A stretch of DNA of 64,000 nt, taken from the NCBI GenBank assembly GCA_965232435.1, contig CBDDPU010000004.1, forward strand, positions 2,172,423 to 2,236,422, in the 5' to 3' direction. The position numbers and the translations under genes are program-made. Shown piece by piece: positions 1 to 64,000 of this stretch (position 1 is its first letter; every line of letters begins with the position of its first letter). The notes beneath the pieces were generated by a model. That model was not told the origin of the DNA and made no database searches. It saw only the letters and a list, made by a program, of their open reading frames with translations. The DNA comes from Dehalococcoidia bacterium (GTDB lineage Bacteria > Chloroflexota > Dehalococcoidia > Lucifugimonadales > VXLM01).

Positions 1-245
1 GCACCGTACGCGCCCGCCACATCGGCCGGGACATTATGGCAGGCCTCCGCAACATCGTCGGCGGAGAAGTCGGCGAGTACACAAAACTGCTGGCTGAAGC
101 CCGAGAACAGTCGCTCCAGCGCATGATTGAGAACGCCGAAGAGATGGACGCGAACGCCGTCGTCGGATTGAGGTTCATCACCGCAGGCGTCGCCCAAGGC
201 GCGGCCGAGATTGTCGCCTACGGCACCGCTGTCAAGATAACCTAA
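1..245 (+). CDS. YbjQ/UPF0145 family protein, C-terminal part (5' end outside window)
   Basis: Reading frame is open to the window edge. The sequence IVGGEVGEYTKLL..AR..A..RM...A...ANAVVGLRF...AYGTAVKI matches the YbjQ family C-terminal half. Confidence 0.6.
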   Translation, partial: TVRARHIGRDIMAGLRNIVGGEVGEYTKLLAEAREQSLQRMIENAEEMDANAVVGLRFITAGVAQGAAEIVAYGTAVKIT

Positions 246-334
246 CTCCGGCTCCTCATCACCCTTGTTCGTCCCTCCGGCCTTGAAGGCGGAGAGAAAA
301 TGACGCTCTCGTCTAGCGATTCGACTCAGCTCCT

Positions 335-1306
335 TTACGCTCTCTCTTCGCTCGGCTCGACTGCTGTCGTTTTACGACTTCTCCACGATATCCCCTCTCT
401 GGGCAGAAAGACCGCCGCAATAATGGTTGGCGGCGCAAAGAACAGCAGATGAACGATCACAGCGAAGGGAAAGGCTTCGACCTTCGCCACGCCGACGAGA
501 CCGAGCACAAACACGGCTGCGAAGTGAAACGTCCCTATCCCGCTGGGAGCCGGTACCGCAGTAGAGAAGAAGATAGTCCCGATTATCACCAGAGTGGCGG
601 TCAGTGGCGAGATGGGCAGACCGATAGCCTCCGAAGCGATCCACGCCGAAACACCAACCATCAGCCAGTATGCGATGCTGGCGCCAAATGCTCGAAGCAA
701 AAGCCCCCAGTCTTGTGCGAGATCCCTCAAAGCGTTCGAAAACGCGACCAAGAACGTTATTCTGCGAACGAACCAGAGCGACTCTCCCCGCCAGGCCAAT
801 ACTTGAAGGATCGCAATCAGCGCCAAACCAAGCCCTATAGTGCCCAAGACGTACGGAGCAAGCGGCCGCATCTCTGGCACAAACATGAATGCGATGCCGA
901 AAATCATCATGCTGGACAGGAAATCGATGGCCCGCTCCATCCCTATCGCCGCCAAAACCGTGGATGCTCGAAGCCCGTCCTTGATCGTCAAAACTGCTAT
1001 TTGCGTAAGCTCACTCGCCACGCGCAGAGGCATGATGTTGCTGAGCCCCAACCCCTCATGCTGGACGATGAACAGTCGTACAACCGAGGGCCGGGGTTCG
1101 GTGAAAAGCATCCGCCAGCGCAGGGCCCGAAGTATTCCCGATACCATGAACACCGCAAGCGCAAGCCCAAGCAGCAGGGGCGAGACTTTCGCAAGGTGAT
1201 CCACTACGAGACCCCAATCCAGGCCTCGAATAGAAAACCAGCCAAGCCCTAGACCGATCCCGATCCCGAGTGCCAGTCTTCCATATGTGAGCGCTGCGCG
1301 TTTCAA
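335..1306 (-). CDS. Polytopic membrane protein, flippase-like / lysyl-PG synthase TM-region (UPF0104) family
   Basis: 323-aa ORF with about 8 hydrophobic helices. N-terminus GLGLGWF...L...L..V....L..A......LRA.RW is typical of UPF0104. TTG start; N-terminus uncertain. Confidence 0.5.
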   Translation of the reverse strand: MKRAALTYGRLALGIGIGLGLGWFSIRGLDWGLVVDHLAKVSPLLLGLALAVFMVSGILRALRWRMLFTEPRPSVVRLFIVQHEGLGLSNIMPLRVASELTQIAVLTIKDGLRASTVLAAIGMERAIDFLSSMMIFGIAFMFVPEMRPLAPYVLGTIGLGLALIAILQVLAWRGESLWFVRRITFLVAFSNALRDLAQDWGLLLRAFGASIAYWLMVGVSAWIASEAIGLPISPLTATLVIIGTIFFSTAVPAPSGIGTFHFAAVFVLGLVGVAKVEAFPFAVIVHLLFFAPPTIIAAVFLPREGISWRSRKTTAVEPSEERA

Positions 1307-1427
1307 GTACGATAGATTGTGACTGTACGCAAAACTACAAGATAATGGCGAACAGAATCATTTTGGCCTATGCCTGCTGCCGCATGAGTTATCTGCGCCA
1401 CTGCCGAAGATAATAGCACGCCAACAC

Positions 1428-2231
1428 ATGCAACCGCTTATCGATACCCATTGCCACCTCGACGCCTATGCCTCCAATGGTGAAATCGGCGAAATTCTAA
1501 CTCGCGCCCGCTCGGTCGGTGTGAGGCTGATCGTAAACGCCGGCACGACCGTCGAGTCCTCCCGGCGATGTGTGCAATTGACCCACGCATTCCCAGAACT
1601 CTATGCAGGCGTCGGAATCCACCCAATGGACCTCACGGGGCCGGTGGATGAGCGCGTGTATGATCAACTGCGTCAATATGCCGCAGCATCCCACAAAGTC
1701 ATTGTGATGAGCGAGATCGGGCTCGACTTCCTTGATAACATGCCCGACCGCGCTATGCAGTACCAAGCCTTTCGACAGCAGATCAGACTTGCGCGAGAGC
1801 TTAAATTGCCAATTGTCTTCCACAGCCGAGAAGCTCATCAAGAGGTGCTCCGCGTCCTCCGCGAGGAAAAGGCTTACGAGGTTGGCGGAGCAATGCACTA
1901 TTTTCAGGGCGATATGCATACCGCCAGAGCGGCCATAGACCTGGGCTTCCACATCTCGCTGGCAAAACCACTGCTCCGCATACAGCGCCTTCAGGCCATC
2001 GCCGCCGTTCTCCCTCTCGAACATATCGTCTTGGAAACCGACTCCGCCCCCCAGCCATTCAAACCCAGACGCGATAAGTGGACTGAGCCGCGTCACCTGC
2101 AGGACATTGCCCACAAGCTGGCCGAGCTACGCGGAATCGAAGTCGATCAGGTACGACAGACCACTACGGAAAACTTCATCAACATGCTCGGTGCCCGCGG
2201 CGCTCAGGTACGTGAGGCCCTCAGCGGATAA
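1428..2231 (+). CDS. TatD family metal-dependent hydrolase
   Basis: N-terminal IDTHCHLD motif, GIHP, EIGLD, VFHSREA, ETDSP: the TatD signature blocks in order. Confidence 0.85.
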   Translation: MQPLIDTHCHLDAYASNGEIGEILTRARSVGVRLIVNAGTTVESSRRCVQLTHAFPELYAGVGIHPMDLTGPVDERVYDQLRQYAAASHKVIVMSEIGLDFLDNMPDRAMQYQAFRQQIRLARELKLPIVFHSREAHQEVLRVLREEKAYEVGGAMHYFQGDMHTARAAIDLGFHISLAKPLLRIQRLQAIAAVLPLEHIVLETDSAPQPFKPRRDKWTEPRHLQDIAHKLAELRGIEVDQVRQTTTENFINMLGARGAQVREALSG

Positions 2232-2397
2232 CTCATCCCTCCTCTCCGACGGGACCAACTATGGACGAAACAACGCTGCGCTCAGCTTGCTGTATTCCCG
2301 TTCCCATTTTCCCTAGGACAAACTTTGCAAGTAACGAAGGGCTATGCAGCAAAATTCTCCCGATGTGCGGAGCTGATATGCGGTCTTCACCGCCATC

Positions 2398-2976
2398 CTA
2401 CATCGCAGGAGCAGCCCCTGCCGTATCAAAGAACATCGGCAAGAAAATCGCCGGCAACAGCTGCATACCTACGACCCAGCCCAGGGAACAGTCCATTATT
2501 GCGCCGATCCAGTCCGACTGCCGGATCTCCTGAAGAGCAATAATCCCCGCAACGAGCATCCATATCGTTACGGCGTTGAAGACCAGTCCCTCAACCGGTG
2601 TGACTGCCGTTAAGAAGAGCAGGAGTCCCGGTCCATAGCAAACTCCCAGCACACGAAGCACTTCCCTGAAGGTCGCCTGGCCGCGCTGAAATACTCTGCC
2701 CACTCCATACGCGATCCCTGCCCATATGAGCCACCCGAGCATGAACGTTACCGACGAAAACCACGCGCCCAGTAGCCGATCGCCGATCCTGCCTGTCTCC
2801 AACCCCTGATCCACCGATTCGCCAATCGCGCTCGACTGGCCCACTGCATACGCGATCCCCGCCAGAATCACAATCCCCAGCGCATTCAGGACGGCCTCTT
2901 GGTTCCGTCGCACGTCACGATACGTCGCGCGATCAAATCGCGCGGCCAGGAAGGCCCTTCGCAACATCCCCCGCAT
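2398..2976 (-). CDS. Yip1 family membrane protein
   Basis: 192 aa. Cytosolic N-terminus followed by 5 TM helices; pattern F......Y.......EA..NALGIV typical of the Yip1 domain. Confidence 0.5.
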   Translation of the reverse strand: MRGMLRRAFLAARFDRATYRDVRRNQEAVLNALGIVILAGIAYAVGQSSAIGESVDQGLETGRIGDRLLGAWFSSVTFMLGWLIWAGIAYGVGRVFQRGQATFREVLRVLGVCYGPGLLLFLTAVTPVEGLVFNAVTIWMLVAGIIALQEIRQSDWIGAIMDCSLGWVVGMQLLPAIFLPMFFDTAGAAPAM

Positions 2977-3164
2977 GTCTTCCCGTTCACCTCGCTATTC
3001 CAAAGGCTTGAGGGATAGTATCCAAACCAACCTACTGCGTAAAGTTCTTGAGTTCAACGCTCACTGAAACCATCCCAACGCCCGTCATGCGATATACACA
3101 TCCACGGCTAGTCTGGTATACTATAGCTTCAAACCACCACGATATTTGAGTCGGAGGCCCTTCT

Positions 3165-3470
3165 TTGGCCAAGCAATCGGTATTCGCGAAAAACGCAAAG
3201 CGCAAGAAAAGCGTCGCAAAATACGCTGAAAAGCGGAAGCGTCTATTGGAGATCGCCAAGGATCCCAAGGCCTCATACGAGGAACAATTGGCCGCCCGTC
3301 ACGAACTCGCCAAGCTCCCCGTCAACGCGAATCCGAACCGTATTCGCAACCGTTGCGAAGTTACCGGCCGCCCCCGAGGCTACCTCCGACACTTCGGACT
3401 TTCCCGCATCACCTTCCGGGAAATGGCCCACAAAGGAATGCTCCCCGGAGTCCGCAAGGCAAGCTGGTAA
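3165..3470 (+). CDS. rpsN: 30S ribosomal protein S14 (long, Cys-poor form)
   Basis: MAKQS...[41 protein letters not shown] is a near-canonical S14 C-terminus. TTG start with GGAGG 8 nt upstream. Confidence 0.92.
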
Positions 3471-3546
3471 CCCCTCCTGCGCATCCGAACTTTCTTTACT
3501 TCTTTAGGCTGATAGCTGGTCTATCCTCAACTTCAGTATAGAGGCT

Positions 3547-5382
3547 TCAGCGCGTCTGAAGAGGGAGCACAATGTGTGAAGGGCGTTCAGTGCTGTGAAA
3601 CAGCGTCTGATGCGCGATTTCGTACCGTCGCTCCAACCCTAGAGGACCGCCGGTATTGGGATTCACATCGAAGCGCGGCCAGTTGCTGCTGCTGATATCC
3701 AATCGAATGCGGTGCCCCTTGCGAAACACATTCGAGGTCGGATAGAGATGGAAAACAAACTCATACGGCGTGCCCGGCTTCATCAACTCCGGCTCGGTCC
3801 ACCCGTTGCGATACCGCGCGCGAATAATCGAGTCCGTGATGTTCATCGCGAAGCCGTCGGGGTAGTCGTCCGACGGAGGATGAACATCGACGAGCTTCGC
3901 AGTGAAATCGGTATCAAGCGCCGAAGACGACGCCCACAGGTGCATCACGATGTGCCCCGTAACCTCGAGGTCCTCTTCAAGTTCCGCCGTCTGGAACGTG
4001 AGGATGTCGTGGCGCGTATTCAACGGCAGCTCGTTCACGCATCCAATGAAATCCGCCCTCCCCCGCTGGTCGAACGCTCCGGGCCTAATGATCGAGTCCG
4101 CCGCTGATATCCCACCACCCATCGTCGGCACTGGATCCATGGGGTCGAATGTGTAACCGGTCGATGCCGTCACTTCTTCCGACGGCTCTTCGAGGGAAAG
4201 CGATCCGTCCGAGTGCAAGTAAAACCGAGTATCCACGGTGCCAGGAACCGGCCAGTCCGGCTCACTCCTCCAATACCCCCCGTGGTCAAGCCGACGATCA
4301 TAATCATGCTTGTTCATTCCCTGGCTCCCCGTCCCCATCGTGAAAATACGAACCGGAGACCACTCCGCGAACTCGGTGTGCATCCCTTTCATGTAGTGGT
4401 CGAACCACGCCAGCCGCAAATCGTTCGTGTTGATCTGCGAGTCGAGGCCGAAGTCAACGTCGCCCGAGTAAGTCAACTCATACATGCCGTGTGTCCACGG
4501 CCCCATGAGAAGGACTTGCTGCGATTTCTTAATCGCTGAGAGCTTCATGTAACTCATCGGCGTGTTTCGAGCATAAGAGTCGTACCACCCTCCGAGGTAG
4601 AGCGTCGGCACGTCCGAATGCTCGTCGAAATACTCGTCCATGGCGTAGCCGCGCTGCTTCCAGTAGTCGTCGAATTCCCCATGAGTCAATATATCGATAG
4701 CCCACTGCTCGTACGAGGGCAGCCTGCGGAGCACGGTCGCCCCCTTCTTGAGCGGAAACTGACGCACAATGTCCGGCATGTCTTCCAGAAACGCCTTCAT
4801 GATCTCCGCCTGAAGCCCCGGATCGGCCATGGCCTCCTTGCTGGTCATCGCCATCCGAAAGACATAGACGTGGAACCGCTGCTCAAGAGCGCCGTTTTGA
4901 CGCATCGAACCGTGATAATAGTTCGCCGCGCCCACCGCTACCGTCATGGTTGATAGGTGTGACGGAGCCATGGTCGCGAGGGCGCTCTGGTCACTGCCGG
5001 AGTACGACCCACCCATCGTCCCAACCTTGCCGTTGCTCCATTCTTGGACACCGAGCCACTCCACCGTGTCATACCCATCTGGCGCCTCCTTGGCGAAGGC
5101 GTACCACTCACCTTCCGACTCGAACCTGCCCCGAACGTCTTGGATGACGGTGACATACCCCCGCCGAGCGAAATACCGGGCGTTGGCGACCTGCCGAGGC
5201 GCCGCCTTGTCATACGGCGTCCTTTCAAGAATTATCGGAAACTCGCCATCGACTCGATTCCCATTCGCTGACGGAAAGTAGATATCCGACGCAAGCCGCA
5301 CTCCGTCCCGCATCGGCGTCATCACATTCTTCAGGCACACCACGTCATAGGCAATCGTCGATCCTTCGTAGGGTACACTCAC
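3547..5382 (-). CDS. CocE/NonD family hydrolase (S15 X-Pro dipeptidyl-peptidase-like)
   Basis: 611 aa. RTPY, GYV.V.QDVRG...SEG, GxSYxG nucleophile elbow (GGSYSG) and a C-terminal beta-sandwich ending in NWPRFD.NPNTG. Confidence 0.8.
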   Translation of the reverse strand: MSVPYEGSTIAYDVVCLKNVMTPMRDGVRLASDIYFPSANGNRVDGEFPIILERTPYDKAAPRQVANARYFARRGYVTVIQDVRGRFESEGEWYAFAKEAPDGYDTVEWLGVQEWSNGKVGTMGGSYSGSDQSALATMAPSHLSTMTVAVGAANYYHGSMRQNGALEQRFHVYVFRMAMTSKEAMADPGLQAEIMKAFLEDMPDIVRQFPLKKGATVLRRLPSYEQWAIDILTHGEFDDYWKQRGYAMDEYFDEHSDVPTLYLGGWYDSYARNTPMSYMKLSAIKKSQQVLLMGPWTHGMYELTYSGDVDFGLDSQINTNDLRLAWFDHYMKGMHTEFAEWSPVRIFTMGTGSQGMNKHDYDRRLDHGGYWRSEPDWPVPGTVDTRFYLHSDGSLSLEEPSEEVTASTGYTFDPMDPVPTMGGGISAADSIIRPGAFDQRGRADFIGCVNELPLNTRHDILTFQTAELEEDLEVTGHIVMHLWASSSALDTDFTAKLVDVHPPSDDYPDGFAMNITDSIIRARYRNGWTEPELMKPGTPYEFVFHLYPTSNVFRKGHRIRLDISSSNWPRFDVNPNTGGPLGLERRYEIAHQTLFHSTERPSHIVLPLQTR

Positions 5383-5410
5383 TTCACTGCTCTCCTGGGG
5401 GAAGGCTTAC

Positions 5411-5429
5411 CGTTCCCGAACCGGGAACG
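5411..5429. promoter_or_regulatory. Perfect palindrome CGTTCCCG-AAC-CGGGAACG in a divergent promoter region
   Basis: 8-bp arms and a 3-nt centre, located between the CocE/NonD start (5382, -) and the Gfo/Idh/MocA start (5528, +). Confidence 0.3.
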
Positions 5430-5527
5430 AGTTCATAGACGGCCCGGATTATAGGCGAACTATCGACTGTCCGACAAGACAAACGTATCATTACGGCCCA
5501 CTCCATGCATCGGAGCGATAAACAAAC

Positions 5528-6577
5528 ATGCACCCTGTGAAGCTGGCAGTCGTCGGCCTGGGATTGATGGGCGCACGTCACGTCGAGATCATACGGTCTT
5601 TCGGCGGCTGCGACCTCGTTGGCATCTGCGACCTCAACGAAAACCTTCGCTCGCTCGCTGACCGTCATAATATCCCCTTCTTCCAAGATATAAGCAAAAT
5701 GCTTGACTGCGTAAAGCCGGATGGAGCCATCATCGCTGTGCAAAGCGCCGCCCACGTCGAGACCTTCGAATCGTGCGCTCTACGCAATGTGCACGCCCTC
5801 ATCGAAAAGCCCGTCGCTGATACGACCGAAGCCGCCCTGCGAATCGTCGAACTGGCCGACGCTACGAATACCAAGGTCCTCGTTGGACATCACCGGCGAC
5901 ACAATCCGCTGGTCGAGGCGACTCACGGCGTTGTCACGGGCGGAGAGATCGGCGAACTGCTGGCAGTCTCCATGATGTGGATGCTCATGAAGCCGGACGA
6001 CTACTTCAACATACCATGGAGGAGCATCAGGCCGGACGGCGGCCCCGTCCTCATCAACCTCGTTCACGAGTTGGACATTCTCCGATACATTTGCGGAGAG
6101 ATTGAGCAAGTCTTCGCGCAGGGACGCTCGAACGCGCGCAAGCTCGAAGTCGAGGACTCCGTAAGCATCTCGCTTACCCTACACAACGGCGCGGTTGCTA
6201 CAATCATAGCCAGCGACGCGGTAGCGGCCCCGTGGTCGTACGAAGCCACCACCGCCGAAAATCCGCTGTACTTCAACGTTGCTGAAAACTGTTACTACTT
6301 CACAGGGACCAACGGCGGGTTTGCTTTTCCACAAATGGAGCTTTGGAAATACGGGAGCCGCAATCGGCGGGGCTGGCAGCACCCCATCGAAAAGTCCATA
6401 GTTTCCGTCTCCCGGGCCGACTCGCTGACGCTGCAATTGGCTCATTTCTGCGAAGTGGTTCGTGGTAATCAGCCGCCTCTTGTAAATGCCCTCGACGGCG
6501 CCCGTTCCCTCTCCGCCGCCCTTGCAGTCCTGCAGTCGATATCCACGAACACGCCTATACGACCGCACATCGATTGA
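5528..6577 (+). CDS. Gfo/Idh/MocA family oxidoreductase
   Basis: N-terminal Rossmann motif VGLGLMGARH, EKP motif (IEKPVA) and a C-terminal alpha/beta domain. Confidence 0.8.
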   Translation: MHPVKLAVVGLGLMGARHVEIIRSFGGCDLVGICDLNENLRSLADRHNIPFFQDISKMLDCVKPDGAIIAVQSAAHVETFESCALRNVHALIEKPVADTTEAALRIVELADATNTKVLVGHHRRHNPLVEATHGVVTGGEIGELLAVSMMWMLMKPDDYFNIPWRSIRPDGGPVLINLVHELDILRYICGEIEQVFAQGRSNARKLEVEDSVSISLTLHNGAVATIIASDAVAAPWSYEATTAENPLYFNVAENCYYFTGTNGGFAFPQMELWKYGSRNRRGWQHPIEKSIVSVSRADSLTLQLAHFCEVVRGNQPPLVNALDGARSLSAALAVLQSISTNTPIRPHID

Positions 6578-6600
6578 GGATCGCGAAACGCAGTCTGGGG

Positions 6601-7794
6601 TCAGTCGCCTTTGACGTTGATGATCTGGCGGAAGGTGTGGACAATCTCAACGAGGTCCTTCGACTGCTCCATCACGGCGTCGATGTCCTTGTAAGCCCCA
6701 GGTAGCTCGTCGATGAATTCCTCGGAGCGGCGCACTTCGATCCCATGCATATCCCGATCGAAGTCGTCCATCGTGAAGCGGCGACGCGCCTCACCGCGCG
6801 AGAAGCGCCGCCCCGCCCCATGCGGGGCCGTCTCGAACGCATGGTCGCTGCCCAAACCTCGAACGACATAGCTCGCCGTGCCCATCGAACCCGGAATAAG
6901 CCCCATCTGCCCTTCCTTTGCCTGAATGGCGCCCTTCCTCGACACCCACACATCCTTCCCGTAGTGGCGCTCCTTCTGGGTAAAGTTATGATGACACTGG
7001 ATGCGCTCCAACTCGAGCTCGTCCTCGTGCCCGCCTTCCCCGTACATCGTGTAGCTGAGTTCGGTCATCACCCGGTCCATCATTTCTTCGCGATTCAGGA
7101 GTGCGAATTCCTGCGCCCAGTGCAGGTCGCGGATGTAGTCGTCGAACTCTTCCGTCCCCTCGGTCAGATACGCCAAGTCCCGATCTGGCAAACGCACCGA
7201 ATTCTGCTTTATCAACCTCTGGGCAGCCTTGATGTGCTGCGTAGCGATCCTGTTGCCGATACCCCGCGAGCCGGAGTGAAGGAACGACCAAACGCTCCCC
7301 GACTCGTCAACCGTGATCTCGATGAAGTGGTTGCCCGAACCGAGCGAGCCAAGCTGACGCCTCCAGTCTACCCTCCGAGAGAGTTTCCTATAGACGCGCA
7401 GCCGGTCCCCGGCCTTCTCCTCTAGTGCGGCGACACGAGGCTCCGCCGTTGCCGACAACCGACGGTCGTACTTGCCCGCGCTGAGCGGAATGCGCCGCTC
7501 GATACCCTCACGAATGCCGCCGAGATCAGCAGGAAGGTCGCCGCGAGTCAGCGGCGTTCGCACGGCCACCATGCCGCAGCCGATGTCTACGCCTACCGCC
7601 GCCGGGATTATGGCCCCGTCAGTCGGAATGCACGACCCCACCGTGGCTCCCATCCCGACATGGCAATCGGGCATTATCGCCACGTGCTTGTAGATGAACG
7701 GCATTGAGGCCAGCTTCACGATCTGCTGCATAGCCGCTGGCTCGATCTGCTCCGGCGGGAGCCAAGATATGGCAGTCTCATTGATCCGATACAT
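6601..7794 (-). CDS. rtcB: RNA 3'-phosphate/5'-OH ligase RtcB
   Basis: Motifs MPDCHVG, VGVDIGCGM, GSGNHF, HSGSRG and QCHHNF are all RtcB signatures. Start trimmed to the ATG at 7794, which has GGAGGG 8 nt upstream. Confidence 0.92.
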   Translation of the reverse strand: MYRINETAISWLPPEQIEPAAMQQIVKLASMPFIYKHVAIMPDCHVGMGATVGSCIPTDGAIIPAAVGVDIGCGMVAVRTPLTRGDLPADLGGIREGIERRIPLSAGKYDRRLSATAEPRVAALEEKAGDRLRVYRKLSRRVDWRRQLGSLGSGNHFIEITVDESGSVWSFLHSGSRGIGNRIATQHIKAAQRLIKQNSVRLPDRDLAYLTEGTEEFDDYIRDLHWAQEFALLNREEMMDRVMTELSYTMYGEGGHEDELELERIQCHHNFTQKERHYGKDVWVSRKGAIQAKEGQMGLIPGSMGTASYVVRGLGSDHAFETAPHGAGRRFSRGEARRRFTMDDFDRDMHGIEVRRSEEFIDELPGAYKDIDAVMEQSKDLVEIVHTFRQIINVKGD

Positions 7795-7836
7795 GGTTCT
7801 TTCCCTCCGAGAAGATTTACTCATTGCAATTTGGCC

Positions 7837-7873
7837 AACAAACAAAAAAGACCCTGAGCTCTCGCCAGGGTCT
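7837..7873 (-). terminator. Rho-independent terminator-like hairpin on the minus strand, 43 nt upstream of the rtcB ATG
   Basis: The minus strand reads AGACCCTG-GCGAGAGCT-CAGGGTCT followed by TTTTTGTTTGTT. The stem is 8 bp and GC-rich. Confidence 0.55.
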
Positions 7874-8053
7874 CACCTCAAGACTATATGTCCGAGCGAT
7901 CAGTCCCCGACGGGGCCTACACGTCCTCCAAAGACACGCGCAGCCGCGGGCCTTGTTTGTGTATGTAGTTGGCTGTTGATGAAAAGCACGATCATTCCGT
8001 CTTGAACTAAGGCAATCGGCCAAATTCGGCTAGTTGGTAGGCGCTGCCTTTCC

Positions 8054-8082
8054 AAATTACGACGTCGGCGCTAGAAGGTCAA
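8054..8082 (-). promoter_or_regulatory. Candidate sigma70-type promoter (TTGACC-17 nt-TAATTT) inside the hicB-rtcB gap
   Basis: Hexamers read on the minus strand with a 17-nt spacer. A transcript from here would reach the 7837-7873 terminator after about 200 nt. Confidence 0.3.
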
Positions 8083-8167
8083 CATTTTCTTCCGGGCGAA
8101 GCGCGCGGTTCACCCACGACATCCGAGAGTCCCGCTCTTTCACGTCAAGGTCACCCATTTCGCGTAG

Positions 8168-8407
8168 TTAGCCCACGCCCTGCAACATGTTCACGTAGCC
8201 TCTACCTGCCGTGGGAGCGGGCAGAGGCTTACCGTCCCGCCGATACAACGCGATCGCCTCATCGACGATCACGCACAGCTCATCGAACACTTTTTTTTCA
8301 TCAGAGCCGTGACATCCGCCGTAGATCAGTCCTGGGGCGCTTCCTACATAGCACTGATCCTCGTCTGACCACTCGACCACCTTCACATACCTCGCACTGT
8401 CCTTCAT
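8168..8407 (-). CDS. hicB: HicB family antitoxin
   Basis: 79 aa. The pattern Y.V.....DE..Y.G..PGL.G.....D......L.....EAI is HicB/UPF0150-like. There is a 4-nt overlap with the upstream hicA. Confidence 0.75.
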   Translation of the reverse strand: MKDSARYVKVVEWSDEDQCYVGSAPGLIYGGCHGSDEKKVFDELCVIVDEAIALYRRDGKPLPAPTAGRGYVNMLQGVG

Positions 8408-8601
8408 CGCATCGACTCCTCAACCGCTATTCGCACAGCCCGAACCTGATAAGACTTTGCGTCATCGCCTAGAGCGCCCGATATCGTAATTGGTTTGATC
8501 ACATTTGGATGGACGAAATTTCGGTGACTGCCTCGCCCACCTCGATCTGCGAATCCCGCCTGTTCCAGTTCAGCAACCAACTCTCGTATCTTGGGTGGCA
8601 C
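8404..8601 (-). CDS. hicA: HicA mRNA-interferase toxin
   Basis: 65 aa. K.REL...LE.AGF......GSH..F.HP is the HicA/YcfA signature with the catalytic His context. GTG start. Confidence 0.8.
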   Translation of the reverse strand: MPPKIRELVAELEQAGFADRGGRGSHRNFVHPNVIKPITISGALGDDAKSYQVRAVRIAVEESMR

Positions 8602-8809
8602 ATGTAGGTTCTTCCCGATCTGCTGCGCACCAGAAAACTTTTGTGGCGACTTAATTATACGTTCAACGGATGCCCTTTAGTTTATTAGGAATTGGGCATC
8701 TCTCCGGTCACCGTGTGCTGATTCCTACCACGTCAGAGGAGTGTCGGTATTGGCCAAGCCGATACTCTGAGACACTAGAACAGTCTTTGCTGCAATGGGG
8801 ATGTAATGC

Positions 8810-17100: not shown

Positions 17101-18153
17101 CTACTGCGTTCTCTTGAAAATTTGGAAGCGGTGACGGTTGCTCTCCACCACATACACCCTATCCTGATCATCCACCGTCACGGCGACGGGACCCCAGAAG
17201 TACGGCTCGGTCTGCGAAGATACCTGGTATGGATCGGCGGCGAGATGCGGAGGCAATTCCGGCGTCAAGTTCGCGATTTTCCGTACCTCAACCTCATCCG
17301 GATTCGAGTTGAAAAAATCCTGCGCCCACTGCGAGAGTGTGGCGCTCCCTCGCTCGGTGACATAGAGGGCCCCGTTTGGCGTGAGTACCTGGAGCCGCTC
17401 GTTGCCCCAATCGGTCACGTAGATGTACCCTTCCGAATCGACGGCGACGTCGGAAGGACGATTGAACAGCGTGTTCTCTAATCCACCAGGCGTGTTTTGC
17501 AGTCCACCAAAAGTCTGAAGGTGCTTGCCGTCGGACGAGAATCGCTTGACTGCGTTATGACGCCAATCGGCTACGAGGACGTTGTCGTCCGCATCCATAC
17601 AGAGCCCCCACGGCTGATACAGGCTGTGCCAAGGGGTCACGTCCTCCTCCCGTCCAAATCTGAGAAGAAAACGTCCGTCTGAGGTGAACTTGCTGATGGC
17701 GTGATTATGCTGATCGGCGATGTACACATTGTCGTCGGAGTCGATAGCGATACCGGCGGGACCGTTGAGCTTCCCCTCATCGGAGCCGTGCTCTCCCCAT
17801 TGCTTCTCAAATTCGCCTTCAGAGCTATAAATGACGACGCGATGATTGTACTCGTCGGTAATGTACAAACGGTCTTGGCTGTCGAAAGCCATAGCGACAG
17901 GTAAGATGAACTGACCTGGGCCACTCCCGTGTCCCTCGCTGAATTCGAACAGGAAATTCTCATCGAAGTCCTGAACCCCCACCCGGATCGCGCGGGCGCG
18001 GGGCGGATCGCAGCGACTGATGACGTAAATGCGACCATTGCCGCTTATGGCGATACCGTATGGATTGGCAAAGCCGCGACCATTGTCGCCGTTATTCGTA
18101 ATACCAATGGTCTTGATGTATTCGAGTGTGGCGGTTTCCGTTGCGGTCGTCAT
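17101..18153 (-). CDS. NHL-repeat six-bladed beta-propeller protein (copy A)
   Basis: Repeated G.F..P.G.A.D..G..YV.D..N.R.. units (for example LYITDEYNHRVVIY, VYIADQHNHAISKF, VLVADWRHNAVKRF, IYVTDWGNERLQVL, VYVVESNRHRFQIF). Confidence 0.75.
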   Translation of the reverse strand: MTTATETATLEYIKTIGITNNGDNGRGFANPYGIAISGNGRIYVISRCDPPRARAIRVGVQDFDENFLFEFSEGHGSGPGQFILPVAMAFDSQDRLYITDEYNHRVVIYSSEGEFEKQWGEHGSDEGKLNGPAGIAIDSDDNVYIADQHNHAISKFTSDGRFLLRFGREEDVTPWHSLYQPWGLCMDADDNVLVADWRHNAVKRFSSDGKHLQTFGGLQNTPGGLENTLFNRPSDVAVDSEGYIYVTDWGNERLQVLTPNGALYVTERGSATLSQWAQDFFNSNPDEVEVRKIANLTPELPPHLAADPYQVSSQTEPYFWGPVAVTVDDQDRVYVVESNRHRFQIFKRTQ

Positions 18154-18197
18154 TAGCGTACATGAACTCCGTTGTGGGCAAGAGTATATGAATCACT

Positions 18198-19610
18198 TCA
18201 CGCCATCTGATATTCCCTGGTGGCCGCTATGAGGCCCAGCAATTCACCTACACGCTGCCCAGAATCGTCCTCCGATAGGCTCAAGTCGCCCTGCTTGGCA
18301 ACGTGGTCGATGAGGGCCGTCCGAGTACTGCCGGACAAGGAAATCGCGCCCATTTGGTCGAGGCAGTTATCCACCACTTCATCCGGCGTGAGAGTTCCAC
18401 CTTTCGCATCCGCGAGCTTCTCGATTATCAGTTGAATGCCCGGTTTGGAAGAATCGGACAACTCGTTCGCCACAAAGTTGACTCGCTCGACCAGCGCGCC
18501 GCTGTCGATCCACTCTTCGGCCTCATGCCACCCTTCAACAGTCGGTGGGTTGAGAAGCCCTTGTCCCATGAAGAAGGCCTGTTCAGCCACGTTTTCGATG
18601 CCCAGAGTCGGCTGCCGATAACTGCCCGCGGTCTTGATCGCCCCAACCACATACTCAACCGGCCCCTTCACCCGCGCGTACCGGGCCGCGTCCGATTTGA
18701 AGTAGCCGGAGTTAAACAGAGTGCGCAGAACGGCCTTGATCTCATAGTCCGACGCGAAGTAAGCGGAAATCATTTCCTCAATGACTGCCCTGCCATCTTC
18801 ATCTACGCGATCGGCCGCGAAGAACTGGAAAAGCCGGGTGCAAATGAATTCCGCCGTCGCTCGTTGCCTGCAGATGATGGCAACAATGTCCTCGCCATTG
18901 AAATTACCGGTCTCGCCAAGGAAGGTCTTCTCGCCCTCATCATGGTCGTCCGCGCGGTACTGATAGTGCCACGCGATCCGGCTATACGGCCAAATCGAAT
19001 CCTTCATCGCGCGCATAGCCATGTACTCCACGTTCCCAAGGGTCCATCCGGTGAACGCGCGGGAGGCTTCCTTGATATCGTCCTCGGTATAGTTGCCGAT
19101 TCCCATCGAGAAGAGCTCCAACAGCTCCCGTCCATAGTTCTCATTAATGTTTCCGTTGTGATTCTCGTTGTTGTCGAGCCACAGCAGCATCGCCGGATCC
19201 TTGGACAATTCGATGAGGAGAGTATCGAACCTGCCCAGTCCATGCTGGCGAAACATGTCAATCTGATTGAGGAGGGATCGCGCCTGATTGAGCTTGGTAT
19301 AACCCGTCGCAAAGAGGCTGTGGAAAAAGAGCGCAACTCGCTCCTCCAGCGGATTCTTCGTGGTTATCATGCGATAGAGCCAGTTGCCCGCAGCCGAGTA
19401 CGGCTGACGCAGCTCCGACTGGTCAACGTGATATCGACGAATGGCATCTTGCGGGAGATCACGGGAATCGCCGGGGTTCAATAGCTCTTCGACGGTCTCC
19501 TCATAGCCTTTTGTCGCCCGTTGCTCAAGCTCACTGAGTGAAGCTCCGAACGCGGCACGGCGCATCAAGTGGGCCATAAGGTCTATATCTTGCCTTGCTG
19601 TCGTAGTCAT
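18198..19610 (-). CDS. DUF1800 domain protein (copy A)
   Basis: DIDLMAHLMRRAAFGAS, FWHSLFAT, NENYGRELLELFSMGIGNYTEDDIKEASRAFTGWT. GGAGGA SD upstream. Confidence 0.8.
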   Translation of the reverse strand: MTTTARQDIDLMAHLMRRAAFGASLSELEQRATKGYEETVEELLNPGDSRDLPQDAIRRYHVDQSELRQPYSAAGNWLYRMITTKNPLEERVALFFHSLFATGYTKLNQARSLLNQIDMFRQHGLGRFDTLLIELSKDPAMLLWLDNNENHNGNINENYGRELLELFSMGIGNYTEDDIKEASRAFTGWTLGNVEYMAMRAMKDSIWPYSRIAWHYQYRADDHDEGEKTFLGETGNFNGEDIVAIICRQRATAEFICTRLFQFFAADRVDEDGRAVIEEMISAYFASDYEIKAVLRTLFNSGYFKSDAARYARVKGPVEYVVGAIKTAGSYRQPTLGIENVAEQAFFMGQGLLNPPTVEGWHEAEEWIDSGALVERVNFVANELSDSSKPGIQLIIEKLADAKGGTLTPDEVVDNCLDQMGAISLSGSTRTALIDHVAKQGDLSLSEDDSGQRVGELLGLIAATREYQMA

Positions 19611-19676
19611 CGCTTCCTCCTACGTTCAAACGTGGTTGCCTGCTCCAAATGAAGCTCGGGACGAAATTACCCTCAA

Positions 19677-20702
19677 TCACATTGACTTGGCATACACCTG
19701 AATCCGATGCCTGTTCCGCTCCAAGACGAACAAACGCCCTTCAGGGTCGAGGCGCACACTGATAGGACTCCAAAATATCGTCTCGATCTGCGACGCCACT
19801 TCGTGCGGGTCGGCGGTTCTTAGCAGATGATACTGTTCAAGGTCGGATTCGGCCCTCAACCGGTTTTCATCAAGATTCGCATCAAGAAACTCCTGGGCCC
19901 AAACGGATGTTGTCGCTTGACCTTTCAGCGCCTGCACAAAGCCGCCCTCGGGATCGAACACCTGAACTCGCTCGTTCCCCCAATCGGCAACGTACACATA
20001 GCCATCTTTGTCGACCTCAACAGAGGCCGGCCGATGAAGCTGACCCTCCCCATCACCCTGCTCTCCATACGATCCCACGAACTCGCCGTTCGACGTGAAA
20101 CGCTGAATGCGGTCGTTCCGCCAGTCAGCCACGTATAGGTCACCGTCAGGCGCGACCCGAATTCCCCAGGGAAGATTGAACTCCCCTTCTCCGTCTCCCT
20201 CCGAGCCAAAAGACTCCAGGAAAATCCCGTCCCTCGTGAACTTCTGAATGCGGTTGTTCTGATGGTCGACAATGAGCAAGTTGTCGTCGGCGTCGCACTC
20301 AATACCTGAAGGCCCGTTGATCATTCCCGGCTCAGAACCTTTCGTACCCCAATTCTTTACGAACTTGACGTCCCGGTCGAAGACGGAAACCCGCTGCAGG
20401 TACTCATCGGTCACATAGACATTGCCTTCGGAGTCGAGCGCAATATCCGTCGGCCACGTAAACTGGCCCTCCCCGCTGCCGTACGACCCGAAGTCGCCGT
20501 AATACCCGGAGTGGTAGTCCATAACGGTAATTCTGGCGCCGCGGGTATCTCCGTCGTGCGACCTTCCCTGCACGTACAACCGACCGTCTGGGCGGAACGT
20601 CATTGCTACGGCGTAATAGAAACCGCGAGCGTCCATAGCCGCGACTCCGAGCGTGCGGTCATACGTTAGAAATTGCGGTCGGGCAGTTGTAGTTGTTGTC
20701 AT
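19677..20702 (-). CDS. NHL-repeat six-bladed beta-propeller protein (copy B)
   Basis: Paralog of 17101-18153, with VYVTDEYLQRVSVF, LLIVDHQNNRIQKF, LYVADWRNDRIQRF, VYVADWGNERVQVF and LFVLERNRHRIQVY units. Confidence 0.75.
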   Translation of the reverse strand: MTTTTTARPQFLTYDRTLGVAAMDARGFYYAVAMTFRPDGRLYVQGRSHDGDTRGARITVMDYHSGYYGDFGSYGSGEGQFTWPTDIALDSEGNVYVTDEYLQRVSVFDRDVKFVKNWGTKGSEPGMINGPSGIECDADDNLLIVDHQNNRIQKFTRDGIFLESFGSEGDGEGEFNLPWGIRVAPDGDLYVADWRNDRIQRFTSNGEFVGSYGEQGDGEGQLHRPASVEVDKDGYVYVADWGNERVQVFDPEGGFVQALKGQATTSVWAQEFLDANLDENRLRAESDLEQYHLLRTADPHEVASQIETIFWSPISVRLDPEGRLFVLERNRHRIQVYAKSM

Positions 20703-20734
20703 CGGTTCAGAGTGATGGCCGATATGCTGGCCGT

Positions 20735-22177
20735 TTAGCCCTTCTGGAACTCCGGCGTTGCTCCGATAAGCTGTACCATCTCCGCTATACGCCTCCGACC
20801 GCTGCCGTCCCCGTTGACCGTGATTTCTCCGTCACGCGCCGCGTGCTGGACCAGCGATTTGTGGGAGGTTTCCGTAATACGGATCGCGCCCATGCGGTCG
20901 AGGCAGACCTCCACCAACTCATGAGGCTGCACGGAACCGCCTCTCGCAGCAATGTCAGAATCCACTGTATCGGCGATGCCGTGAGCCGCATCTTGAGAAA
21001 AGTGTTCGGAGGCAAAATTAATGCGCTCTACAAGGTTGCCCGTGTCGATCCATTCGTCCCCCCAGTGCCAGCCCTCCACGCTCGGCGGATTAACCAAGGT
21101 CTGTCCCATCAAACCCATTGCGTTGGCGTCTTCCTGGATTGCGGGGGAGAAGGAACGATGTTCGCCCGTCAGGCGGAGGACGCCAGCCACGAGCTCAGCG
21201 GGACTCTTTACTTTCTCGTACCATACCGATTCCGACTTGAAGAAGTCCGAGCGGAACATGGCGTCAAGCATTGGCTTGATGGTGCACCCCCCCTTGAAGT
21301 AGGCCTCGGACAAAATGTCGATGGCCTCAGGGTCTCGCGGCGGAGTGTAGGGCCATGAAGGCACAGGCGGCTCGTCGGCGACGAAGAAACTATACATGTG
21401 CCGAGCAAGAAAACGCGCCGTCGCCTGCTGGTCGCAGATGATATCCACGATGTCCTCGCCGTTGAACTTCCCCTTGTGTCCGAGGAAGACGATCTCCCCT
21501 TCGTCGTGGTCGTAGTCTCGGAACTCGAAATGCAGGTTCAGCCGACCGTAGGGCCAAAGCGAATCGTTGTCCGCCTTGAGCTTCATGTACTCGGTGTTTC
21601 CAATCGTCCAGCCGGTAAAGGCTCGAGAGGCCTCCTTCACGTCGTCTTCAGTGTAGTTCCCAACGCCCATGGAGAAGAGCTCCAGAAGCTCCCTTCCGTA
21701 GTTCTCGTTTATCGCGCCGTTGTGGTTGTCGTTGTTGTCGAGCCAGATAATCATTGAAGGGTCTCTGGACAATTCGACGAGGAGTGTTCGCAAGTCTCCG
21801 AACCCGTGATTACGAAACATTTGGATCTGATCCATCAGGACCTTGCCTTGAGCCAACTTGGAATATCCCGTGGCAAAGACCCCGTGCCAAAAGAGAGCGA
21901 CCTTCTCAACCAGCGGAGTTTGGCTGTTTATCATCCGGTGGAGCCAATACGCGCCAAAACCGGCCATGCCCAAACCACCGGAGTGGTCGGGATGATATCG
22001 CCGAATCAAATCGATCTGGATGCCGTCGGGGCGGCCGGTGTCCAGCAGCATATCGACGGTAGCGTCGTAACCCTGTGCGGTATGTTGCTGGATCTCATTG
22101 CGAGTCGCGCCGAAACCCGCCCTCCGCATGAGATGCGCCATGAGCTCGATATCGTGATTTGCCATCGCTGCCCCCAT
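20735..22177 (-). CDS. DUF1800 domain protein (copy B)
   Basis: DIELMAHLMRRAGFGAT, FWHGVFAT, NENYGRELLELFSMGVGNYTEDDVKEASRAFTGWT. The start may be the ATG at 22165. Confidence 0.8.
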   Translation of the reverse strand: MGAAMANHDIELMAHLMRRAGFGATRNEIQQHTAQGYDATVDMLLDTGRPDGIQIDLIRRYHPDHSGGLGMAGFGAYWLHRMINSQTPLVEKVALFWHGVFATGYSKLAQGKVLMDQIQMFRNHGFGDLRTLLVELSRDPSMIIWLDNNDNHNGAINENYGRELLELFSMGVGNYTEDDVKEASRAFTGWTIGNTEYMKLKADNDSLWPYGRLNLHFEFRDYDHDEGEIVFLGHKGKFNGEDIVDIICDQQATARFLARHMYSFFVADEPPVPSWPYTPPRDPEAIDILSEAYFKGGCTIKPMLDAMFRSDFFKSESVWYEKVKSPAELVAGVLRLTGEHRSFSPAIQEDANAMGLMGQTLVNPPSVEGWHWGDEWIDTGNLVERINFASEHFSQDAAHGIADTVDSDIAARGGSVQPHELVEVCLDRMGAIRITETSHKSLVQHAARDGEITVNGDGSGRRRIAEMVQLIGATPEFQKG

Positions 22178-22187
22178 GTATAGCTGC

Positions 22188-22694
22188 TTACTCTTGCTGT
22201 ATTGCGCCGGTCAGTGAATCGAAAAAGACAAACGGCTGAAGGATCGAAGGCTTCCATCCGGTGACCTCCTGGATGAAGCCGCCTTTGTGGCTCTGTCGAA
22301 CATTCCACTCCTTATCCATCACCGGAAGCTCCAGCCAGTTGAGTTCCTGATTCGTCTCAAGATGAATTGGCCAAGTGAAAAATGTCAGAAAATTCTCCCG
22401 GGCGTGGCCGACGTAATGTTCGTACTGGAACGGTATCAATTCAAACACCCTCGAGTCTTCGCTCTCCACGTACCAGTAGATAGGAACGAGTCCCCCGGGA
22501 TACGCCCTTGAACGAATACGACCCACCCAAAGCCTCATGAGATCGGACGCGCTCATCGTGTCCGGACTGAAGTCATCGCTGATGGAATCGAGGACAAGCT
22601 CCCAGCCGGCCCGCAAATCGGTTCTCCACAATTCACCGCTGCGACGGCCTTCAAACTGCCAGACCCTGGTTTTTTGCCCTTCCGGCACCTCCAA
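22188..22694 (-). CDS. Hypothetical W-rich protein, no recognised domain
   Basis: 168-aa ORF embedded co-directionally between the DUF1501 and DUF1800 genes. TTG start is uncertain. Confidence 0.45.
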   Translation of the reverse strand: MEVPEGQKTRVWQFEGRRSGELWRTDLRAGWELVLDSISDDFSPDTMSASDLMRLWVGRIRSRAYPGGLVPIYWYVESEDSRVFELIPFQYEHYVGHARENFLTFFTWPIHLETNQELNWLELPVMDKEWNVRQSHKGGFIQEVTGWKPSILQPFVFFDSLTGAIQQE

Positions 22695-22719
22695 ATTACC
22701 CTAAAGCTGAACGGCGGAC

Positions 22720-23883
22720 CTAGTGCGCGCCGTTGCCGTTTGTTCCGCTTCCGTTTCGGAAGAAATCAAACTTGTCGAACGTGCCATTCACGATCGGCAC
22801 AGCGTCAAGACCGAACCAGTCCTCCAATACGGAGGTGTAGGTAATACGGAAATCGTTGTTGAAATGAAGGTCGCCCTCAAGATGGTCTCGCTCCTTCAGA
22901 GATGGATACGAACTGTAAATGCCTCCCTTGACGTTGTTGCCGATAAGGAAGGCGACCCCGCCCGAGCCGTGGTCGGTGCCGGAACCGTTGTCCTTAATCC
23001 GCCTGCCGAACTCCGAGAAGAGCAATATAGCCGTATCGTCGCCCGCATTGTGCTCATCCATGTCATCCATGAAGTCGCCGATGGCAGTCGACAACTCCGA
23101 CCACAGCTGGTAATGCGTGGCGAGCTCCCCCGCGTGCGTGTCATAGCTGCCCTGCTGCGTGTAGTAGATGCGGGTGCCGAGATCGGCAAACATCACCTGC
23201 GCTGCGTCCCGGAGATTCTGTCCTATTGAGGTCGCGGCGTATTCCACGTTGGACTGATACTTGTCGACGGCAGTCCTGAGAATGTCAGCGCCCTTGAGAG
23301 CGTCGGTGCCCGTTTGACCGAGAAACTCCATGACGGCATCGCCGCCATTCGCCGAGCCGTACATCTTGGCGAATGTGTCGAGCACGGACTTCCGACGGTT
23401 CTCATCATCGACATCCGTAAATAGTCCGTAAGTCTCGAGGTTGCCCACGGATGCCACAGGGACGCCCCGCTTGCCGAGCGCCCGCGGAAGGCCTCGCCCG
23501 AAATTCACCGCGGTAAGCACGTTCTGACCGTCCGGGTCGAGTTCCTGAGTCGTGCGGCCGAGCCATCCCTCGTTGCCGATGTCTTCCGGCAATGCCGTGT
23601 GCCAAATGTCCATCGAGCGGAAGTGCGAGCGATTAGGGTTCGGATAACCAATGCCGTGAATGATCGCCACCTTCCCTTCGTCCCATAGCCGCTTGATCGA
23701 CTCCATCCCAGGACGGAACCCGGTTTCATCATCAATCGGCAGCACGTCTTCAGGGCGTATGCGGATCGCCCCGCGAAAGTCGTAGTACAAACCATTGCCG
23801 TAGGGCACAATGGTATTCAAATAGTCGTTCCCGCCGCTAAGCTGGACGACGACCAGTTTGTTTGTGTCGGTTGCCGTTGTCAT
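22720..23883 (-). CDS. DUF1501 domain protein (alkaline-phosphatase/sulfatase-like superfamily), no Tat leader
   Basis: VVVQLSGGNDYLN, GSYDTHA, FSEFGRR...NGSGTDHGSGG. Start trimmed to the ATG at 23883 (AGGGAG SD upstream). Confidence 0.8.
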   Translation of the reverse strand: MTTATDTNKLVVVQLSGGNDYLNTIVPYGNGLYYDFRGAIRIRPEDVLPIDDETGFRPGMESIKRLWDEGKVAIIHGIGYPNPNRSHFRSMDIWHTALPEDIGNEGWLGRTTQELDPDGQNVLTAVNFGRGLPRALGKRGVPVASVGNLETYGLFTDVDDENRRKSVLDTFAKMYGSANGGDAVMEFLGQTGTDALKGADILRTAVDKYQSNVEYAATSIGQNLRDAAQVMFADLGTRIYYTQQGSYDTHAGELATHYQLWSELSTAIGDFMDDMDEHNAGDDTAILLFSEFGRRIKDNGSGTDHGSGGVAFLIGNNVKGGIYSSYPSLKERDHLEGDLHFNNDFRITYTSVLEDWFGLDAVPIVNGTFDKFDFFRNGSGTNGNGAH

Positions 23884-23950
23884 GTCTAATCTCCCTTCCG
23901 GCGCATAGGCGTTTCCACCCGCCGTCACAGCGTGGTTGACGTTTCGGCTA

Positions 23951-23979
23951 AATCTACAACAATCGTGTCAGTCTAGCAA
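23951..23979 (-). promoter_or_regulatory. Candidate promoter TTGCTA-17 nt-TAGATT for the DUF1501 operon
   Basis: Hexamers read on the minus strand, about 70 nt upstream of the 23883 start. Confidence 0.3.
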
Positions 23980-24111
23980 GACCTTTGGAAGATTGTATAC
24001 GACATGGTTGAGAACATTATAAAGCCCGCCGACACCAAACTCCGCTTTACTTTGTCCGCCTGCTAGTTTAGCCTCATGGTGACAATCGGACAGCCAACAA
24101 GGAGAACAAGA

Positions 24112-24882
24112 GTGCAAAACCGCATAAAAAAGAAACTTCAGGACGGCAAGGCAATAATCGGGACGATTCCGACCATCGACCATCACGCCACTCTTCAAGT
24201 GCTCGCAGCGTCGGACTTCGACTTCTTTCTCATCGACACACAGCACAGCCCAATCGACATCACTACGCTCTACAAGATGCTCACCGATCTGGGCAGGTCG
24301 AAAGAAGTCATCGTCCGTGTGCCATTCAACGAGACCTACCTCATTAACTCTGCCCTCGACGCGGGAGCGGACGGCGTCATCGTCCCGCTCACGAACACCC
24401 CTGAAGCCGTCGAGAAGGCCATCCAGGCCGCCAAATTTCCCCCCAGGGGTGTGCGTAGCTGGGGGCCGAAGGGAGCGGTCAACTATGGCGGCGCAGAGAA
24501 GTACGCCGCCGTCGCCAATGACGAGGTCATAGTCTGGCCACAGATCGAGACGCTTGAGGCAGTCGAACACCTCGACGACATCCTCTCTATCGACGGCGTC
24601 GACGGCATCATGATCGGCCCCGCAGACCTCGGCTGGTCTATGGGATATATGCCCCACGAAGGGATGGAGGAAGTCGACAAGATGTTTCAGCACGTGCTCG
24701 ATAAGTGTATTGAGCACAACGTCCCATGGGGAATGTTCACATCCACCTATGAACGGGCCGAAAAGTGGCTAACGAGCGGTGGGAAGATAGCCACCGTCGG
24801 CGCAGACTCTGCCTTCATGGCCGAGGGAATGGCAGCCACTGAAAAACTGGTGAACGAACTGCGAAACAGGGTCAACGGATAA
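24112..24882 (+). CDS. HpcH/HpaI family aldolase
   Basis: FDF..ID.QH and the D.GA.G...P.......A.....KFPP.G.R pattern. GTG start at 24112 with GGAG 7 nt upstream. Confidence 0.75.
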   Translation: MQNRIKKKLQDGKAIIGTIPTIDHHATLQVLAASDFDFFLIDTQHSPIDITTLYKMLTDLGRSKEVIVRVPFNETYLINSALDAGADGVIVPLTNTPEAVEKAIQAAKFPPRGVRSWGPKGAVNYGGAEKYAAVANDEVIVWPQIETLEAVEHLDDILSIDGVDGIMIGPADLGWSMGYMPHEGMEEVDKMFQHVLDKCIEHNVPWGMFTSTYERAEKWLTSGGKIATVGADSAFMAEGMAATEKLVNELRNRVNG

Positions 24883-25048
24883 ACATGGACTGAACAAGGT
24901 CACTCGAACCGCTTGGCCATTGATTTCGTTCAACCGCGCGCGGCGTCCAAAATCATGGAGAATCTCAAGCGAACGCCGTTCTCCCTAGAGTATCCTCACA
25001 GTCACTTCATGAATTCTCGCCGTCCGTTGGCCCAGCGGTGAGGTCCTT

Positions 25049-25993
25049 TCATGCCGGGCCGGAAACTGTTTCGGCGGACGGAGACCTTCCGAGCAGTCGC
25101 AACGCGAACCGACCAACCGCGCCGGACTCCCACACTACTAACAGAGGCGTGGCGATGCCTATACTGCTGTAAGTCCCTGCGATCACGCCAATGATGAGCA
25201 CCCAGAGGAAGATGCGGATCGTCTCGCCACCTACCAGCAGGAGCGCGAGTAGAGTAAACAAAAGCGTCAAGCTCGTATTGAGCGATCGCCCCATACTCTC
25301 CATGATGCTGATGTTTGCGTTCTGAGAAAGAGTTCGGTTGGGGTACAGGATGATGTTCTCCCGAAGACGATCGAACACCACGATAGTGTCGTTCACGCTG
25401 TAGCCGATCACGGTCAAAATTGCCACAAGGAACATCGTGTTGACTTCAATATCGGCCACCTCGCCAAGAATCGCGAATATGCCGATAACGATCATCGAGT
25501 CATGGACCAATGCTACGATGGCGGCGAGACCATAGCGGAACGGACTCGGAACGTTACGGAACGCCCACCACAAATACAGAAAGATGCCCACCGCCGCAGC
25601 GACCACGGCATAAAACGCATTCAGCACAGTCTCCGCAGCGACAACCGGTGAAACAAGGTCGAATGCCAGCAGTTCCACTCCTCCCGGTGAGGCGCGTCGC
25701 TGTATCGCCTCGATGACGCCGTTTTTCTCCGCATCGTTCAATTCCTTTGTGCGGATGAAGAACGTCTTGTCGTCCATCCTCTGGATAACCGCATCGGGAT
25801 ACCCGATATCCGTCATCACCTCTCGAAGCCTTTCCTGGCTGACCGAGTCGGTCACGTCGAACATGATGGACGATCCACCGGTGAAATCGATGCCCGGCTT
25901 GAGCCCCGGCGCGATGATGAGGAACACAACCCCGGGCAGGAGGATTAGTCCCGATAGAATGAAGAACCAGATGCGCTTTCCTACAAAGTCCAC
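25049..25993 (-). CDS. secF: Protein translocase subunit SecF
   Basis: GIDFTGGS, VVFDR.RE and 6 TM helices, directly downstream of secD. Confidence 0.9.
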   Translation of the reverse strand: MDFVGKRIWFFILSGLILLPGVVFLIIAPGLKPGIDFTGGSSIMFDVTDSVSQERLREVMTDIGYPDAVIQRMDDKTFFIRTKELNDAEKNGVIEAIQRRASPGGVELLAFDLVSPVVAAETVLNAFYAVVAAAVGIFLYLWWAFRNVPSPFRYGLAAIVALVHDSMIVIGIFAILGEVADIEVNTMFLVAILTVIGYSVNDTIVVFDRLRENIILYPNRTLSQNANISIMESMGRSLNTSLTLLFTLLALLLVGGETIRIFLWVLIIGVIAGTYSSIGIATPLLVVWESGAVGRFALRLLGRSPSAETVSGPA

Positions 25994-26038
25994 GAATTTA
26001 CTCCTGGCAATACTAATTCAGAAGAGGCCGCAGCCATT

Positions 26039-28078
26039 CTATCCCCTGGGCTCCAATTGAAGCTGGGGTAAGCTCTTGCCCTCCGTAGGCACAAACCAGC
26101 GCAACCGTCTTCCGATGGCGGTCAGCGCAACAATACGAAGGAGCGTCCTGCTAACGAAGATGGCCGAGAACATACTGAGCAACACGCCGATGGCCAACGT
26201 GGCGGCAAAGCCCTGCACGACCGTCGCGCCCAGCGTGTCGGCGAACCAGTACAGGATGCCCGAGGTTATCAGCGTCGAAACGTTGCTGTCTCGAATCGCC
26301 GACCACGCGCGGTTGAACCCAATGTTGATTGCGGAGAGCAGCGTCCGTCCGGCGCGCATCTCCTCTTTCATTCTCTCGAATATCAGAATGTTCGCGTCAA
26401 CGGCCATGCCGACGGAAAGGATGGCCGCCGCAACGCCGGACAGGGTAAGAGTAACAGGCAGCATCTTGAATATCGCAATTAGTACCAGCGCGTAAATCAA
26501 CAGCGCCAGAGCGGCGATGAGGCCCGGCATTCGGTAGTACAAGAGCATGAACAGAAAAACAAGAACAAGACCGACCACTCCCGCGCGCACGCTCTTTTCC
26601 AGTGAGTCCGACCCAAGAATCGCGTCGATATCCTTCTCCAATATCAACTCTATCGGAATCGGAAGCCTACCCGACTCCAGCAGTAAGGCAATTTCCCTTA
26701 CCCGGTCAATCGTGAAATCCTGTCCGGAAATAAACGCGTTCCCGCCCGTAATCGCCTGTTCGGCCACCGGCGCGATCAGCTCTTCGTCATCGAGGAAGAT
26801 GGCCAACTGGTCGTTCGTGCCCGCTATCTGTGTCGTGATTTCGGCGAACTTTCGCGTGCCCTCGCCATTAAGTTCGATGTTGACAATAGGAACGCCGGAT
26901 CCTTGATGCTGGCCCGGATACGCCCTCGCCAAATCGTCACCCGTCAAGTTGATGTCCTCGTCCACCTTCCCCTTGATGAGCTTGAAGATCAACTCACCCC
27001 CTGGAGCGAATTGGCGTTCCGCTTCGGCCATCGGATCGTCCGCGTCCGGGAATGCCCCCAATAGGCTGATGACAAATTTCCTCGTCCCAACAATCTCCGT
27101 GATGTTCGGATCCCCGCCAAGGGGAGCAACCTGGCCGTCATCCAAGAGTATGGCCTGCTGATAAAGAACCTCGACCTCCTGCGCCTCGGCTCCTGCGAGC
27201 GAAAATGCCAAGCGGTCGGGGAACAAGCTTTGGGCCCCCTCGGCCGGGACCAAGCTGTCTCTCAACTCTTCGACCGTCGCGGAGAATTTCGCAAACCCGG
27301 TTTCGCTAAATTCCAAGACGAGACCCGGAGGACCAGGCGCCGAGGCAGCCGGAACGTCTTCGCTCTCCTGGTCCGAGTCGCTGGCATCAGAACTGACGGA
27401 TTCCGATGAGTCGGACTCACCGGAATCTCCAGCGCCCTCATCGGCGGATTCTTCGGCGTTGGCTTCATCGCTGCTTTCGGAGTCGCCACTCCCGGAATCA
27501 TCGCCGGTCGAATCGTCACTCCCTGTACTGCCCTCGTTATCGCCCTCTTCGGCAACTGCCGTCTCTTCAGGGGGAGACAATAACTCAGGAGTCACTTCTT
27601 CAACGCTATAGCTGACAACTTCACCCTCATCAAACTCCATCGGCTGAGGAACATTGCGCGTCCGATGTTTGAATTCAAGCTGGGCAGTCTCGCCGATCAG
27701 CGCCTTGGCGCTGTCCGGGTCGCTGACACCAGGAATTTGAACGAGCAACCGGTCCTCGCCCAATACCTGCAAGATCGGCTCCCCGAGGCCGGATGAGTTG
27801 AGGCGCCGCTCGATAGTCCTTTTCAGCGCATCCATCTGGTCCGCAGTGGGAGGAATCCGCTCCCCGGTCATACTCTGGTCATCAGGCTCGCTGAAGAGGC
27901 TCGCCTGATACACGAGATGGCTCCCACCCTGAAGGTCAAGGCCGAGTGTAAGCCCCAGCAGCGTGTCTTCGCCACCGCGCTGGAAGTTTCCGATCGTGAT
28001 CGTCTTGTATCCGACTGCAAGGCCGGACAATACGACGAGGACCAGTATGAAGGTCAGTATCCTAGCGTATCTGCGCAA
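26039..28078 (-). CDS. secD: Protein translocase subunit SecD with an acidic low-complexity insertion
   Basis: LGLDLQGG, ILQVLGEDRLLVQIPGV, DANILIFERMKEE. There is a roughly 70-aa D/E/S/G-rich segment at aa 170-242. TTG start with GGAGAG SD. Confidence 0.9.
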   Translation of the reverse strand: MRRYARILTFILVLVVLSGLAVGYKTITIGNFQRGGEDTLLGLTLGLDLQGGSHLVYQASLFSEPDDQSMTGERIPPTADQMDALKRTIERRLNSSGLGEPILQVLGEDRLLVQIPGVSDPDSAKALIGETAQLEFKHRTRNVPQPMEFDEGEVVSYSVEEVTPELLSPPEETAVAEEGDNEGSTGSDDSTGDDSGSGDSESSDEANAEESADEGAGDSGESDSSESVSSDASDSDQESEDVPAASAPGPPGLVLEFSETGFAKFSATVEELRDSLVPAEGAQSLFPDRLAFSLAGAEAQEVEVLYQQAILLDDGQVAPLGGDPNITEIVGTRKFVISLLGAFPDADDPMAEAERQFAPGGELIFKLIKGKVDEDINLTGDDLARAYPGQHQGSGVPIVNIELNGEGTRKFAEITTQIAGTNDQLAIFLDDEELIAPVAEQAITGGNAFISGQDFTIDRVREIALLLESGRLPIPIELILEKDIDAILGSDSLEKSVRAGVVGLVLVFLFMLLYYRMPGLIAALALLIYALVLIAIFKMLPVTLTLSGVAAAILSVGMAVDANILIFERMKEEMRAGRTLLSAINIGFNRAWSAIRDSNVSTLITSGILYWFADTLGATVVQGFAATLAIGVLLSMFSAIFVSRTLLRIVALTAIGRRLRWFVPTEGKSLPQLQLEPRG

Positions 28079-28114
28079 CGTTCTCTCCGTCCGACGATTC
28101 TTCTACGTTCTCGA

Positions 28115-29626
28115 TTATCTGGCGTAGCGTTTTGACGATCCGGCCTCAAGCATTCGGCTTACGAGGCGCATCGCGTCGTCTTTGGTCTCTATCTCACCCG
28201 CAGCCTGGGCCTCGTTCACTGCGCCGAGAAGCGTTCCTATAAGCGGCCCCGGCCCAACGGCGAATTCATCCATGACATCGACACCGGAAATCAGCCTGGG
28301 CGTCGATGGCTTATCGAAATTAGCCGTAAGTATGTACTCCATTAAATTGCAGTGTTCCCGCCACTCCTCGGGCTCCAAGAGCGGCCCGCGCGCGGCGAGG
28401 TAATCGGCCATGTTGAGGTAGATTGTTGATATGGCCGCGTCTCCCAAGTCTCGATAGTACCGGAAAATCGCCCGTCGAGTGGGCATCGACCCCGGTCCCC
28501 CTATCTGCTTGGGTCGAAGATGGTGATGAACCATTCTCTCCACGAACAGCCTGCCCCGCGTTCCGAACCGCAGCCTGTCCGCTATCTTGCTCACAACCTT
28601 CGCGCCTTCCTTGTGATGACCTAAGAAGCGAATCCTCCCGCTTTCTTCTATAGTTTTCGTTGTCGGCTTCGCGATGTCGTGAAGCAGTCCACTCAATCTT
28701 ACCAGAGTCGAACGGGTATGTCCGTCGCTGATCGGCTCCCCGAAGTACGAGTCCATGTTCGAAAACGACGGAACAACACTCAAGTACCAGTCATCCCCCT
28801 CCTGGCGCGATCCCAAAATATCTTCCACTCTGCCGACCGTCTCGACACAGTGGTTGAACACATCCCAATAGTGCTCTTTCGGCTGCGTTACTTCGCGAGC
28901 TTCGTCCAGTTCGGGGATTAGCGCCGACAGCAACCCAAGGTCATCCAAAGTCCTGACCGACTTCATCGCGCCGGGCGCGGCGAGTAATTTCAGAAATTCT
29001 TCACGAACTCGCTCCGACGAAGAGCGCTCCAGCATCTTGGCCCTTTGTCGAATGTCATTTCCACACTCATCGGACACGACAAAGCCAAGCTCCGCCGCTA
29101 ATCTTGGGGCTCGAATGAGCCGAACCGGGTCGTCGTCAAGAACGCTGGGCGAGACAGCCCGCAACACTCCTGATGCAAGGTCGGCTCGACCGTTATGCCG
29201 GTCGATAACCTCTACCTGCGCGTCTGCGGAGAGTATCGCGTCCAGAGGCAGAGCCATGGCATTCACAGTAAAGTCTCGCCTCGTCAAATCGCGAGTCACT
29301 CCGTCGGGAGCCGCAACGACATCGATCGTCTCACTATCCGGCAGGAGGACACGGGCGACCCCTATTTCGTCGTGAAGAAGCACATATCTCCCCTCAAGTG
29401 CATCCGCTAAATCCTGAGCCAGTTCGAGGAGACCACGAGGACTCATTTCGACCGCGACATCTATATCCTTGGTGTCCCTCCCCAAAAGAGCATCCCGCAC
29501 CGCGCCTCCCACCAAGAAGCCGCGAACGCCTCGTGACGAGCAAAAAGCCCCGACACTGAACACACTTCGCGAAAGCAATGAGACATCCACGAATTGGGGA
29601 ACGTCCGCCAGTGCGTCCCGATTCAT
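28115..29626 (-). CDS. cca: CCA-adding enzyme / poly(A) polymerase-family tRNA nucleotidyltransferase with HD domain
   Basis: LVGGAVRDALLGR..KDIDV, RRDFTVNA and a C-terminal HDIAKP HD motif. Confidence 0.75.
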   Translation of the reverse strand: MNRDALADVPQFVDVSLLSRSVFSVGAFCSSRGVRGFLVGGAVRDALLGRDTKDIDVAVEMSPRGLLELAQDLADALEGRYVLLHDEIGVARVLLPDSETIDVVAAPDGVTRDLTRRDFTVNAMALPLDAILSADAQVEVIDRHNGRADLASGVLRAVSPSVLDDDPVRLIRAPRLAAELGFVVSDECGNDIRQRAKMLERSSSERVREEFLKLLAAPGAMKSVRTLDDLGLLSALIPELDEAREVTQPKEHYWDVFNHCVETVGRVEDILGSRQEGDDWYLSVVPSFSNMDSYFGEPISDGHTRSTLVRLSGLLHDIAKPTTKTIEESGRIRFLGHHKEGAKVVSKIADRLRFGTRGRLFVERMVHHHLRPKQIGGPGSMPTRRAIFRYYRDLGDAAISTIYLNMADYLAARGPLLEPEEWREHCNLMEYILTANFDKPSTPRLISGVDVMDEFAVGPGPLIGTLLGAVNEAQAAGEIETKDDAMRLVSRMLEAGSSKRYAR

Positions 29627-30156
29627 TCGATGTTGCCCGATGAGCGCGAAGCGTTCGAGTCGGTCCAGTCTTCGGAGTCCCCTTCCACGGGATACTCGAG
29701 CAAGTGCTGGTGACTGAGTAGGTGATCGATAAACAGAATACCGTTTAAGTGGTCGGTCTCATGCTCAAATGCCTGGGCCAGCAGTCCCTCTGCGCATATC
29801 CGAAAGACATTGGTCTTTCGGTCAAGGCCGGTCACACGAATCCACATGGAGCGCCGAACAATCCCGTAGTGGCTCGGAAAGCTCAAGCAGCCCTCCGCAA
29901 CCTCCCGCTCGCCCTCCCGATGGAAAATTCGCGGGTTGATATAGACACTCGGCTCCTCATCCTCGGGCATTTTCAGAGCGATGACTCGGCTGAGAGCGCC
30001 AATCTGGTTCGCCGCCAGCCCGACACCGCCTGAGTCAACGAGTGTGTCCATAAGATCGTCGGCAAGTCGAAATACCGTCCTATCGATCTTCGACACGATC
30101 TTCGCCCTCTGGCGCAAAATACTATGTGGGTACTCAAGTATGGGGACAACCGCCAC
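29623..30156 (-). CDS. def: Peptide deformylase
   Basis: GVGLAANQIG, EGCLS and HE.DHL motifs. Start trimmed to the GTG at 30156 (GAGG upstream). The stop overlaps the cca start. Confidence 0.85.
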   Translation of the reverse strand: MAVVPILEYPHSILRQRAKIVSKIDRTVFRLADDLMDTLVDSGGVGLAANQIGALSRVIALKMPEDEEPSVYINPRIFHREGEREVAEGCLSFPSHYGIVRRSMWIRVTGLDRKTNVFRICAEGLLAQAFEHETDHLNGILFIDHLLSHQHLLEYPVEGDSEDWTDSNASRSSGNIE

Positions 30157-30463
30157 AGTGCGTTCCTCGCTCCGATCTTTACCCTTCGCCGACTTTGGGG
30201 CCAAACGAAAGGCACAGCAACCGATTATAGCTACCGAGCAAAGGGAGTGTAAAGAAAACCCGCCATCGACCCACCCTGATTCTCCATTAGGGAGAGCTTC
30301 AAAAACACTTTCACCCGTCCCGCGTGAGGCCGACCGCACCCTCGTTCCCATGCAAACGGGAACCCAGCTTCAGCCCTTTGACCAGACGTAGAGAACCACC
30401 GTTGAAAAGGCCCCTTTAGAGATGAATCCTCGCCGATGCCTTTCCAACAATCCGACCACGGCC

Positions 30464-31366
30464 CTACACGATCTTATCGAGCAACTCACCCTCGGTCAGC
30501 CAGTAGAAAACGATGTATGACCCGGCCAGAATCATAAATGCCGCGCTGACCGGCTGCGTGTAAGGGAGTATCTTGCGAAGCGCTCCAACCAACGCGCCTT
30601 TGAACAAGGCCATCGCGACCGTCAGCGCCAGAATCACAGTCCCCATACCCAGTCCGAAAAGCAAGAACGACACCAGCGAGTCCACTAACGTGTTTGTGGC
30701 GACGCCGATGCCCAGCACGGCAAGGAAGATTGGCAGCGTACAGCTGATCGACGCAGTCCCATAACTCAAACCGAAGAGAAAATATCCTTTGACGCCAACC
30801 TTGCTTGGATCGCCAAACTTCGTTGAGGCCTGCTGCGCGATCGATGTGTAGATTTTGCCTCCGGCTAACAGCCATCCACCGACGAACGTCAATACGATCC
30901 CGATGGTGAGCCCGATCCAAGGGATGATGTCGATAACTTGACGGGCCCCACCACCGATGATGAGCCCCGCTATGCCAAACAGCACGATGAAACCGAGGGT
31001 GACGACGGCTCCGATGAGGACGGCCTTGCCCAGTCTTGCGACGACGTTGGTCGGCCTCTCGGCGTCCGTCGTCGAGCCGAGGTACAATGCGAGGTAGGCC
31101 GGAAGCATGGCAAAGCCGCACGGATTCACGCTCGCCACCAGCCCCGCGCCGAATGCGAAGCCGAGCGGAAGAAGACTGCTAATATCTTCAAGACTCCGGC
31201 TCGCTCCTCCCGACACCCGGAGCGCGCTATCGACCACTGCCGTAGTGCCGGTACCGGTAATGAACGCCCCACTGAACGCGATTGCCAGCGGGACTATCAC
31301 CGCAGCAGCAGGCAAAAGATACGTTTTCGCAACGTTTGTTTGTTCGGTCGTGACTTCAGTGCTCAC
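30464..31366 (-). CDS. Cytochrome c biogenesis CcdA/DsbD-family thiol-disulfide transporter
   Basis: NPCGFAMLPAY motif, a second Cys in SCTLPIF, and multiple TM helices. Confidence 0.7.
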   Translation of the reverse strand: MSTEVTTEQTNVAKTYLLPAAAVIVPLAIAFSGAFITGTGTTAVVDSALRVSGGASRSLEDISSLLPLGFAFGAGLVASVNPCGFAMLPAYLALYLGSTTDAERPTNVVARLGKAVLIGAVVTLGFIVLFGIAGLIIGGGARQVIDIIPWIGLTIGIVLTFVGGWLLAGGKIYTSIAQQASTKFGDPSKVGVKGYFLFGLSYGTASISCTLPIFLAVLGIGVATNTLVDSLVSFLLFGLGMGTVILALTVAMALFKGALVGALRKILPYTQPVSAAFMILAGSYIVFYWLTEGELLDKIV

Positions 31367-31589
31367 CTGTGCATAACCTCCCTAACCAACGGCTTTCACG
31401 CGTCGGTTCGCGCTAGGTATATCCTAAACGATACTCACCCTTTCTTACCGCACGGTAACTAAACTGTGACAAGACCGTAACGACCAAAAACCTTCCCTAT
31501 GACCTCACAGTATCACGCCCACTTTTGCAGCCGGACCGCCCCGAGAATTCACTGCTCCCCACGGTCTACGGTACTATACTTACATCCAC

Positions 31590-32456
31590 ATGCCTCCTCA
31601 CGTCATAAAACTCCGCTCCGAAAACACCAACGCGTTTGAGCACGCCTTGGCTCTCAGCCGCAACCGGGCGAAACGACAGGAACACCGGAAATTCTTCGCC
31701 GAGGGCGTGCAGACTATTCGTCAGGCGCTCACATACGGATGGAAGATCGACGCAATCTATTATTCCGGCGACGCGGAGCTGTCCAGCTTCGCGCGGAGAG
31801 TGCTCGACCTCTCGATTGCGCGACGACACTTTGAACTGCCGTCCCGTCTGTTTGATTCCCTCCGTTGGTCGAGGAAACAGGAAAAACCCTCCGAACTCAT
31901 CGCCCTCGTCGAAATGCCGCCTGAGGACCTTTCAAGAATTCCCATAGACGAAGATTCGGTGATCGTCGTGTTCGACAGACCATCGGACCACGGGAATCTC
32001 GGCACAATCATCCGTACTTGCGAAGCGTTCGGGGTAGTTGGCCTTATCATCAGCGGCCATGCCATAGACCCCTACGATCCGCAGACTGTGCGAGCCAGCA
32101 TGAGTTCGCTGTTCACACTTCCCGTTGTTCGCCTTGCTTCCCATCGCGAGATTCGCGTTTGGGCCGACAATATTCGAAAGCAGCACCCCACCTTCCAGCT
32201 TGTCGGAACATCCGCACACGGCTCAAAGGACATTGGACAACAGCAGTTTGAACGTCCCCTCGCACTCGTCATCGGCAACGAGAAGCATGGTCTCAGCAAG
32301 AACTACGCGAAGGTCTGCGACTCCATGATCCGAATACCAATGCAAGGCTCTGCGTCCTCCCTCAATGTCGCGTCCGCAGCAGCCGTCCTCCTCTACGAGA
32401 TCCAGCGCCGGCGCACAGCCGCTGAAACGCAAGTTTCGCTGCAACGTTCACTCTAA
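31590..32456 (+). CDS. TrmH/SpoU family RNA 2'-O-methyltransferase
   Basis: DRPSDHGNLGTI.R, LVIGNE..GL and IPM.G...SLNV..A: the SpoU motifs 1-3. Confidence 0.8.
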   Translation: MPPHVIKLRSENTNAFEHALALSRNRAKRQEHRKFFAEGVQTIRQALTYGWKIDAIYYSGDAELSSFARRVLDLSIARRHFELPSRLFDSLRWSRKQEKPSELIALVEMPPEDLSRIPIDEDSVIVVFDRPSDHGNLGTIIRTCEAFGVVGLIISGHAIDPYDPQTVRASMSSLFTLPVVRLASHREIRVWADNIRKQHPTFQLVGTSAHGSKDIGQQQFERPLALVIGNEKHGLSKNYAKVCDSMIRIPMQGSASSLNVASAAAVLLYEIQRRRTAAETQVSLQRSL

Positions 32457-32528
32457 CCACACTACTCGTTCACTCCGCCAAATGCAGCGTCAAATGAACC
32501 TATCCCACCTCCCTCGCAGCGTCAGACC

Positions 32529-33524
32529 ATGAAATTTCGACGGCTCGGCGCCACAGACCTACTCATATCAGAAGTTGGCTTCGGCCTCTGGACACTGAGC
32601 GCGGAGGCATGGCCGGTCGTCCCGGAAAACGAGGCCGTCAAACTGCTCACGAGCGCGGTCGAGTTGGGAATCAACTATTTTGATACAGCCGACTCCGACG
32701 GTGAGGGCTATGGTGAAACCCTGCTTCGCAAGGCCTTTATCGACCAGCGACACGACATCATCATAAGCTCCAAAGTTGGCTTCGATTTTTATGATCGTCT
32801 AGCCGTCAGAAAGCACGACGGCCTCCCCCCTAATTTCGATCCCGACTACATCCGAAAGGCCTCTGAGGAGAGCCTTCGCCGGCTTGGCACCGACTACATC
32901 GACCTGCTCCTGCTGCACTACCCGACTCCTGAAATAGTAGAGGACGATTCTCTCTTCTACATGCTCGACAACTTGGTCAAAGAAGGCAAAGTCCGTTACG
33001 CGGGCATAGCGCTTGGCCCCGGGCTGGACTTCGCAGAGACCGGACTAATCGCGATAGTCGAGCGTCGGACCGCCGCCTTACAACTGCCCTACAATATCCT
33101 GGACCGCGACCCCGCGAGAATACTCTTTGAGAAAGCGACCGACTCCGACACCGGATTCATCGTCCGGTCGCCGCACGCATCGGGGATCCTCGACGGATCC
33201 TTCACAAAGAATTCCCGACTGAAACAAGACGAGATGCGCAGCGACGAGGCATATGAAACGATCAGCAGGGGTATCAAACACCTTGCCGAGCTGGACTTCC
33301 TCACCGACAACATGGACTCGACTATAGGCCAGATAGCGATCAAGTTCGCACTCGACACGTCAACGACGGCATCTATCCTGCCGAATATAACCACCGCCGC
33401 CCGACTTCGCGAATTCGCCGCCGCGCCCGAGACGAAAGACTTGCCGCATCCGATGCTGGAACGCCTACTCGAACTCCACGATAACTACTTTCACCCGCGG
33501 GACCCAGACACGGAGGCCGAGTGA
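32529..33524 (+). CDS. Aldo/keto reductase
   Basis: LG...L.ISE.GFG.W, NYFDTAD.YG, SSKVG, IDLLLLH. Confidence 0.85.
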   Translation: MKFRRLGATDLLISEVGFGLWTLSAEAWPVVPENEAVKLLTSAVELGINYFDTADSDGEGYGETLLRKAFIDQRHDIIISSKVGFDFYDRLAVRKHDGLPPNFDPDYIRKASEESLRRLGTDYIDLLLLHYPTPEIVEDDSLFYMLDNLVKEGKVRYAGIALGPGLDFAETGLIAIVERRTAALQLPYNILDRDPARILFEKATDSDTGFIVRSPHASGILDGSFTKNSRLKQDEMRSDEAYETISRGIKHLAELDFLTDNMDSTIGQIAIKFALDTSTTASILPNITTAARLREFAAAPETKDLPHPMLERLLELHDNYFHPRDPDTEAE

Positions 33525-34114
33525 TCGCCGACCTCCGATACTTTCGGCTCCGCCTCGCCTGCGCGAGGAGCCTTCCCGGACGATGCCAAAGCATCTCCCG
33601 CAGTTGATGGAGTATCACTGCTGCGTTCAAAGAAGTTTCTGCGGCCTGCCCCGGATCCCCGCCGACGTCTGACCCGTTTCATTTCCGTCTCGATCAGTCG
33701 ATAGTCGTTTTGCGGAATAAGATGCAGGCTGTCAAAGAAAGCCAGCGGCCAAAGCTCAGGGGGCCATCGTTTAATGTACTCTAACCGTGGGGCGAGAATC
33801 CTCGCTTCGATGTAATCCGATTTGTCCAAAACGATGGAAGGCGTCATCTTCACCCGAAAGGGATACAACTCCCGACTGGAACCTATCGACTCCCAAATCG
33901 GGGTCCGATCTTCAAAGTACTTCGAGGTAACGGTGGCTATAGCCGTCCACTTCCGAACATGGCCCCCGACATAAAACAGAATACGGTCATCCGGCTCCAC
34001 GCGCCGAGCGCGCTTTCGCTGCCTCTTTGTCAGTCCGTGAAGTGTGAAACCTTGCCCTCTCGTTATCTCGTGATTTTCCGGCGTCTGGACGACCATCCAA
34101 TAGTTGCTAGGCAT
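33491..34114 (-). CDS. EVE/PUA-like domain protein with a basic disordered C-terminal tail
   Basis: NYWMVV......I......F......R..RRV.PDDRILFYV.....W.AIATV......D.TPIW....YPFRV pattern. Start trimmed to the ATG at 34114 (AGAGG SD). The 3' end overlaps the convergent AKR gene by 34 nt. Confidence 0.45.
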   Translation of the reverse strand: MPSNYWMVVQTPENHEITRGQGFTLHGLTKRQRKRARRVEPDDRILFYVGGHVRKWTAIATVTSKYFEDRTPIWESIGSSRELYPFRVKMTPSIVLDKSDYIEARILAPRLEYIKRWPPELWPLAFFDSLHLIPQNDYRLIETEMKRVRRRRGSGAGRRNFFERSSDTPSTAGDALASSGKAPRAGEAEPKVSEVGDHSASVSGSRG

Positions 34115-34412
34115 GGTCGAGCCTCTGTCTTTAGATTTTGTCAATTCTATTCTATCATGCTATAACCATCCCCTTCTCCCGTGAGCCGCGGCCCCTCGGC
34201 CTGGTACACGTGATATGGTGAGCCGATTGACGGTGTGAATTCCGTGGAAGATGCTGCATCTATAGCAACGTTGCCTTCTCTCAATCCTTTAACGACCGCA
34301 ACACCACCTGATACAGTCCTACACCCACGCTTCCATTCGATAAACAGCCTCCGAGCCTGCTTGTATACTTATCCCCAATCCCGTTGAATCCGCACACGGC
34401 AACAGAGGATTC

Positions 34413-35111
34413 GTGACTCCACAAACCAAAATATCAGCAATACTCTTAGGCGCCGGCGAAAGTGCCCGCATGAACGGTGTGGACAAAATCATCACGCCTC
34501 TGCTCGGTCGCCCACTCCTCGATTACAGCCTTGAACGGTTGGCAGAGTCCGAGTCAATTGACAGCATCGTTCTCGTGGCAGGCGAAGGCAACACAGAAGC
34601 TGTCCGCAGCATCGCCTTGGAGGCTCCAACCAACAAGATAACGGCAGTATGCACGGGCGGATCACGTCGCCAAGATTCCGTGCGCGCCGGGCTTGAGCAC
34701 GTCGGGGACGCCTCCCACATCCTCGTCCACGACGGAGCGCGTCCCCTGATCGACGCGCCCCTCGTATCTCGTGCTGTCCGGTCTATGTCACACCACTGCG
34801 CCGCAATTGCCGCCGTCCCAGTAAAAGACACCATCAAGACAGCTGACGATGATATGTCCGTAGTCAGAACCGTTCCGAGAAACCAACTCTGGGCCATCCA
34901 GACACCCCAGATATTCGAGGCAAACCTATTCCGAACTGCACATCTGTCCATTGACGCCGACGTTACCGATGATGCCACAATGGTCGAAATGCTGGGCTAT
35001 CAAGTCAAGCTCTTCATGGGTTCCTATGAGAATCTCAAAGTCACGACCCCGAGCGATATCATCGTGGCGGAAGCCATTCTTCGTTCACGATCAAGGATTC
35101 CGGCCCCATGA
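34413..35111 (+). CDS. ispD: 2-C-methyl-D-erythritol 4-phosphate cytidylyltransferase
   Basis: AILLGAGES.RM, GG..RQDSV, VHDGARP, IQTPQ.F. Confidence 0.9.
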   Translation: MTPQTKISAILLGAGESARMNGVDKIITPLLGRPLLDYSLERLAESESIDSIVLVAGEGNTEAVRSIALEAPTNKITAVCTGGSRRQDSVRAGLEHVGDASHILVHDGARPLIDAPLVSRAVRSMSHHCAAIAAVPVKDTIKTADDDMSVVRTVPRNQLWAIQTPQIFEANLFRTAHLSIDADVTDDATMVEMLGYQVKLFMGSYENLKVTTPSDIIVAEAILRSRSRIPAP

Positions 35112-35590
35112 CCGTCCGTTCCGGCATAGGATTTGACGTCCACCCCTTGGCGCCGGACCGCCCGCTTGTCCTCGGCGGAGTAGTTGTCCCTCACCATTGC
35201 GGCCTCAGGGGACACAGCGATGGCGACACCCTAGCGCACGCCGTTATAGATGCCGCCTTAGGAGGCGCAGGTCTCGGCGATATAGGCGCCCATTTCCCGT
35301 CGAGCGACACGCGGTATGAGGGCGCGGACAGCATGGTTCTCCTCGCTCGCACGCGCGACCTCCTCGCCGCCTCCGGTTGGCGAGTAACCTACGTCGATGC
35401 TACAATTATTGCCCAGGAACCAAAGCTTAACCCCTTTGTGGCACGAATGGCGAAGAACCTATCCGCTCGCCTGGAACTTGACGCAAGCTCAGTCAACGTA
35501 AAGGCGAAGACGACCGACGAGCTCGGTTTCACTGGCAGACGCGAAGGCATCGCCGCTCTTGCGGTTGCCACCCTGGATTCCGTCGAATGA
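35108..35590 (+). CDS. ispF: 2-C-methyl-D-erythritol 2,4-cyclodiphosphate synthase
   Basis: GIGFDVH, GHSDGD...HA..DA..GA...GDIG..FP. ATGA overlap with ispD. Confidence 0.92.
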   Translation: MTVRSGIGFDVHPLAPDRPLVLGGVVVPHHCGLRGHSDGDTLAHAVIDAALGGAGLGDIGAHFPSSDTRYEGADSMVLLARTRDLLAASGWRVTYVDATIIAQEPKLNPFVARMAKNLSARLELDASSVNVKAKTTDELGFTGRREGIAALAVATLDSVE

Positions 35591-36948
35591 AGTTCTACAG
35601 TACCCTATCCCGAACCGTTCAGAAGTTCATACCTCTCAATAACGTCGTTCAAATGTACGTCTGCGGCCTCACGCCGTATTCCGAGGCCCACGTCGGCCAC
35701 GCAATGCGGTCGGTTACCTTCGACGTTCTGCGACGCTACCTTGAATTCCGAGGCTACGCTGTCAAGTTCGTCGAAAATTTCACCGACGTGGACGATAAGA
35801 TGATCGACCGCGCGGCTGAATACGGCGAATCAATCCATGACCTCGCCGAGAGAAACATTCGCCTCTATCTCGACCAAATGCAAGCCCTCAACGTCCTGCC
35901 CGCGCATCTCTACCCGAGGGCCACTGACGAGATTCCCAAAATCATCGAAATGGTGCAGACTTTGATCGACAAGCAGGTCGCCTATGAAATCAATGGCGAT
36001 GTCTACTTCCATGTCCGCAGCGACCCCGGTTACGGCAGGCTAAGCGGACGAGACGTTGAGAGTATGCGTGTAGGCGCGCGCATCGAGGCCGACGATAGGA
36101 AACGCGACGGTCTCGATTTTGCCCTGTGGAAGGCCCAAAAACCAGGCGAACCGGCATGGGACAGCCCCTGGGGCAAAGGAAGACCGGGATGGCATATCGA
36201 ATGTAGCGCAATGGCTGCCGAGTACCTCGGAGAGAATATCGACATCCACGGCGGCGGGCAGGATCTCATCTTTCCCCATCACGAAAACGAGATCGCTCAG
36301 ACCGAGGCCTGCACACAAAATCCGCCCATGGCCCAGTTCTGGATGCACAACGGCATGGTCGAACTCGGTGACGAGAAGATGAGCAAATCGCTCGGCAACA
36401 TCGTTACGCTAGGCGAAGCCCTGAAAAAACACTCTCCCGACGCATTGAGACTCTTTTTCCTCAACTCTCATTACCGCTCCCCACTCATCTACCGGGAGGA
36501 CATTGTCGAAGCCCAGGAACGCGCAGTGGAACGCCTCCGCCGTGCCGCAACCGTGGATGGCAAAAGCAGCCCCGACGCGATTGATCCCTCACCCTATCGC
36601 GGCAAGTTCATCGAAGCTATGGACGACGACCTCAACACTCCTCGCGCCCTCGCAGTCCTGTTTGACATGAGCCGGGATATCAACCGGGCACGGGAGGCAG
36701 ACCGCGATATCGGAGACGCCCAGTCCACCCTTAAGGAACTAACCGAAGTCCTCGGCCTCACCCTTGAAGAACCTGCTTCAGACGGGAGCGACGATGTGGC
36801 CGACCTCATCGACCTCCTGATACATACTCGTGCAGCCCTGCGCGCCGCCAGGCAATACGAACTCGCAGACTCCATCCGCGACCAACTAATCGAACTCGGC
36901 TACATCCTCGAAGACAACCCCGGCGGCACAACCTGGAAACGAGGATAA
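35587..36948 (+). CDS. cysS: Cysteine--tRNA ligase
   Basis: MYVCG.TPY...H.GHA (HIGH), WHIECSAM, KMSKS. ATGA overlap with ispF. Confidence 0.95.
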   Translation: MKFYSTLSRTVQKFIPLNNVVQMYVCGLTPYSEAHVGHAMRSVTFDVLRRYLEFRGYAVKFVENFTDVDDKMIDRAAEYGESIHDLAERNIRLYLDQMQALNVLPAHLYPRATDEIPKIIEMVQTLIDKQVAYEINGDVYFHVRSDPGYGRLSGRDVESMRVGARIEADDRKRDGLDFALWKAQKPGEPAWDSPWGKGRPGWHIECSAMAAEYLGENIDIHGGGQDLIFPHHENEIAQTEACTQNPPMAQFWMHNGMVELGDEKMSKSLGNIVTLGEALKKHSPDALRLFFLNSHYRSPLIYREDIVEAQERAVERLRRAATVDGKSSPDAIDPSPYRGKFIEAMDDDLNTPRALAVLFDMSRDINRAREADRDIGDAQSTLKELTEVLGLTLEEPASDGSDDVADLIDLLIHTRAALRAARQYELADSIRDQLIELGYILEDNPGGTTWKRG

Positions 36949-37005
36949 ATCAAGCGGCTTATCACATCGCTCGCAACCTACCGAACAAACCGACCTCTTC
37001 TACCC

Positions 37006-37461
37006 CTACGCATCAGCGAGATACGCACCCACAGCATCCTCCAGCGCCGACCACGACAACAACGCGCACTTGATCCGCACCGGGTATTCCCGAACCCCCG
37101 ACAGCGTCGGAAGATCGTTCATCCCCGCCGCGTCCGCAGCAGGCGGTGTCATTCCTTCCATCATGCCCTCGAACGCCGCCGCCAAACGACGAATCTCTTC
37201 CACCGTCTTCCCCACTACGGCTTCCGAAAGCATCGAGGCCGTCGATTGGTTGATCGAACATCCAATCGCCTGCATACCCACCTCGGCGACTCGCCCGTTT
37301 GAAAAAGCGAGTTGAATTTCTACTTCGTCGCCACAGAACGGATTCACAGCCTTGGCAGAGGCGTCAGCAGAATCGAGAACGGCTTGGTTGCGAGGATTGC
37401 GTCGGTGATCGAGGATTGCGTCGTGATAAAGTTGGTCGATGCTAGAAACTTCCATTGCCAA
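37006..37461 (-). CDS. sufU: SufU/NifU-type Fe-S cluster scaffold/sulfur acceptor (copy 2)
   Basis: LY...ILDH.RNPRN, NPFCGD, GCSIN.ASASM, RIKCALL: three conserved Cys. Confidence 0.8.
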   Translation of the reverse strand: MAMEVSSIDQLYHDAILDHRRNPRNQAVLDSADASAKAVNPFCGDEVEIQLAFSNGRVAEVGMQAIGCSINQSTASMLSEAVVGKTVEEIRRLAAAFEGMMEGMTPPAADAAGMNDLPTLSGVREYPVRIKCALLSWSALEDAVGAYLADA

Positions 37462-38707
37462 AGTATCGCAACGCCCCTTTTACACCGTCAACCAGAGCGT
37501 CCACTTCCTGCTCGGTGTTGTAAACATAGAACGACGCCCTCGATGTTGCAGGCACACCCAACTTGGTCATTAGCGGCATCGTGCAATGATGCCCGGTACG
37601 TACCGCTATTCCCTGCTGGTCAAGGAATGTTCCAAGGTCGTGCGGATGAACATCCTCGTTATGGAATGACACGACCCCGCCACGCAGTTCCGGGTCCTGC
37701 GGGCCGAATACGTCCACTTCTTCAATTTCCTTGAACCGCTCCAGCGCATACCCCGTGATCTGCTTTTCGTGCTCTCGGACGTTTTCCATTCCAAGAGCCG
37801 AAAGATAATCGACAGCCGCGCCCAAGCCGATGGAGTCGGCGATGTTCGGAGTTCCCGCCTCAAACTTCCATGGCAGACCCGCCCATGAGGCCTTTTCGTA
37901 AGTAACCTGCAGCACCATCTCCCCTCCGGTTAGGAACGGCTCCATATCTTCCAGAAGCTCGCGCCTCGCATAAAGTCCGCCGATCCCTGTCGGGCCCATC
38001 ATCTTGTGACCCGAAAACGACAGGAAGTCGCAGCCGATATCCTGCACGTCAACCGGCATGTGCGGAACACTTTGAGCGCCGTCCAGCAGCACAGTCGCTC
38101 CAACCGAGTGAGCCTTCTCAGTCAAGAGCTTGGCCGGGTTGATCGTTCCCAGCGAGTTGGAGGCATGGGCGAACGCCAACAACTTCGTGCGCTCCGTAAT
38201 GATCGAGTCCAAGTCGCCCAGGTCAAGCGTTCCGTCATCATGCATAGGGATAAACCGAAGAGCCACGTCACGCTCCGCGGCAATCTCCTGCCACGGTACC
38301 AAGTTGCTGTGATGCTCCATCGGCGTAGTGACGATCTCATCCCCGGACTTGATTTTTTCCCTGGCCCAAGAATGCGCCACGATGTTCATACTCTCAGTGG
38401 CGTTCCGCGTCCAAATGACCGTCTCCGGCTCTTCGGCATTTATGAATTTCGCCACCTTCTTCCGAGCCGACTCGGTCATGTCGGTGGCCTCCATGCTCAA
38501 CGTATGCACACCACGATGCACGTTGGCGTTGTAATTCTCGTAATAGTCGACCAGCGACTGTATGACCGAACGAGGCTTATGCGTCGTGGCCGCGTTGTCA
38601 AGGTAGACCAAGGGCTTCCCGTTTACTGTGCGTGACAGTATCGGAAAGTCGCCGCGCAGTGCCTGAACGTCTAGGGACTTCGCAGAGTTTAAACCTAGTG
38701 CTCCCAT
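37442..38707 (-). CDS. sufS: Cysteine desulfurase SufS
   Basis: YLDNAATT, SNSLGT, SGHKM.GPTGIG, R.GHHC. Confidence 0.92.
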   Translation of the reverse strand: MGALGLNSAKSLDVQALRGDFPILSRTVNGKPLVYLDNAATTHKPRSVIQSLVDYYENYNANVHRGVHTLSMEATDMTESARKKVAKFINAEEPETVIWTRNATESMNIVAHSWAREKIKSGDEIVTTPMEHHSNLVPWQEIAAERDVALRFIPMHDDGTLDLGDLDSIITERTKLLAFAHASNSLGTINPAKLLTEKAHSVGATVLLDGAQSVPHMPVDVQDIGCDFLSFSGHKMMGPTGIGGLYARRELLEDMEPFLTGGEMVLQVTYEKASWAGLPWKFEAGTPNIADSIGLGAAVDYLSALGMENVREHEKQITGYALERFKEIEEVDVFGPQDPELRGGVVSFHNEDVHPHDLGTFLDQQGIAVRTGHHCTMPLMTKLGVPATSRASFYVYNTEQEVDALVDGVKGALRYFGNGSF

Positions 38708-38742
38708 ATCGTGAATACCCTCTTGAAGTTGCCGACGCCTGT

Positions 38743-39177
38743 CTAAGCCGGAACCCTTTCCCGGGGCGAAACCGACATCCGTTCAACTACGTCGGCAATC
38801 GTAGTCGCATTTAGCACCTTCCACATGGCCGCTTCGGCTTCCCGCCAGACCGACTGCTGTCCGCAGCAAGACGACTGCTCACAGCTGCCGGCGTCGTCGA
38901 GACACATCACCAGAGAGACCGTCCCCCCCAAACAAGCCAAGACCGCTCCCATAGTGATTTCGGAAGGTCTCCTGGCCAGAGAGTGCCCTCCCAGTGGACC
39001 GCGTTGCGCCTTGGTAAGGCCGTGCCGCTGCAATGAGTGCAGTACGCGCGCGAGATACTGCGGGGGTATGCCCTGACGTCTCGCAATTTCCGATGCTCGT
39101 ACAGCGCTCCTGTCGGAATGCTGCGCCAGGTCCACCAAGGCCCGTATTCCGTAGTCCACCTGTACCGGAACGTGCAT
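38743..39177 (-). CDS. Rrf2 family transcriptional regulator (IscR/SufR-like) embedded in the suf cluster
   Basis: Start trimmed to MHVPVQVDYGIRALVDLA. The wHTH follows, with a C-terminal Cys cluster (C..D..SC..SSCC). Confidence 0.8.
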   Translation of the reverse strand: MHVPVQVDYGIRALVDLAQHSDRSAVRASEIARRQGIPPQYLARVLHSLQRHGLTKAQRGPLGGHSLARRPSEITMGAVLACLGGTVSLVMCLDDAGSCEQSSCCGQQSVWREAEAAMWKVLNATTIADVVERMSVSPRERVPA

Positions 39178-39187
39178 TATCGGCCTC

Positions 39188-39637
39188 CTATTCCGTCGAA
39201 ACCGTCTCCTCGCCTTCCAATGCGCCCCGAAGCGCGTGCCATGAGAGCGTCGCACACTTGATACGCGCAGGGAACGACCTCACACCCGCCAAGACCACAA
39301 GATCGCCCAAACTCTCGTCGTCCGCGCCGGCCTCGGCCACATTGGTCATGAGATCGTGGAATTTCCCGAACGCTGCCTGCGCCTCGCTTATCGTCCTTCC
39401 TTTGACCGCCTGTGTCATCAACGAAGCCGACGCCTTGGAAATCGCACACCCCGCGGCCTGAAACGACACGTCGGCCACTACGTCCTCATCCAGTGTAATA
39501 TAAAGCGTGATGGTGTCTCCGCAAAACGGGTTGAACCCGTGAGACTTGCACGTTGGATCCTCCATCTTCCGAAAGTTGCGCGGCTTTCGATTGTGTTCCA
39601 TCACGATCTCTTGATATAGCTCTTCCAGTTCAAACAT
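39188..39637 (-). CDS. SufU/NifU-type scaffold (copy 1)
   Basis: LYQEIVMEHNRKPRN, NPFCGD, GCAISKASASLM, RIKCATL. Start trimmed to MFELEELY; it overlaps the sufD stop by 8 nt. Confidence 0.75.
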   Translation of the reverse strand: MFELEELYQEIVMEHNRKPRNFRKMEDPTCKSHGFNPFCGDTITLYITLDEDVVADVSFQAAGCAISKASASLMTQAVKGRTISEAQAAFGKFHDLMTNVAEAGADDESLGDLVVLAGVRSFPARIKCATLSWHALRGALEGEETVSTE

Positions 39638-40976
39638 CGGTAATGTCGCCTTCTGCTTGATCCGATCTCGCTCCGGGCAGCCCATCTGCGAACAGACCGT
39701 CGAGATACTCCCGCAGGGGTTCCGAAGTAACTTGGTCGATAATCTCCTGGGCGAAGCCGTGCACTAACAGGTCGCGAGCAGTGTTTTCGTCGATGCCTCG
39801 GCTGCGCATGTAGAAGATCGCCTCTTCCGCCACCGCGCCGGCGGTAGCCCCGTGCGTCGCCTGAATATCGTCGGCGTATATCTCCAACATCGGTTTCGTA
39901 TTGATCCGCGCTCCGGCAGACAGCAGTAAATTCTGATCTTTCTGATACGCCTCGCTCTTTTGCGCGTCCGGATGAACAATGACCCCGCCGCTGAACACGG
40001 CTCTCGACCTGTCGTCAAGGATGCCCTTGAAATAAAGGTCGCTTTTCGTATGCGGCTTGAGGTGGTCAATCACGATGTGGTTGTCAATATGCTGCGTCCC
40101 GTAGGTGAAATACAGTCCGCCCACGACGCAGGAACTGCCCGGCGCATCAAGCATGACATGCAGCCCGTTCCGCGCAATCCGAGCGCCCCGTGTAAACGAC
40201 AGCGAACTGAACGAGCTGCCCTCACTCAATCGCACCGGCGTGCTCCCAATATGAAACGCGCTCGGTGAGTCAAGCACTAGCCGGTAGTGATCAACCTGGG
40301 CTCCCGGCTCCAAAATGATCTCGCTCACCGAATTAGTGAAATAGGCCGAATTCCCAACCCCGACATAGCTCTCGATGACCGTACACTCGCTGCCTTCGCC
40401 CGCAAGCACCAAAGTTCTCGGATACGTCGCAATCGCCGCGCCATGCTCGGTCGTCACAAACACGAGGTGGATTGTCGGAACTCTTGCCCCTGGTGAAACC
40501 TTTACAACGGCCCCGTCTGTTACAAACGCCGTATTCAATGCAACGAAGGGGTCCGACTCAACACCGGCCAACGAACCAAAACGTTCGCCAATGCCATTTC
40601 GGCCAAGATCAGCAGGGTCGGAAAGCGTGCCAATGAAAAGTCCGTTCCCATCAACTGCAATTCGAGAGTGTTCCGGCGCAAAGCGCCCATCGACAAAGAC
40701 CAATTGAAACCAGTCAGCGGAACCGGGAACGAGTGACAACAGCTGCTCCGCGGTAACAGAGCCCGGCCGAGATACGTACTCGAACATCGAGCTCGCGAGG
40801 GGCCCGAGGTTCGTATACTTCCATTTCTCGCTGTCCTTCCGCGAAGTCGGGAACCCCTGAATCGAAAAGCTGTCAATCCCTCTCTGCCTGAGCGCATTCA
40901 GCCACTCCAAACTGGTCGAAGGCAATCGGCCATACTGGTCAGCATAGTGATCGTTTGTCCTGATTTTCTGATTCAT
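39630..40976 (-). CDS. sufD: Fe-S cluster assembly protein SufD
   Basis: 448 aa, beta-helix protein with a C-terminal ..A.HGAT.G....E..FY..SRGI....A..L block, positioned after sufC. Confidence 0.85.
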   Translation of the reverse strand: MNQKIRTNDHYADQYGRLPSTSLEWLNALRQRGIDSFSIQGFPTSRKDSEKWKYTNLGPLASSMFEYVSRPGSVTAEQLLSLVPGSADWFQLVFVDGRFAPEHSRIAVDGNGLFIGTLSDPADLGRNGIGERFGSLAGVESDPFVALNTAFVTDGAVVKVSPGARVPTIHLVFVTTEHGAAIATYPRTLVLAGEGSECTVIESYVGVGNSAYFTNSVSEIILEPGAQVDHYRLVLDSPSAFHIGSTPVRLSEGSSFSSLSFTRGARIARNGLHVMLDAPGSSCVVGGLYFTYGTQHIDNHIVIDHLKPHTKSDLYFKGILDDRSRAVFSGGVIVHPDAQKSEAYQKDQNLLLSAGARINTKPMLEIYADDIQATHGATAGAVAEEAIFYMRSRGIDENTARDLLVHGFAQEIIDQVTSEPLREYLDGLFADGLPGARSDQAEGDITDV

Positions 40977-41107
40977 TCGCGGGTCTGTTTTCTCTCCATT
41001 GCAGCCGACAAAAATTTCGATTCGCTTTCAGCGCTCAAGCCCGTTGGAACTGCCGATGTGAACGATGGGAAACTCCATCCCGAATCTGAGCCGCCAAGCC
41101 AATGCTC

Positions 41108-41866
41108 CTAACTCTCAACCCCAGCCTCTTGAACGATCCAGTCATACCCCTTCTCTTCCAACTCCAGCGCCAATTCCTTTCCGCCGGATCGGACAAGCCG
41201 ACCGTTCAGTAAGACATGAACGCGGTCGGGCGTCACGTAGTTCAGGATGCGCTGATAATGAGTCACAAGCAGGATCGCATTGTCTGAGTTTCTAAACGAG
41301 TTAACCCCGCTCGCCACCGTCCTCAGCGCGTCGATGTCTAACCCTGAATCGGTTTCATCCAGCAACGCCAGCTTTGGGCCGAGAACCGCCATCTGCAGAA
41401 TCTCGTTGCGTTTTTTCTCTCCTCCGGAAAAGCCCTCGTTGACATTCCGCCGAGACAGTTCTTCACTCATCCCAATCTCCACGACCCTCTTCCGGTATAG
41501 CGTGTCAAATTCCCGCGCCGACAACTCTTCCTCGCCTCGTTCCTCCCGCATTGCGTCGAGAGCCGACTTGAGGAACTGGCGATTGCGCACGCCGGGCAAC
41601 TCCACCGGGTACTGCATGGCGAGAAAGACTCCCGCGCGAGCCCGCTGGTCAGGGGGCCATTCGAGAACGCTCTCACTCTCAAACAGGATGTCGCCTTCTG
41701 TAACGTCATAGCCGGGACGACCCGCTACGGCGTTGGCAAGCGTACTCTTCCCGCTCCCATTCGGCCCCATGATGGCATGTACCTCGCCCGATCCCACGGC
41801 TAGGTTGATACCTTTGAGAATTTCCGTCCCGTTAACCGAGACTCGCAAGTTCCGTATTTGAAGCAT
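41108..41866 (-). CDS. sufC: Fe-S cluster assembly ATPase SufC
   Basis: GPNGSGKSTL, FLAMQYP, NEGFSGGEKKR, LDETDSGLD. Confidence 0.95.
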   Translation of the reverse strand: MLQIRNLRVSVNGTEILKGINLAVGSGEVHAIMGPNGSGKSTLANAVAGRPGYDVTEGDILFESESVLEWPPDQRARAGVFLAMQYPVELPGVRNRQFLKSALDAMREERGEEELSAREFDTLYRKRVVEIGMSEELSRRNVNEGFSGGEKKRNEILQMAVLGPKLALLDETDSGLDIDALRTVASGVNSFRNSDNAILLVTHYQRILNYVTPDRVHVLLNGRLVRSGGKELALELEEKGYDWIVQEAGVES

Positions 41867-41890
41867 TTTCCCCGTTTCTCTGAATGTCGA

Positions 41891-42385
41891 TTAGTTTTCA
41901 ATGAACCGAACTGGCGTCGTGTTCGCTCTGAGCCTCAAAGGATGGCGCGGTTCACCAAGTTTAGTAAGTCCGAGATGACGCATCTTCCCCGATAGCCTGG
42001 CATGATGAAGCATTCGCAGGACATCCGCGTTCCTGTTGAGATACTTCCCATCGTTGCCCCACGCGCACACGATCACATCCGAATCACGAGCATTCTTCAG
42101 TATCCACTCATCATTGCCTGTTCCAACCGGTTCATGGCTGTCCTTCATAACCTTCGGATACGGCGAGCGCAAGGCGAACAGGTTGCACACGCGCAGCTTG
42201 CCATATCCCCAATTCTTCGCGAATCGCTTACACGCGCTCACTGTCGGATCGGAGTTCACCTCGTCCGCAGCGCTGGGATTCAGCATCAGAAACAGGCACG
42301 CATGATTACCTTCGTCCGAGAGCGTTGTCTCAAGCCAGTAACGATATCGCCTATCGCGCGACATGCCGACTCTATGGATATTCAT
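41891..42385 (-). CDS. DUF1643 domain protein inserted between sufB and sufC
   Basis: DRRYRYWLE...ACLFLMLNPSAADE..DPTV..C..FA...GYG.L.V.NLFALRS is the DUF1643 signature. The start is ambiguous (TTG 42418, ATG 42385 or ATG 42364). Confidence 0.6.
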   Translation of the reverse strand: MNIHRVGMSRDRRYRYWLETTLSDEGNHACLFLMLNPSAADEVNSDPTVSACKRFAKNWGYGKLRVCNLFALRSPYPKVMKDSHEPVGTGNDEWILKNARDSDVIVCAWGNDGKYLNRNADVLRMLHHARLSGKMRHLGLTKLGEPRHPLRLRANTTPVRFIEN

Positions 42386-42410
42386 CGCTCGCCGCTTCCC
42401 GAAGCGCAGG

Positions 42411-43871
42411 TCACCCAACCGCGCCTTCGAGGCTGACTCGCAGCAGCTGTTGGGCTTCCATGGCGAATTCGAACGGAAGCTCCTGAAAGATTCCCCTGCA
42501 AAACCCGTTAATGATCATGTAGTGAGCCTCTTCGTCGTTAATCCCGCGCTGCTGGCAATAAAAGAGCTGATCGTCACTCACTTTGGACGTAGACGCCTCA
42601 TGCTCCATCCGCGCAGAAGGATTCCGCACCTCGATGTAGGGTACCGTGTGAGCCCCACAACGGTTGCCGATTAACAGAGAGTCGCACTGGGTGAAGTTCG
42701 AGGCCCTATCCGCGGACGGCATGATCTGCACGAGACCCCGATACGTGCTCTGACCTTGGCCTGCTGATATGCCTTTGGCCACAATCGTACTCTTGGTGTT
42801 CTTACCGATATGGATCATCTTCGTGCCGGTGTCCGCTTGCTGGAAGTTGTTCACCAGCGCCACGGAATAGAACTCCCCGGTCGAGTTATCTCCCTGCAGC
42901 ACGACCGACGGGTACTTCCACGTGATCGCGGAGCCCGTCTCCACCTGCGTCCAAGATATCTTTGCGTCATTGAACGCCTTGCCGCGCTTGGTGACAAAGT
43001 TGAAGACTCCCCCCTCCCCGCTCTTGTCGCCGGGGTACCAGTTCTGCAGCGTGGAATACTTAATCTCCGCGCCATCCAGAGCAACCAGTTCCACTACAGC
43101 CGCATGAAGCTGGTGAGTCTTGCGCAGCGGAGCTGTGCACCCTTCAAGATAGCTAACATACGACCCCTCATCGGCAACGATGAGCGTCCGCTCAAACTGC
43201 CCCGTGTCCAAGGCGTTGATTCGAAAGTAGGTCATCAACTCGATCGGACAGCGCACGCCGGGCGGCACGTACACGAACGATCCGTCGCTGAATACGGCCG
43301 AGTTGAGCGTTGCGAAGAAATTATCACTGTACGGCACCACCGAGCCCAAGTACTTCCGAACGAGGTCGGGATGTTCTCGCACTGCCTCGGTCATTGAGCA
43401 GAAGATCACTCCCGCCTTCTTCAACTGCTCCTGGTAGGTCGTCGCAACCGATACGCTGTCGAACACCGCGTCGACGGCCACCCCTGTAAGCTGTTTCTGT
43501 TCCTCCAGAGGAATCCCCAGCTTGTTGAATGTCTCCAATAACTCCGGGTCTACGTCATCCAGACTCTGCGGCTCATCTCCGCCGTCTTTCGATTTGGGCG
43601 CCGCGTAGTAATAGATGTCCCCATAGTCTATGGGGTCAAATTCCACTTTCGCCCAGGTCGGCTCTTCGTTCTCCTGTTTCACCCAATGACGATAAGCTCT
43701 CAACCGCCAATCCAACATCCACTCCGGCTCTTCCTTCTTGTCCGAAATCAATCGAACGATATCCTCGCTGATCCCCTTCGGCGCAAAGTCCGAGTCGATA
43801 TCGGTATAAAAGCCGTATTTGTACTCGTTGTCGATAGCCGACGTTCGCGAAATGACACGTGTAGTCGTCAA
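42411..43871 (-). CDS. sufB: Fe-S cluster assembly protein SufB
   Basis: YKYGF.TD, EGCTAP, HIGKNT.S and the FYCQQRGI...A...I..GF C-terminus. TTG start with GGAGG upstream. Confidence 0.95.
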
Positions 43872-43905
43872 GTAACCTCACCTCCGCAGGAAAACCCTTG
43901 CAGTC

Positions 43906-43944
43906 GAGTATTCCGCAGGCAATATGCTATTGTTGAGTATTCCG
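43906..43944. promoter_or_regulatory. Direct repeat GAGTATTCCG x2 (29-bp period) upstream of sufB
   Basis: Identical 10-mers at 43906-43915 and 43935-43944, 35-73 nt upstream of the sufB start in a divergent intergenic region. Confidence 0.3.
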
Positions 43945-44106
43945 GTCAAGAACAATTGTAGCCAACATCGCGCAGCGAATCAATCATTCAAGATGAGCGC
44001 AAGTTGCGGATCTGGAGTCAATACTCGTTCCGACACCCTTGCGCGCCACACAGTCTTCGTCTACCTTGTGAGACCGAACTCAACGAAGCCAAATCGGAGA
44101 CCTCTC

Positions 44107-45375
44107 ATGCCAAATTTTGCCCCGGACTTCACCCTTCTCACCGCCGACCGCCTGATTGACGGAACCGGCAGGCCCCCTCTGGAACGAGGCGCAGTCCTGC
44201 TTGAAGGCGACCGTATAGCCGCCGTAGGTACCGAAGAATCCGTCGTTCCTCCGGAAGGAGCGACTGTCGAAGAGGTCGCCTACCACGGAAAGACCATCCT
44301 TCCCGGACTGGTCGACTGCCACGTCCACCTCAACGGCATTGGAGACGGACGACCAGGTGACGATCTCGCAACCCTCCCGGACGAGATACTCACCGTACAG
44401 TCGGCCAACAATGCGCGCGCTCACCTGTATTCAGGGGTGACGACCGTGCGCGACTGCGGCGCCAAAAACCGGACGACCTTCCTGCTCAGGCAAGCCGTCG
44501 AAATGGGCATCGCCGTCGCTCCCCGGCTGGTTCTTACCGGCCGCCCGGTAGCCATCATTGGAGGACACCTAAGCTACTTCGGCATCGAAGCAACCGGCCC
44601 GACCGAGTGCCGTGCCGCGGTGCGGCAGCTCATCAAGGAGGGCGCCGACTTCATCAAGGTCACCGCGAGCGGCGGAAGCACCCGCACATCCTTCCCCTTC
44701 TTCCCTTCCTTCAACGTCGATGAACTCACCGCCATCGCCGAAGAAGCCCACAAATTCGGCAAACATGTCGCCGCCCACTGTGTCAATTCACAAGCGATGC
44801 GGAATTGCCTCGACGCCGGCATCGACACCCTCATCCACGCGCGCCACATGGAACCCGACGGCTCCAGCAAGTACAGCGAAGACGTCACCGAGCGAATCAT
44901 CGAGCAGGGTGTCTTCGTCAACATGACCCTCAACGAGTCGCGCGCCAACTACCGCGTGATCTCCGAAAAGGAAGAACGCGGCGAACTATTGACCGAACGT
45001 GAAAACCAGGTGCTCGAACGCGGCTTGGATGGGTTTTACTCCATGCTCGAGCACTGCAGCCGCATGGTTGAAGCGGGCGTCCAAATGGCCGCCGGCTCGG
45101 ACACTTCATGGAGCTGGCACAAGATCGCCCAATTCCAAGACGAGGTAGAGGCCCACGTCGCCGGCGGAATGTCCCCCATGGATGCCATCGTCGCCGGAAC
45201 TCTCAACTCTGCCAAATCCTGCTGGATCGACGATGAAGTCGGTTCGCTGCGACCCGGAAAAGCCGCCGATGTTCTCGTCGTCGACGGCGACCCCTCTCAG
45301 AACATCAACCACCTCTGGAATGTGGAAGATGTGTACCAGGCGGGAGCGCGAGTTGATCGCGCAGCGATGGTTTAA
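44107..45375 (+). CDS. Amidohydrolase family protein (imidazolonepropionase/prolidase-like)
   Basis: Start trimmed to the ATG at 44107 (GGAG SD). ILPGLVDCHVHL, AHC, GSD. Confidence 0.75.
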   Translation: MPNFAPDFTLLTADRLIDGTGRPPLERGAVLLEGDRIAAVGTEESVVPPEGATVEEVAYHGKTILPGLVDCHVHLNGIGDGRPGDDLATLPDEILTVQSANNARAHLYSGVTTVRDCGAKNRTTFLLRQAVEMGIAVAPRLVLTGRPVAIIGGHLSYFGIEATGPTECRAAVRQLIKEGADFIKVTASGGSTRTSFPFFPSFNVDELTAIAEEAHKFGKHVAAHCVNSQAMRNCLDAGIDTLIHARHMEPDGSSKYSEDVTERIIEQGVFVNMTLNESRANYRVISEKEERGELLTERENQVLERGLDGFYSMLEHCSRMVEAGVQMAAGSDTSWSWHKIAQFQDEVEAHVAGGMSPMDAIVAGTLNSAKSCWIDDEVGSLRPGKAADVLVVDGDPSQNINHLWNVEDVYQAGARVDRAAMV

Positions 45376-45415
45376 CCAGGCAACTGGCGCGGGAAGTGCC
45401 TTGACCCGTCCCGCG

Positions 45416-46186
45416 CTAAAGCAAGTCCGGCTTCGAGTCCCGTCCCAAAACGATCATGGCCGCCATGTATCCCGCGCCAAACCCATTGTCGATATTGACG
45501 ACTGAAACGCCGGGAGCGCAGCTGTTCAACATTGCCAGGAGCGCCGCAAGCCCATCGAAACTCGAACCGTAGCCGATGCTCGTAGGCACCGCAATGACCG
45601 GCGCTCGCACGAGTCCCCCGACTACTGACGCAAGAGCCCCCTCCATACCCGCCACAACGACCACCACTTCCGCCTTGGCGATGGTTGGCATCTCCGCGAA
45701 CAGCCGGTGGATACCGGCGACTCCCACATCAACCACCCGTTCAACTCGACATCCCATGATCTCTGCGGTAACCGCCGCCTCTGCCGCCACCGGCAAGTCG
45801 GAAGTTCCCGCGCTGGCGACGACCACACCGGGCTTGGGTTCTCCTCCCTCATTTCGATCGACGGTGATCGTCTGAGAAGTCTCGTCGAATACGGCATCGG
45901 GTACGACTTCGCGCACGGCCCGGTATGCTTCCTCTGTCGTCTTCGTTACCAGTAGCCGATCCGAACGTTTCAGCAAGACCTCGGCCAGTCTTCCGACTTG
46001 CTCCGGCGTCTTGCCAAGTCCAAAGACAACTTCGGGAAACCCCTTGCGAACCGCCCGATGATGATCGACCTTGGCAAATCCGATATCCTCGAATGAAGAG
46101 GCCGAGATTTCCGCGACAACCTCATCCGCAGAAAGACGACCTGATCTGAAATCATCGAGGAGTTCGTACAGCTGGCGCGTTTGCAT
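45416..46186 (-). CDS. larB: Nickel-pincer cofactor biosynthesis protein LarB (PurE-like carboxylase/hydrolase)
   Basis: N-terminal helical region plus a PurE-like core: VVVASAGTSDLPVA.EA, VAGMEGALASVVGGL...PVIAVPTS.GYG. Confidence 0.7.
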   Translation of the reverse strand: MQTRQLYELLDDFRSGRLSADEVVAEISASSFEDIGFAKVDHHRAVRKGFPEVVFGLGKTPEQVGRLAEVLLKRSDRLLVTKTTEEAYRAVREVVPDAVFDETSQTITVDRNEGGEPKPGVVVASAGTSDLPVAAEAAVTAEIMGCRVERVVDVGVAGIHRLFAEMPTIAKAEVVVVVAGMEGALASVVGGLVRAPVIAVPTSIGYGSSFDGLAALLAMLNSCAPGVSVVNIDNGFGAGYMAAMIVLGRDSKPDLL

Positions 46187-46216
46187 GGCGGAGTCGGTAA
46201 TCGACGCAGACGAGGT

Positions 46217-47890
46217 CTACACCGTCCCGTCGATAACCACGTCCAGCACAGCCGGCTTACCCGACGCGAGGGCGCTGTCGATCTCCGGGGCAATGTCCGC
46301 CGGGTCCTCAATTTTCCGCCCGCGCACACCCATCGCCTCAGCGATGCCTGCAATATCGAACGGTATCGGAAAGTCCATTCCAATATACTTGCTCACCGGG
46401 TTTTCTTGTCCCTCGATCAGTGTCTTATACGCGTTCATATTGATCTTGAGCACCCGATAAGCTCCATTGTTGCAGATCACATACACCACCGGAATATCGT
46501 AGACCGCCGCAGTCCAAAGGCCCTGAACCGTCATCATCGCGCTGCCGTCGCCCAAAATGCCCACGACCGGCCGATCTGGATGCGCCAACTTGACTCCGAG
46601 CGTCCCACCCATTCCCCATCCGAGGGCCCCGCCCCTCCCCGCATAAAAGCTCTGCGGCTCCTCGAACCGGAACGCTTGATGAACCGCTTCCCGCGCCGTT
46701 ACCGAATCGTCTGCGATAATGGCGTCTTCCGGCACGGCCTGCGCGATCTCGAACGCCATTCGTTCTCTTGTCATCGGCGAATCGTTCCACCGGGCGCAAA
46801 GCTGCCGTTCCCACGCCGAGCGACGCGCTTTCGTTTCTTCCTCAAGCACCGCGGCCCTACCCTTCGCGGCCTCTCGTGCGCTGCCGGACATTCCGGCGTC
46901 CAACGCCTCGGCGAGATCGGACAGCGTGACCTTAGGATCCACCACGATCCCAACTTCCGTCCTCTGCGTCGTCCCAACCTGCGTCGGGTCGGTGTCCACG
47001 TGGATCAATTTCGTATTCGGCCCGAAGTAGTCCAGGCGCGGCTTCGAGAACATGTAGTACCCCGTCGCCATCTTGCCTACAAGCAGCACAGCATCCGCCC
47101 TGTTCAGCGTCTCCTCCGCCTCAGGATATGCCAGGCGAATCGGTCCGAAAAACTGCGGGTGGCTCTCCGGGAAGTTGAACTCCGAGTGCATGATCGTCGT
47201 GTGGACGGGACATCCCAGCAGTTCAGCGACTTGCACGGCCTCGTCAGACGCTCCTGACTGAGCGATCCGGTCGCTAATGATCATGAGCGGATTGGACGCC
47301 CCGGCCAGGATGCCAGCCGCCTTCTCTATTGCCTGATTATCCGGCGCGGTTCGATGGTAGCCCTCAGGTGACGCAAAGATGTCCACGTCGGCCTCGTTAT
47401 CCATTGAGTTCGCCGAAAATCCCACGAATGTCGGCCCCGTCGGCGGCGTCCTCGCCTCGTTGAACGCCCTGCGCAGAAAGAACGGCACCTGCTCGGGATA
47501 CGTGGCCTCCGCAGTCCATTTCGTGAACTGCCCAACCATCGCCGCCAAATCCGTCCGCTCGTGGGCCAGTTCCCGGATATCCTTGTTCCCCGCCGTGACC
47601 ACCATCGGAGACCCGCCCTCGCGTGCGTTGTGCAGCAGGCTGATGGCATTCGCGAGGCCTGTCTCGATGTGCAGGTTGAGAAACGACGGCTTCCCCGCTG
47701 CCCGCCCATAGGAATCAGCCATCCCGACCGCGACACCCTCCTGCGTCACCAACACGTACTCCAGGTCAGGATAACCCTCGATCGCGTCCATCATCGCGCT
47801 CTCACTCGTCCCCGGATTCCCAAAGACGTACTTAACCCCCTCCGCCCGAAGCATCTCCATCATCGCGCGCTTACCGCTCATCACTGTCAT
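46217..47890 (-). CDS. Thiamine-pyrophosphate-dependent enzyme (acetolactate synthase/benzoylformate decarboxylase family)
   Basis: Start trimmed to the ATG at 47890 (GGAG SD). GVKYVFGNPGTSE and GDGSAMM...L.TA......V.NNG.Y (TPP-binding motif). Confidence 0.8.
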   Translation of the reverse strand: MTVMSGKRAMMEMLRAEGVKYVFGNPGTSESAMMDAIEGYPDLEYVLVTQEGVAVGMADSYGRAAGKPSFLNLHIETGLANAISLLHNAREGGSPMVVTAGNKDIRELAHERTDLAAMVGQFTKWTAEATYPEQVPFFLRRAFNEARTPPTGPTFVGFSANSMDNEADVDIFASPEGYHRTAPDNQAIEKAAGILAGASNPLMIISDRIAQSGASDEAVQVAELLGCPVHTTIMHSEFNFPESHPQFFGPIRLAYPEAEETLNRADAVLLVGKMATGYYMFSKPRLDYFGPNTKLIHVDTDPTQVGTTQRTEVGIVVDPKVTLSDLAEALDAGMSGSAREAAKGRAAVLEEETKARRSAWERQLCARWNDSPMTRERMAFEIAQAVPEDAIIADDSVTAREAVHQAFRFEEPQSFYAGRGGALGWGMGGTLGVKLAHPDRPVVGILGDGSAMMTVQGLWTAAVYDIPVVYVICNNGAYRVLKINMNAYKTLIEGQENPVSKYIGMDFPIPFDIAGIAEAMGVRGRKIEDPADIAPEIDSALASGKPAVLDVVIDGTV

Positions 47891-48067
47891 ACGAACGTTA
47901 CTCCATTCGGCAAATTGATCCACCGTCAATCTTCTGTCGGCGAATCTGGAGATCCCTTTAAGAATGAACTGTGGCCCAATGCTACCACAGCGGATGCCCT
48001 CATGCCCCCTCCCTTTACCCCACAACCCCCGTGTGGCACACTGCGTCCCCAACGGAGGCCACCCAGT

Positions 48068-49486
48068 ATGACAATTGAAATCGGAACGACCCCACAGCTC
48101 TTCATCGACGACCTGATAATCGACGATACTCACGCTCTCACGACCACTCTGCACCAACCCGCCAAATACGCAGGCAACCCCGTCATGTCCCCACTCTACC
48201 CTTGGGAAGGACGGCTCGCCCTCTACGGCACGGTCTGGAGAAACGAGGAAACCGGTCGCTTTCGCATGTGGTATCAGGGCTATGGCGGCATGGGCATCCC
48301 TCGCATGGGCGACGACACCAGCGACTCCCCATGGAGAGGCTTCGACGCTCGCAACCTCCTCTATACCATCGGCTACGCCACCTCAAACGACGGCGTCTTT
48401 TGGGAACGACCAAATCTCGGCCTCGTCGAGTATGAAGGCTCCCGTGACACCAATCTCGTAATGCTGGACGCCGCGTACGCCAACATCATAGAAGACCCGC
48501 GCGATCCCGACCCCGACCGCCTCTACAAATCACTCTTCTTCGAGGCACGCGACCCCGCCGGCACTCCAAACATGGGCGACGGCGTCTCCGTAGCCTTCTC
48601 CCCCGACGGCCTCCGCTGGACAAAGTACCACGGCAACCCTGTCATCACTCGGTCGAGCGACTCGCACACCCTACTCGGCTGGGACGATCTTCACGGCAAA
48701 TACGTCTCCTTCGCCCGTCCCTCCGTCCATGAAGGAAACAAAACACGACGAATTGGCCGCTCCACTAGCGACGACTTTACGAACTGGACCGTCCCGGAGG
48801 ACGTGCTCGCTCCCGACGATGAGGACCCTCCCGGCCTCGAGTTCTACGGTATGCCCGTATTCAAATACCAGGATCTCTATATCGGCCAGCTCCTCGCCTA
48901 CCACACGCCGCCGGAGGAACCGCAGATTAGGTTCATGGGCACTATCGACGTTCAACTCGCTGCCAGCCGCGATGGCATTGACTGGCAGCGAGTTGGCGAC
49001 AGAAAGCCGTTTATACCGAATGGACCGCCCGGAAGCATCGACACCGGCGAAATATACATGGCCCGAAGCCCTGTCGTCGTCAATGATGAACTCTGGTTCT
49101 ACTATTCGGTTTGCGCACTCGAACACGGCATTACCGGACGCAGCGGCCCCCTCTGCTTGGCTAAACTGAGGCTCGACGGCTTTGTCTCCATGGATGCAGG
49201 CGGCGAGATGGGCGCCCTCATAACCCAGCCCTTCCGAGTGGACGGCGACGAACTCTCGATCAACGTCGCGGCGCGCGGCGGCTCCGTCGCCGCTGCCGTC
49301 CTTGACGAGCATGGAATACAGTACGAAGGCTTTTCACGAGCCGACTGCGCTCTGTTCGATGGCGACTCGGTAAACCACCGCCTCACCTGGCGCACCAAGA
49401 CTTCCCTCGAAGAACTGCGAGGCCGTCCCGCAAGGCTCAAGTTCTACTTGCGCAACGCCCAGTTGTACTCCTTTTCGGTAAGCTGA
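48068..49486 (+). CDS. Hypothetical protein, GH32/GH43-like beta-propeller plus beta-sandwich (paralog of 11169-12548)
   Basis: Start trimmed to MTIEIGTTPQLFIDD. PWEG, FRMWYQGYG, ATSNDGVFWERPNLG and a C-terminal LRLDGFVS block. Confidence 0.4.
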   Translation: MTIEIGTTPQLFIDDLIIDDTHALTTTLHQPAKYAGNPVMSPLYPWEGRLALYGTVWRNEETGRFRMWYQGYGGMGIPRMGDDTSDSPWRGFDARNLLYTIGYATSNDGVFWERPNLGLVEYEGSRDTNLVMLDAAYANIIEDPRDPDPDRLYKSLFFEARDPAGTPNMGDGVSVAFSPDGLRWTKYHGNPVITRSSDSHTLLGWDDLHGKYVSFARPSVHEGNKTRRIGRSTSDDFTNWTVPEDVLAPDDEDPPGLEFYGMPVFKYQDLYIGQLLAYHTPPEEPQIRFMGTIDVQLAASRDGIDWQRVGDRKPFIPNGPPGSIDTGEIYMARSPVVVNDELWFYYSVCALEHGITGRSGPLCLAKLRLDGFVSMDAGGEMGALITQPFRVDGDELSINVAARGGSVAAAVLDEHGIQYEGFSRADCALFDGDSVNHRLTWRTKTSLEELRGRPARLKFYLRNAQLYSFSVS

Positions 49487-49488
49487 AC

Positions 49489-50517
49489 ATGACCGAAGTG
49501 AACCGCTTCGTCTTCATCCCCCTCACCGCCGAAAGAAAATTCCTCGTATTCGCCATGGACGGCGAGACGGGGAAACTCACCCTCAAGCACGACCTCGATC
49601 TTCCGGCTCACCCCTGGCAGCTCTGCATCTCGCCCGACCGGCGATTCCTCTATCAGCAGGTTCGGGACGACGGCTACAGCGGCGTATTGTCGTTCCGAAT
49701 CGACTCGGATACGGGCGGTGTATCGCAGATCGGCGAGGTCGAGTTAGAAGCCGACGCCTGCTACGTATCGACCGACAAGACGGGAGGCTTCCTCTTCGCA
49801 GCCTACCTGCTCCCCGGCATGGTGACCGTCCACCGAATCAACCCGGAAGGCGCGGCTCGGGGCCACGGCGTAGACCGACGGCTCACTGACCTGTACGCCC
49901 ACTGCATCACGACCGATAACTCCAACCGCTTCGCCTTCGTCCCTCACGTCACCCCCACAGACGCCATCTACGGCTTCAGGTTCGACGAAACGACCGGAAG
50001 GCTCACTCCCTGTGACCCACCCAATCTTGACACACCCACCGGACACGGCCCTCGCCACCTCGCCCACCACCCAACCCTTGACATCGTGTACGCCAACGCC
50101 GAGCAGGCCTCCCACGTCACCGTCTACCGCCTCGACCCCTCCGGCGGCGCACTCCAGCCCATTCAGTCCCTCTCTACCCTGCCCGACAAAGGCCTTGATG
50201 ACCTAAACAGCACCGCCAGCGTCAGAGTCCACCCCTCCGGCAAAACCGTCTATGTCTCCAACCGTGGCCACGACAGCATCGCCGTCTTCACCGTTGACCC
50301 GACAACCGGACTCTTAACGGCTGCCGGCCATTCGCGAACGGAGGAATGTCCCAGACCCTTCGGAATTCACCCCGACGGTCGATTCTTATACGCGGGCAGC
50401 GACCACTCAGGCAAGGTCACCTCGCACAGAGTCGACGCCAACGGTCTGCTCCACCGCCTTGACGCTTACCAGCTAGGCATGTGGCCGTCCTGGGTGCTGC
50501 CAGTGAATCTTCCATAG
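49489..50517 (+). CDS. Lactonase family seven-bladed beta-propeller protein (6-phosphogluconolactonase-like)
   Basis: GPRH...HP......YV.NE, HPSGKTVYVSNRGHDSIAVF and HPDGRFLY repeats. Confidence 0.7.
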   Translation: MTEVNRFVFIPLTAERKFLVFAMDGETGKLTLKHDLDLPAHPWQLCISPDRRFLYQQVRDDGYSGVLSFRIDSDTGGVSQIGEVELEADACYVSTDKTGGFLFAAYLLPGMVTVHRINPEGAARGHGVDRRLTDLYAHCITTDNSNRFAFVPHVTPTDAIYGFRFDETTGRLTPCDPPNLDTPTGHGPRHLAHHPTLDIVYANAEQASHVTVYRLDPSGGALQPIQSLSTLPDKGLDDLNSTASVRVHPSGKTVYVSNRGHDSIAVFTVDPTTGLLTAAGHSRTEECPRPFGIHPDGRFLYAGSDHSGKVTSHRVDANGLLHRLDAYQLGMWPSWVLPVNLP

Positions 50518-50562
50518 CTCAATCTCAACAATTAACGATGCGCATTCTCAGGAGACTCGCAT

Positions 50563-51369
50563 ATGAACATCACCGAATTCACCATCGATTCGCGAGGCGA
50601 GGAAGTCGACTGCTGGCTCGTTTCTCCCGATCCCTCAAAGACCGGCGATCGCTCCGCCTTGCTTCTGAACATCAGCGCCACGCGACAATTCGCCATCCAC
50701 GACCCGGGGCAGAACCACCCGACAAAGCCGTTCTTGGATGCCGGCCACCACGTCCTCACCTTCGATCTCCCTCACCACGGCGACAGAAGCATCAGAGACC
50801 TCATTGAGAACGTCCCGCCTGGCGCGGCGAATGGGAACATCAGGGCGATGAGCAAAGCCTTCACTGCCGGCAGTGACCCCTTCCAGCAGTTCATCGCCGA
50901 CGGAAAAGCAGCCATCGATGGTTGCCTCGAAAGAGGTTGGGCAGGAAATGGCATGATCGTCGGATACGGCGTGTCAAGGGCAGCCTACTGTCTCCTCCGC
51001 CTTGCCGCAACCGAACCTCGCGTTCGGGCCGTAGCCGGTCTATCGCCCGTCACGGATTGGGCAATCCTGCCCGAGTTTGCCGATCACGCCGACTCGACCC
51101 AGACTTCTCAATTGCACATCGAGAATTGGAGTGAGCAACTGGCCGACCGAGCCGTCTATTTTGCTATCGGCAGCCAAGACGATATCGTGAGTACCGAAAC
51201 TTGCGTCCGTTTCGCAATGAAGCTCTTCGACCTACAGCGAAGGGTTCTTCCAAAACGCACCTTGCTTAATCAACTCCACGTCGTCGACACTCCCTCCCAC
51301 TCTCCCAGCCTCCATTGGCGACTTGACGCCACCCGCTTCCTGTTGGATTTTTGCGATACGGCACGATGA
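50563..51369 (+). CDS. Alpha/beta hydrolase fold protein (dienelactone hydrolase/S9-like)
   Basis: Candidate nucleophile elbow GYGVSRA, acid in GSQDDIV and His in TPSHSP. The weak motifs keep confidence modest. Confidence 0.5.
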   Translation: MNITEFTIDSRGEEVDCWLVSPDPSKTGDRSALLLNISATRQFAIHDPGQNHPTKPFLDAGHHVLTFDLPHHGDRSIRDLIENVPPGAANGNIRAMSKAFTAGSDPFQQFIADGKAAIDGCLERGWAGNGMIVGYGVSRAAYCLLRLAATEPRVRAVAGLSPVTDWAILPEFADHADSTQTSQLHIENWSEQLADRAVYFAIGSQDDIVSTETCVRFAMKLFDLQRRVLPKRTLLNQLHVVDTPSHSPSLHWRLDATRFLLDFCDTAR

Positions 51370-51672
51370 GAAAGTGAGCGCCGGTTCATTCGATGCGGCA
51401 ACCTGTGAGCCATTTAGATTTTGTCCGGATGTCGCGCCAAGATGACATTCGCTCCCCTCATCAATCCGGTTAACGGCTTCAACACTCCTCAATGATGCAT
51501 AACCTACCTATTGAGCGATGCGGCCGCATTGGATCTTACGGACGAGGGGTCTATTTTAACCTGACATTTTCGGACACGCCTCTTTCAGCTGGGCGGTTTC
51601 ATCGGTCCGAACCGGGTGTTGCACTAGAATAGAATGCATGTTCATTTCGCTGGCCCGTTGAGCGTCAATTGC

Positions 51673-51701
51673 TTGATTCCCATACTCGAAAATACTAAGA
51701 T
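51673..51701 (+). promoter_or_regulatory. Candidate promoter TTGATT-17 nt-TAAGAT for the Cache-repeat lipoprotein gene
   Basis: Hexamers with a 17-nt spacer, 83 nt upstream of the ATG at 51784. Confidence 0.3.
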
Positions 51702-51783
51702 GTTTACAGGTGGCTCTATGATACTGTTTCTCACTTACGAGCCGCCGCTTCAGCGTTGCGTAGCGTTACCAAGGAGACTCCTC

Positions 51784-53958
51784 ATGATCGAAAAGCCATG
51801 TATGACAGTTGCGGCAGCTATCCTGTCCATTGTTGCAGGCGCGTTGCTGGTCGCCTGCGGGGATGATGGTCTCTCCCGTTCGGACGTTCAGCAAATCGTG
51901 CAGTCCGAGATAGCAAACATCCCCACCCCCGTACCTCAAGAAACCTCTCGTGAGCAAATAGAAGAAATCGTACAGGAACTCATGGTTGAGGATCCTGACG
52001 AGGAGACATCCGACGGCGCGGACATATTCATACCCCGCAAGTCGTCTCCCGACCAATACACGCAATACCTTGTTAACGAGGCCATCGATATGTATGAGTC
52101 CGAAGGCCTTGATGCGACCGTCGCCTACTACAACACCAACGACAGCATCGACGGCCAATGGTACGTGTTCATCTCCGACGAGGATGACATCATAGTCGCC
52201 CATGCCGCAAACCCCGACCTCGTCAACCGGCCCGCCTCTTCCGTCACCGGCCCCAATGAATTTCCTAGCGGCGCGGCCGTCGCCGCGGCCGCCGACGAAG
52301 ATGGCGAATGGCTCTCATACACCTTCACTAACCCCGCCACCGGCGGATCGGAGACCAAGCACTCATGGCTTGTGCGTTACGATGGGCTCCTCTTTGGATC
52401 GGGATGGTATGAACCAGGGCCCAGCAAATCCGATGCCCCTGCCTATACGCAATCATTCGTCCAACAGTCCATTAACCTCTACGATGCCGTCGGCCTAGAA
52501 GAAACCGTCGCCTACTACAACCGCAAGGAGAGCATCGACGGCCAATGGTACGTGTTCATCTCCGACGAGGATGACATCATAATCGCTCATGCCGCAAACC
52601 CCGAACTCGTCAACACAGCCGCCTCTTCCGTCACCGGCCCCAATGAATTTCCTAGCGGCGCGGCCGTCGCCGCGGTCGCCGACGAAGATGGCGAATGGCT
52701 CTCATACACCTTCACTAACCCCGCCACCGGCGGATCGGAGACCAAGCACTCATGGCTTGTGCGTTACGATGGGCTCCTCTTTGGATCGGGCTGGTATGAA
52801 CCAGGTCCTAGCAAATCCGATGCCCCTGCCTATACGCAATCATTCGTCCAACAGTCCATTAACCTCTACGATGCCGTCGGCCTAGAAGAAACCGTCGCCT
52901 ACTACAACCGCAAGGAGAGCATCGACGGCCAATGGTACGTGTTCATCTCCGACGAGGATGACATCATAATCGCCCATGCCGCAAACCCCGACCTGGTCAA
53001 CACAGCCGCCTCTTCCGTCACAGGCCCCAACGAATTTCCTAGCGGCGCGGCCGTCGCCGCAGTCGCCGACGAAGATGGCGAATGGCTCTCATACACCTTC
53101 ACTAACCCCGCCACCGGCGGATCGGAGACCAAGCACTCATGGCTTGTGCGTTACGATGGGCTCCTCTTTGGATCGGGATGGTATGAACCAGGGCCTAGCA
53201 AATCCGATGCCCCTGCCTATACGCAATCATTCGTCCAACAGTCCATTAACCTCTACGATGCCGTCGGCCTAGAAGAAACCGTCGCCTACTACAACCGCAA
53301 GGAGAGCATCGACGGCCAGTGGTATGTGTTCATCATCGACGAGGACGACTTCATAATCGCTCATGCCGCAATCCCGGATCTCGTCAACCGCCCTGCCTCC
53401 TACGCCACCGGCCCCAACGACTACCCCACCGGCGCGGCTGTCGCCGCAGTGGCCGACGAAGATGGCGAATGGTTCTCATACACCTACCCCAACCCCGCCA
53501 CCGGCGGAGTTGAGACCAAACACTCGTGGACCGTGCGATACGACGGAATCATCTTTGGATCGGGATGGTATGAACCAGGGCCCAGCAAATCCGATGCGCC
53601 GGCTTACACCCAGTCACTCGTAACGCAAGGTATCAGCCTCTATGGGGCCCTCGGACTTGACGCTGCGATTGAATATTACAGTTCCGAGGAGAGCCGAGAC
53701 GGTCCTTGGTACGTGTTCATCATCGGTGAGGACGGATACACGGTTGCGCACCCCAACCCCATGTTTATCGGGCGGGATCCAAGCCTGCGGATAGACGCCG
53801 CCGGCTACTTCTACGGCGACGACTTGCTCGGTGCCACGGAAAACGGCCGATGGATCCACTACGTACTGGAAAACCCCGCATCGGAACAGGACCGACAGAA
53901 ACACAGCTGGATTGTGTTCCACGATGGGTTCTACTTCGGCTCCGGCTGGTACGAGTAG
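51784..53958 (+). CDS. Lipoprotein with five tandem single-Cache (PDC-fold)-like domains and no output domain
   Basis: Start at the ATG at 51784 (AAGGAG 7 nt upstream). Signal peptide plus lipobox LVAC. Five 129-aa units each carry DGQWYVF..DED..I.AHA..P.LV, G.....A......DEDGEW.SYT..NPATGG.ETKHSW.VRYDG..FGSGWY. Confidence 0.6.
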   Translation: MIEKPCMTVAAAILSIVAGALLVACGDDGLSRSDVQQIVQSEIANIPTPVPQETSREQIEEIVQELMVEDPDEETSDGADIFIPRKSSPDQYTQYLVNEAIDMYESEGLDATVAYYNTNDSIDGQWYVFISDEDDIIVAHAANPDLVNRPASSVTGPNEFPSGAAVAAAADEDGEWLSYTFTNPATGGSETKHSWLVRYDGLLFGSGWYEPGPSKSDAPAYTQSFVQQSINLYDAVGLEETVAYYNRKESIDGQWYVFISDEDDIIIAHAANPELVNTAASSVTGPNEFPSGAAVAAVADEDGEWLSYTFTNPATGGSETKHSWLVRYDGLLFGSGWYEPGPSKSDAPAYTQSFVQQSINLYDAVGLEETVAYYNRKESIDGQWYVFISDEDDIIIAHAANPDLVNTAASSVTGPNEFPSGAAVAAVADEDGEWLSYTFTNPATGGSETKHSWLVRYDGLLFGSGWYEPGPSKSDAPAYTQSFVQQSINLYDAVGLEETVAYYNRKESIDGQWYVFIIDEDDFIIAHAAIPDLVNRPASYATGPNDYPTGAAVAAVADEDGEWFSYTYPNPATGGVETKHSWTVRYDGIIFGSGWYEPGPSKSDAPAYTQSLVTQGISLYGALGLDAAIEYYSSEESRDGPWYVFIIGEDGYTVAHPNPMFIGRDPSLRIDAAGYFYGDDLLGATENGRWIHYVLENPASEQDRQKHSWIVFHDGFYFGSGWYE
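52054..53958 (+). repeat. Five in-frame tandem repeats of 387 bp (units start at 52054, 52441, 52828, 53215, 53602)
   Basis: Exact 387-nt phase between equivalent codons. Units 2 and 3 differ at about 8 positions by eye. The alternative-frame ORFs in the supplied track recur with the same period. Confidence 0.9.
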
Positions 53959-53995
53959 CAAACTCGACGCACGGGGTCTAGAGACTCTTCTTCCT

Positions 53996-54859
53996 TTAGA
54001 CTCCGTGCTTTGCAAGGACGTTTCGAAGGTGGTCGCTCGCCATCCGAACGGCGTCCGGAGTGGAAGTCCGAGTATCGGGGCGCAGTTCGAAGACCATCGA
54101 GATGGCCCCGTTATATCCAGCCTCTTTAAGAATCGCAACGACGCGATCGTAGTCAATCCACTCTTCATATCCATGATCGATACGGTAAATCTTGGCGCGG
54201 ACACACGAGGCATAGGGCGAAACCCGCTCCATGTAGTCGTAAATGTCTACATTGGGGTCGACTTCGCCTATAGGGTTGCCTCCCGGGGAACCCATCCACT
54301 GGCCGCAGTCCATGATGTATGAGAAATTCGGACGGTCGACTTCCTCTATCATTCGGATTACGTCATCCGCCGTCGCGATGGGCGCTCCCCCGTCGTGATT
54401 TTGTACCCCCACAATTATTCCCTTGTCGGCAGCGTAATCGGAGATCTGGCGGAGTCGCTCGATCATCCCCGGCCAGTACTCTTCTATGATTCTGCCATCA
54501 GGAGTCCGCCCCGCGGGCGGGCCGCCGATGCGGAGACGAACCATCGGGGCGCCAAGGGTGGCGGCAGCGTCGACCTCAAGTTTTGCCAGTTCCACGGTCA
54601 TGCGCCCCTTTTGTATCTCGTGACCGAAGAGGCCGCCACCACGCCCAATGTAGCCGATAGGCAACCCGTTCCTATGGCATAACCGCTTGAGACGGGAAAG
54701 ATGAGCAGTATCCATAGGAACGTCGAACAGGTGGAAGTCGATGGTGTCCAGCCGAAGCTCCTGGGCGAAGTCCACAAACTCTTCCATCGACACGAGGTCG
54801 GTATGGTTGCGGTCTCGCTGTCGTACCGCCGGGTCAACGAGACATCCGAGCTTGATCAT
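53996..54859 (-). CDS. Sugar phosphate isomerase/epimerase (xylose isomerase-like TIM barrel)
   Basis: Start trimmed to MIKLGC. The motifs D.IDFH, G....VQNH and a C-terminal E block are consistent with the AP-endonuclease-2/xylose isomerase-like fold. Confidence 0.7.
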   Translation of the reverse strand: MIKLGCLVDPAVRQRDRNHTDLVSMEEFVDFAQELRLDTIDFHLFDVPMDTAHLSRLKRLCHRNGLPIGYIGRGGGLFGHEIQKGRMTVELAKLEVDAAATLGAPMVRLRIGGPPAGRTPDGRIIEEYWPGMIERLRQISDYAADKGIIVGVQNHDGGAPIATADDVIRMIEEVDRPNFSYIMDCGQWMGSPGGNPIGEVDPNVDIYDYMERVSPYASCVRAKIYRIDHGYEEWIDYDRVVAILKEAGYNGAISMVFELRPDTRTSTPDAVRMASDHLRNVLAKHGV

Positions 54860-55026
54860 CTTCCTAGTCTCCTTCCGCGCTGGTATCAGGACTCTCCGGC
54901 CCGAGTGTATCACGACCATCGGCAATAACGGCAAACCCACACCCATGAGAACCACATCATAGGATACGCAGGGTCAAAGTCACTGCCGGATCACGTCTAG
55001 CCCAAATACGGTACGATGGAATCGCT

Positions 55027-56115
55027 ATGAAGGGACGAGCAATTCAGCGGAGGACGACTTCCCAAAAAGGCCGGAAGTTCGAGGTTGAACTAATCACCGG
55101 GCTCGAACGGCTCGTCAATGATGAACTGGCAGAAACGCTCGGAAGAAGGGAATATCGACTAACGGGGTACCCGCGAGAAGGACGAATCTCTATTCGGTAC
55201 TCTGGGCGAGTGGCCAGAATGCTAAAGTTTCGCAGCGTCATCGCTGTGCATCGAGTGGAGCGATTCGAAGCGCCGCGTCCGAAGGCCCTCTTGGGCCACG
55301 AACATTTTCGTCGACTGCTCGGAGCGATACGAGAAATTATCGGTTTCCACCCGGCGGGAACGTTCAAGACGTTTCGAGTCAGCGCGGCGGGAGCAGAGTC
55401 GACCACGATGAGACGGATCCGCAGCGAGATAGGAACGGCGCTTCGACTAGATGAAGAGACCGACAAAGCCCATTTGAATTTGTCCATACGCCGCTCAACA
55501 AGCGGCGCAGGCTGGGAAGTCCTCATAAGATTGACGCCAATGCCGCTTTCGGCTCGAACCTGGCGAGTGTGCAATCGCCCCGACGCCCTGAACGCCACTG
55601 TCGCCCACGTCATGGCAAAGCTCCCCGGCCATTCAAAGGACGACCGGTTTCTCAACCTTGGGTGCGGCTCCGGGACCCTGCTCGCGGAGCGTCTCGCCGT
55701 TGGGCCCGCAGGCTCGATCGTCGGACTAGACAACGACCCAGAGGCTTTGACTTGTTCGGAACGAAATCTCGCTGCCGCGGGCGTGCTGCAGGGTGTAACC
55801 CTGATTCGTGGAGACATTCACTCCCCACCCCTGCCGGATAATTCATGCGACACAGTGACAGCCGACCTGCCATTCGGAATGCTCGCCAATACCGACGACG
55901 GCCTCGACGAACTCTATGATGCCGCCCTCCGAGAGACGGCGCGGCTGGTCGTTCAAGGGGGCGCGTTCACGGTCATAACGGCCCGGCGACGACTGTTCGA
56001 AAATACACTGTCGCGACACTCGGAGCAGTGGTGCCGCACGGCGGAAATCCCCCTGCGAGTATCATTCCACAGCGGATACATCGCGCCGAGCATCTACCTG
56101 CTTCGCAGAGTCTAG
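55027..56115 (+). CDS. THUMP-domain class I SAM-dependent RNA methyltransferase
   Basis: N-terminal ferredoxin-like/THUMP region, motif I LNLGCGSGTLLAE and motif IV DLPFG. Confidence 0.65.
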   Translation: MKGRAIQRRTTSQKGRKFEVELITGLERLVNDELAETLGRREYRLTGYPREGRISIRYSGRVARMLKFRSVIAVHRVERFEAPRPKALLGHEHFRRLLGAIREIIGFHPAGTFKTFRVSAAGAESTTMRRIRSEIGTALRLDEETDKAHLNLSIRRSTSGAGWEVLIRLTPMPLSARTWRVCNRPDALNATVAHVMAKLPGHSKDDRFLNLGCGSGTLLAERLAVGPAGSIVGLDNDPEALTCSERNLAAAGVLQGVTLIRGDIHSPPLPDNSCDTVTADLPFGMLANTDDGLDELYDAALRETARLVVQGGAFTVITARRRLFENTLSRHSEQWCRTAEIPLRVSFHSGYIAPSIYLLRRV

Positions 56116-56119
56116 AGCG

Positions 56120-56887
56120 TCACCTTCGCGGCGCAGGAGCGCCGGCATCGTCGTCGGTCCAAATGTGAACGTTATCAGCAGTGGTTACAGGCATACGCAG
56201 GGAAGCATCTTCGCCCAGAGTCGTTATCTGGTGCCGGAATCCACGCGGAGTGAAGACGATGTCGCCCCTCCTAGCGTGCAATTCAGGCCTTCCCTCTCCA
56301 ACCTCAAAAAGCAGTTCACCGCCACCGATCACCCACCACTCGTCAAAATCGAAATGCCAGTGAGCATTGCTCACGTCTCCGGGACGCTCGCGTATGAGAA
56401 AAAGCGTGTTGCGGTCGTTCTCGATGATAGTGAACCGTCGTTCGTCGGAACGTGCCAGAAGATCAGCCGCACGAGTGAGAATCATGTTCGGAGGCCGCCT
56501 AGACGGGACAAAAGTCTCCGCGGCGGGAAACTGGCCACTTGAGGACGGATCGCCGAATTGGGGAGAAACGCTTACACGCAGTCCGAATTCGTCTCCGACG
56601 ACACGGGCCGCGTGCGCCAAGCCGACTGGGCACATGACAATATCACCCGCCACGGCGCGAATTGGGGGGAAACTTCCAATACGGTACTCGTACTCACCGG
56701 TAAGGATAAACCAGAACTCGCCGGGATCGTGGCGACCGTCGCCTTCTCCAGACGTGACGGAAACATCGCACAGAAGGGTTACTCTGTTGCGCCCATCGTG
56801 GAACAATGGCCGCCGCCAAGGGCCGGGACCGAGTTGGGCCCTGATGACGTCAGGACGAAAAAGCGTCGGCTCGTTAGGGTTTCCCAT
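56120..56887 (-). CDS. Bicupin domain protein
   Basis: Two cupin-like halves (GEFWFILTGEYEYRIG...GDIVMCP.G..H and HWHFDFDEWWVIGGGELLFEVG...GDIVFTPRGFRH). Confidence 0.6.
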   Translation of the reverse strand: MGNPNEPTLFRPDVIRAQLGPGPWRRPLFHDGRNRVTLLCDVSVTSGEGDGRHDPGEFWFILTGEYEYRIGSFPPIRAVAGDIVMCPVGLAHAARVVGDEFGLRVSVSPQFGDPSSSGQFPAAETFVPSRRPPNMILTRAADLLARSDERRFTIIENDRNTLFLIRERPGDVSNAHWHFDFDEWWVIGGGELLFEVGEGRPELHARRGDIVFTPRGFRHQITTLGEDASLRMPVTTADNVHIWTDDDAGAPAPRR

Positions 56888-56899
56888 AGCGAAACGAGC

Positions 56900-58198
56900 T
56901 TATTGGGAAGGCAAGTCACCGGTCGACGGCTCAGGGCGTTTGGAGCCGCGCCAAATTCGGGAAATTGGAATCAGGGCTAAAAGACCCGCTTCAAACAGGA
57001 AATACCCCAACATGGCGCCATTGCTGATGCGCTCGATACGCTCAGGAGAAGAGAAGGTCGAGCCTCCGAAAGTGCTGCCGGGAGGCTTCGGAGCGGTGGA
57101 AGGGTGGTTCCCGACAACGTGAGATCGAAATCGTTCCCCAACGTCGCCCAAATGTCCCGACCTCTTCCGCGCGCGGAACCACGCGAACAATGCGGCGAGT
57201 GTCGGTAATACAGATGCCGCAGCCACGATCATTATAGCCTCAAAGAAGAAGCCGCGGGGGAAAAGCCTGAGGATTGCTTCTGACGGTCTTCTCACGACCC
57301 CCTGAGATCGAGAGATCGCGCGCGCTTCGCTTAAGGTCTCTGATCTTTTCCGTGCGACGAGCCAGGCCAGCAATGCGGCGAGTATCTGCAAAATCGAGGC
57401 CGCAGCTACGATCATCACCGCCTCAAAGAAAAACCCGTCCGGGAAAACCCTCAAGACGAAAATGGCAGCCGCAAAAACCGCGAGAGTCTGGACAGCAGTC
57501 AGTATGAAGAACGAGGAAGCGGAGAGACGCTTGAGAATCAACATTGAAATACAGAGGAGCCATATTCCTTGGGTTACCGTCAAGGCGGCGAGCGCCATCG
57601 TCGCGTCAAAGAAAAAGCCCTCAGGGAACATCGCGATAAGGAAGTCGCGAGCCGGGTCGAGTTGCCACAGGTCATTGGTGAACGCGATGACGTGAAAAAA
57701 ATAGAACGTCTGGCTGAATCCTGTAAGCGATAAGAAACCGGCTAAAAGGACGATGCTCAATGTCAGCGCCGCGCCCCACCCAACAAGCTTGAAGAGCGTG
57801 CGATGAAAGGATTGAGGAGCAAAGGCGAGCCCGGCCGGAATGAACAACAGAATAAAGAAACCCGCAATAAACTCGACGTTGTACAGCGTGCGGATGAGCA
57901 CCTTCACATCCCACATGTGCAGTATCTCTGTGGTGTTGTAAAGAGGCGACAACTCGCCGCCAATTCTGACCCTGACGTCAAGCCAGCGTTCCTCATTGTT
58001 GAAATAATCACGGATTTGCTTGCCGGCTTTGACAAGTTCGCTTCGTTCAATCCCCGTTACGGCTTCGATCTCATATTGGTCAAAGCCGTAGTCGTAGAGG
58101 AGAGGCGTGTTTACCAACAGACGAAGGTTCGTCGTGATGAGGAACAGCGGAACGGCAATAACGAACGCCGTGTAAGCTATGGCTCTAACGATGGACAT
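56900..58198 (-). CDS. TIGR01906/DUF1461-like integral membrane protein with a triplicated C-terminal module
   Basis: The N-terminal third (TTN.RLL.N.P.LY.YGFD.Y) resembles TIGR01906. FP[EDR]GFFF[DE]A recurs at aa 191, 252 and 313 (61-aa period). Confidence 0.5.
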   Translation of the reverse strand: MSIVRAIAYTAFVIAVPLFLITTNLRLLVNTPLLYDYGFDQYEIEAVTGIERSELVKAGKQIRDYFNNEERWLDVRVRIGGELSPLYNTTEILHMWDVKVLIRTLYNVEFIAGFFILLFIPAGLAFAPQSFHRTLFKLVGWGAALTLSIVLLAGFLSLTGFSQTFYFFHVIAFTNDLWQLDPARDFLIAMFPEGFFFDATMALAALTVTQGIWLLCISMLILKRLSASSFFILTAVQTLAVFAAAIFVLRVFPDGFFFEAVMIVAAASILQILAALLAWLVARKRSETLSEARAISRSQGVVRRPSEAILRLFPRGFFFEAIMIVAAASVLPTLAALFAWFRARKRSGHLGDVGERFRSHVVGNHPSTAPKPPGSTFGGSTFSSPERIERISNGAMLGYFLFEAGLLALIPISRIWRGSKRPEPSTGDLPSQ

Positions 58199-58276
58199 GA
58201 CTATAGGATATCGCGTTCCGGTGAGAGAACGCTACACGGCAAATCGAGGTTTCGCCGTTGAACCACGTGGCAAAAA

Positions 58277-59185
58277 CTACCGGCGCCGTTGTCGGGGATC
58301 GAGGGCTTCACGGATGCCGTCCCCAATGAAGTTCCACGCGATCACCACCAGGAAAATGGCGAGACCGGGGAACGTGCTGAGCCACCAAGCTATGGTGATG
58401 AACTCTCTGCTCGCCGAGAGCATGTAACCCCAGGACGGCGTCGGAGGCTGAATGCCCAAGCCCAGGAAGCTCAGGCTTGCCTCGAACAAGATAGCATAGC
58501 TCATTCCCAGGGAAGCCTGGACGATGATGGGAGAGACCGTGTTGGGAAGTATCGTCCTGAACATGATCCGGATCGGCCCTCCCCCGATAGCCCGCGCGCT
58601 CTCCACAAATTCCTTCTCACGCAGCGAGAGTGTATTCGCCCGCGTAATCCGAGCGAATCCAGGAATAAACGCAATGGCAATCGCAAGCATCGCATTGCGG
58701 AGCGACGGACCGAGAACGGCCACCATGAGAATGGCCAGCAATAGGCCGGGGAACGCGAGGATCACGTCCACGATCCGCATGAGTATGCTGTCGGTCCACT
58801 TGCCGAAATATCCCGCCACAAGCCCGATCGTTACTCCGATTGTCGTGGCAAGCAGCACGGCGAAAAATCCCACCTGCAGCGAAACCCTCCCACCATGGAT
58901 GAGACGGATCAGATTATCCCGCCCCAGGGAGTCGGTGCCGATAGGATACTCCAGCGACGGAGGAAGCATCAGGGCGTCATAATCCTGTTCCAGCGGGTCC
59001 GTGGGAAGCAGCGGAGCAATCAGGGCCGAGACGGTGAACACGATGATAGTCGCAGCGCCGAACACCGCCGTACGGTTTCTGACAAAGCTCGCGATAAACA
59101 GGCGGACCATTCGAGCGCGACGCCTGTCGGCCATATCATCGCTGGCCTGAAGCTCCATAGCTCTCTTTTGGGCGGAGGTGCTCAT
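58277..59185 (-). CDS. ABC transporter permease (DppC/OppC type)
   Basis: Start trimmed to the ATG at 59185 (ATGA overlap with the upstream permease). EAA loop: E.ARA.GGGP.RIMFR.ILPN. Confidence 0.85.
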   Translation of the reverse strand: MSTSAQKRAMELQASDDMADRRRARMVRLFIASFVRNRTAVFGAATIIVFTVSALIAPLLPTDPLEQDYDALMLPPSLEYPIGTDSLGRDNLIRLIHGGRVSLQVGFFAVLLATTIGVTIGLVAGYFGKWTDSILMRIVDVILAFPGLLLAILMVAVLGPSLRNAMLAIAIAFIPGFARITRANTLSLREKEFVESARAIGGGPIRIMFRTILPNTVSPIIVQASLGMSYAILFEASLSFLGLGIQPPTPSWGYMLSASREFITIAWWLSTFPGLAIFLVVIAWNFIGDGIREALDPRQRRR

Positions 59186-60126
59186 TCGTATCGTATCCGC
59201 GGGTCGAGATATCCGTACAAGATATCCGCAAGAAGGTTCATCGATATATACCAGACCGAAGTAACGAGAACGATCATTTGAACAATGGCGTAGTCCCGTG
59301 CCTGAATGGCGTTGACAAGCAGCAGTCCGACGCCGGGCCACCGGAACACCGTCTCGGTGACGAGCGCGCCGGCCAGCAGCGCCCCCAGGTCGAGAGCGAT
59401 CACCGTAACGACCGAGAGCATCGCATTCTTCACGGCGTGTCGCGCCACAACGGTACGGTACGGGAGACCCTTAGCTTGGGCCGTGCGAACGTAGTCGGAA
59501 CTCATGACGTCGAGCATTCCAGACCGCATGTACCGCGTCAAGGCGCCAATGAGTTGAAATCCCAGGGCTACGGACGGCAGGATGAAATACTTCCAATCAA
59601 ACCCTTGCCCTATCGGGCCGTAACCTGATGTCGGCAGCCAATCAAGCCGTACTGCGAACAGCAGGATGAGCATGAGACCGACCCAGAAACTCGGCGCGGC
59701 CACTCCGAACAGCGAAAAAGCGGAAATGAAGTTATCCAAAACGCTGTAAGGACGCAGTCCGGCGATGATTCCAATGGGAATGGAAACTATGAGCCCTACG
59801 GCCATCGCCGACAGCGTGAGAGGAATCGTTCTCTTGAACTTCTCCCAAACGAGAGGAGCGACGGGGTGGTCCGAGGCATAAGCGATGGAAACGCCCATAT
59901 CTCCTCTGAAGACCTTTCCTACCCATATGACGTACTGCTCGTAGATCGGCTTGTCAAGGCCGAGTTCCCGACGCTCTTCTTCAAGCGCCTTCCGTGTCGC
60001 TTCCATGCCGAGTCGAGTCACCGCAGGATCTCCGGGCGCGAAACGCACCGCCGCGAAGATAACGAATGAGAGCACGACGACAACATACAGCGTTTGGAGC
60101 AGTCGACGAGCAATATAAGCCTGGAT
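59182..60126 (-). CDS. ABC transporter permease (DppB/OppB type), probable non-canonical ATC start
   Basis: F.L....PGDP, YVRTAQAKGL. The conserved N-terminal AYIARRLLQTLYVVVV lies upstream of the first ATG/GTG/TTG. GGGAGG sits 8 nt before the ATC at 60126. Confidence 0.75.
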   Translation of the reverse strand: MQAYIARRLLQTLYVVVVLSFVIFAAVRFAPGDPAVTRLGMEATRKALEEERRELGLDKPIYEQYVIWVGKVFRGDMGVSIAYASDHPVAPLVWEKFKRTIPLTLSAMAVGLIVSIPIGIIAGLRPYSVLDNFISAFSLFGVAAPSFWVGLMLILLFAVRLDWLPTSGYGPIGQGFDWKYFILPSVALGFQLIGALTRYMRSGMLDVMSSDYVRTAQAKGLPYRTVVARHAVKNAMLSVVTVIALDLGALLAGALVTETVFRWPGVGLLLVNAIQARDYAIVQMIVLVTSVWYISMNLLADILYGYLDPRIRYE

Positions 60127-60277
60127 GGCTAAGACCTCCCGGACACAGAGAAGGAGTCGGCCTCAAGAGTGGGTCGAGAGACCGACTGCTTCCAAAATGT
60201 GAGTCTGCGCTTTCGAACTTCGGACCGCCGCGCACCGGTTGATTTGTCGATTCGCGGCGACCCGGTTCTGTGTTCGA

Positions 60278-61933
60278 TTATTCGTCCGATGGCTCTTGCC
60301 AGGTCCAGTCCTTGGCGTTCCAGTAGCCTTTCGGGCTTACGTAGCCGCCCTGCACGACACTGCCGGCCGCGAAGAAGCGAGGCATACTCTGCAACTTGAT
60401 CAGCGGCACGTCCTGATTGACAACGATATCAACGATCTTGCGGTAGTTCTCCGCCCTGAAATTGCGATCGGTCGTGCTCTTGGCCTCGTCGAACAGGCGC
60501 TCGATCTCAGGGTTGTAGTACCGCATTCCGTTGTTGCCCTTGAAGCCGTCTCTATCGGAGTCGGCTCGGAAGACGCTCTGCATCAGTCCGTCGGGGTCAG
60601 GTTCGCGAGTGTACCAAGCATCGCCGAGGTCGAACTCCTTGTGAGTTCCCGCCCAGCAGCGAGACTCCGGCCAATCACCCGTGTCGCAGTCGACGCCGAA
60701 CCACACCTTGTCGAGCCATGTCGGGCTGTCGACGATAACAATCTCCATATCGATGCCCGCCTCGGCAAGGTTCTGCTGGATAACCTCCGCCATCTTCTGC
60801 GTGACGGGGATGTTCTCCGGCATGTACTTCAGTTTAAGGGGATTGTCGGGGCCGTACCCGGCTTCCGCGAGAAGCGCCTTCGCCTGCTCCACGTCTCTCT
60901 CCGGGCACTCAAACGGCAGATATGCCCAGTGCGACTCGAGGACAGGGTTGCAGCTGACATCTCCCAGGCCGAAGTAGATCGCGCTGTTGATGGCATCCGC
61001 ATCGACAGCAAGCTGGACCGCCTTCCTTACTCTTAGGTCCGACATCGGCCCCTCGCGGACGTTGAAGATGACCGTCATGTAGGACGCCGTTATGCCGTCG
61101 CGCTGCTGCAGGAGCTGAATGCCCGGAGTAGTGGCTAGTCTGGCGACCTGCTCCAGCGGGACGTCAACCGCGAAATCAATCTCGCCGCTTCGAACCGCGG
61201 CCATTCTCGTCTGCGGATCCTTTATGGGAATGATGAAGACCCTCTGAGGCCGCTCGTTCAGAACATCCTGATCGAAGTAGTCGTCGAACTTCACAAGCTC
61301 CAGCTTATCGTCCGGCACCTGGCTCACGAACTTGTACGGCCCGGTTCCGATCGGATTCGTGTCGATTTGACCAATGCTGCCCTCGTCGACGATGGCCAGC
61401 GACCAGTGAGCCATGGACGGAAGGAAAACGGGACTCGTCTTGTCGAGAACAACCTCGAATTCGTAGTCGCCGGTCGCCTGGAAGGAAACAACGTCGTTGA
61501 GCTCGCCTTTGCAGCGTCCCTTGTCAGCGATCTCATTCCGGCAGCGGTTCCAACTGTACTCAACGTCCGCAGCCGTGAGCTCCTTGCCGTTGTGGAACTT
61601 AACGTCGTCACGAATCGTAAAGGTATACGTGAGTCCGTCATCCGACACTTCCCAGCTTTCGGCAATATCCGGCTTCGGGTCCATCATGGTAGCGTCGTAT
61701 TGCAGGAGACGGTTGTAGATCATCTCCGAGAAGATGATGTCCGTGCCCGACTGGCTCTTGGCCGCATCCAAGAACTGGACCTCACCTCCATTTCCGACGC
61801 GGAGCACCGAATCGGCTGAAGGACCGGATGAGGCAGCGGCCCCGTCATCTTCATCTCCGTCGCGTTCACACGCAGCCAATACCAACGCGGCTAGGGCGAA
61901 CACAACGAGTATCAATCGACCTGTCTTGAGCAT
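60278..61933 (-). CDS. ABC transporter substrate-binding lipoprotein, family 5 (peptide/nickel type)
   Basis: Start trimmed to MLKTGRL (GGGAGG SD). Lipobox LAAC. The architecture is typical of SBP family 5. Confidence 0.85.
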   Translation of the reverse strand: MLKTGRLILVVFALAALVLAACERDGDEDDGAAASSGPSADSVLRVGNGGEVQFLDAAKSQSGTDIIFSEMIYNRLLQYDATMMDPKPDIAESWEVSDDGLTYTFTIRDDVKFHNGKELTAADVEYSWNRCRNEIADKGRCKGELNDVVSFQATGDYEFEVVLDKTSPVFLPSMAHWSLAIVDEGSIGQIDTNPIGTGPYKFVSQVPDDKLELVKFDDYFDQDVLNERPQRVFIIPIKDPQTRMAAVRSGEIDFAVDVPLEQVARLATTPGIQLLQQRDGITASYMTVIFNVREGPMSDLRVRKAVQLAVDADAINSAIYFGLGDVSCNPVLESHWAYLPFECPERDVEQAKALLAEAGYGPDNPLKLKYMPENIPVTQKMAEVIQQNLAEAGIDMEIVIVDSPTWLDKVWFGVDCDTGDWPESRCWAGTHKEFDLGDAWYTREPDPDGLMQSVFRADSDRDGFKGNNGMRYYNPEIERLFDEAKSTTDRNFRAENYRKIVDIVVNQDVPLIKLQSMPRFFAAGSVVQGGYVSPKGYWNAKDWTWQEPSDE

Positions 61934-62169
61934 CGAATACACCTCCCTATGTGTTTGACCAACGTTCAAGCGCGGTAATCATAAAGCTAATTTAGGCTTC
62001 TATCAACCCCTAACTCTCCTTTTGTCTCCGAATCAGAACCGATTTCCAACGAAGGCCGCGTCGAATTACGAAGGGAGCACTGAGAACCCGCCCTTATACC
62101 GGCACGAGCCCAGTTCTGAGTCGGTATAATACAAGACGGTTCCTACCCCAAAAATCGGAGGCGATCAAC

Positions 62170-62868
62170 ATGAGGCTCATACTAGTCGGATGCGAATACG
62201 CTGGCACGACGACACTCGCCGAGGAAATCGTCAAGTGGCGTGATAAGGTGATGGGCCCGCCGACTCCGTTGGGAATCGTCACCTATCACGACCACTTCAC
62301 GCCGCCATGGTTCGGCCACTGGGACGAAATCCCCGAAGACGACCTGAAGAAGTACATGGAACTCGGCCCCGCTCTCAAGGAAATGTTTACGCGCTACCAA
62401 TTCGCGTACCACCTCTCGCCCCAACTCTACCGGGACAGCGACCACATCCTCGTTGGATTCCACATCGAAGAGGCCGTCTACGCCCCTCTGTACTACGGCT
62501 ACGGGAAAGCGGGCGAGTACGGCGACCGAGAGAGCATGGCGCGCAGCATCGAAAAGGAAATCATAGAACAGGGCCCCGACACCGTGATAGTCCACGTCAA
62601 GGCGTCCGCCGACGTGATTCGCAGGAGGATGAAAGAGTCCCCACACGAGCGAGGCGTCATTCAGGAGAAGGACATCGAGCGCATCCTGGAGAGATTCGCC
62701 TACCACTACGGCCATTCCCTGCTCCGCTACCGTTTTGAGCTCGACACGACTGCGGCGACGGTCGAAGAGACGATGCGCGAGTTCATCGAGAAGATTGAAC
62801 CATTCCTGTCCGACCGCGACCGGCTGCGAATTCAGGCGAGAGCCCTCCTCCACCCCGAATCGGCATGA
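62170..62868 (+). CDS. P-loop kinase-like protein with degenerate Walker A (GCEYAGTTT)
   Basis: MRLILVGCEYAGTTTLAEEI has the beta1/P-loop/alpha1 layout of NadR/dNK-like small kinases, but Thr replaces the Walker lysine. Confidence 0.4.
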   Translation: MRLILVGCEYAGTTTLAEEIVKWRDKVMGPPTPLGIVTYHDHFTPPWFGHWDEIPEDDLKKYMELGPALKEMFTRYQFAYHLSPQLYRDSDHILVGFHIEEAVYAPLYYGYGKAGEYGDRESMARSIEKEIIEQGPDTVIVHVKASADVIRRRMKESPHERGVIQEKDIERILERFAYHYGHSLLRYRFELDTTAATVEETMREFIEKIEPFLSDRDRLRIQARALLHPESA

Positions 62869-62958
62869 GAAGGCGTCTCCAAAGTTCTCCAACACCGTCC
62901 ATTCCAAAATGACCGCTCGGTCTCAAACGTCGTCCGCGCGAAAAGATCGCCCGTGGCC

Positions 62959-63029
62959 GGAGAACCACTCATGACGAGAAAACCACTCGTACCGAGAAAG
63001 CCACTCGTGCCGAAAGAACCGCTCGTGGT
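62959..63029. repeat. Four tandem 17-18-nt repeats (consensus GAGAAANCCACTCGTNCC) upstream of an AKR gene
   Basis: Units at 62959-62975, 62976-62993, 62994-63011 and 63012-63029, with a degenerate fifth unit following. Confidence 0.8.
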
Positions 63030-63127
63030 GAGCCTGTCGAACCACGCCCCTCTTCGACAAGATCAGGGCGAACCAATCACATTGCTCACCCCCACCTTTC
63101 CAAACGCCCCTTAAAACAATGGAACCG

Positions 63128-64000
63128 ATGGCACACCCTCTCGATACGAAGACGATCGGGAACACCGGCCTGCGAGTCACAAGACTCGGCATAGGCGGCG
63201 CTCCCATCGGCAGTCTGTTCCGCACAGTGAGCGATGACGACGCGATCGCAGCCGTCAGGCGAGGGTTGGAACTGGGCCTCAATTACGTCGATACGGCCCC
63301 TCTCTACGGGCACGGCATCAGCGAAATACGCTTGGGCCGCGCACTGCATGGTCTCCCCCGTGACAGTTTCGTTCTGTCGACGAAGGTCGGCCGCGTGCTC
63401 AAGCTGGTGGACACCCCACCGGTCGATCCACATTTTCAGTCGCTCCCCAATTTACAACCGGTCTTTGACTACAGCCGAGACGGCATCCTGCGTTCCCTGG
63501 AAGACAGCCTCCAACGTCTGGAACTCGACCGCGTAGACATCGCCTACATCCACGACGCCGACGCCCATTGGGAACCGGCCATCGGCGAGGCATATCCGAC
63601 CTTGGTCGAACTGAAATCTCAAGGTGTCATCAAGGCGATAGGCGTCGGCATGAACCAATGGGAAATGGAGGCGCGTTTCGCCCGCGAGGGGAACTTCGAC
63701 TGCTTCCTCCTAGCGGGACGCTACACCCTGCTCGACCAATCGAGCCTTGCTGAGCTCCTGCCCTTGTGCAAGGAAAAGAGCGTGAGCGTCGTCATCGGCG
63801 GGCCGTATAACTCAGGCATATTGGCGTCGAACTTAGACCACGGGGTCACGTACGACTACGAAACCGCGCCAACAGATATTATCGAGAAGGCCCGCAGGAT
63901 TAAAGACGTATGCGACCGGTACGACGTTCCACTCAAGGCGGCCGCCCTGCGGTTTGGTCTACTGCATCCCGCAGTCGTGACTGCGATACCCGGCCCCCGC
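63128..64000 (+). CDS. Aldo/keto reductase (3' end outside window)
   Basis: Not in the ORF track because it has no stop within the window. Translates as MAHPLDTKTIGNTGLRVTRLGIGGAPIG...LNYVDTAPLYGHG.SE..LG.AL....RDSFVLSTKVGR. An alternative in-frame ATG lies at 63119. Confidence 0.8.
   Translation, partial: MAHPLDTKTIGNTGLRVTRLGIGGAPIGSLFRTVSDDDAIAAVRRGLELGLNYVDTAPLYGHGISEIRLGRALHGLPRDSFVLSTKVGRVLKLVDTPPVDPHFQSLPNLQPVFDYSRDGILRSLEDSLQRLELDRVDIAYIHDADAHWEPAIGEAYPTLVELKSQGVIKAIGVGMNQWEMEARFAREGNFDCFLLAGRYTLLDQSSLAELLPLCKEKSVSVVIGGPYNSGILASNLDHGVTYDYETAPTDIIEKARRIKDVCDRYDVPLKAAALRFGLLHPAVVTAIPGPR

Follow-up and report, generated by a model that had tools for sequence, protein, structure and literature searches.

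In this study, a six-gene set within a 64,000-nucleotide stretch of DNA (the window) was investigated, and we observed that the set is a real operon of a Dehalococcoidia (SAR202-type) genome, whose DUF1501, DUF1800 and NHL genes recur in about 130 independent loci from genomes and metagenomes. On balance, we consider it probable that the operon represents a conserved leaderless three-protein module, in which DUF1501 would be the catalytic component, DUF1800 its partner and the NHL propeller a binding or scaffold protein, with the 168-aa orphan being a later insertion. The uncharacterised DUF1800/DUF1501 gene pair was already known, and what is new is the leaderless variant with an NHL propeller. 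A literature search found no paper on the DUF1501-DUF1800-NHL architecture, which agrees with the original prediction that no characterised system shares it; the view of this architecture as peculiar to the window gave way to that of a widespread module.

The ORF listing of the window returned six minus-strand ORFs at exactly the predicted coordinates (Table 1), in line with the earlier description of six co-directional ORFs separated by 10-66 nt. From DUF1501 to NHL-A the gaps measure 25, 10, 32, 66 and 44 nt, and the six genes are presumably expressed as a single transcript. Each of the sequence motifs quoted beforehand was found in the translations, and the DUF1501, DUF1800 and NHL assignments were recovered by Pfam profile search. 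The longest ORF of DUF1501 extends to a GTG at 23928, and the true start of DUF1800-B is probably the inner Met at 22165, given that the outer Met is missing from some relatives.

Table 1. Features of the operon, in the direction of transcription (positions in the window)
Feature	Position	Strand	Details
Candidate sigma-70-type promoter	23951..23979	-	-35 TTGCTA 23974-23979, 17-nt spacer, -10 TAGATT 23951-23956
Conserved 5' leader	23884..23950	-	contains ribosome-binding site AAGGGAG 23891-23897
DUF1501, 387 aa	22720..23883	-	leaderless; clade A; PF07394 81 bits
Trp-rich orphan, 168 aa	22188..22694	-	TTG start; small unnamed family
DUF1800-B, 480 aa	20735..22177	-	PF08811 322 bits; clade B; no leader
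NHL-B six-bladed beta-propeller, 341 aa	19677..20702	-	Pfam NHL 121 bits; clade B; no leader
DUF1800-A, 470 aa	18198..19610	-	PF08811 342 bits; clade A; all-alpha
NHL-A six-bladed beta-propeller, 350 aa	17101..18153	-	Pfam NHL 145 bits; clade A

During the distribution analysis, the genome scan disclosed 51 loci, which with three exceptions come from Dehalococcoidia, SAR202 or Chloroflexota MAGs, and the metagenome scan added 80 further loci on marine and soil contigs. We only considered a locus to be scorable if its DUF1501 was flanked by 3 kb or more on either side, and the genes to be linked if DUF1800 and NHL both lay no more than 3.3 kb from DUF1501 and on its strand. The three genes were linked in 76 of the 79 scorable loci, made up of 47/47 non-outgroup genomic and 29/32 metagenomic loci; the NHL adjacency, for which a survey of gene neighbourhoods had been proposed, is therefore conserved. 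Flank clustering revealed no further gene that is conserved in all three of the gene orders described below.

The orphan contains nine Trp among its 168 residues (5.4%) and has no match in Pfam, NCBIfam, PHROGs or PADLOC. Its family comprises 46 homologues with conserved W56, W74, W120 and W147 and the motif KGGFIQEATGWKPSILQP, and neither PDB nor BFVD yielded a structural match to its AlphaFold2 model (pLDDT 90.7). Within these operons the orphan is confined to the closest clade, in which DUF1501 identity is 91% or higher. It may have been taken up there as a true fourth part of the system, for example a regulator, chaperone or inhibitor, although this is rather unlikely. Its placement 25 nt past DUF1501 and 10 nt before DUF1800-B, its retention in frame and at the same position in 14/14 close relatives (70-83% identity), and its conserved and, by prediction, well-folded sequence would all suit such a role. 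However, two loci (L014 and L015) carry the same operon without the orphan, which is missing from operons at 81-87% identity. In 5/5 contexts of distant homologues no DUF1501, DUF1800 or NHL gene lies nearby, some of these contexts hold mobile or toxin-antitoxin-type genes, and some family members carry an HNH endonuclease or HTH_17 domain as a fusion. The orphan also diverges faster than its neighbours, at 70-83% against 82-95% identity. The original prediction that the system had recruited an orphan protein did not survive this pattern of presence in the closest clade only, absence from L014 and L015, and unlinked distant homologues. Judging by its distribution, the orphan is evidently a late, lineage-specific insertion of an unrelated accessory gene, which may be merely co-transcribed with the module. 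A Uma2 endonuclease gene was likewise found inserted between DUF1800 and NHL in L036, L037 and L046, indicating that such operons tolerate selfish insertions.

With reference to cellular location, none of the six window proteins harbors an RR-plus-hydrophobic leader or a lipobox, and none contains a 19-residue window with a Kyte-Doolittle value above 1.0. In the start-codon review, many relatives displayed an in-frame stop 0-8 codons 5' of the start, too close for a leader to fit in between, so that the reported absence of export signals held after both checks. No Tat motif was detected in the 80 metagenomic DUF1501 genes, and across about 130 loci DUF1501, DUF1800 and NHL all lack leaders, with the exception of the outgroups L050, L051 and L052. 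The DUF1501 proteins of these three loci, the nearest non-Dehalococcoidia relatives, carry RREFLK-type Tat leaders, as had been expected of DUF1501 in general; the DUF1800 of L050 has a Tat leader too, and the NHL gene is absent from all three loci. The DUF1501-DUF1800-NHL module has evidently lost its ancestral twin-arginine leaders, so that the module most likely works in the cytoplasm, as judged from the missing signals.

The Tat system is able to carry signal-less partner proteins as passengers, and it might be argued that the module is still extracytoplasmic, being an ordinary DUF1800/DUF1501 system with cryptic export through a non-classical route or through a signal-bearing partner encoded elsewhere. 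The ancestral system was indeed Tat-exported, as the outgroups and previous studies of related modules indicate (PMC5122149; PMC3542564). We nevertheless regard cryptic export as improbable, for the leader is missing on all three proteins in about 130 loci, flank clustering found no signal-bearing gene conserved beside the trio, and the leader was removed by 5' truncation, with an Asn/Gly/Ser linker as its sole remnant.

Returning to the putatively cytoplasmic module, the window DUF1501, which we take to be a member of the Pfam alkaline-phosphatase clan, matched PF07394 at 81.3 bits (cutoff 27, E=1e-22), with an alignment spanning only profile positions 126-342 of 390. Among 109 homologues, Tat-bearing outgroups included, the residues D20, S86-H87-F88, D248/H250, E291-F-G-R294 and D304-H305-G306 are at least 95% conserved, which places alkaline-phosphatase-like metal and nucleophile motifs in a protein that lacks the twin-arginine leader. 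Sequence and profile searches of DUF1501 and DUF1800 against PDB returned nothing significant, the DUF1501 profile match to the phosphonate monoester hydrolase 2vqr being marginal (E=0.56). We propose that catalysis would fall to DUF1501 as a metallo-enzyme of the alkaline-phosphatase superfamily, in which Ser86-His87 would provide the nucleophile motif and Asp/His residues the metal ligands, and that its target may be a phospho- or sulfo-ester-like bond; this role and chemistry are read from the conserved motifs.

The two DUF1800 proteins, A and B, matched PF08811 at 341.6 and 322.4 bits (cutoff 26.1) over profile positions 1-419, with E-values of 1e-101 and 7e-96. The AlphaFold2 model of DUF1800-A (pLDDT 74, pTM 0.79) displays helices throughout and found no fold match in PDB. 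DUF1800 would serve as an obligate all-helical partner of DUF1501, as in the exported two-gene systems; many of its His, Asp, Glu and Asn positions are invariant, and it might be an enzyme in its own right.

For the NHL proteins A and B, matches to the Pfam PF01436 repeat scored 144.7 bits (5 repeats called) and 121 bits (4 repeats), with E-values of 2e-43 and 7e-36, and a PDB search with NHL-A found the TRIM71 NHL domain at E=2.9e-45. In both copies about 55 residues are inserted ahead of the last blade, and this insertion is conserved. Two named candidates were rejected: ScyF (NF035926, a scytonemin PEP-CTERM NHL protein) scored 181 and 149 bits against an equivalog cutoff of 350, and the SMP-30/gluconolactonase (SGL, 'YvrE') fold was matched only at profile positions 184-220 of 246, corresponding to one blade. 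An alternative in which the propeller is the enzyme, lactonase- or lyase-like, with DUF1501 and DUF1800 as accessories, could draw on the IMG name 'sugar lactone lactonase YvrE' for one cluster member and on partial Pfam matches to SGL, Vgb_lyase and Phytase-like, but those matches cover single blades, and structurally the propeller comes closest to NHL domains without enzymatic activity, TRIM71 among them. Moreover, the positions at least 95% conserved among 129 homologues are mostly repeat-structural Asp, Gly and Pro; the others (five Arg, E101, W182, Y245 and Q344) form no recognisable catalytic pattern, and DUF1501 retains a full set of catalytic-type residues, making an enzymatic propeller a doubtful proposition that we hold with little conviction. 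We favour the propeller as a non-catalytic binding or scaffold subunit, which may have joined the system when the system became cytoplasmic.

Our best inference is that DUF1501, DUF1800 and NHL form a cytoplasmic metallo-hydrolase complex, in which the three proteins would associate physically and DUF1800-NHL would act as an adaptor. Neighbour-joining trees of the three proteins recovered the same three clades in each, matching the gene orders 1501-1800-NHL, 1800-NHL-1501 and 1800-1501-NHL; DUF1501, DUF1800 and NHL co-diverge. The window operon consists of a clade-A trio (DUF1501, DUF1800-A and NHL-A) together with a clade-B DUF1800-NHL pair, which sits between DUF1501 and DUF1800-A and is not accompanied by a second DUF1501. 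DUF1800-NHL pairs may accordingly be interchangeable, with several of them serving a single catalytic DUF1501 as partner or specificity units. One DUF1501 with two DUF1800-NHL pairs evidently arose independently in L021 (1800-1501-NHL-1800-NHL), where the two NHL copies are sisters in the tree.

The two window pairs had been read as a tandem duplication of a two-gene module, and the alignment on which that reading was based stands: the pairs lie side by side, share their gene order and can be aligned end to end. A recent duplication inside the operon is nonetheless very improbable, as identity is only 49% for DUF1800 and 39% for NHL, and the pairs group with different, old trio types found separately in other genomes, pair A with single 1501-1800-NHL trios (DUF1800 up to 71% identity) and pair B with 1800-NHL-1501 trios. 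The low identity and separate clade placement indicate that the split is older than the sampled diversity, and the A and B pairs are evidently an ancient paralogy or merger and not an in-situ duplication. That the trio genes are neighbours by chance and functionally unlinked is hardly conceivable, given 76/79 scorable loci, three gene orders, variable flanks and concordant protein trees.

Comparatively, the canonical exported DUF1800/DUF1501 gene pair, which occurs for instance in Proteobacteria (PMC5122149), consists of the same two adjoining Pfam families, and the window DUF1501 shares its invariant catalytic-type residues with Tat-bearing relatives. The window retains the DUF1800/DUF1501 adjacency of the canonical periplasmic system but none of its export signals: every component of the SAR202 module lacks a Tat or Sec leader, and the module adds the NHL propeller as a third conserved gene, displays three fixed gene orders in co-diverging clades, and has loci with extra DUF1800-NHL pairs without extra DUF1501. 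The PVC-superphylum modules, in which DUF1501 accompanies PSCyt/PSD1 (PMC3542564), likewise combine an enzyme-like DUF1501 with a large partner and are multiplied within genomes. DUF1800-A gave a weak sub-threshold match to PSD2/DUF1585 (E=0.015), and some homologues carry a PSD2/DUF1585 match in precomputed annotation. In contrast to the PVC modules, the window module has no cytochrome-c (PSCyt) or PSD1 domains in a Pfam scan of the partners, no signal peptides, an NHL propeller and a Chloroflexota host.

The motif pattern of DUF1501 is similar to that of the alkaline-phosphatase superfamily (sulfatases, 2vqr, NPP and alkaline phosphatase), with the GGND Asp after the first strand, a Ser/His nucleophile-like motif and later Asp/His pairs including GTDHG. 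However, DUF1501 matches none of the solved members significantly in sequence, lacks the SxPxR/CxPxR formylglycine motif, and needs, or at least always accompanies, DUF1800. The window NHL proteins share clear NHL repeats and propeller size with TRIM71, Brat, the PknD sensor domain and peptidyl-alpha-hydroxyglycine lyase, but differ from them in being stand-alone, predicted cytoplasmic, fixed in a DUF1501/DUF1800 operon and interrupted by the insertion before the last blade.

More tentatively, the trio might be an undescribed cytoplasmic three-component enzyme system specific to SAR202 and other Chloroflexota, with one catalytic DUF1501 and interchangeable DUF1800-NHL specificity pairs, that degrades unusual dissolved organic matter, a possibility to which we attach modest weight at most. 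Its substrates would be phospho- or sulfo-esterified, and the system, multiplied within genomes, would be part of the paralogue-rich breakdown machinery of the clade. If this is true, the trio would offer the first tractable route to the function of DUF1501 and DUF1800, both widespread families, because it is soluble and leaderless.

Upstream of the operon, the proposed promoter TTGCTA-17-TAGATT lies where it had been placed, yet it was not called by the consensus scan because it scores only 8/12 against consensus, below the scan threshold; promoter-like sites, and terminator-like ones, are not commoner in the region than in shuffled sequence. The 5' leader has no covariation-supported structure and no Rfam match. 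What stood of the promoter proposal, besides its position, is conservation: the block that begins with the -35-like hexamer and ends at the start codon is kept in 11 relatives, as TTGATA-17-TAGATT, while the sequence farther upstream diverges among them. Within this block, the AAGGGAG ribosome-binding site lies 7 nt before the DUF1501 ATG at 23883.

This study supports a leaderless, NHL-associated variant of the DUF1800/DUF1501 system that is probably cytoplasmic, as the original prediction had proposed at its core. The architecture is not peculiar to the window and was found to be widespread, at about 130 loci. With DUF1501 as query, 51 loci were recovered from species-representative genomes and 80 further loci from metagenomes, the latter with identities of 49-67%. 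The close relatives are all Dehalococcoidia, SAR202 or Chloroflexota metagenome-assembled genomes, several of which carry names typical of sponge-derived bins. When the window proteins were mapped onto these loci, DUF1501, DUF1800 and NHL were observed as a co-directional and tightly spaced trio in three gene orders, namely 1501-1800-NHL, 1800-NHL-1501 and 1800-1501-NHL. For this count, a DUF1501 gene had to be flanked on each side by 3 kb of sequence or more, and we left out the outgroups (L050-L052, the nearest relatives outside Dehalococcoidia); both partners were detected on the same strand within 3.3 kb at all 47 genomic loci and at 29 of the 32 metagenomic loci. Clustering of the flanking ORFs, which sought a fourth partner or a transporter, brought up no further gene shared by loci of all three orders, indicating that the trio is self-contained. 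The recurring flanks comprise only the synteny of the closest clade and enzyme families that are generally abundant in SAR202, named by eye from representative sequences (luciferase-like monooxygenase, enolase superfamily, Gfo/Idh/MocA, FAD oxidoreductase and SDR). An exhaustive representative search with NHL-A gave 120,219 matches dominated by giant multi-propeller proteins and was uninformative. Rare exceptions to the trio rule are two solitary leaderless DUF1501 genes (56% identity), with no DUF1800 or NHL within several kb. Also, a sponge metagenome-assembled genome labelled Candidatus Tectomicrobia harbors a DUF1501 of leaderless length (379 aa), and the DUF1800 after it shares 69% identity with DUF1800-A, reflecting either a transfer of genes among sponge symbionts or misbinning.

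Within the window, the ORF listing placed the six minus-strand ORFs exactly where they had been predicted, and their close spacing was borne out by intergenic gaps of 25, 10, 32, 66 and 44 nt. Pfam likewise recovered the expected domains, with 81 bits for DUF1501, 322 and 342 bits for the two DUF1800 proteins (both full-length), and 121 and 145 bits for the two NHL proteins. PHROGs and PADLOC scans of the orphan, DUF1501, DUF1800-B and NHL-B gave no match except a negligible one to PD-T4-6 for NHL-B. The DUF1501 start codon is preceded by AAGGGAG at 7-nt spacing. The candidate promoter proposed further upstream has the right coordinates, but only 8 of its 12 positions match the consensus and it is absent from the promoter scan list; in this region, the promoter and terminator scan gave counts equal to or no higher than those of shuffled sequence. 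A block of roughly 95 nt that spans the -35-like hexamer through to the start codon is kept in 11 related genomes while the sequence farther upstream has diverged, which lends modest support to a real promoter and leader. The Rfam scan and consensus fold of this conserved leader revealed neither a family match nor covariation.

Coordinates of the features discussed, in the window and at related loci
Feature	Location	Strand
Conserved block upstream of DUF1501	window 23884-23979	minus
DUF1501 start codon (ATG)	window 23883	minus
DUF1501 C-terminal tail	window 22720-22760	minus
Orphan	window 22188-22694	minus
DUF1800-A	window 18198-19610	minus
230-aa ORF	window 16361-17053	minus
Two thymidylate-kinase-like genes	window ~12690-14113	minus
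Five-gene set 1800-1501-NHL-1800-NHL	L021:16192-21131	minus
Uma2-family endonuclease gene	L036:8196-8876	
Uma2-family endonuclease gene	L037:1781-2434	
Uma2-family endonuclease gene	L046:8230-8883	
Solitary leaderless DUF1501	L086:3888-5018	
Solitary leaderless DUF1501	L087:1878-3008	
DUF1501 and DUF1800 of Candidatus Tectomicrobia bin	L059/L060 (contig JAPPKO010000147.1)	

The predicted lack of export signals held for the window proteins and for their relatives after the start codons were reviewed. The maximum Kyte-Doolittle value over 19 residues stays below 1.0 in the window proteins, so that no hydrophobic segment is present, and they show neither a lipobox nor an RR motif with a hydrophobic stretch after it. 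The RRA[AG]FG of DUF1800 begins the conserved domain, and polar sequence follows it. In the Dehalococcoidia DUF1501 genes, the reading frame opens only 9-17 residues ahead of the first conserved strand (LVVxQLSGGND), and many of them have an in-frame stop 0-8 codons ahead of the Met, which rules out a leader masked by a misassigned start. DUF1800 starts a few residues before AHLMRRAGFG, NHL likewise has no room for a leader, and none of the 80 metagenomic DUF1501 genes displays a Tat-like extension. Outside the class, the nearest relatives belong to Fraserbacteria, Bipolaricaulota and Acidimicrobiaceae (DUF1501 identity 32-43%). Their DUF1501 has a classical leader (MLNRREFLKRGITFVSLSL..., KRRQFIKRGVTFVSLSL..., TRRSFLQAVGMGVAGGALVG...), and at the Fraserbacteria locus DUF1800 carries one as well (RLTRRAFFGKALLLGSGAA). 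The leaderless proteins begin with a short Asn/Gly/Ser-rich stretch that is similar to the post-leader linker of these outgroups, which fits a loss of the leader by 5' truncation. None of the three outgroup loci harbors an NHL gene; with only three Tat-bearing relatives sampled, this is suggestive of a link between leader loss and NHL gain. We also noticed an Asn/Gly/Ser/Lys-rich tail (NGSGTNGNGAH) at the C-terminus of the window DUF1501, and N-termini of MGSNGSNGKNGSHR or MAGNGNGK in other clades (L022-L029, L019, L021 and L042). Such tails at either end of leaderless DUF1501 could be what is left of the linker behind the leader, or could serve as a docking peptide.

Neighbour-joining trees of DUF1501, DUF1800 and NHL each recognized the same three clades, which coincide with the three gene orders. 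The window DUF1501, DUF1800-A and NHL-A belong to the clade with the order 1501-1800-NHL, where DUF1800-A is 67-71% identical to its closest counterparts and about 50% identical to B-type proteins, and DUF1800-B and NHL-B group with the 1800-NHL-1501 trios. Since A and B fall with trios of different gene orders, the split between them is old. These placements, together with end-to-end identities of 49% between the DUF1800 copies and 39% between the NHL copies, overturn the earlier view of a tandemly duplicated module in favour of old paralogy or merger. The most fitting description of the operon is an A trio that holds, between DUF1501 and DUF1800-A, a B-type DUF1800-NHL pair without a DUF1501 of its own. 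Locus L021 independently combines one DUF1501 with two DUF1800-NHL pairs, and its two NHL copies are sisters in the tree; from both cases we infer that DUF1800-NHL can be multiplied as a unit relative to DUF1501. The L021 set adjoins a separate 1501-1800-NHL trio, and two further loci (L019 and L044) have two complete trios side by side.

Across 109 DUF1501 homologues, including the Tat-bearing ones, D20 (in GGND), S86-H87-F88, D248/H250, E291-F-G-R294 and D304-H305-G306 are kept, a pattern that fits the metal site and Ser nucleophile of the alkaline-phosphatase superfamily. We take DUF1501 to be a member of the alkaline-phosphatase clan in Pfam. Sequence and profile searches of the PDB gave nothing significant for DUF1501 or DUF1800, the sole signal for DUF1501 being a marginal match to the phosphonate monoester hydrolase 2vqr (E=0.56). 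The AlphaFold2 model of DUF1800-A is all-helical (pLDDT 74, pTM 0.79) and found no match in the PDB by Foldseek (best E=0.83, TM-score ~0.14); the most conserved stretch, WLDNNxNH...NENYGRELLELF...FTGWT (residues 147-218), is the lowest-confidence part of the model. Residues 245-304 gave a weak, sub-threshold match to planctomycete PSD2/DUF1585 (E=0.015), a family also precomputed for several homologues, a hint of remote kinship between DUF1800 and the PSD-type proteins that accompany DUF1501 and DUF1552 in Planctomycetes. The NHL proteins are ordinary six-bladed propellers, best related to the TRIM71 NHL domain (E=2.9e-45). Among 129 homologues, the positions conserved in 95% or more are mostly structural Asp, Gly and Pro of the repeat, and no catalytic pattern can be recognised in the others; a role in binding or as a scaffold is thereby favoured. 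The NHL proteins score under the ScyF cutoff, and their similarity to SGL/"YvrE" enzymes spans one blade only.

The 168-aa orphan has no match in Pfam, NCBIfam, PHROGs or PADLOC. Its family, with 46 homologues detected, displays invariant Trp residues and a KGGFIQEATGWKPSILQP motif. As its AlphaFold2 model (pLDDT 90.7) has no structural neighbour by Foldseek in the PDB or the viral library BFVD, the family may represent a new fold. The homologues have a patchy distribution over Chloroflexota and Streptomyces; fusion to an HNH endonuclease or HTH_17 domain was seen in two. In each of the 14 closest genomes (DUF1501 identity of 91% or more) the orphan sits at the same site, and it is missing in L014 (87%) and L015 (81%), where the operon is otherwise the same. 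Five contexts of remoter homologues (Anaerolineae, a contig with conjugation-type genes, Streptomyces and two metagenome contigs) hold no DUF1501, DUF1800 or NHL gene. Rather than a protein recruited to the system, as had been claimed, the orphan thus appears from this distribution to be a late and unrelated insertion, and a clade-specific role for it is unlikely. A second small unrelated gene inside the module, coding for a Uma2-family endonuclease (PF05685, E=1e-39), separates DUF1800 from NHL in one lineage of trios with the order 1800-NHL-1501, indicating that these operons acquire such genes.

With reference to the literature searched on DUF1501 and DUF1800, these are large and widespread families without known function; the papers found assign none, and the trio is not described in them. 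A conserved DUF1800/DUF1501 pair with a Tat motif was noted in Proteobacteria (PMC5122149), and the DUF1501 modules of the PVC superphylum are Tat- or signal-bearing, with PSCyt/PSD1 partners (PMC3542564). In the sponge symbiont Entotheonella, two DUF1800 proteins rank with the abundant ones in a fraction of intracellular vesicles (PMC12981691). As a mechanism, we infer a cytoplasmic complex in which DUF1501 would be the metallo-hydrolase, with DUF1800-NHL pairs as its partners or specificity units. It is very probable that the three proteins act jointly, and a cytoplasmic location is nearly as likely; that DUF1501 is a phospho- or sulfo-ester-type hydrolase or transferase is slightly more likely than not, and the sharing of the single DUF1501 by both DUF1800-NHL pairs is a rather doubtful possibility. 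NHL-repeat proteins have been counted as "eukaryotic-like" host-interaction factors in sponge-symbiont genomics (PMC3977351). The NHL genes of the trio more plausibly encode subunits of an enzyme module inside the cell, which is a practical warning to that field. Our data define a coherent leaderless three-gene form in a bacterial group that ranks among the most abundant of the deep ocean and of sponges, and set exported two-gene systems beside a probably cytoplasmic three-gene one as a natural comparison. Being soluble and cofactor-simple, the trio proteins should also express more readily than Tat substrates.

Beyond the operon, a 230-aa ORF lies on the same strand, 47 nt downstream of NHL-A. 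It is missing in all relatives, where an Amidohydro_2 gene directly follows NHL-A, and it is a singleton in a collection of 15 billion proteins, with no match in Pfam, NCBIfam, PHROG, PADLOC or PDB. A YRG...SAS...QYE pattern seen by eye recalls the R-S-E ADP-ribosyltransferases, an assignment that Pfam and PDB do not support. Farther along the same strand, two adjoining genes code for thymidylate-kinase-like proteins (PF02223 in the syntenic locus L001), and this tandem pair is kept in close relatives.

Follow-up and report, generated by a model that had tools for sequence, protein, structure and literature searches.

Cache domains are the commonest extracellular sensor domains of prokaryotes and are almost always coupled to a signalling output. 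What, then, might a bacterium gain from a lipoprotein made of five such domains in tandem and no output at all? The gene that raises this question lies in a stretch of 64,000 nt, the window analysed here, from a Dehalococcoidia (Chloroflexota) bacterium that is probably sponge-associated. The answer that we favour, with some reserve, is a lipid-anchored, non-signalling, multivalent surface binder that captures or retains carboxylate-bearing ligands, in which an array of four units of one type and one of another (A-A-A-A-B) has been expanded by unequal crossing-over; within this proposal we infer the ligand class, the surface exposure and the capture function.

The extent of the gene comes before its function. 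The open reading frame at 51784-53958 on the forward strand encodes 724 aa, whereas the longest open frame here runs from 51634 to 53958. The start at 51784, already chosen in the preliminary description, has an AGGAG ribosome-binding site at 51772-51776, 7 nt 5' of the ATG, and it places the lipobox Cys at residue 25, matching the orthologues; the start of the 746-aa gene call in the database, at 51718, was probably mis-set. Ahead of the gene lies a non-coding region on the same strand, earlier put at about 410 nt and measured at 414 nt (51370-51783), with a GC content of 50% against 57% for the window. A scan of this region against Rfam found no family, and a riboswitch or leader RNA was rejected, as the sole match was sub-threshold, on the opposite strand and attributable to chance. 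Likewise, a promoter search of the 414 nt found no sigma-70 consensus, terminator-like sites there were at chance level, and blastn against 93 orthologous loci found no DNA similarity; nothing special about the region could be shown. At its other end the protein closes with GSGWYE and the stop codon, as homologues do, and the next gene is convergent, so no output domain has been lost.

Between signal peptide, acidic linker and stop codon there is nothing other than repeated units. Five units of 129 aa (387 bp) had been described. Tandem Repeats Finder returns a single array at 52117-53597 (period 387, 3.8 copies, 93% matches, 0% indels, score 2520), and a hidden Markov model of the family's units recovers five domains in the protein, no more and no fewer (aa 82-209, 210-338, 339-467, 468-596 and 597-723). 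On the forward strand these sCache_2 units occupy 52027-52410 (unit 1, type A, aa 82-209), 52411-52797 (unit 2, a type A hybrid with the 5' part of unit 4 and the 3' part of unit 1, aa 210-338), 52798-53184 (unit 3, type A, a near-copy of unit 2, aa 339-467), 53185-53571 (unit 4, type A, an older copy, aa 468-596) and 53572-53958 (unit 5, type B, aa 597-724 with the stop codon). Nucleotide comparisons used the unit starts of the preliminary description (52054, 52441, 52828, 53215 and 53602), and its estimates by eye stood up well. Units 2 and 3, thought to differ at about 8 of 387 nt with one amino-acid change, differ at exactly 8 nt, with synonymous changes in 7 codons and a single amino-acid replacement in another. 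Unit 1, said to share its 3' two-thirds with them, has 42 nt that do not match unit 2, and 31 of these fall within the first 90. The view that units 4 and 5 are progressively diverged needs one refinement. Unit 5 is 10 aa shorter and shows 44-51% protein identity to the type A units in an HMM-guided alignment. Between unit 4 and units 2 and 3 there are 47-48 differing nt, every one of them beyond nt 104, and since the first 104 nt are identical the divergence is mosaic rather than merely progressive. Units 1-4 are closer to one another than to any unit elsewhere, while unit 5 is 73-75% identical to the terminal units of other proteins and is a conserved membrane-distal cap unit.

This mosaic bears directly on how the array arose. 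When unit 2 is fitted as the 5' part of unit 4 joined to the 3' part of unit 1, 11 mismatches remain, whereas one parent alone leaves 42 or 48; the switch falls at unit nt 90-104, which is about 52530-52545 of the window. Unit 3 likewise fits as a hybrid of these two parts. Such hybrids fit unequal crossing-over from a three-unit ancestor to five units, a direction of expansion that we infer from the sequences. Orthologous frames of the same genus are mostly of three-unit size or smaller (335-545 aa), the exception being one of 900 aa in genome G012, and a pair of units at least 95% identical is present in 41 of 120 homologues. The repeat numbers of relatives, whose comparison had been proposed, run from 3 to 8 in the best homologues, from 2 to 16 in the wider library and from 1 to 16 over all relatives; together with the unit mosaic, this variation backs the recent duplication or concerted evolution that had been suggested. 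In-frame unequal crossing-over among the 387-bp units would let the array grow and shrink, with an A-A-B ancestor giving rise to the present A-A-A-A-B. That the count of five is an artefact, the real gene having more or fewer units, has to be considered, since an assembler may collapse or expand 387-bp repeats as alike as these, with 98% identity between units 2 and 3. Yet each pair of units carries at least 8 differences, the junctions are in frame, the 3.37-Mb genome lies in 4 contigs (one of 3.07 Mb), as is typical of long-read assembly, and independently assembled relatives have 3-8 units, the 95%-identical pairs of so many homologues included; we regard an artefact as very improbable. The gene is a clean natural case of domain-number evolution by unequal crossing-over.

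Whether the units are Cache domains at all could be judged from profile and from fold. The whole protein matches sCache_2 (PF17200) in 5 stretches with an E-value of 1.2e-34 and 119.9 bits. Taken alone, units 1-5 score 26.5, 30.6, 29.5, 25.7 and 26.9 bits against a curated gathering cut-off of 25 bits and therefore pass narrowly, with matches that cover only profile positions of about 47-125 out of 155. The AlphaFold2 model of unit 3 (pLDDT 95.1) has predicted helices at 9-27 and 29-36 and then a beta-sheet; its best Foldseek match is 4EXO (E-value 3.1e-8, TM-score 0.71), and the other top PDB matches, 2QHK, 5G4Y, 3UB6-9 (TlpB) and 4K08, are likewise all sCache_2 sensor domains. At the sequence level, too, a profile of the family units picks up TlpB, PscD and Adeh_3718 (6e-6 to 2e-5). 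The Cache/PDC assignment of the preliminary description is thereby borne out. A model of units 3-5 (pLDDT 95.0, pTM 0.89) predicts a stiff, rigid array; a Foldseek search with this three-unit model for a multi-domain precedent gave single-domain matches only.

The binding pocket appears to be intact. In PscD, Tyr90, His103, Tyr143 and Lys156 hydrogen-bond the carboxylate of the ligand (PMC5062169), and these positions align to Y47, H60, Y99 and K112 of the units. A comparison of pocket residues between units, as had been advised, finds the tetrad in all five here, and it is complete in 459 of 505 (91%) non-redundant units of the 120 homologues, where Gly83 and His113 are near-invariant. The full seven-residue pocket of the PscD type restricts ligands to C2/C3 acids, and its other three positions are replaced: the Trp92 position is Phe, that of Trp145 is Phe, Tyr or Leu, and that of Phe126 is Gly in 492 of the 505 family units, while pocket position F101 is Y in unit 4. 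Specificity therefore probably differs from that of the C2/C3-acid sensors, and the smaller back wall, with Gly for Phe, suggests a larger ligand. The Tyr/His/Lys residues are, however, widely conserved in sCache_2, and some of them are retained in TlpB, whose ligand is urea (PMC5062169); the tetrad thus argues for a working pocket and for no specific ligand.

The signal peptide (MIEKPCMTVAAAILSIVAGALLVA followed by C; 51784-51858, forward strand, read from the translation) ends in L-V-A-C, with the codon of Cys25 at 51856-51858, and matches the lipobox pattern [LVI][ASTVI][GAS]C. In an alignment of three-unit homologues, the conservation of Ala-Cys reaches 90% or more. The genome encodes both Lgt (PF01790, 168.6 bits) and LspA (PF01252, 121.2 bits), which together with the lipobox upholds the original call of a lipoprotein. 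A Lit-family gene is also present in the window, at 56900-58198. An acidic stalk follows (aa 26-81, 56 aa; 51859-52026, forward strand) with two copies of a motif of about 20 aa, S..DV..IV.SEIA.IP.P, of which homologues P0014 and P0018 have 2-5 copies. In other homologues the stalk is replaced by collagen-like GXY repeats or by a transmembrane segment plus coiled coil. The collagen-stalked Cache lipoproteins are of the same family and have GXY repeats between lipobox and first unit; the studied protein gave no match to PF01391, its stalk being of the acidic S..DV..IV type. The lipid anchor would keep the protein extracytoplasmic, and on the cell surface if the envelope has a single membrane, as we assume, and the short stalk would bear a stiff array of four related type A units and a distal type B unit. 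Homologues with lipobox and collagen-like stalk, or with transmembrane segment and coiled coil, count in favour of surface display.

No route for a signal was found. Pfam finds Cache models only in the reading frame, which closes after unit 5; the protein has no transmembrane segment, and none of the 120 homologues has an output domain, in keeping with the earlier statement that both are lacking. With no transmembrane or cytoplasmic part, the protein cannot signal alone. A chemoreceptor partner was rejected because no MCP signalling domain occurs in the genome. Similarly, clustering of the flanking reading frames at 84 loci revealed no conserved operon partner, the commonest family being present at only 9; no transporter lies within 3 kb of the gene and none recurs at the 84 loci. 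Synteny around the gene breaks down within the genus, except for a TIM-barrel neighbour in one genome. A NaChBac-like ion channel was rejected as a general partner, being upstream of three-unit orthologues at just 8 of the 84 loci; in this genome it is 373 kb distant and followed by a DUF4349/PKD protein.

The gene belongs to a sizeable family, with 368 clusters (50% identity) at E <= 1e-30 in a library of 1.84 billion proteins. All 80 named loci come from Dehalococcoidia/Chloroflexota metagenome-assembled genomes, several with sponge-type bin names, and the family is scattered through the phylum, being present in 9 of 172 genera. Fusions are rare: the checked members with extra domains are joined to Laminin_G/Ig, LRR, PPC, 5'-nucleotidase or subtilase, and none of them to a kinase, MCP or GGDEF domain. 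No paper found describes a family of tandem output-less sCache_2 lipoproteins, and none found links Cache domains with sponge Chloroflexi. Elsewhere in this genome there is a four-unit paralogue (38% unit identity, lipobox, no output), divergent from an adjoining NCS2-type Xan_ur_permease gene, and this pairing recurs in 12 of 12 genomes with an orthologue of that permease. The paralogous subfamily shares unit family, lipobox, lack of output and host genomes with the studied gene; it is a fixed four-unit cassette, whereas the studied gene has a variable copy number, all pockets intact and no fixed neighbour. Some paralogue units look degenerate when the unaligned translation is read by eye, which suggests that units may be lost under relaxed selection.

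Known systems resemble the array only in part. The sCache_2 domains of chemoreceptors (PscD 5G4Y, McpP, Adeh_3718 4K08, VP0354 4EXO/2QHK and Helicobacter pylori TlpB 3UB6-9) have the Pfam family, the fold and the Tyr/His/Tyr/Lys positions in common with the units, but there one domain between two transmembrane helices drives cytoplasmic signalling, while here a lipid anchor carries five in a row and no output follows; the units also have a shorter N-terminal helix (a helix hairpin), Phe/Tyr for the sandwiching Trp and Gly for the back-wall Phe. A canonical Cache sensor is flanked by transmembrane segments and coupled to an MCP, kinase or GGDEF output, and binding-protein-dependent transport (ABC, TRAP, TTT) pairs a Venus-flytrap protein with a transporter; the studied protein has neither arrangement. 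Gram-positive ABC importers may carry lipid-anchored or tandem substrate-binding domains, as in GlnPQ with two fused. These are, like the array, extracytoplasmic, membrane-tethered, multi-copy and without a signalling role, and they offer a working analogy for capture, although they have the Venus-flytrap fold and a fused or adjacent transporter where the array has the Cache fold and no adjacent transporter. Eukaryotic alpha2-delta, which is lipid-anchored, and Cachd1 are also extracellular multi-Cache proteins without enzymatic output, acting by association. Their entries 6JP5_F and 8S7C_A are among the Foldseek matches, with a TM-score of at most 0.2 over the array; they combine dCache_1 modules with VWA, the likeness is confined to single domains, and no channel gene lies beside the studied gene. 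Finally, stand-alone haem-binding sCache proteins (DUF3365/Tll0287) are described as lacking output, a condition noted as highly unusual in the superfamily (bioRxiv 10.64898/2026.02.01.703092). These share with the units a Cache fold without signalling output, but are single domains with a covalent c-type haem (CXXCH) and proposed redox roles, whereas the units are in tandem and have no CXXCH.

The reading as a capture device thus has to be set against its competitors. Each module would present a pocket like the one with which chemoreceptor sensor domains hold the carboxylate of small organic acids, and the array may capture or retain carboxylate compounds at the surface, either dissolved organic acids or host-derived acids, and possibly pass them on to carriers. 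The permease pairing of the four-unit paralogue counts in favour of a link to transport, and the lack of a transporter or other partner gene beside the studied gene counts against capture. An adhesin or a coat protein with a structural role would be equally compatible with the high pTM, the variable number of repeats, the stalks and the fusions to adhesion-type modules. An adhesin or matrix binder would exploit avidity for polymeric polyanions, such as polysaccharides of biofilm or sponge matrix with their uronic- or sialic-acid carboxylates, and anchor the cell in its niche instead of taking up nutrients; consistent with it are the range of 1-16 units, the collagen-like or coiled-coil stalks, the LRR, Ig and Laminin_G fusion partners, the stiff multi-domain geometry predicted, the sponge-type names of several host genomes and the presence in only 9 of 172 genera. 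A pocket of small-molecule type, enclosed by the Tyr/His/Tyr/Lys tetrad, and a paralogous subfamily tied to a permease point instead to solutes, and we hold the adhesin to be rather doubtful.

A co-receptor, in which the loaded array docks on a separate membrane sensor (a histidine or Ser/Thr kinase) or transporter and relays a signal, would be in keeping with the use of Cache domains as sensor modules in >90% of known cases (bioRxiv 10.64898/2026.02.01.703092), with the precedent of solute-binding proteins that can feed sensors (PMC8050422), and with the membrane permease beside the four-unit paralogue. It is nonetheless unlikely, given that none of the 84 loci offers a conserved partner gene, that the genome is devoid of chemoreceptors and that a freely varying unit number fits a defined docking complex poorly. 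More unlikely still is a purely structural envelope protein that uses the Cache fold as spacer or coat and binds no ligand. Long 5' regions and stand-alone genes are seen for abundant surface proteins, and both features occur here alongside the rigid array modelled with high confidence; but complete tetrads in 91% of units and near-invariant Gly83 and His113 would not be expected of idle pockets, and the seemingly degenerate paralogue units suggest that pockets may be lost once selection relaxes.

To return to the capture reading, a bolder and distinctly speculative version would make output-less Cache arrays an undescribed class of prokaryotic surface device, the Cache-fold counterpart of solute-binding proteins: a lipid-anchored antenna of variable copy number that concentrates carboxylate-rich organic matter, dissolved or from a host, on the surface of SAR202-type Dehalococcoidia and feeds secondary carriers in trans, such as the NCS2-type permeases with which the four-unit paralogue is paired, its valency tuned over short evolutionary times by unequal crossing-over. 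More broadly, the family has Cache domains without output, as many as 16 of them in a row, carried on lipid anchors, collagen-like stalks or coiled coils; it seems to have turned a sensor domain to binding or capture, with a copy number that recombination changes. If the arrays do capture organic acids, they would represent a new type of binding protein, and one that bears on the acquisition of dissolved organic matter by uncultured Chloroflexota, several of them known from genomes with sponge-type names.

The protein encoded at 51784-53958 (+) is best read as a non-signalling, lipid-anchored, multivalent putative binder of carboxylate-bearing ligands that is displayed on the cell surface. Its Pfam match, over five stretches, is sCache_2 (PF17200, E 1.2e-34), and every unit tested singly passes the 25-bit cut-off of that model, narrowly (25.7-30.6 bits), which bears out the Cache identity recognised by eye in the preliminary description. 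The count of five units made there likewise stands, with an HMM built from family units placing domains at aa 82-209, 210-338, 339-467, 468-596, and 597-723, and Tandem Repeats Finder reporting one array (period 387, 3.8 copies, 93% matches, no indels, score 2520). An AlphaFold2 model of unit 3, built on alignment A1 (61 diverse units), has a pLDDT of 95.1 and a pTM of 0.89, and its top PDB matches in Foldseek are exclusively solved sCache_2 sensor domains: VP0354 (4EXO/2QHK; E 3e-8, TM 0.71), PscD (5G4Y), TlpB (3UB6-9), and Adeh_3718 (4K08). The A1 profile also detects TlpB, PscD, and Adeh_3718 by sequence (6e-6 to 2e-5). The model of units 3-5 (pLDDT 95.0) reaches a pTM of 0.89, a high value for a three-domain model, and this implies that neighbouring units sit in a well-defined, rigid geometry and are not flexibly strung together; Foldseek found no multi-domain precedent for it (query-normalised TM at most 0.29, only single domains superposing).

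The open frame runs from 51634 to 53958 (+), and the ATG at 51784 has an AGGAG upstream at 51772-51776. From this ATG the N-terminus reads MIEKPCMTVAAAILSIVAGALLVAC, followed by GDD, and the lipobox Cys is residue 25; its position is the same in homologues, and an alignment of 30 proteins shows Ala-Cys to be conserved at 90% or more, in keeping with the LVAC-type lipoprotein first proposed. The public gene call (P0002, 746 aa) begins at an in-frame ATG at 51718 and is probably too long, its start mis-set, because the 22-codon extension (51718-51783) 5' of the start with a Shine-Dalgarno sequence would bury the signal peptide. The source genome (3.37 Mb, four contigs) encodes Lgt and LspA, and a single-membrane envelope is assumed for the phylum. 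Directly after the lipobox Cys comes a 56-aa acidic stalk (window 51859-52026, +; aa 26-81) in which a ~20-aa motif, S(R)xDVxxIVxSEIAxIPxP, occurs twice; this motif has no matching Pfam family and is present in two to five copies in the homologues P0014 and P0018. The five units follow the stalk. The C-terminus, GSGWYE-stop, is exactly like the ends of relatives and the neighbouring gene, 37 nt away, is convergent, so the 3' end is complete and the protein indeed lacks an output domain, as had been claimed.

Between units 2 and 3 there are 8 nt differences (seven synonymous codons and one non-synonymous), and between units 1 and 2 there are 42, of which 31 fall within the first 90 nt. Unit 4 is separated from units 2 and 3 by 47-48 nt differences, and unit 5 is diverged (44-51% protein identity); the differences originally counted by eye, and the 5' bias of those in unit 1, therefore hold. 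Units 2 and 3 match unit 4 perfectly up to nt 104, a stretch in which they differ from unit 1 at 31 positions; from nt 105 to 387 they differ from unit 1 by 11 and from unit 4 by 47-48, and a hybrid with its 5' part from unit 4 and its 3' part from unit 1 fits them with 11 mismatches and a breakpoint at unit nt 90-104. Such a mosaic is the product expected if unequal crossing-over between two type A units of an A-A-B gene (type A being units 1-4, type B the membrane-distal unit 5) had yielded a hybrid unit that was then duplicated. This model draws support from same-genus orthologues, whose ORFs are mostly of three-unit size or smaller (335-545 aa, the exception being a 900-aa ORF in genome G012), from the closeness of units 1-4 to one another (71-99% identity, against at most 79% to any unit elsewhere), and from scattered variants that units 1, 3, and 4 have in common but unit 2 lacks, suggestive of additional gene-conversion patches. 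The closest three-unit proteins (e.g. P0068, P0071) have an N-terminus in common with the array protein, and the nearest relatives of unit 5 are terminal units of other proteins. The best 120 homologues carry three (38 proteins), four (32), five (26), six (15), seven (6), or eight (3) units, and since 41 of the 120 have two units with identity of 95% or more, the process recurs across the family, extending the recent duplication first suspected from this gene.

A word-indexed search returned over 1,075 relatives, 425-1,150 aa in length, with mostly Cache models among their precomputed Pfam hits; the few named ones are labelled "cache domain-containing" or "hypothetical" protein. Among 1.84 billion representatives, an exhaustive profile search detected 4,016 proteins at E <=1e-3, of which 368 reach E <=1e-30, the top 150 comprising arrays of 2-16 units. 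Anchors and stalks are of three kinds: a lipobox with the acidic S..DV..IV.SEIA.IP.P mini-repeat, as in the array protein; a lipobox with collagen-like GXY repeats; and an N-terminal TM helix with a long coiled coil. Occasional metagenomic relatives with extra sequence (P0151, P0225, P0132, P0222, P0176) are fused to Laminin_G and Ig, LRR, PPC, 5'-nucleotidase, or subtilase, PPC, and RCC1 modules, all extracellular binding or hydrolytic, some 'eukaryote-like', and none of these fusion partners is a signalling module. Fusion to signalling modules is noted for over 90% of Cache domains, with stand-alone examples regarded as highly unusual (bioRxiv 10.64898/2026.02.01.703092). The output-less array family appears undescribed in the literature found, in which no paper describing it was encountered. 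All 80 named loci belong to Dehalococcoidia or Chloroflexota MAGs, many of them chromosome-level assemblies, and bin names at several (SB06xx_bin, APA_bin, COS3_bin, RHO3_bin) are of what we take to be the sponge-metagenome type. Distribution across the phylum is patchy, given that an even sample shows the unit in 34/301 genomes and 9/172 genera; within the order, 25 of 41 sampled genomes have it.

Neighbouring genes encode a 7-bladed lactonase, a 268-aa protein (ORF 50563-51369, +; without a Pfam match, conserved at 68-80% identity across the genus in 14 of the 15 other genomes), a convergent xylose-isomerase-like TIM-barrel protein, a methyltransferase, a bicupin, and a 432-aa Lit-family protein (56900-58198, -) whose match to the lipoprotein intramolecular transacylase family is limited to its first ~196 aa, its C-terminal half having no family assignment; none of those listed is a transporter or sensor. 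Gene order is not kept within the genus, with the TIM-barrel gene nearby only in the same-genus genome G002, and the commonest flanking family is found at only 9 of 84 homologue loci. The 414-nt upstream region shows no Rfam family, consensus promoter, or conservation; long upstream gaps exist at three homologous loci too. Elsewhere in the window, a 641-aa ORF without a Pfam match (47561-49486, +) overlaps the 5' end of an opposite-strand TPP-enzyme ORF (46217-48157), and because of this overlap one of the two probably has a shorter true start. At 8 of 84 homologue loci (e.g. L015 4921-5739) a NaChBac-like Ion_trans/PKD_channel gene lies directly 5' of a three-unit Cache lipoprotein gene, which echoes eukaryotic alpha2-delta and CaV channels; the source-genome channel gene (G000:C4:1850816-1851622) is 373 kb from the array and is followed by a DUF4349 and PKD-domain protein.

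In PscD, Tyr90, His103, Tyr143, and Lys156 hold the propionate carboxylate, Trp92 and Trp145 sandwich it, and Phe126 forms the back wall (PMC5062169). HMMER alignment of the A1 profile with PscD maps these residues to Y47, H60, Y99, and K112, to F49 and F101, and to G83 of the unit, respectively. The Y-H-Y-K tetrad is kept in all five units, the outcome of the comparison across units that the preliminary description had proposed. The top 120 homologues contribute 505 non-redundant units, of which 459 keep the tetrad as well and 492 have Gly83, so the pockets look functional. A purely structural role for the array seems very improbable. Unit pockets do not match those of C2/C3-acid sensors exactly, and with Gly as the back wall they may accommodate a larger ligand. 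Adhesion to acidic polymers is an unlikely, if conceivable, function. The two unit types differ chiefly between H60 and G94, a segment that corresponds to pocket walls in PscD: type A reads ...AHAANPDLV...GPNEFPSGAAVAAVADEDGEW... and type B ...AHPNPMFIGRDPSLRIDAAGYFYGDDLLGATENGRW..., the last, membrane-distal unit being type B in most homologues.

A co-receptor role appears decidedly unlikely; an MCP signalling domain was not found in the source genome. For nutrient capture, towards which we lean modestly, the paralogue is pertinent. Two genes account for all nine units of this type in the source genome, the second (G000:C4:2805595-2807388, -, outside the window) encoding a 597-aa protein with lipobox LVSC and four units, of which, read by eye, units 2 and 3 keep Y/H/Y/K while the outer two (1 and 4) have degenerated. 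Genes for an IS66 transposase and a BNR/sialidase-like protein are located in the vicinity. The paralogue adjoins a divergent Xan_ur_permease (NCS2-type) gene across a 611-nt intergenic region (pair G000:C4:2805595-2809732; locus L099 4595-8736); the array gene studied, unlike its paralogue, has no permease partner. When permeases and arrays were compared, a paralogue-type array lay directly beside the permease, divergently, in all 12 genomes holding an orthologous permease (identity at least 72%), and this pairing connects at least one family branch with solute transport.
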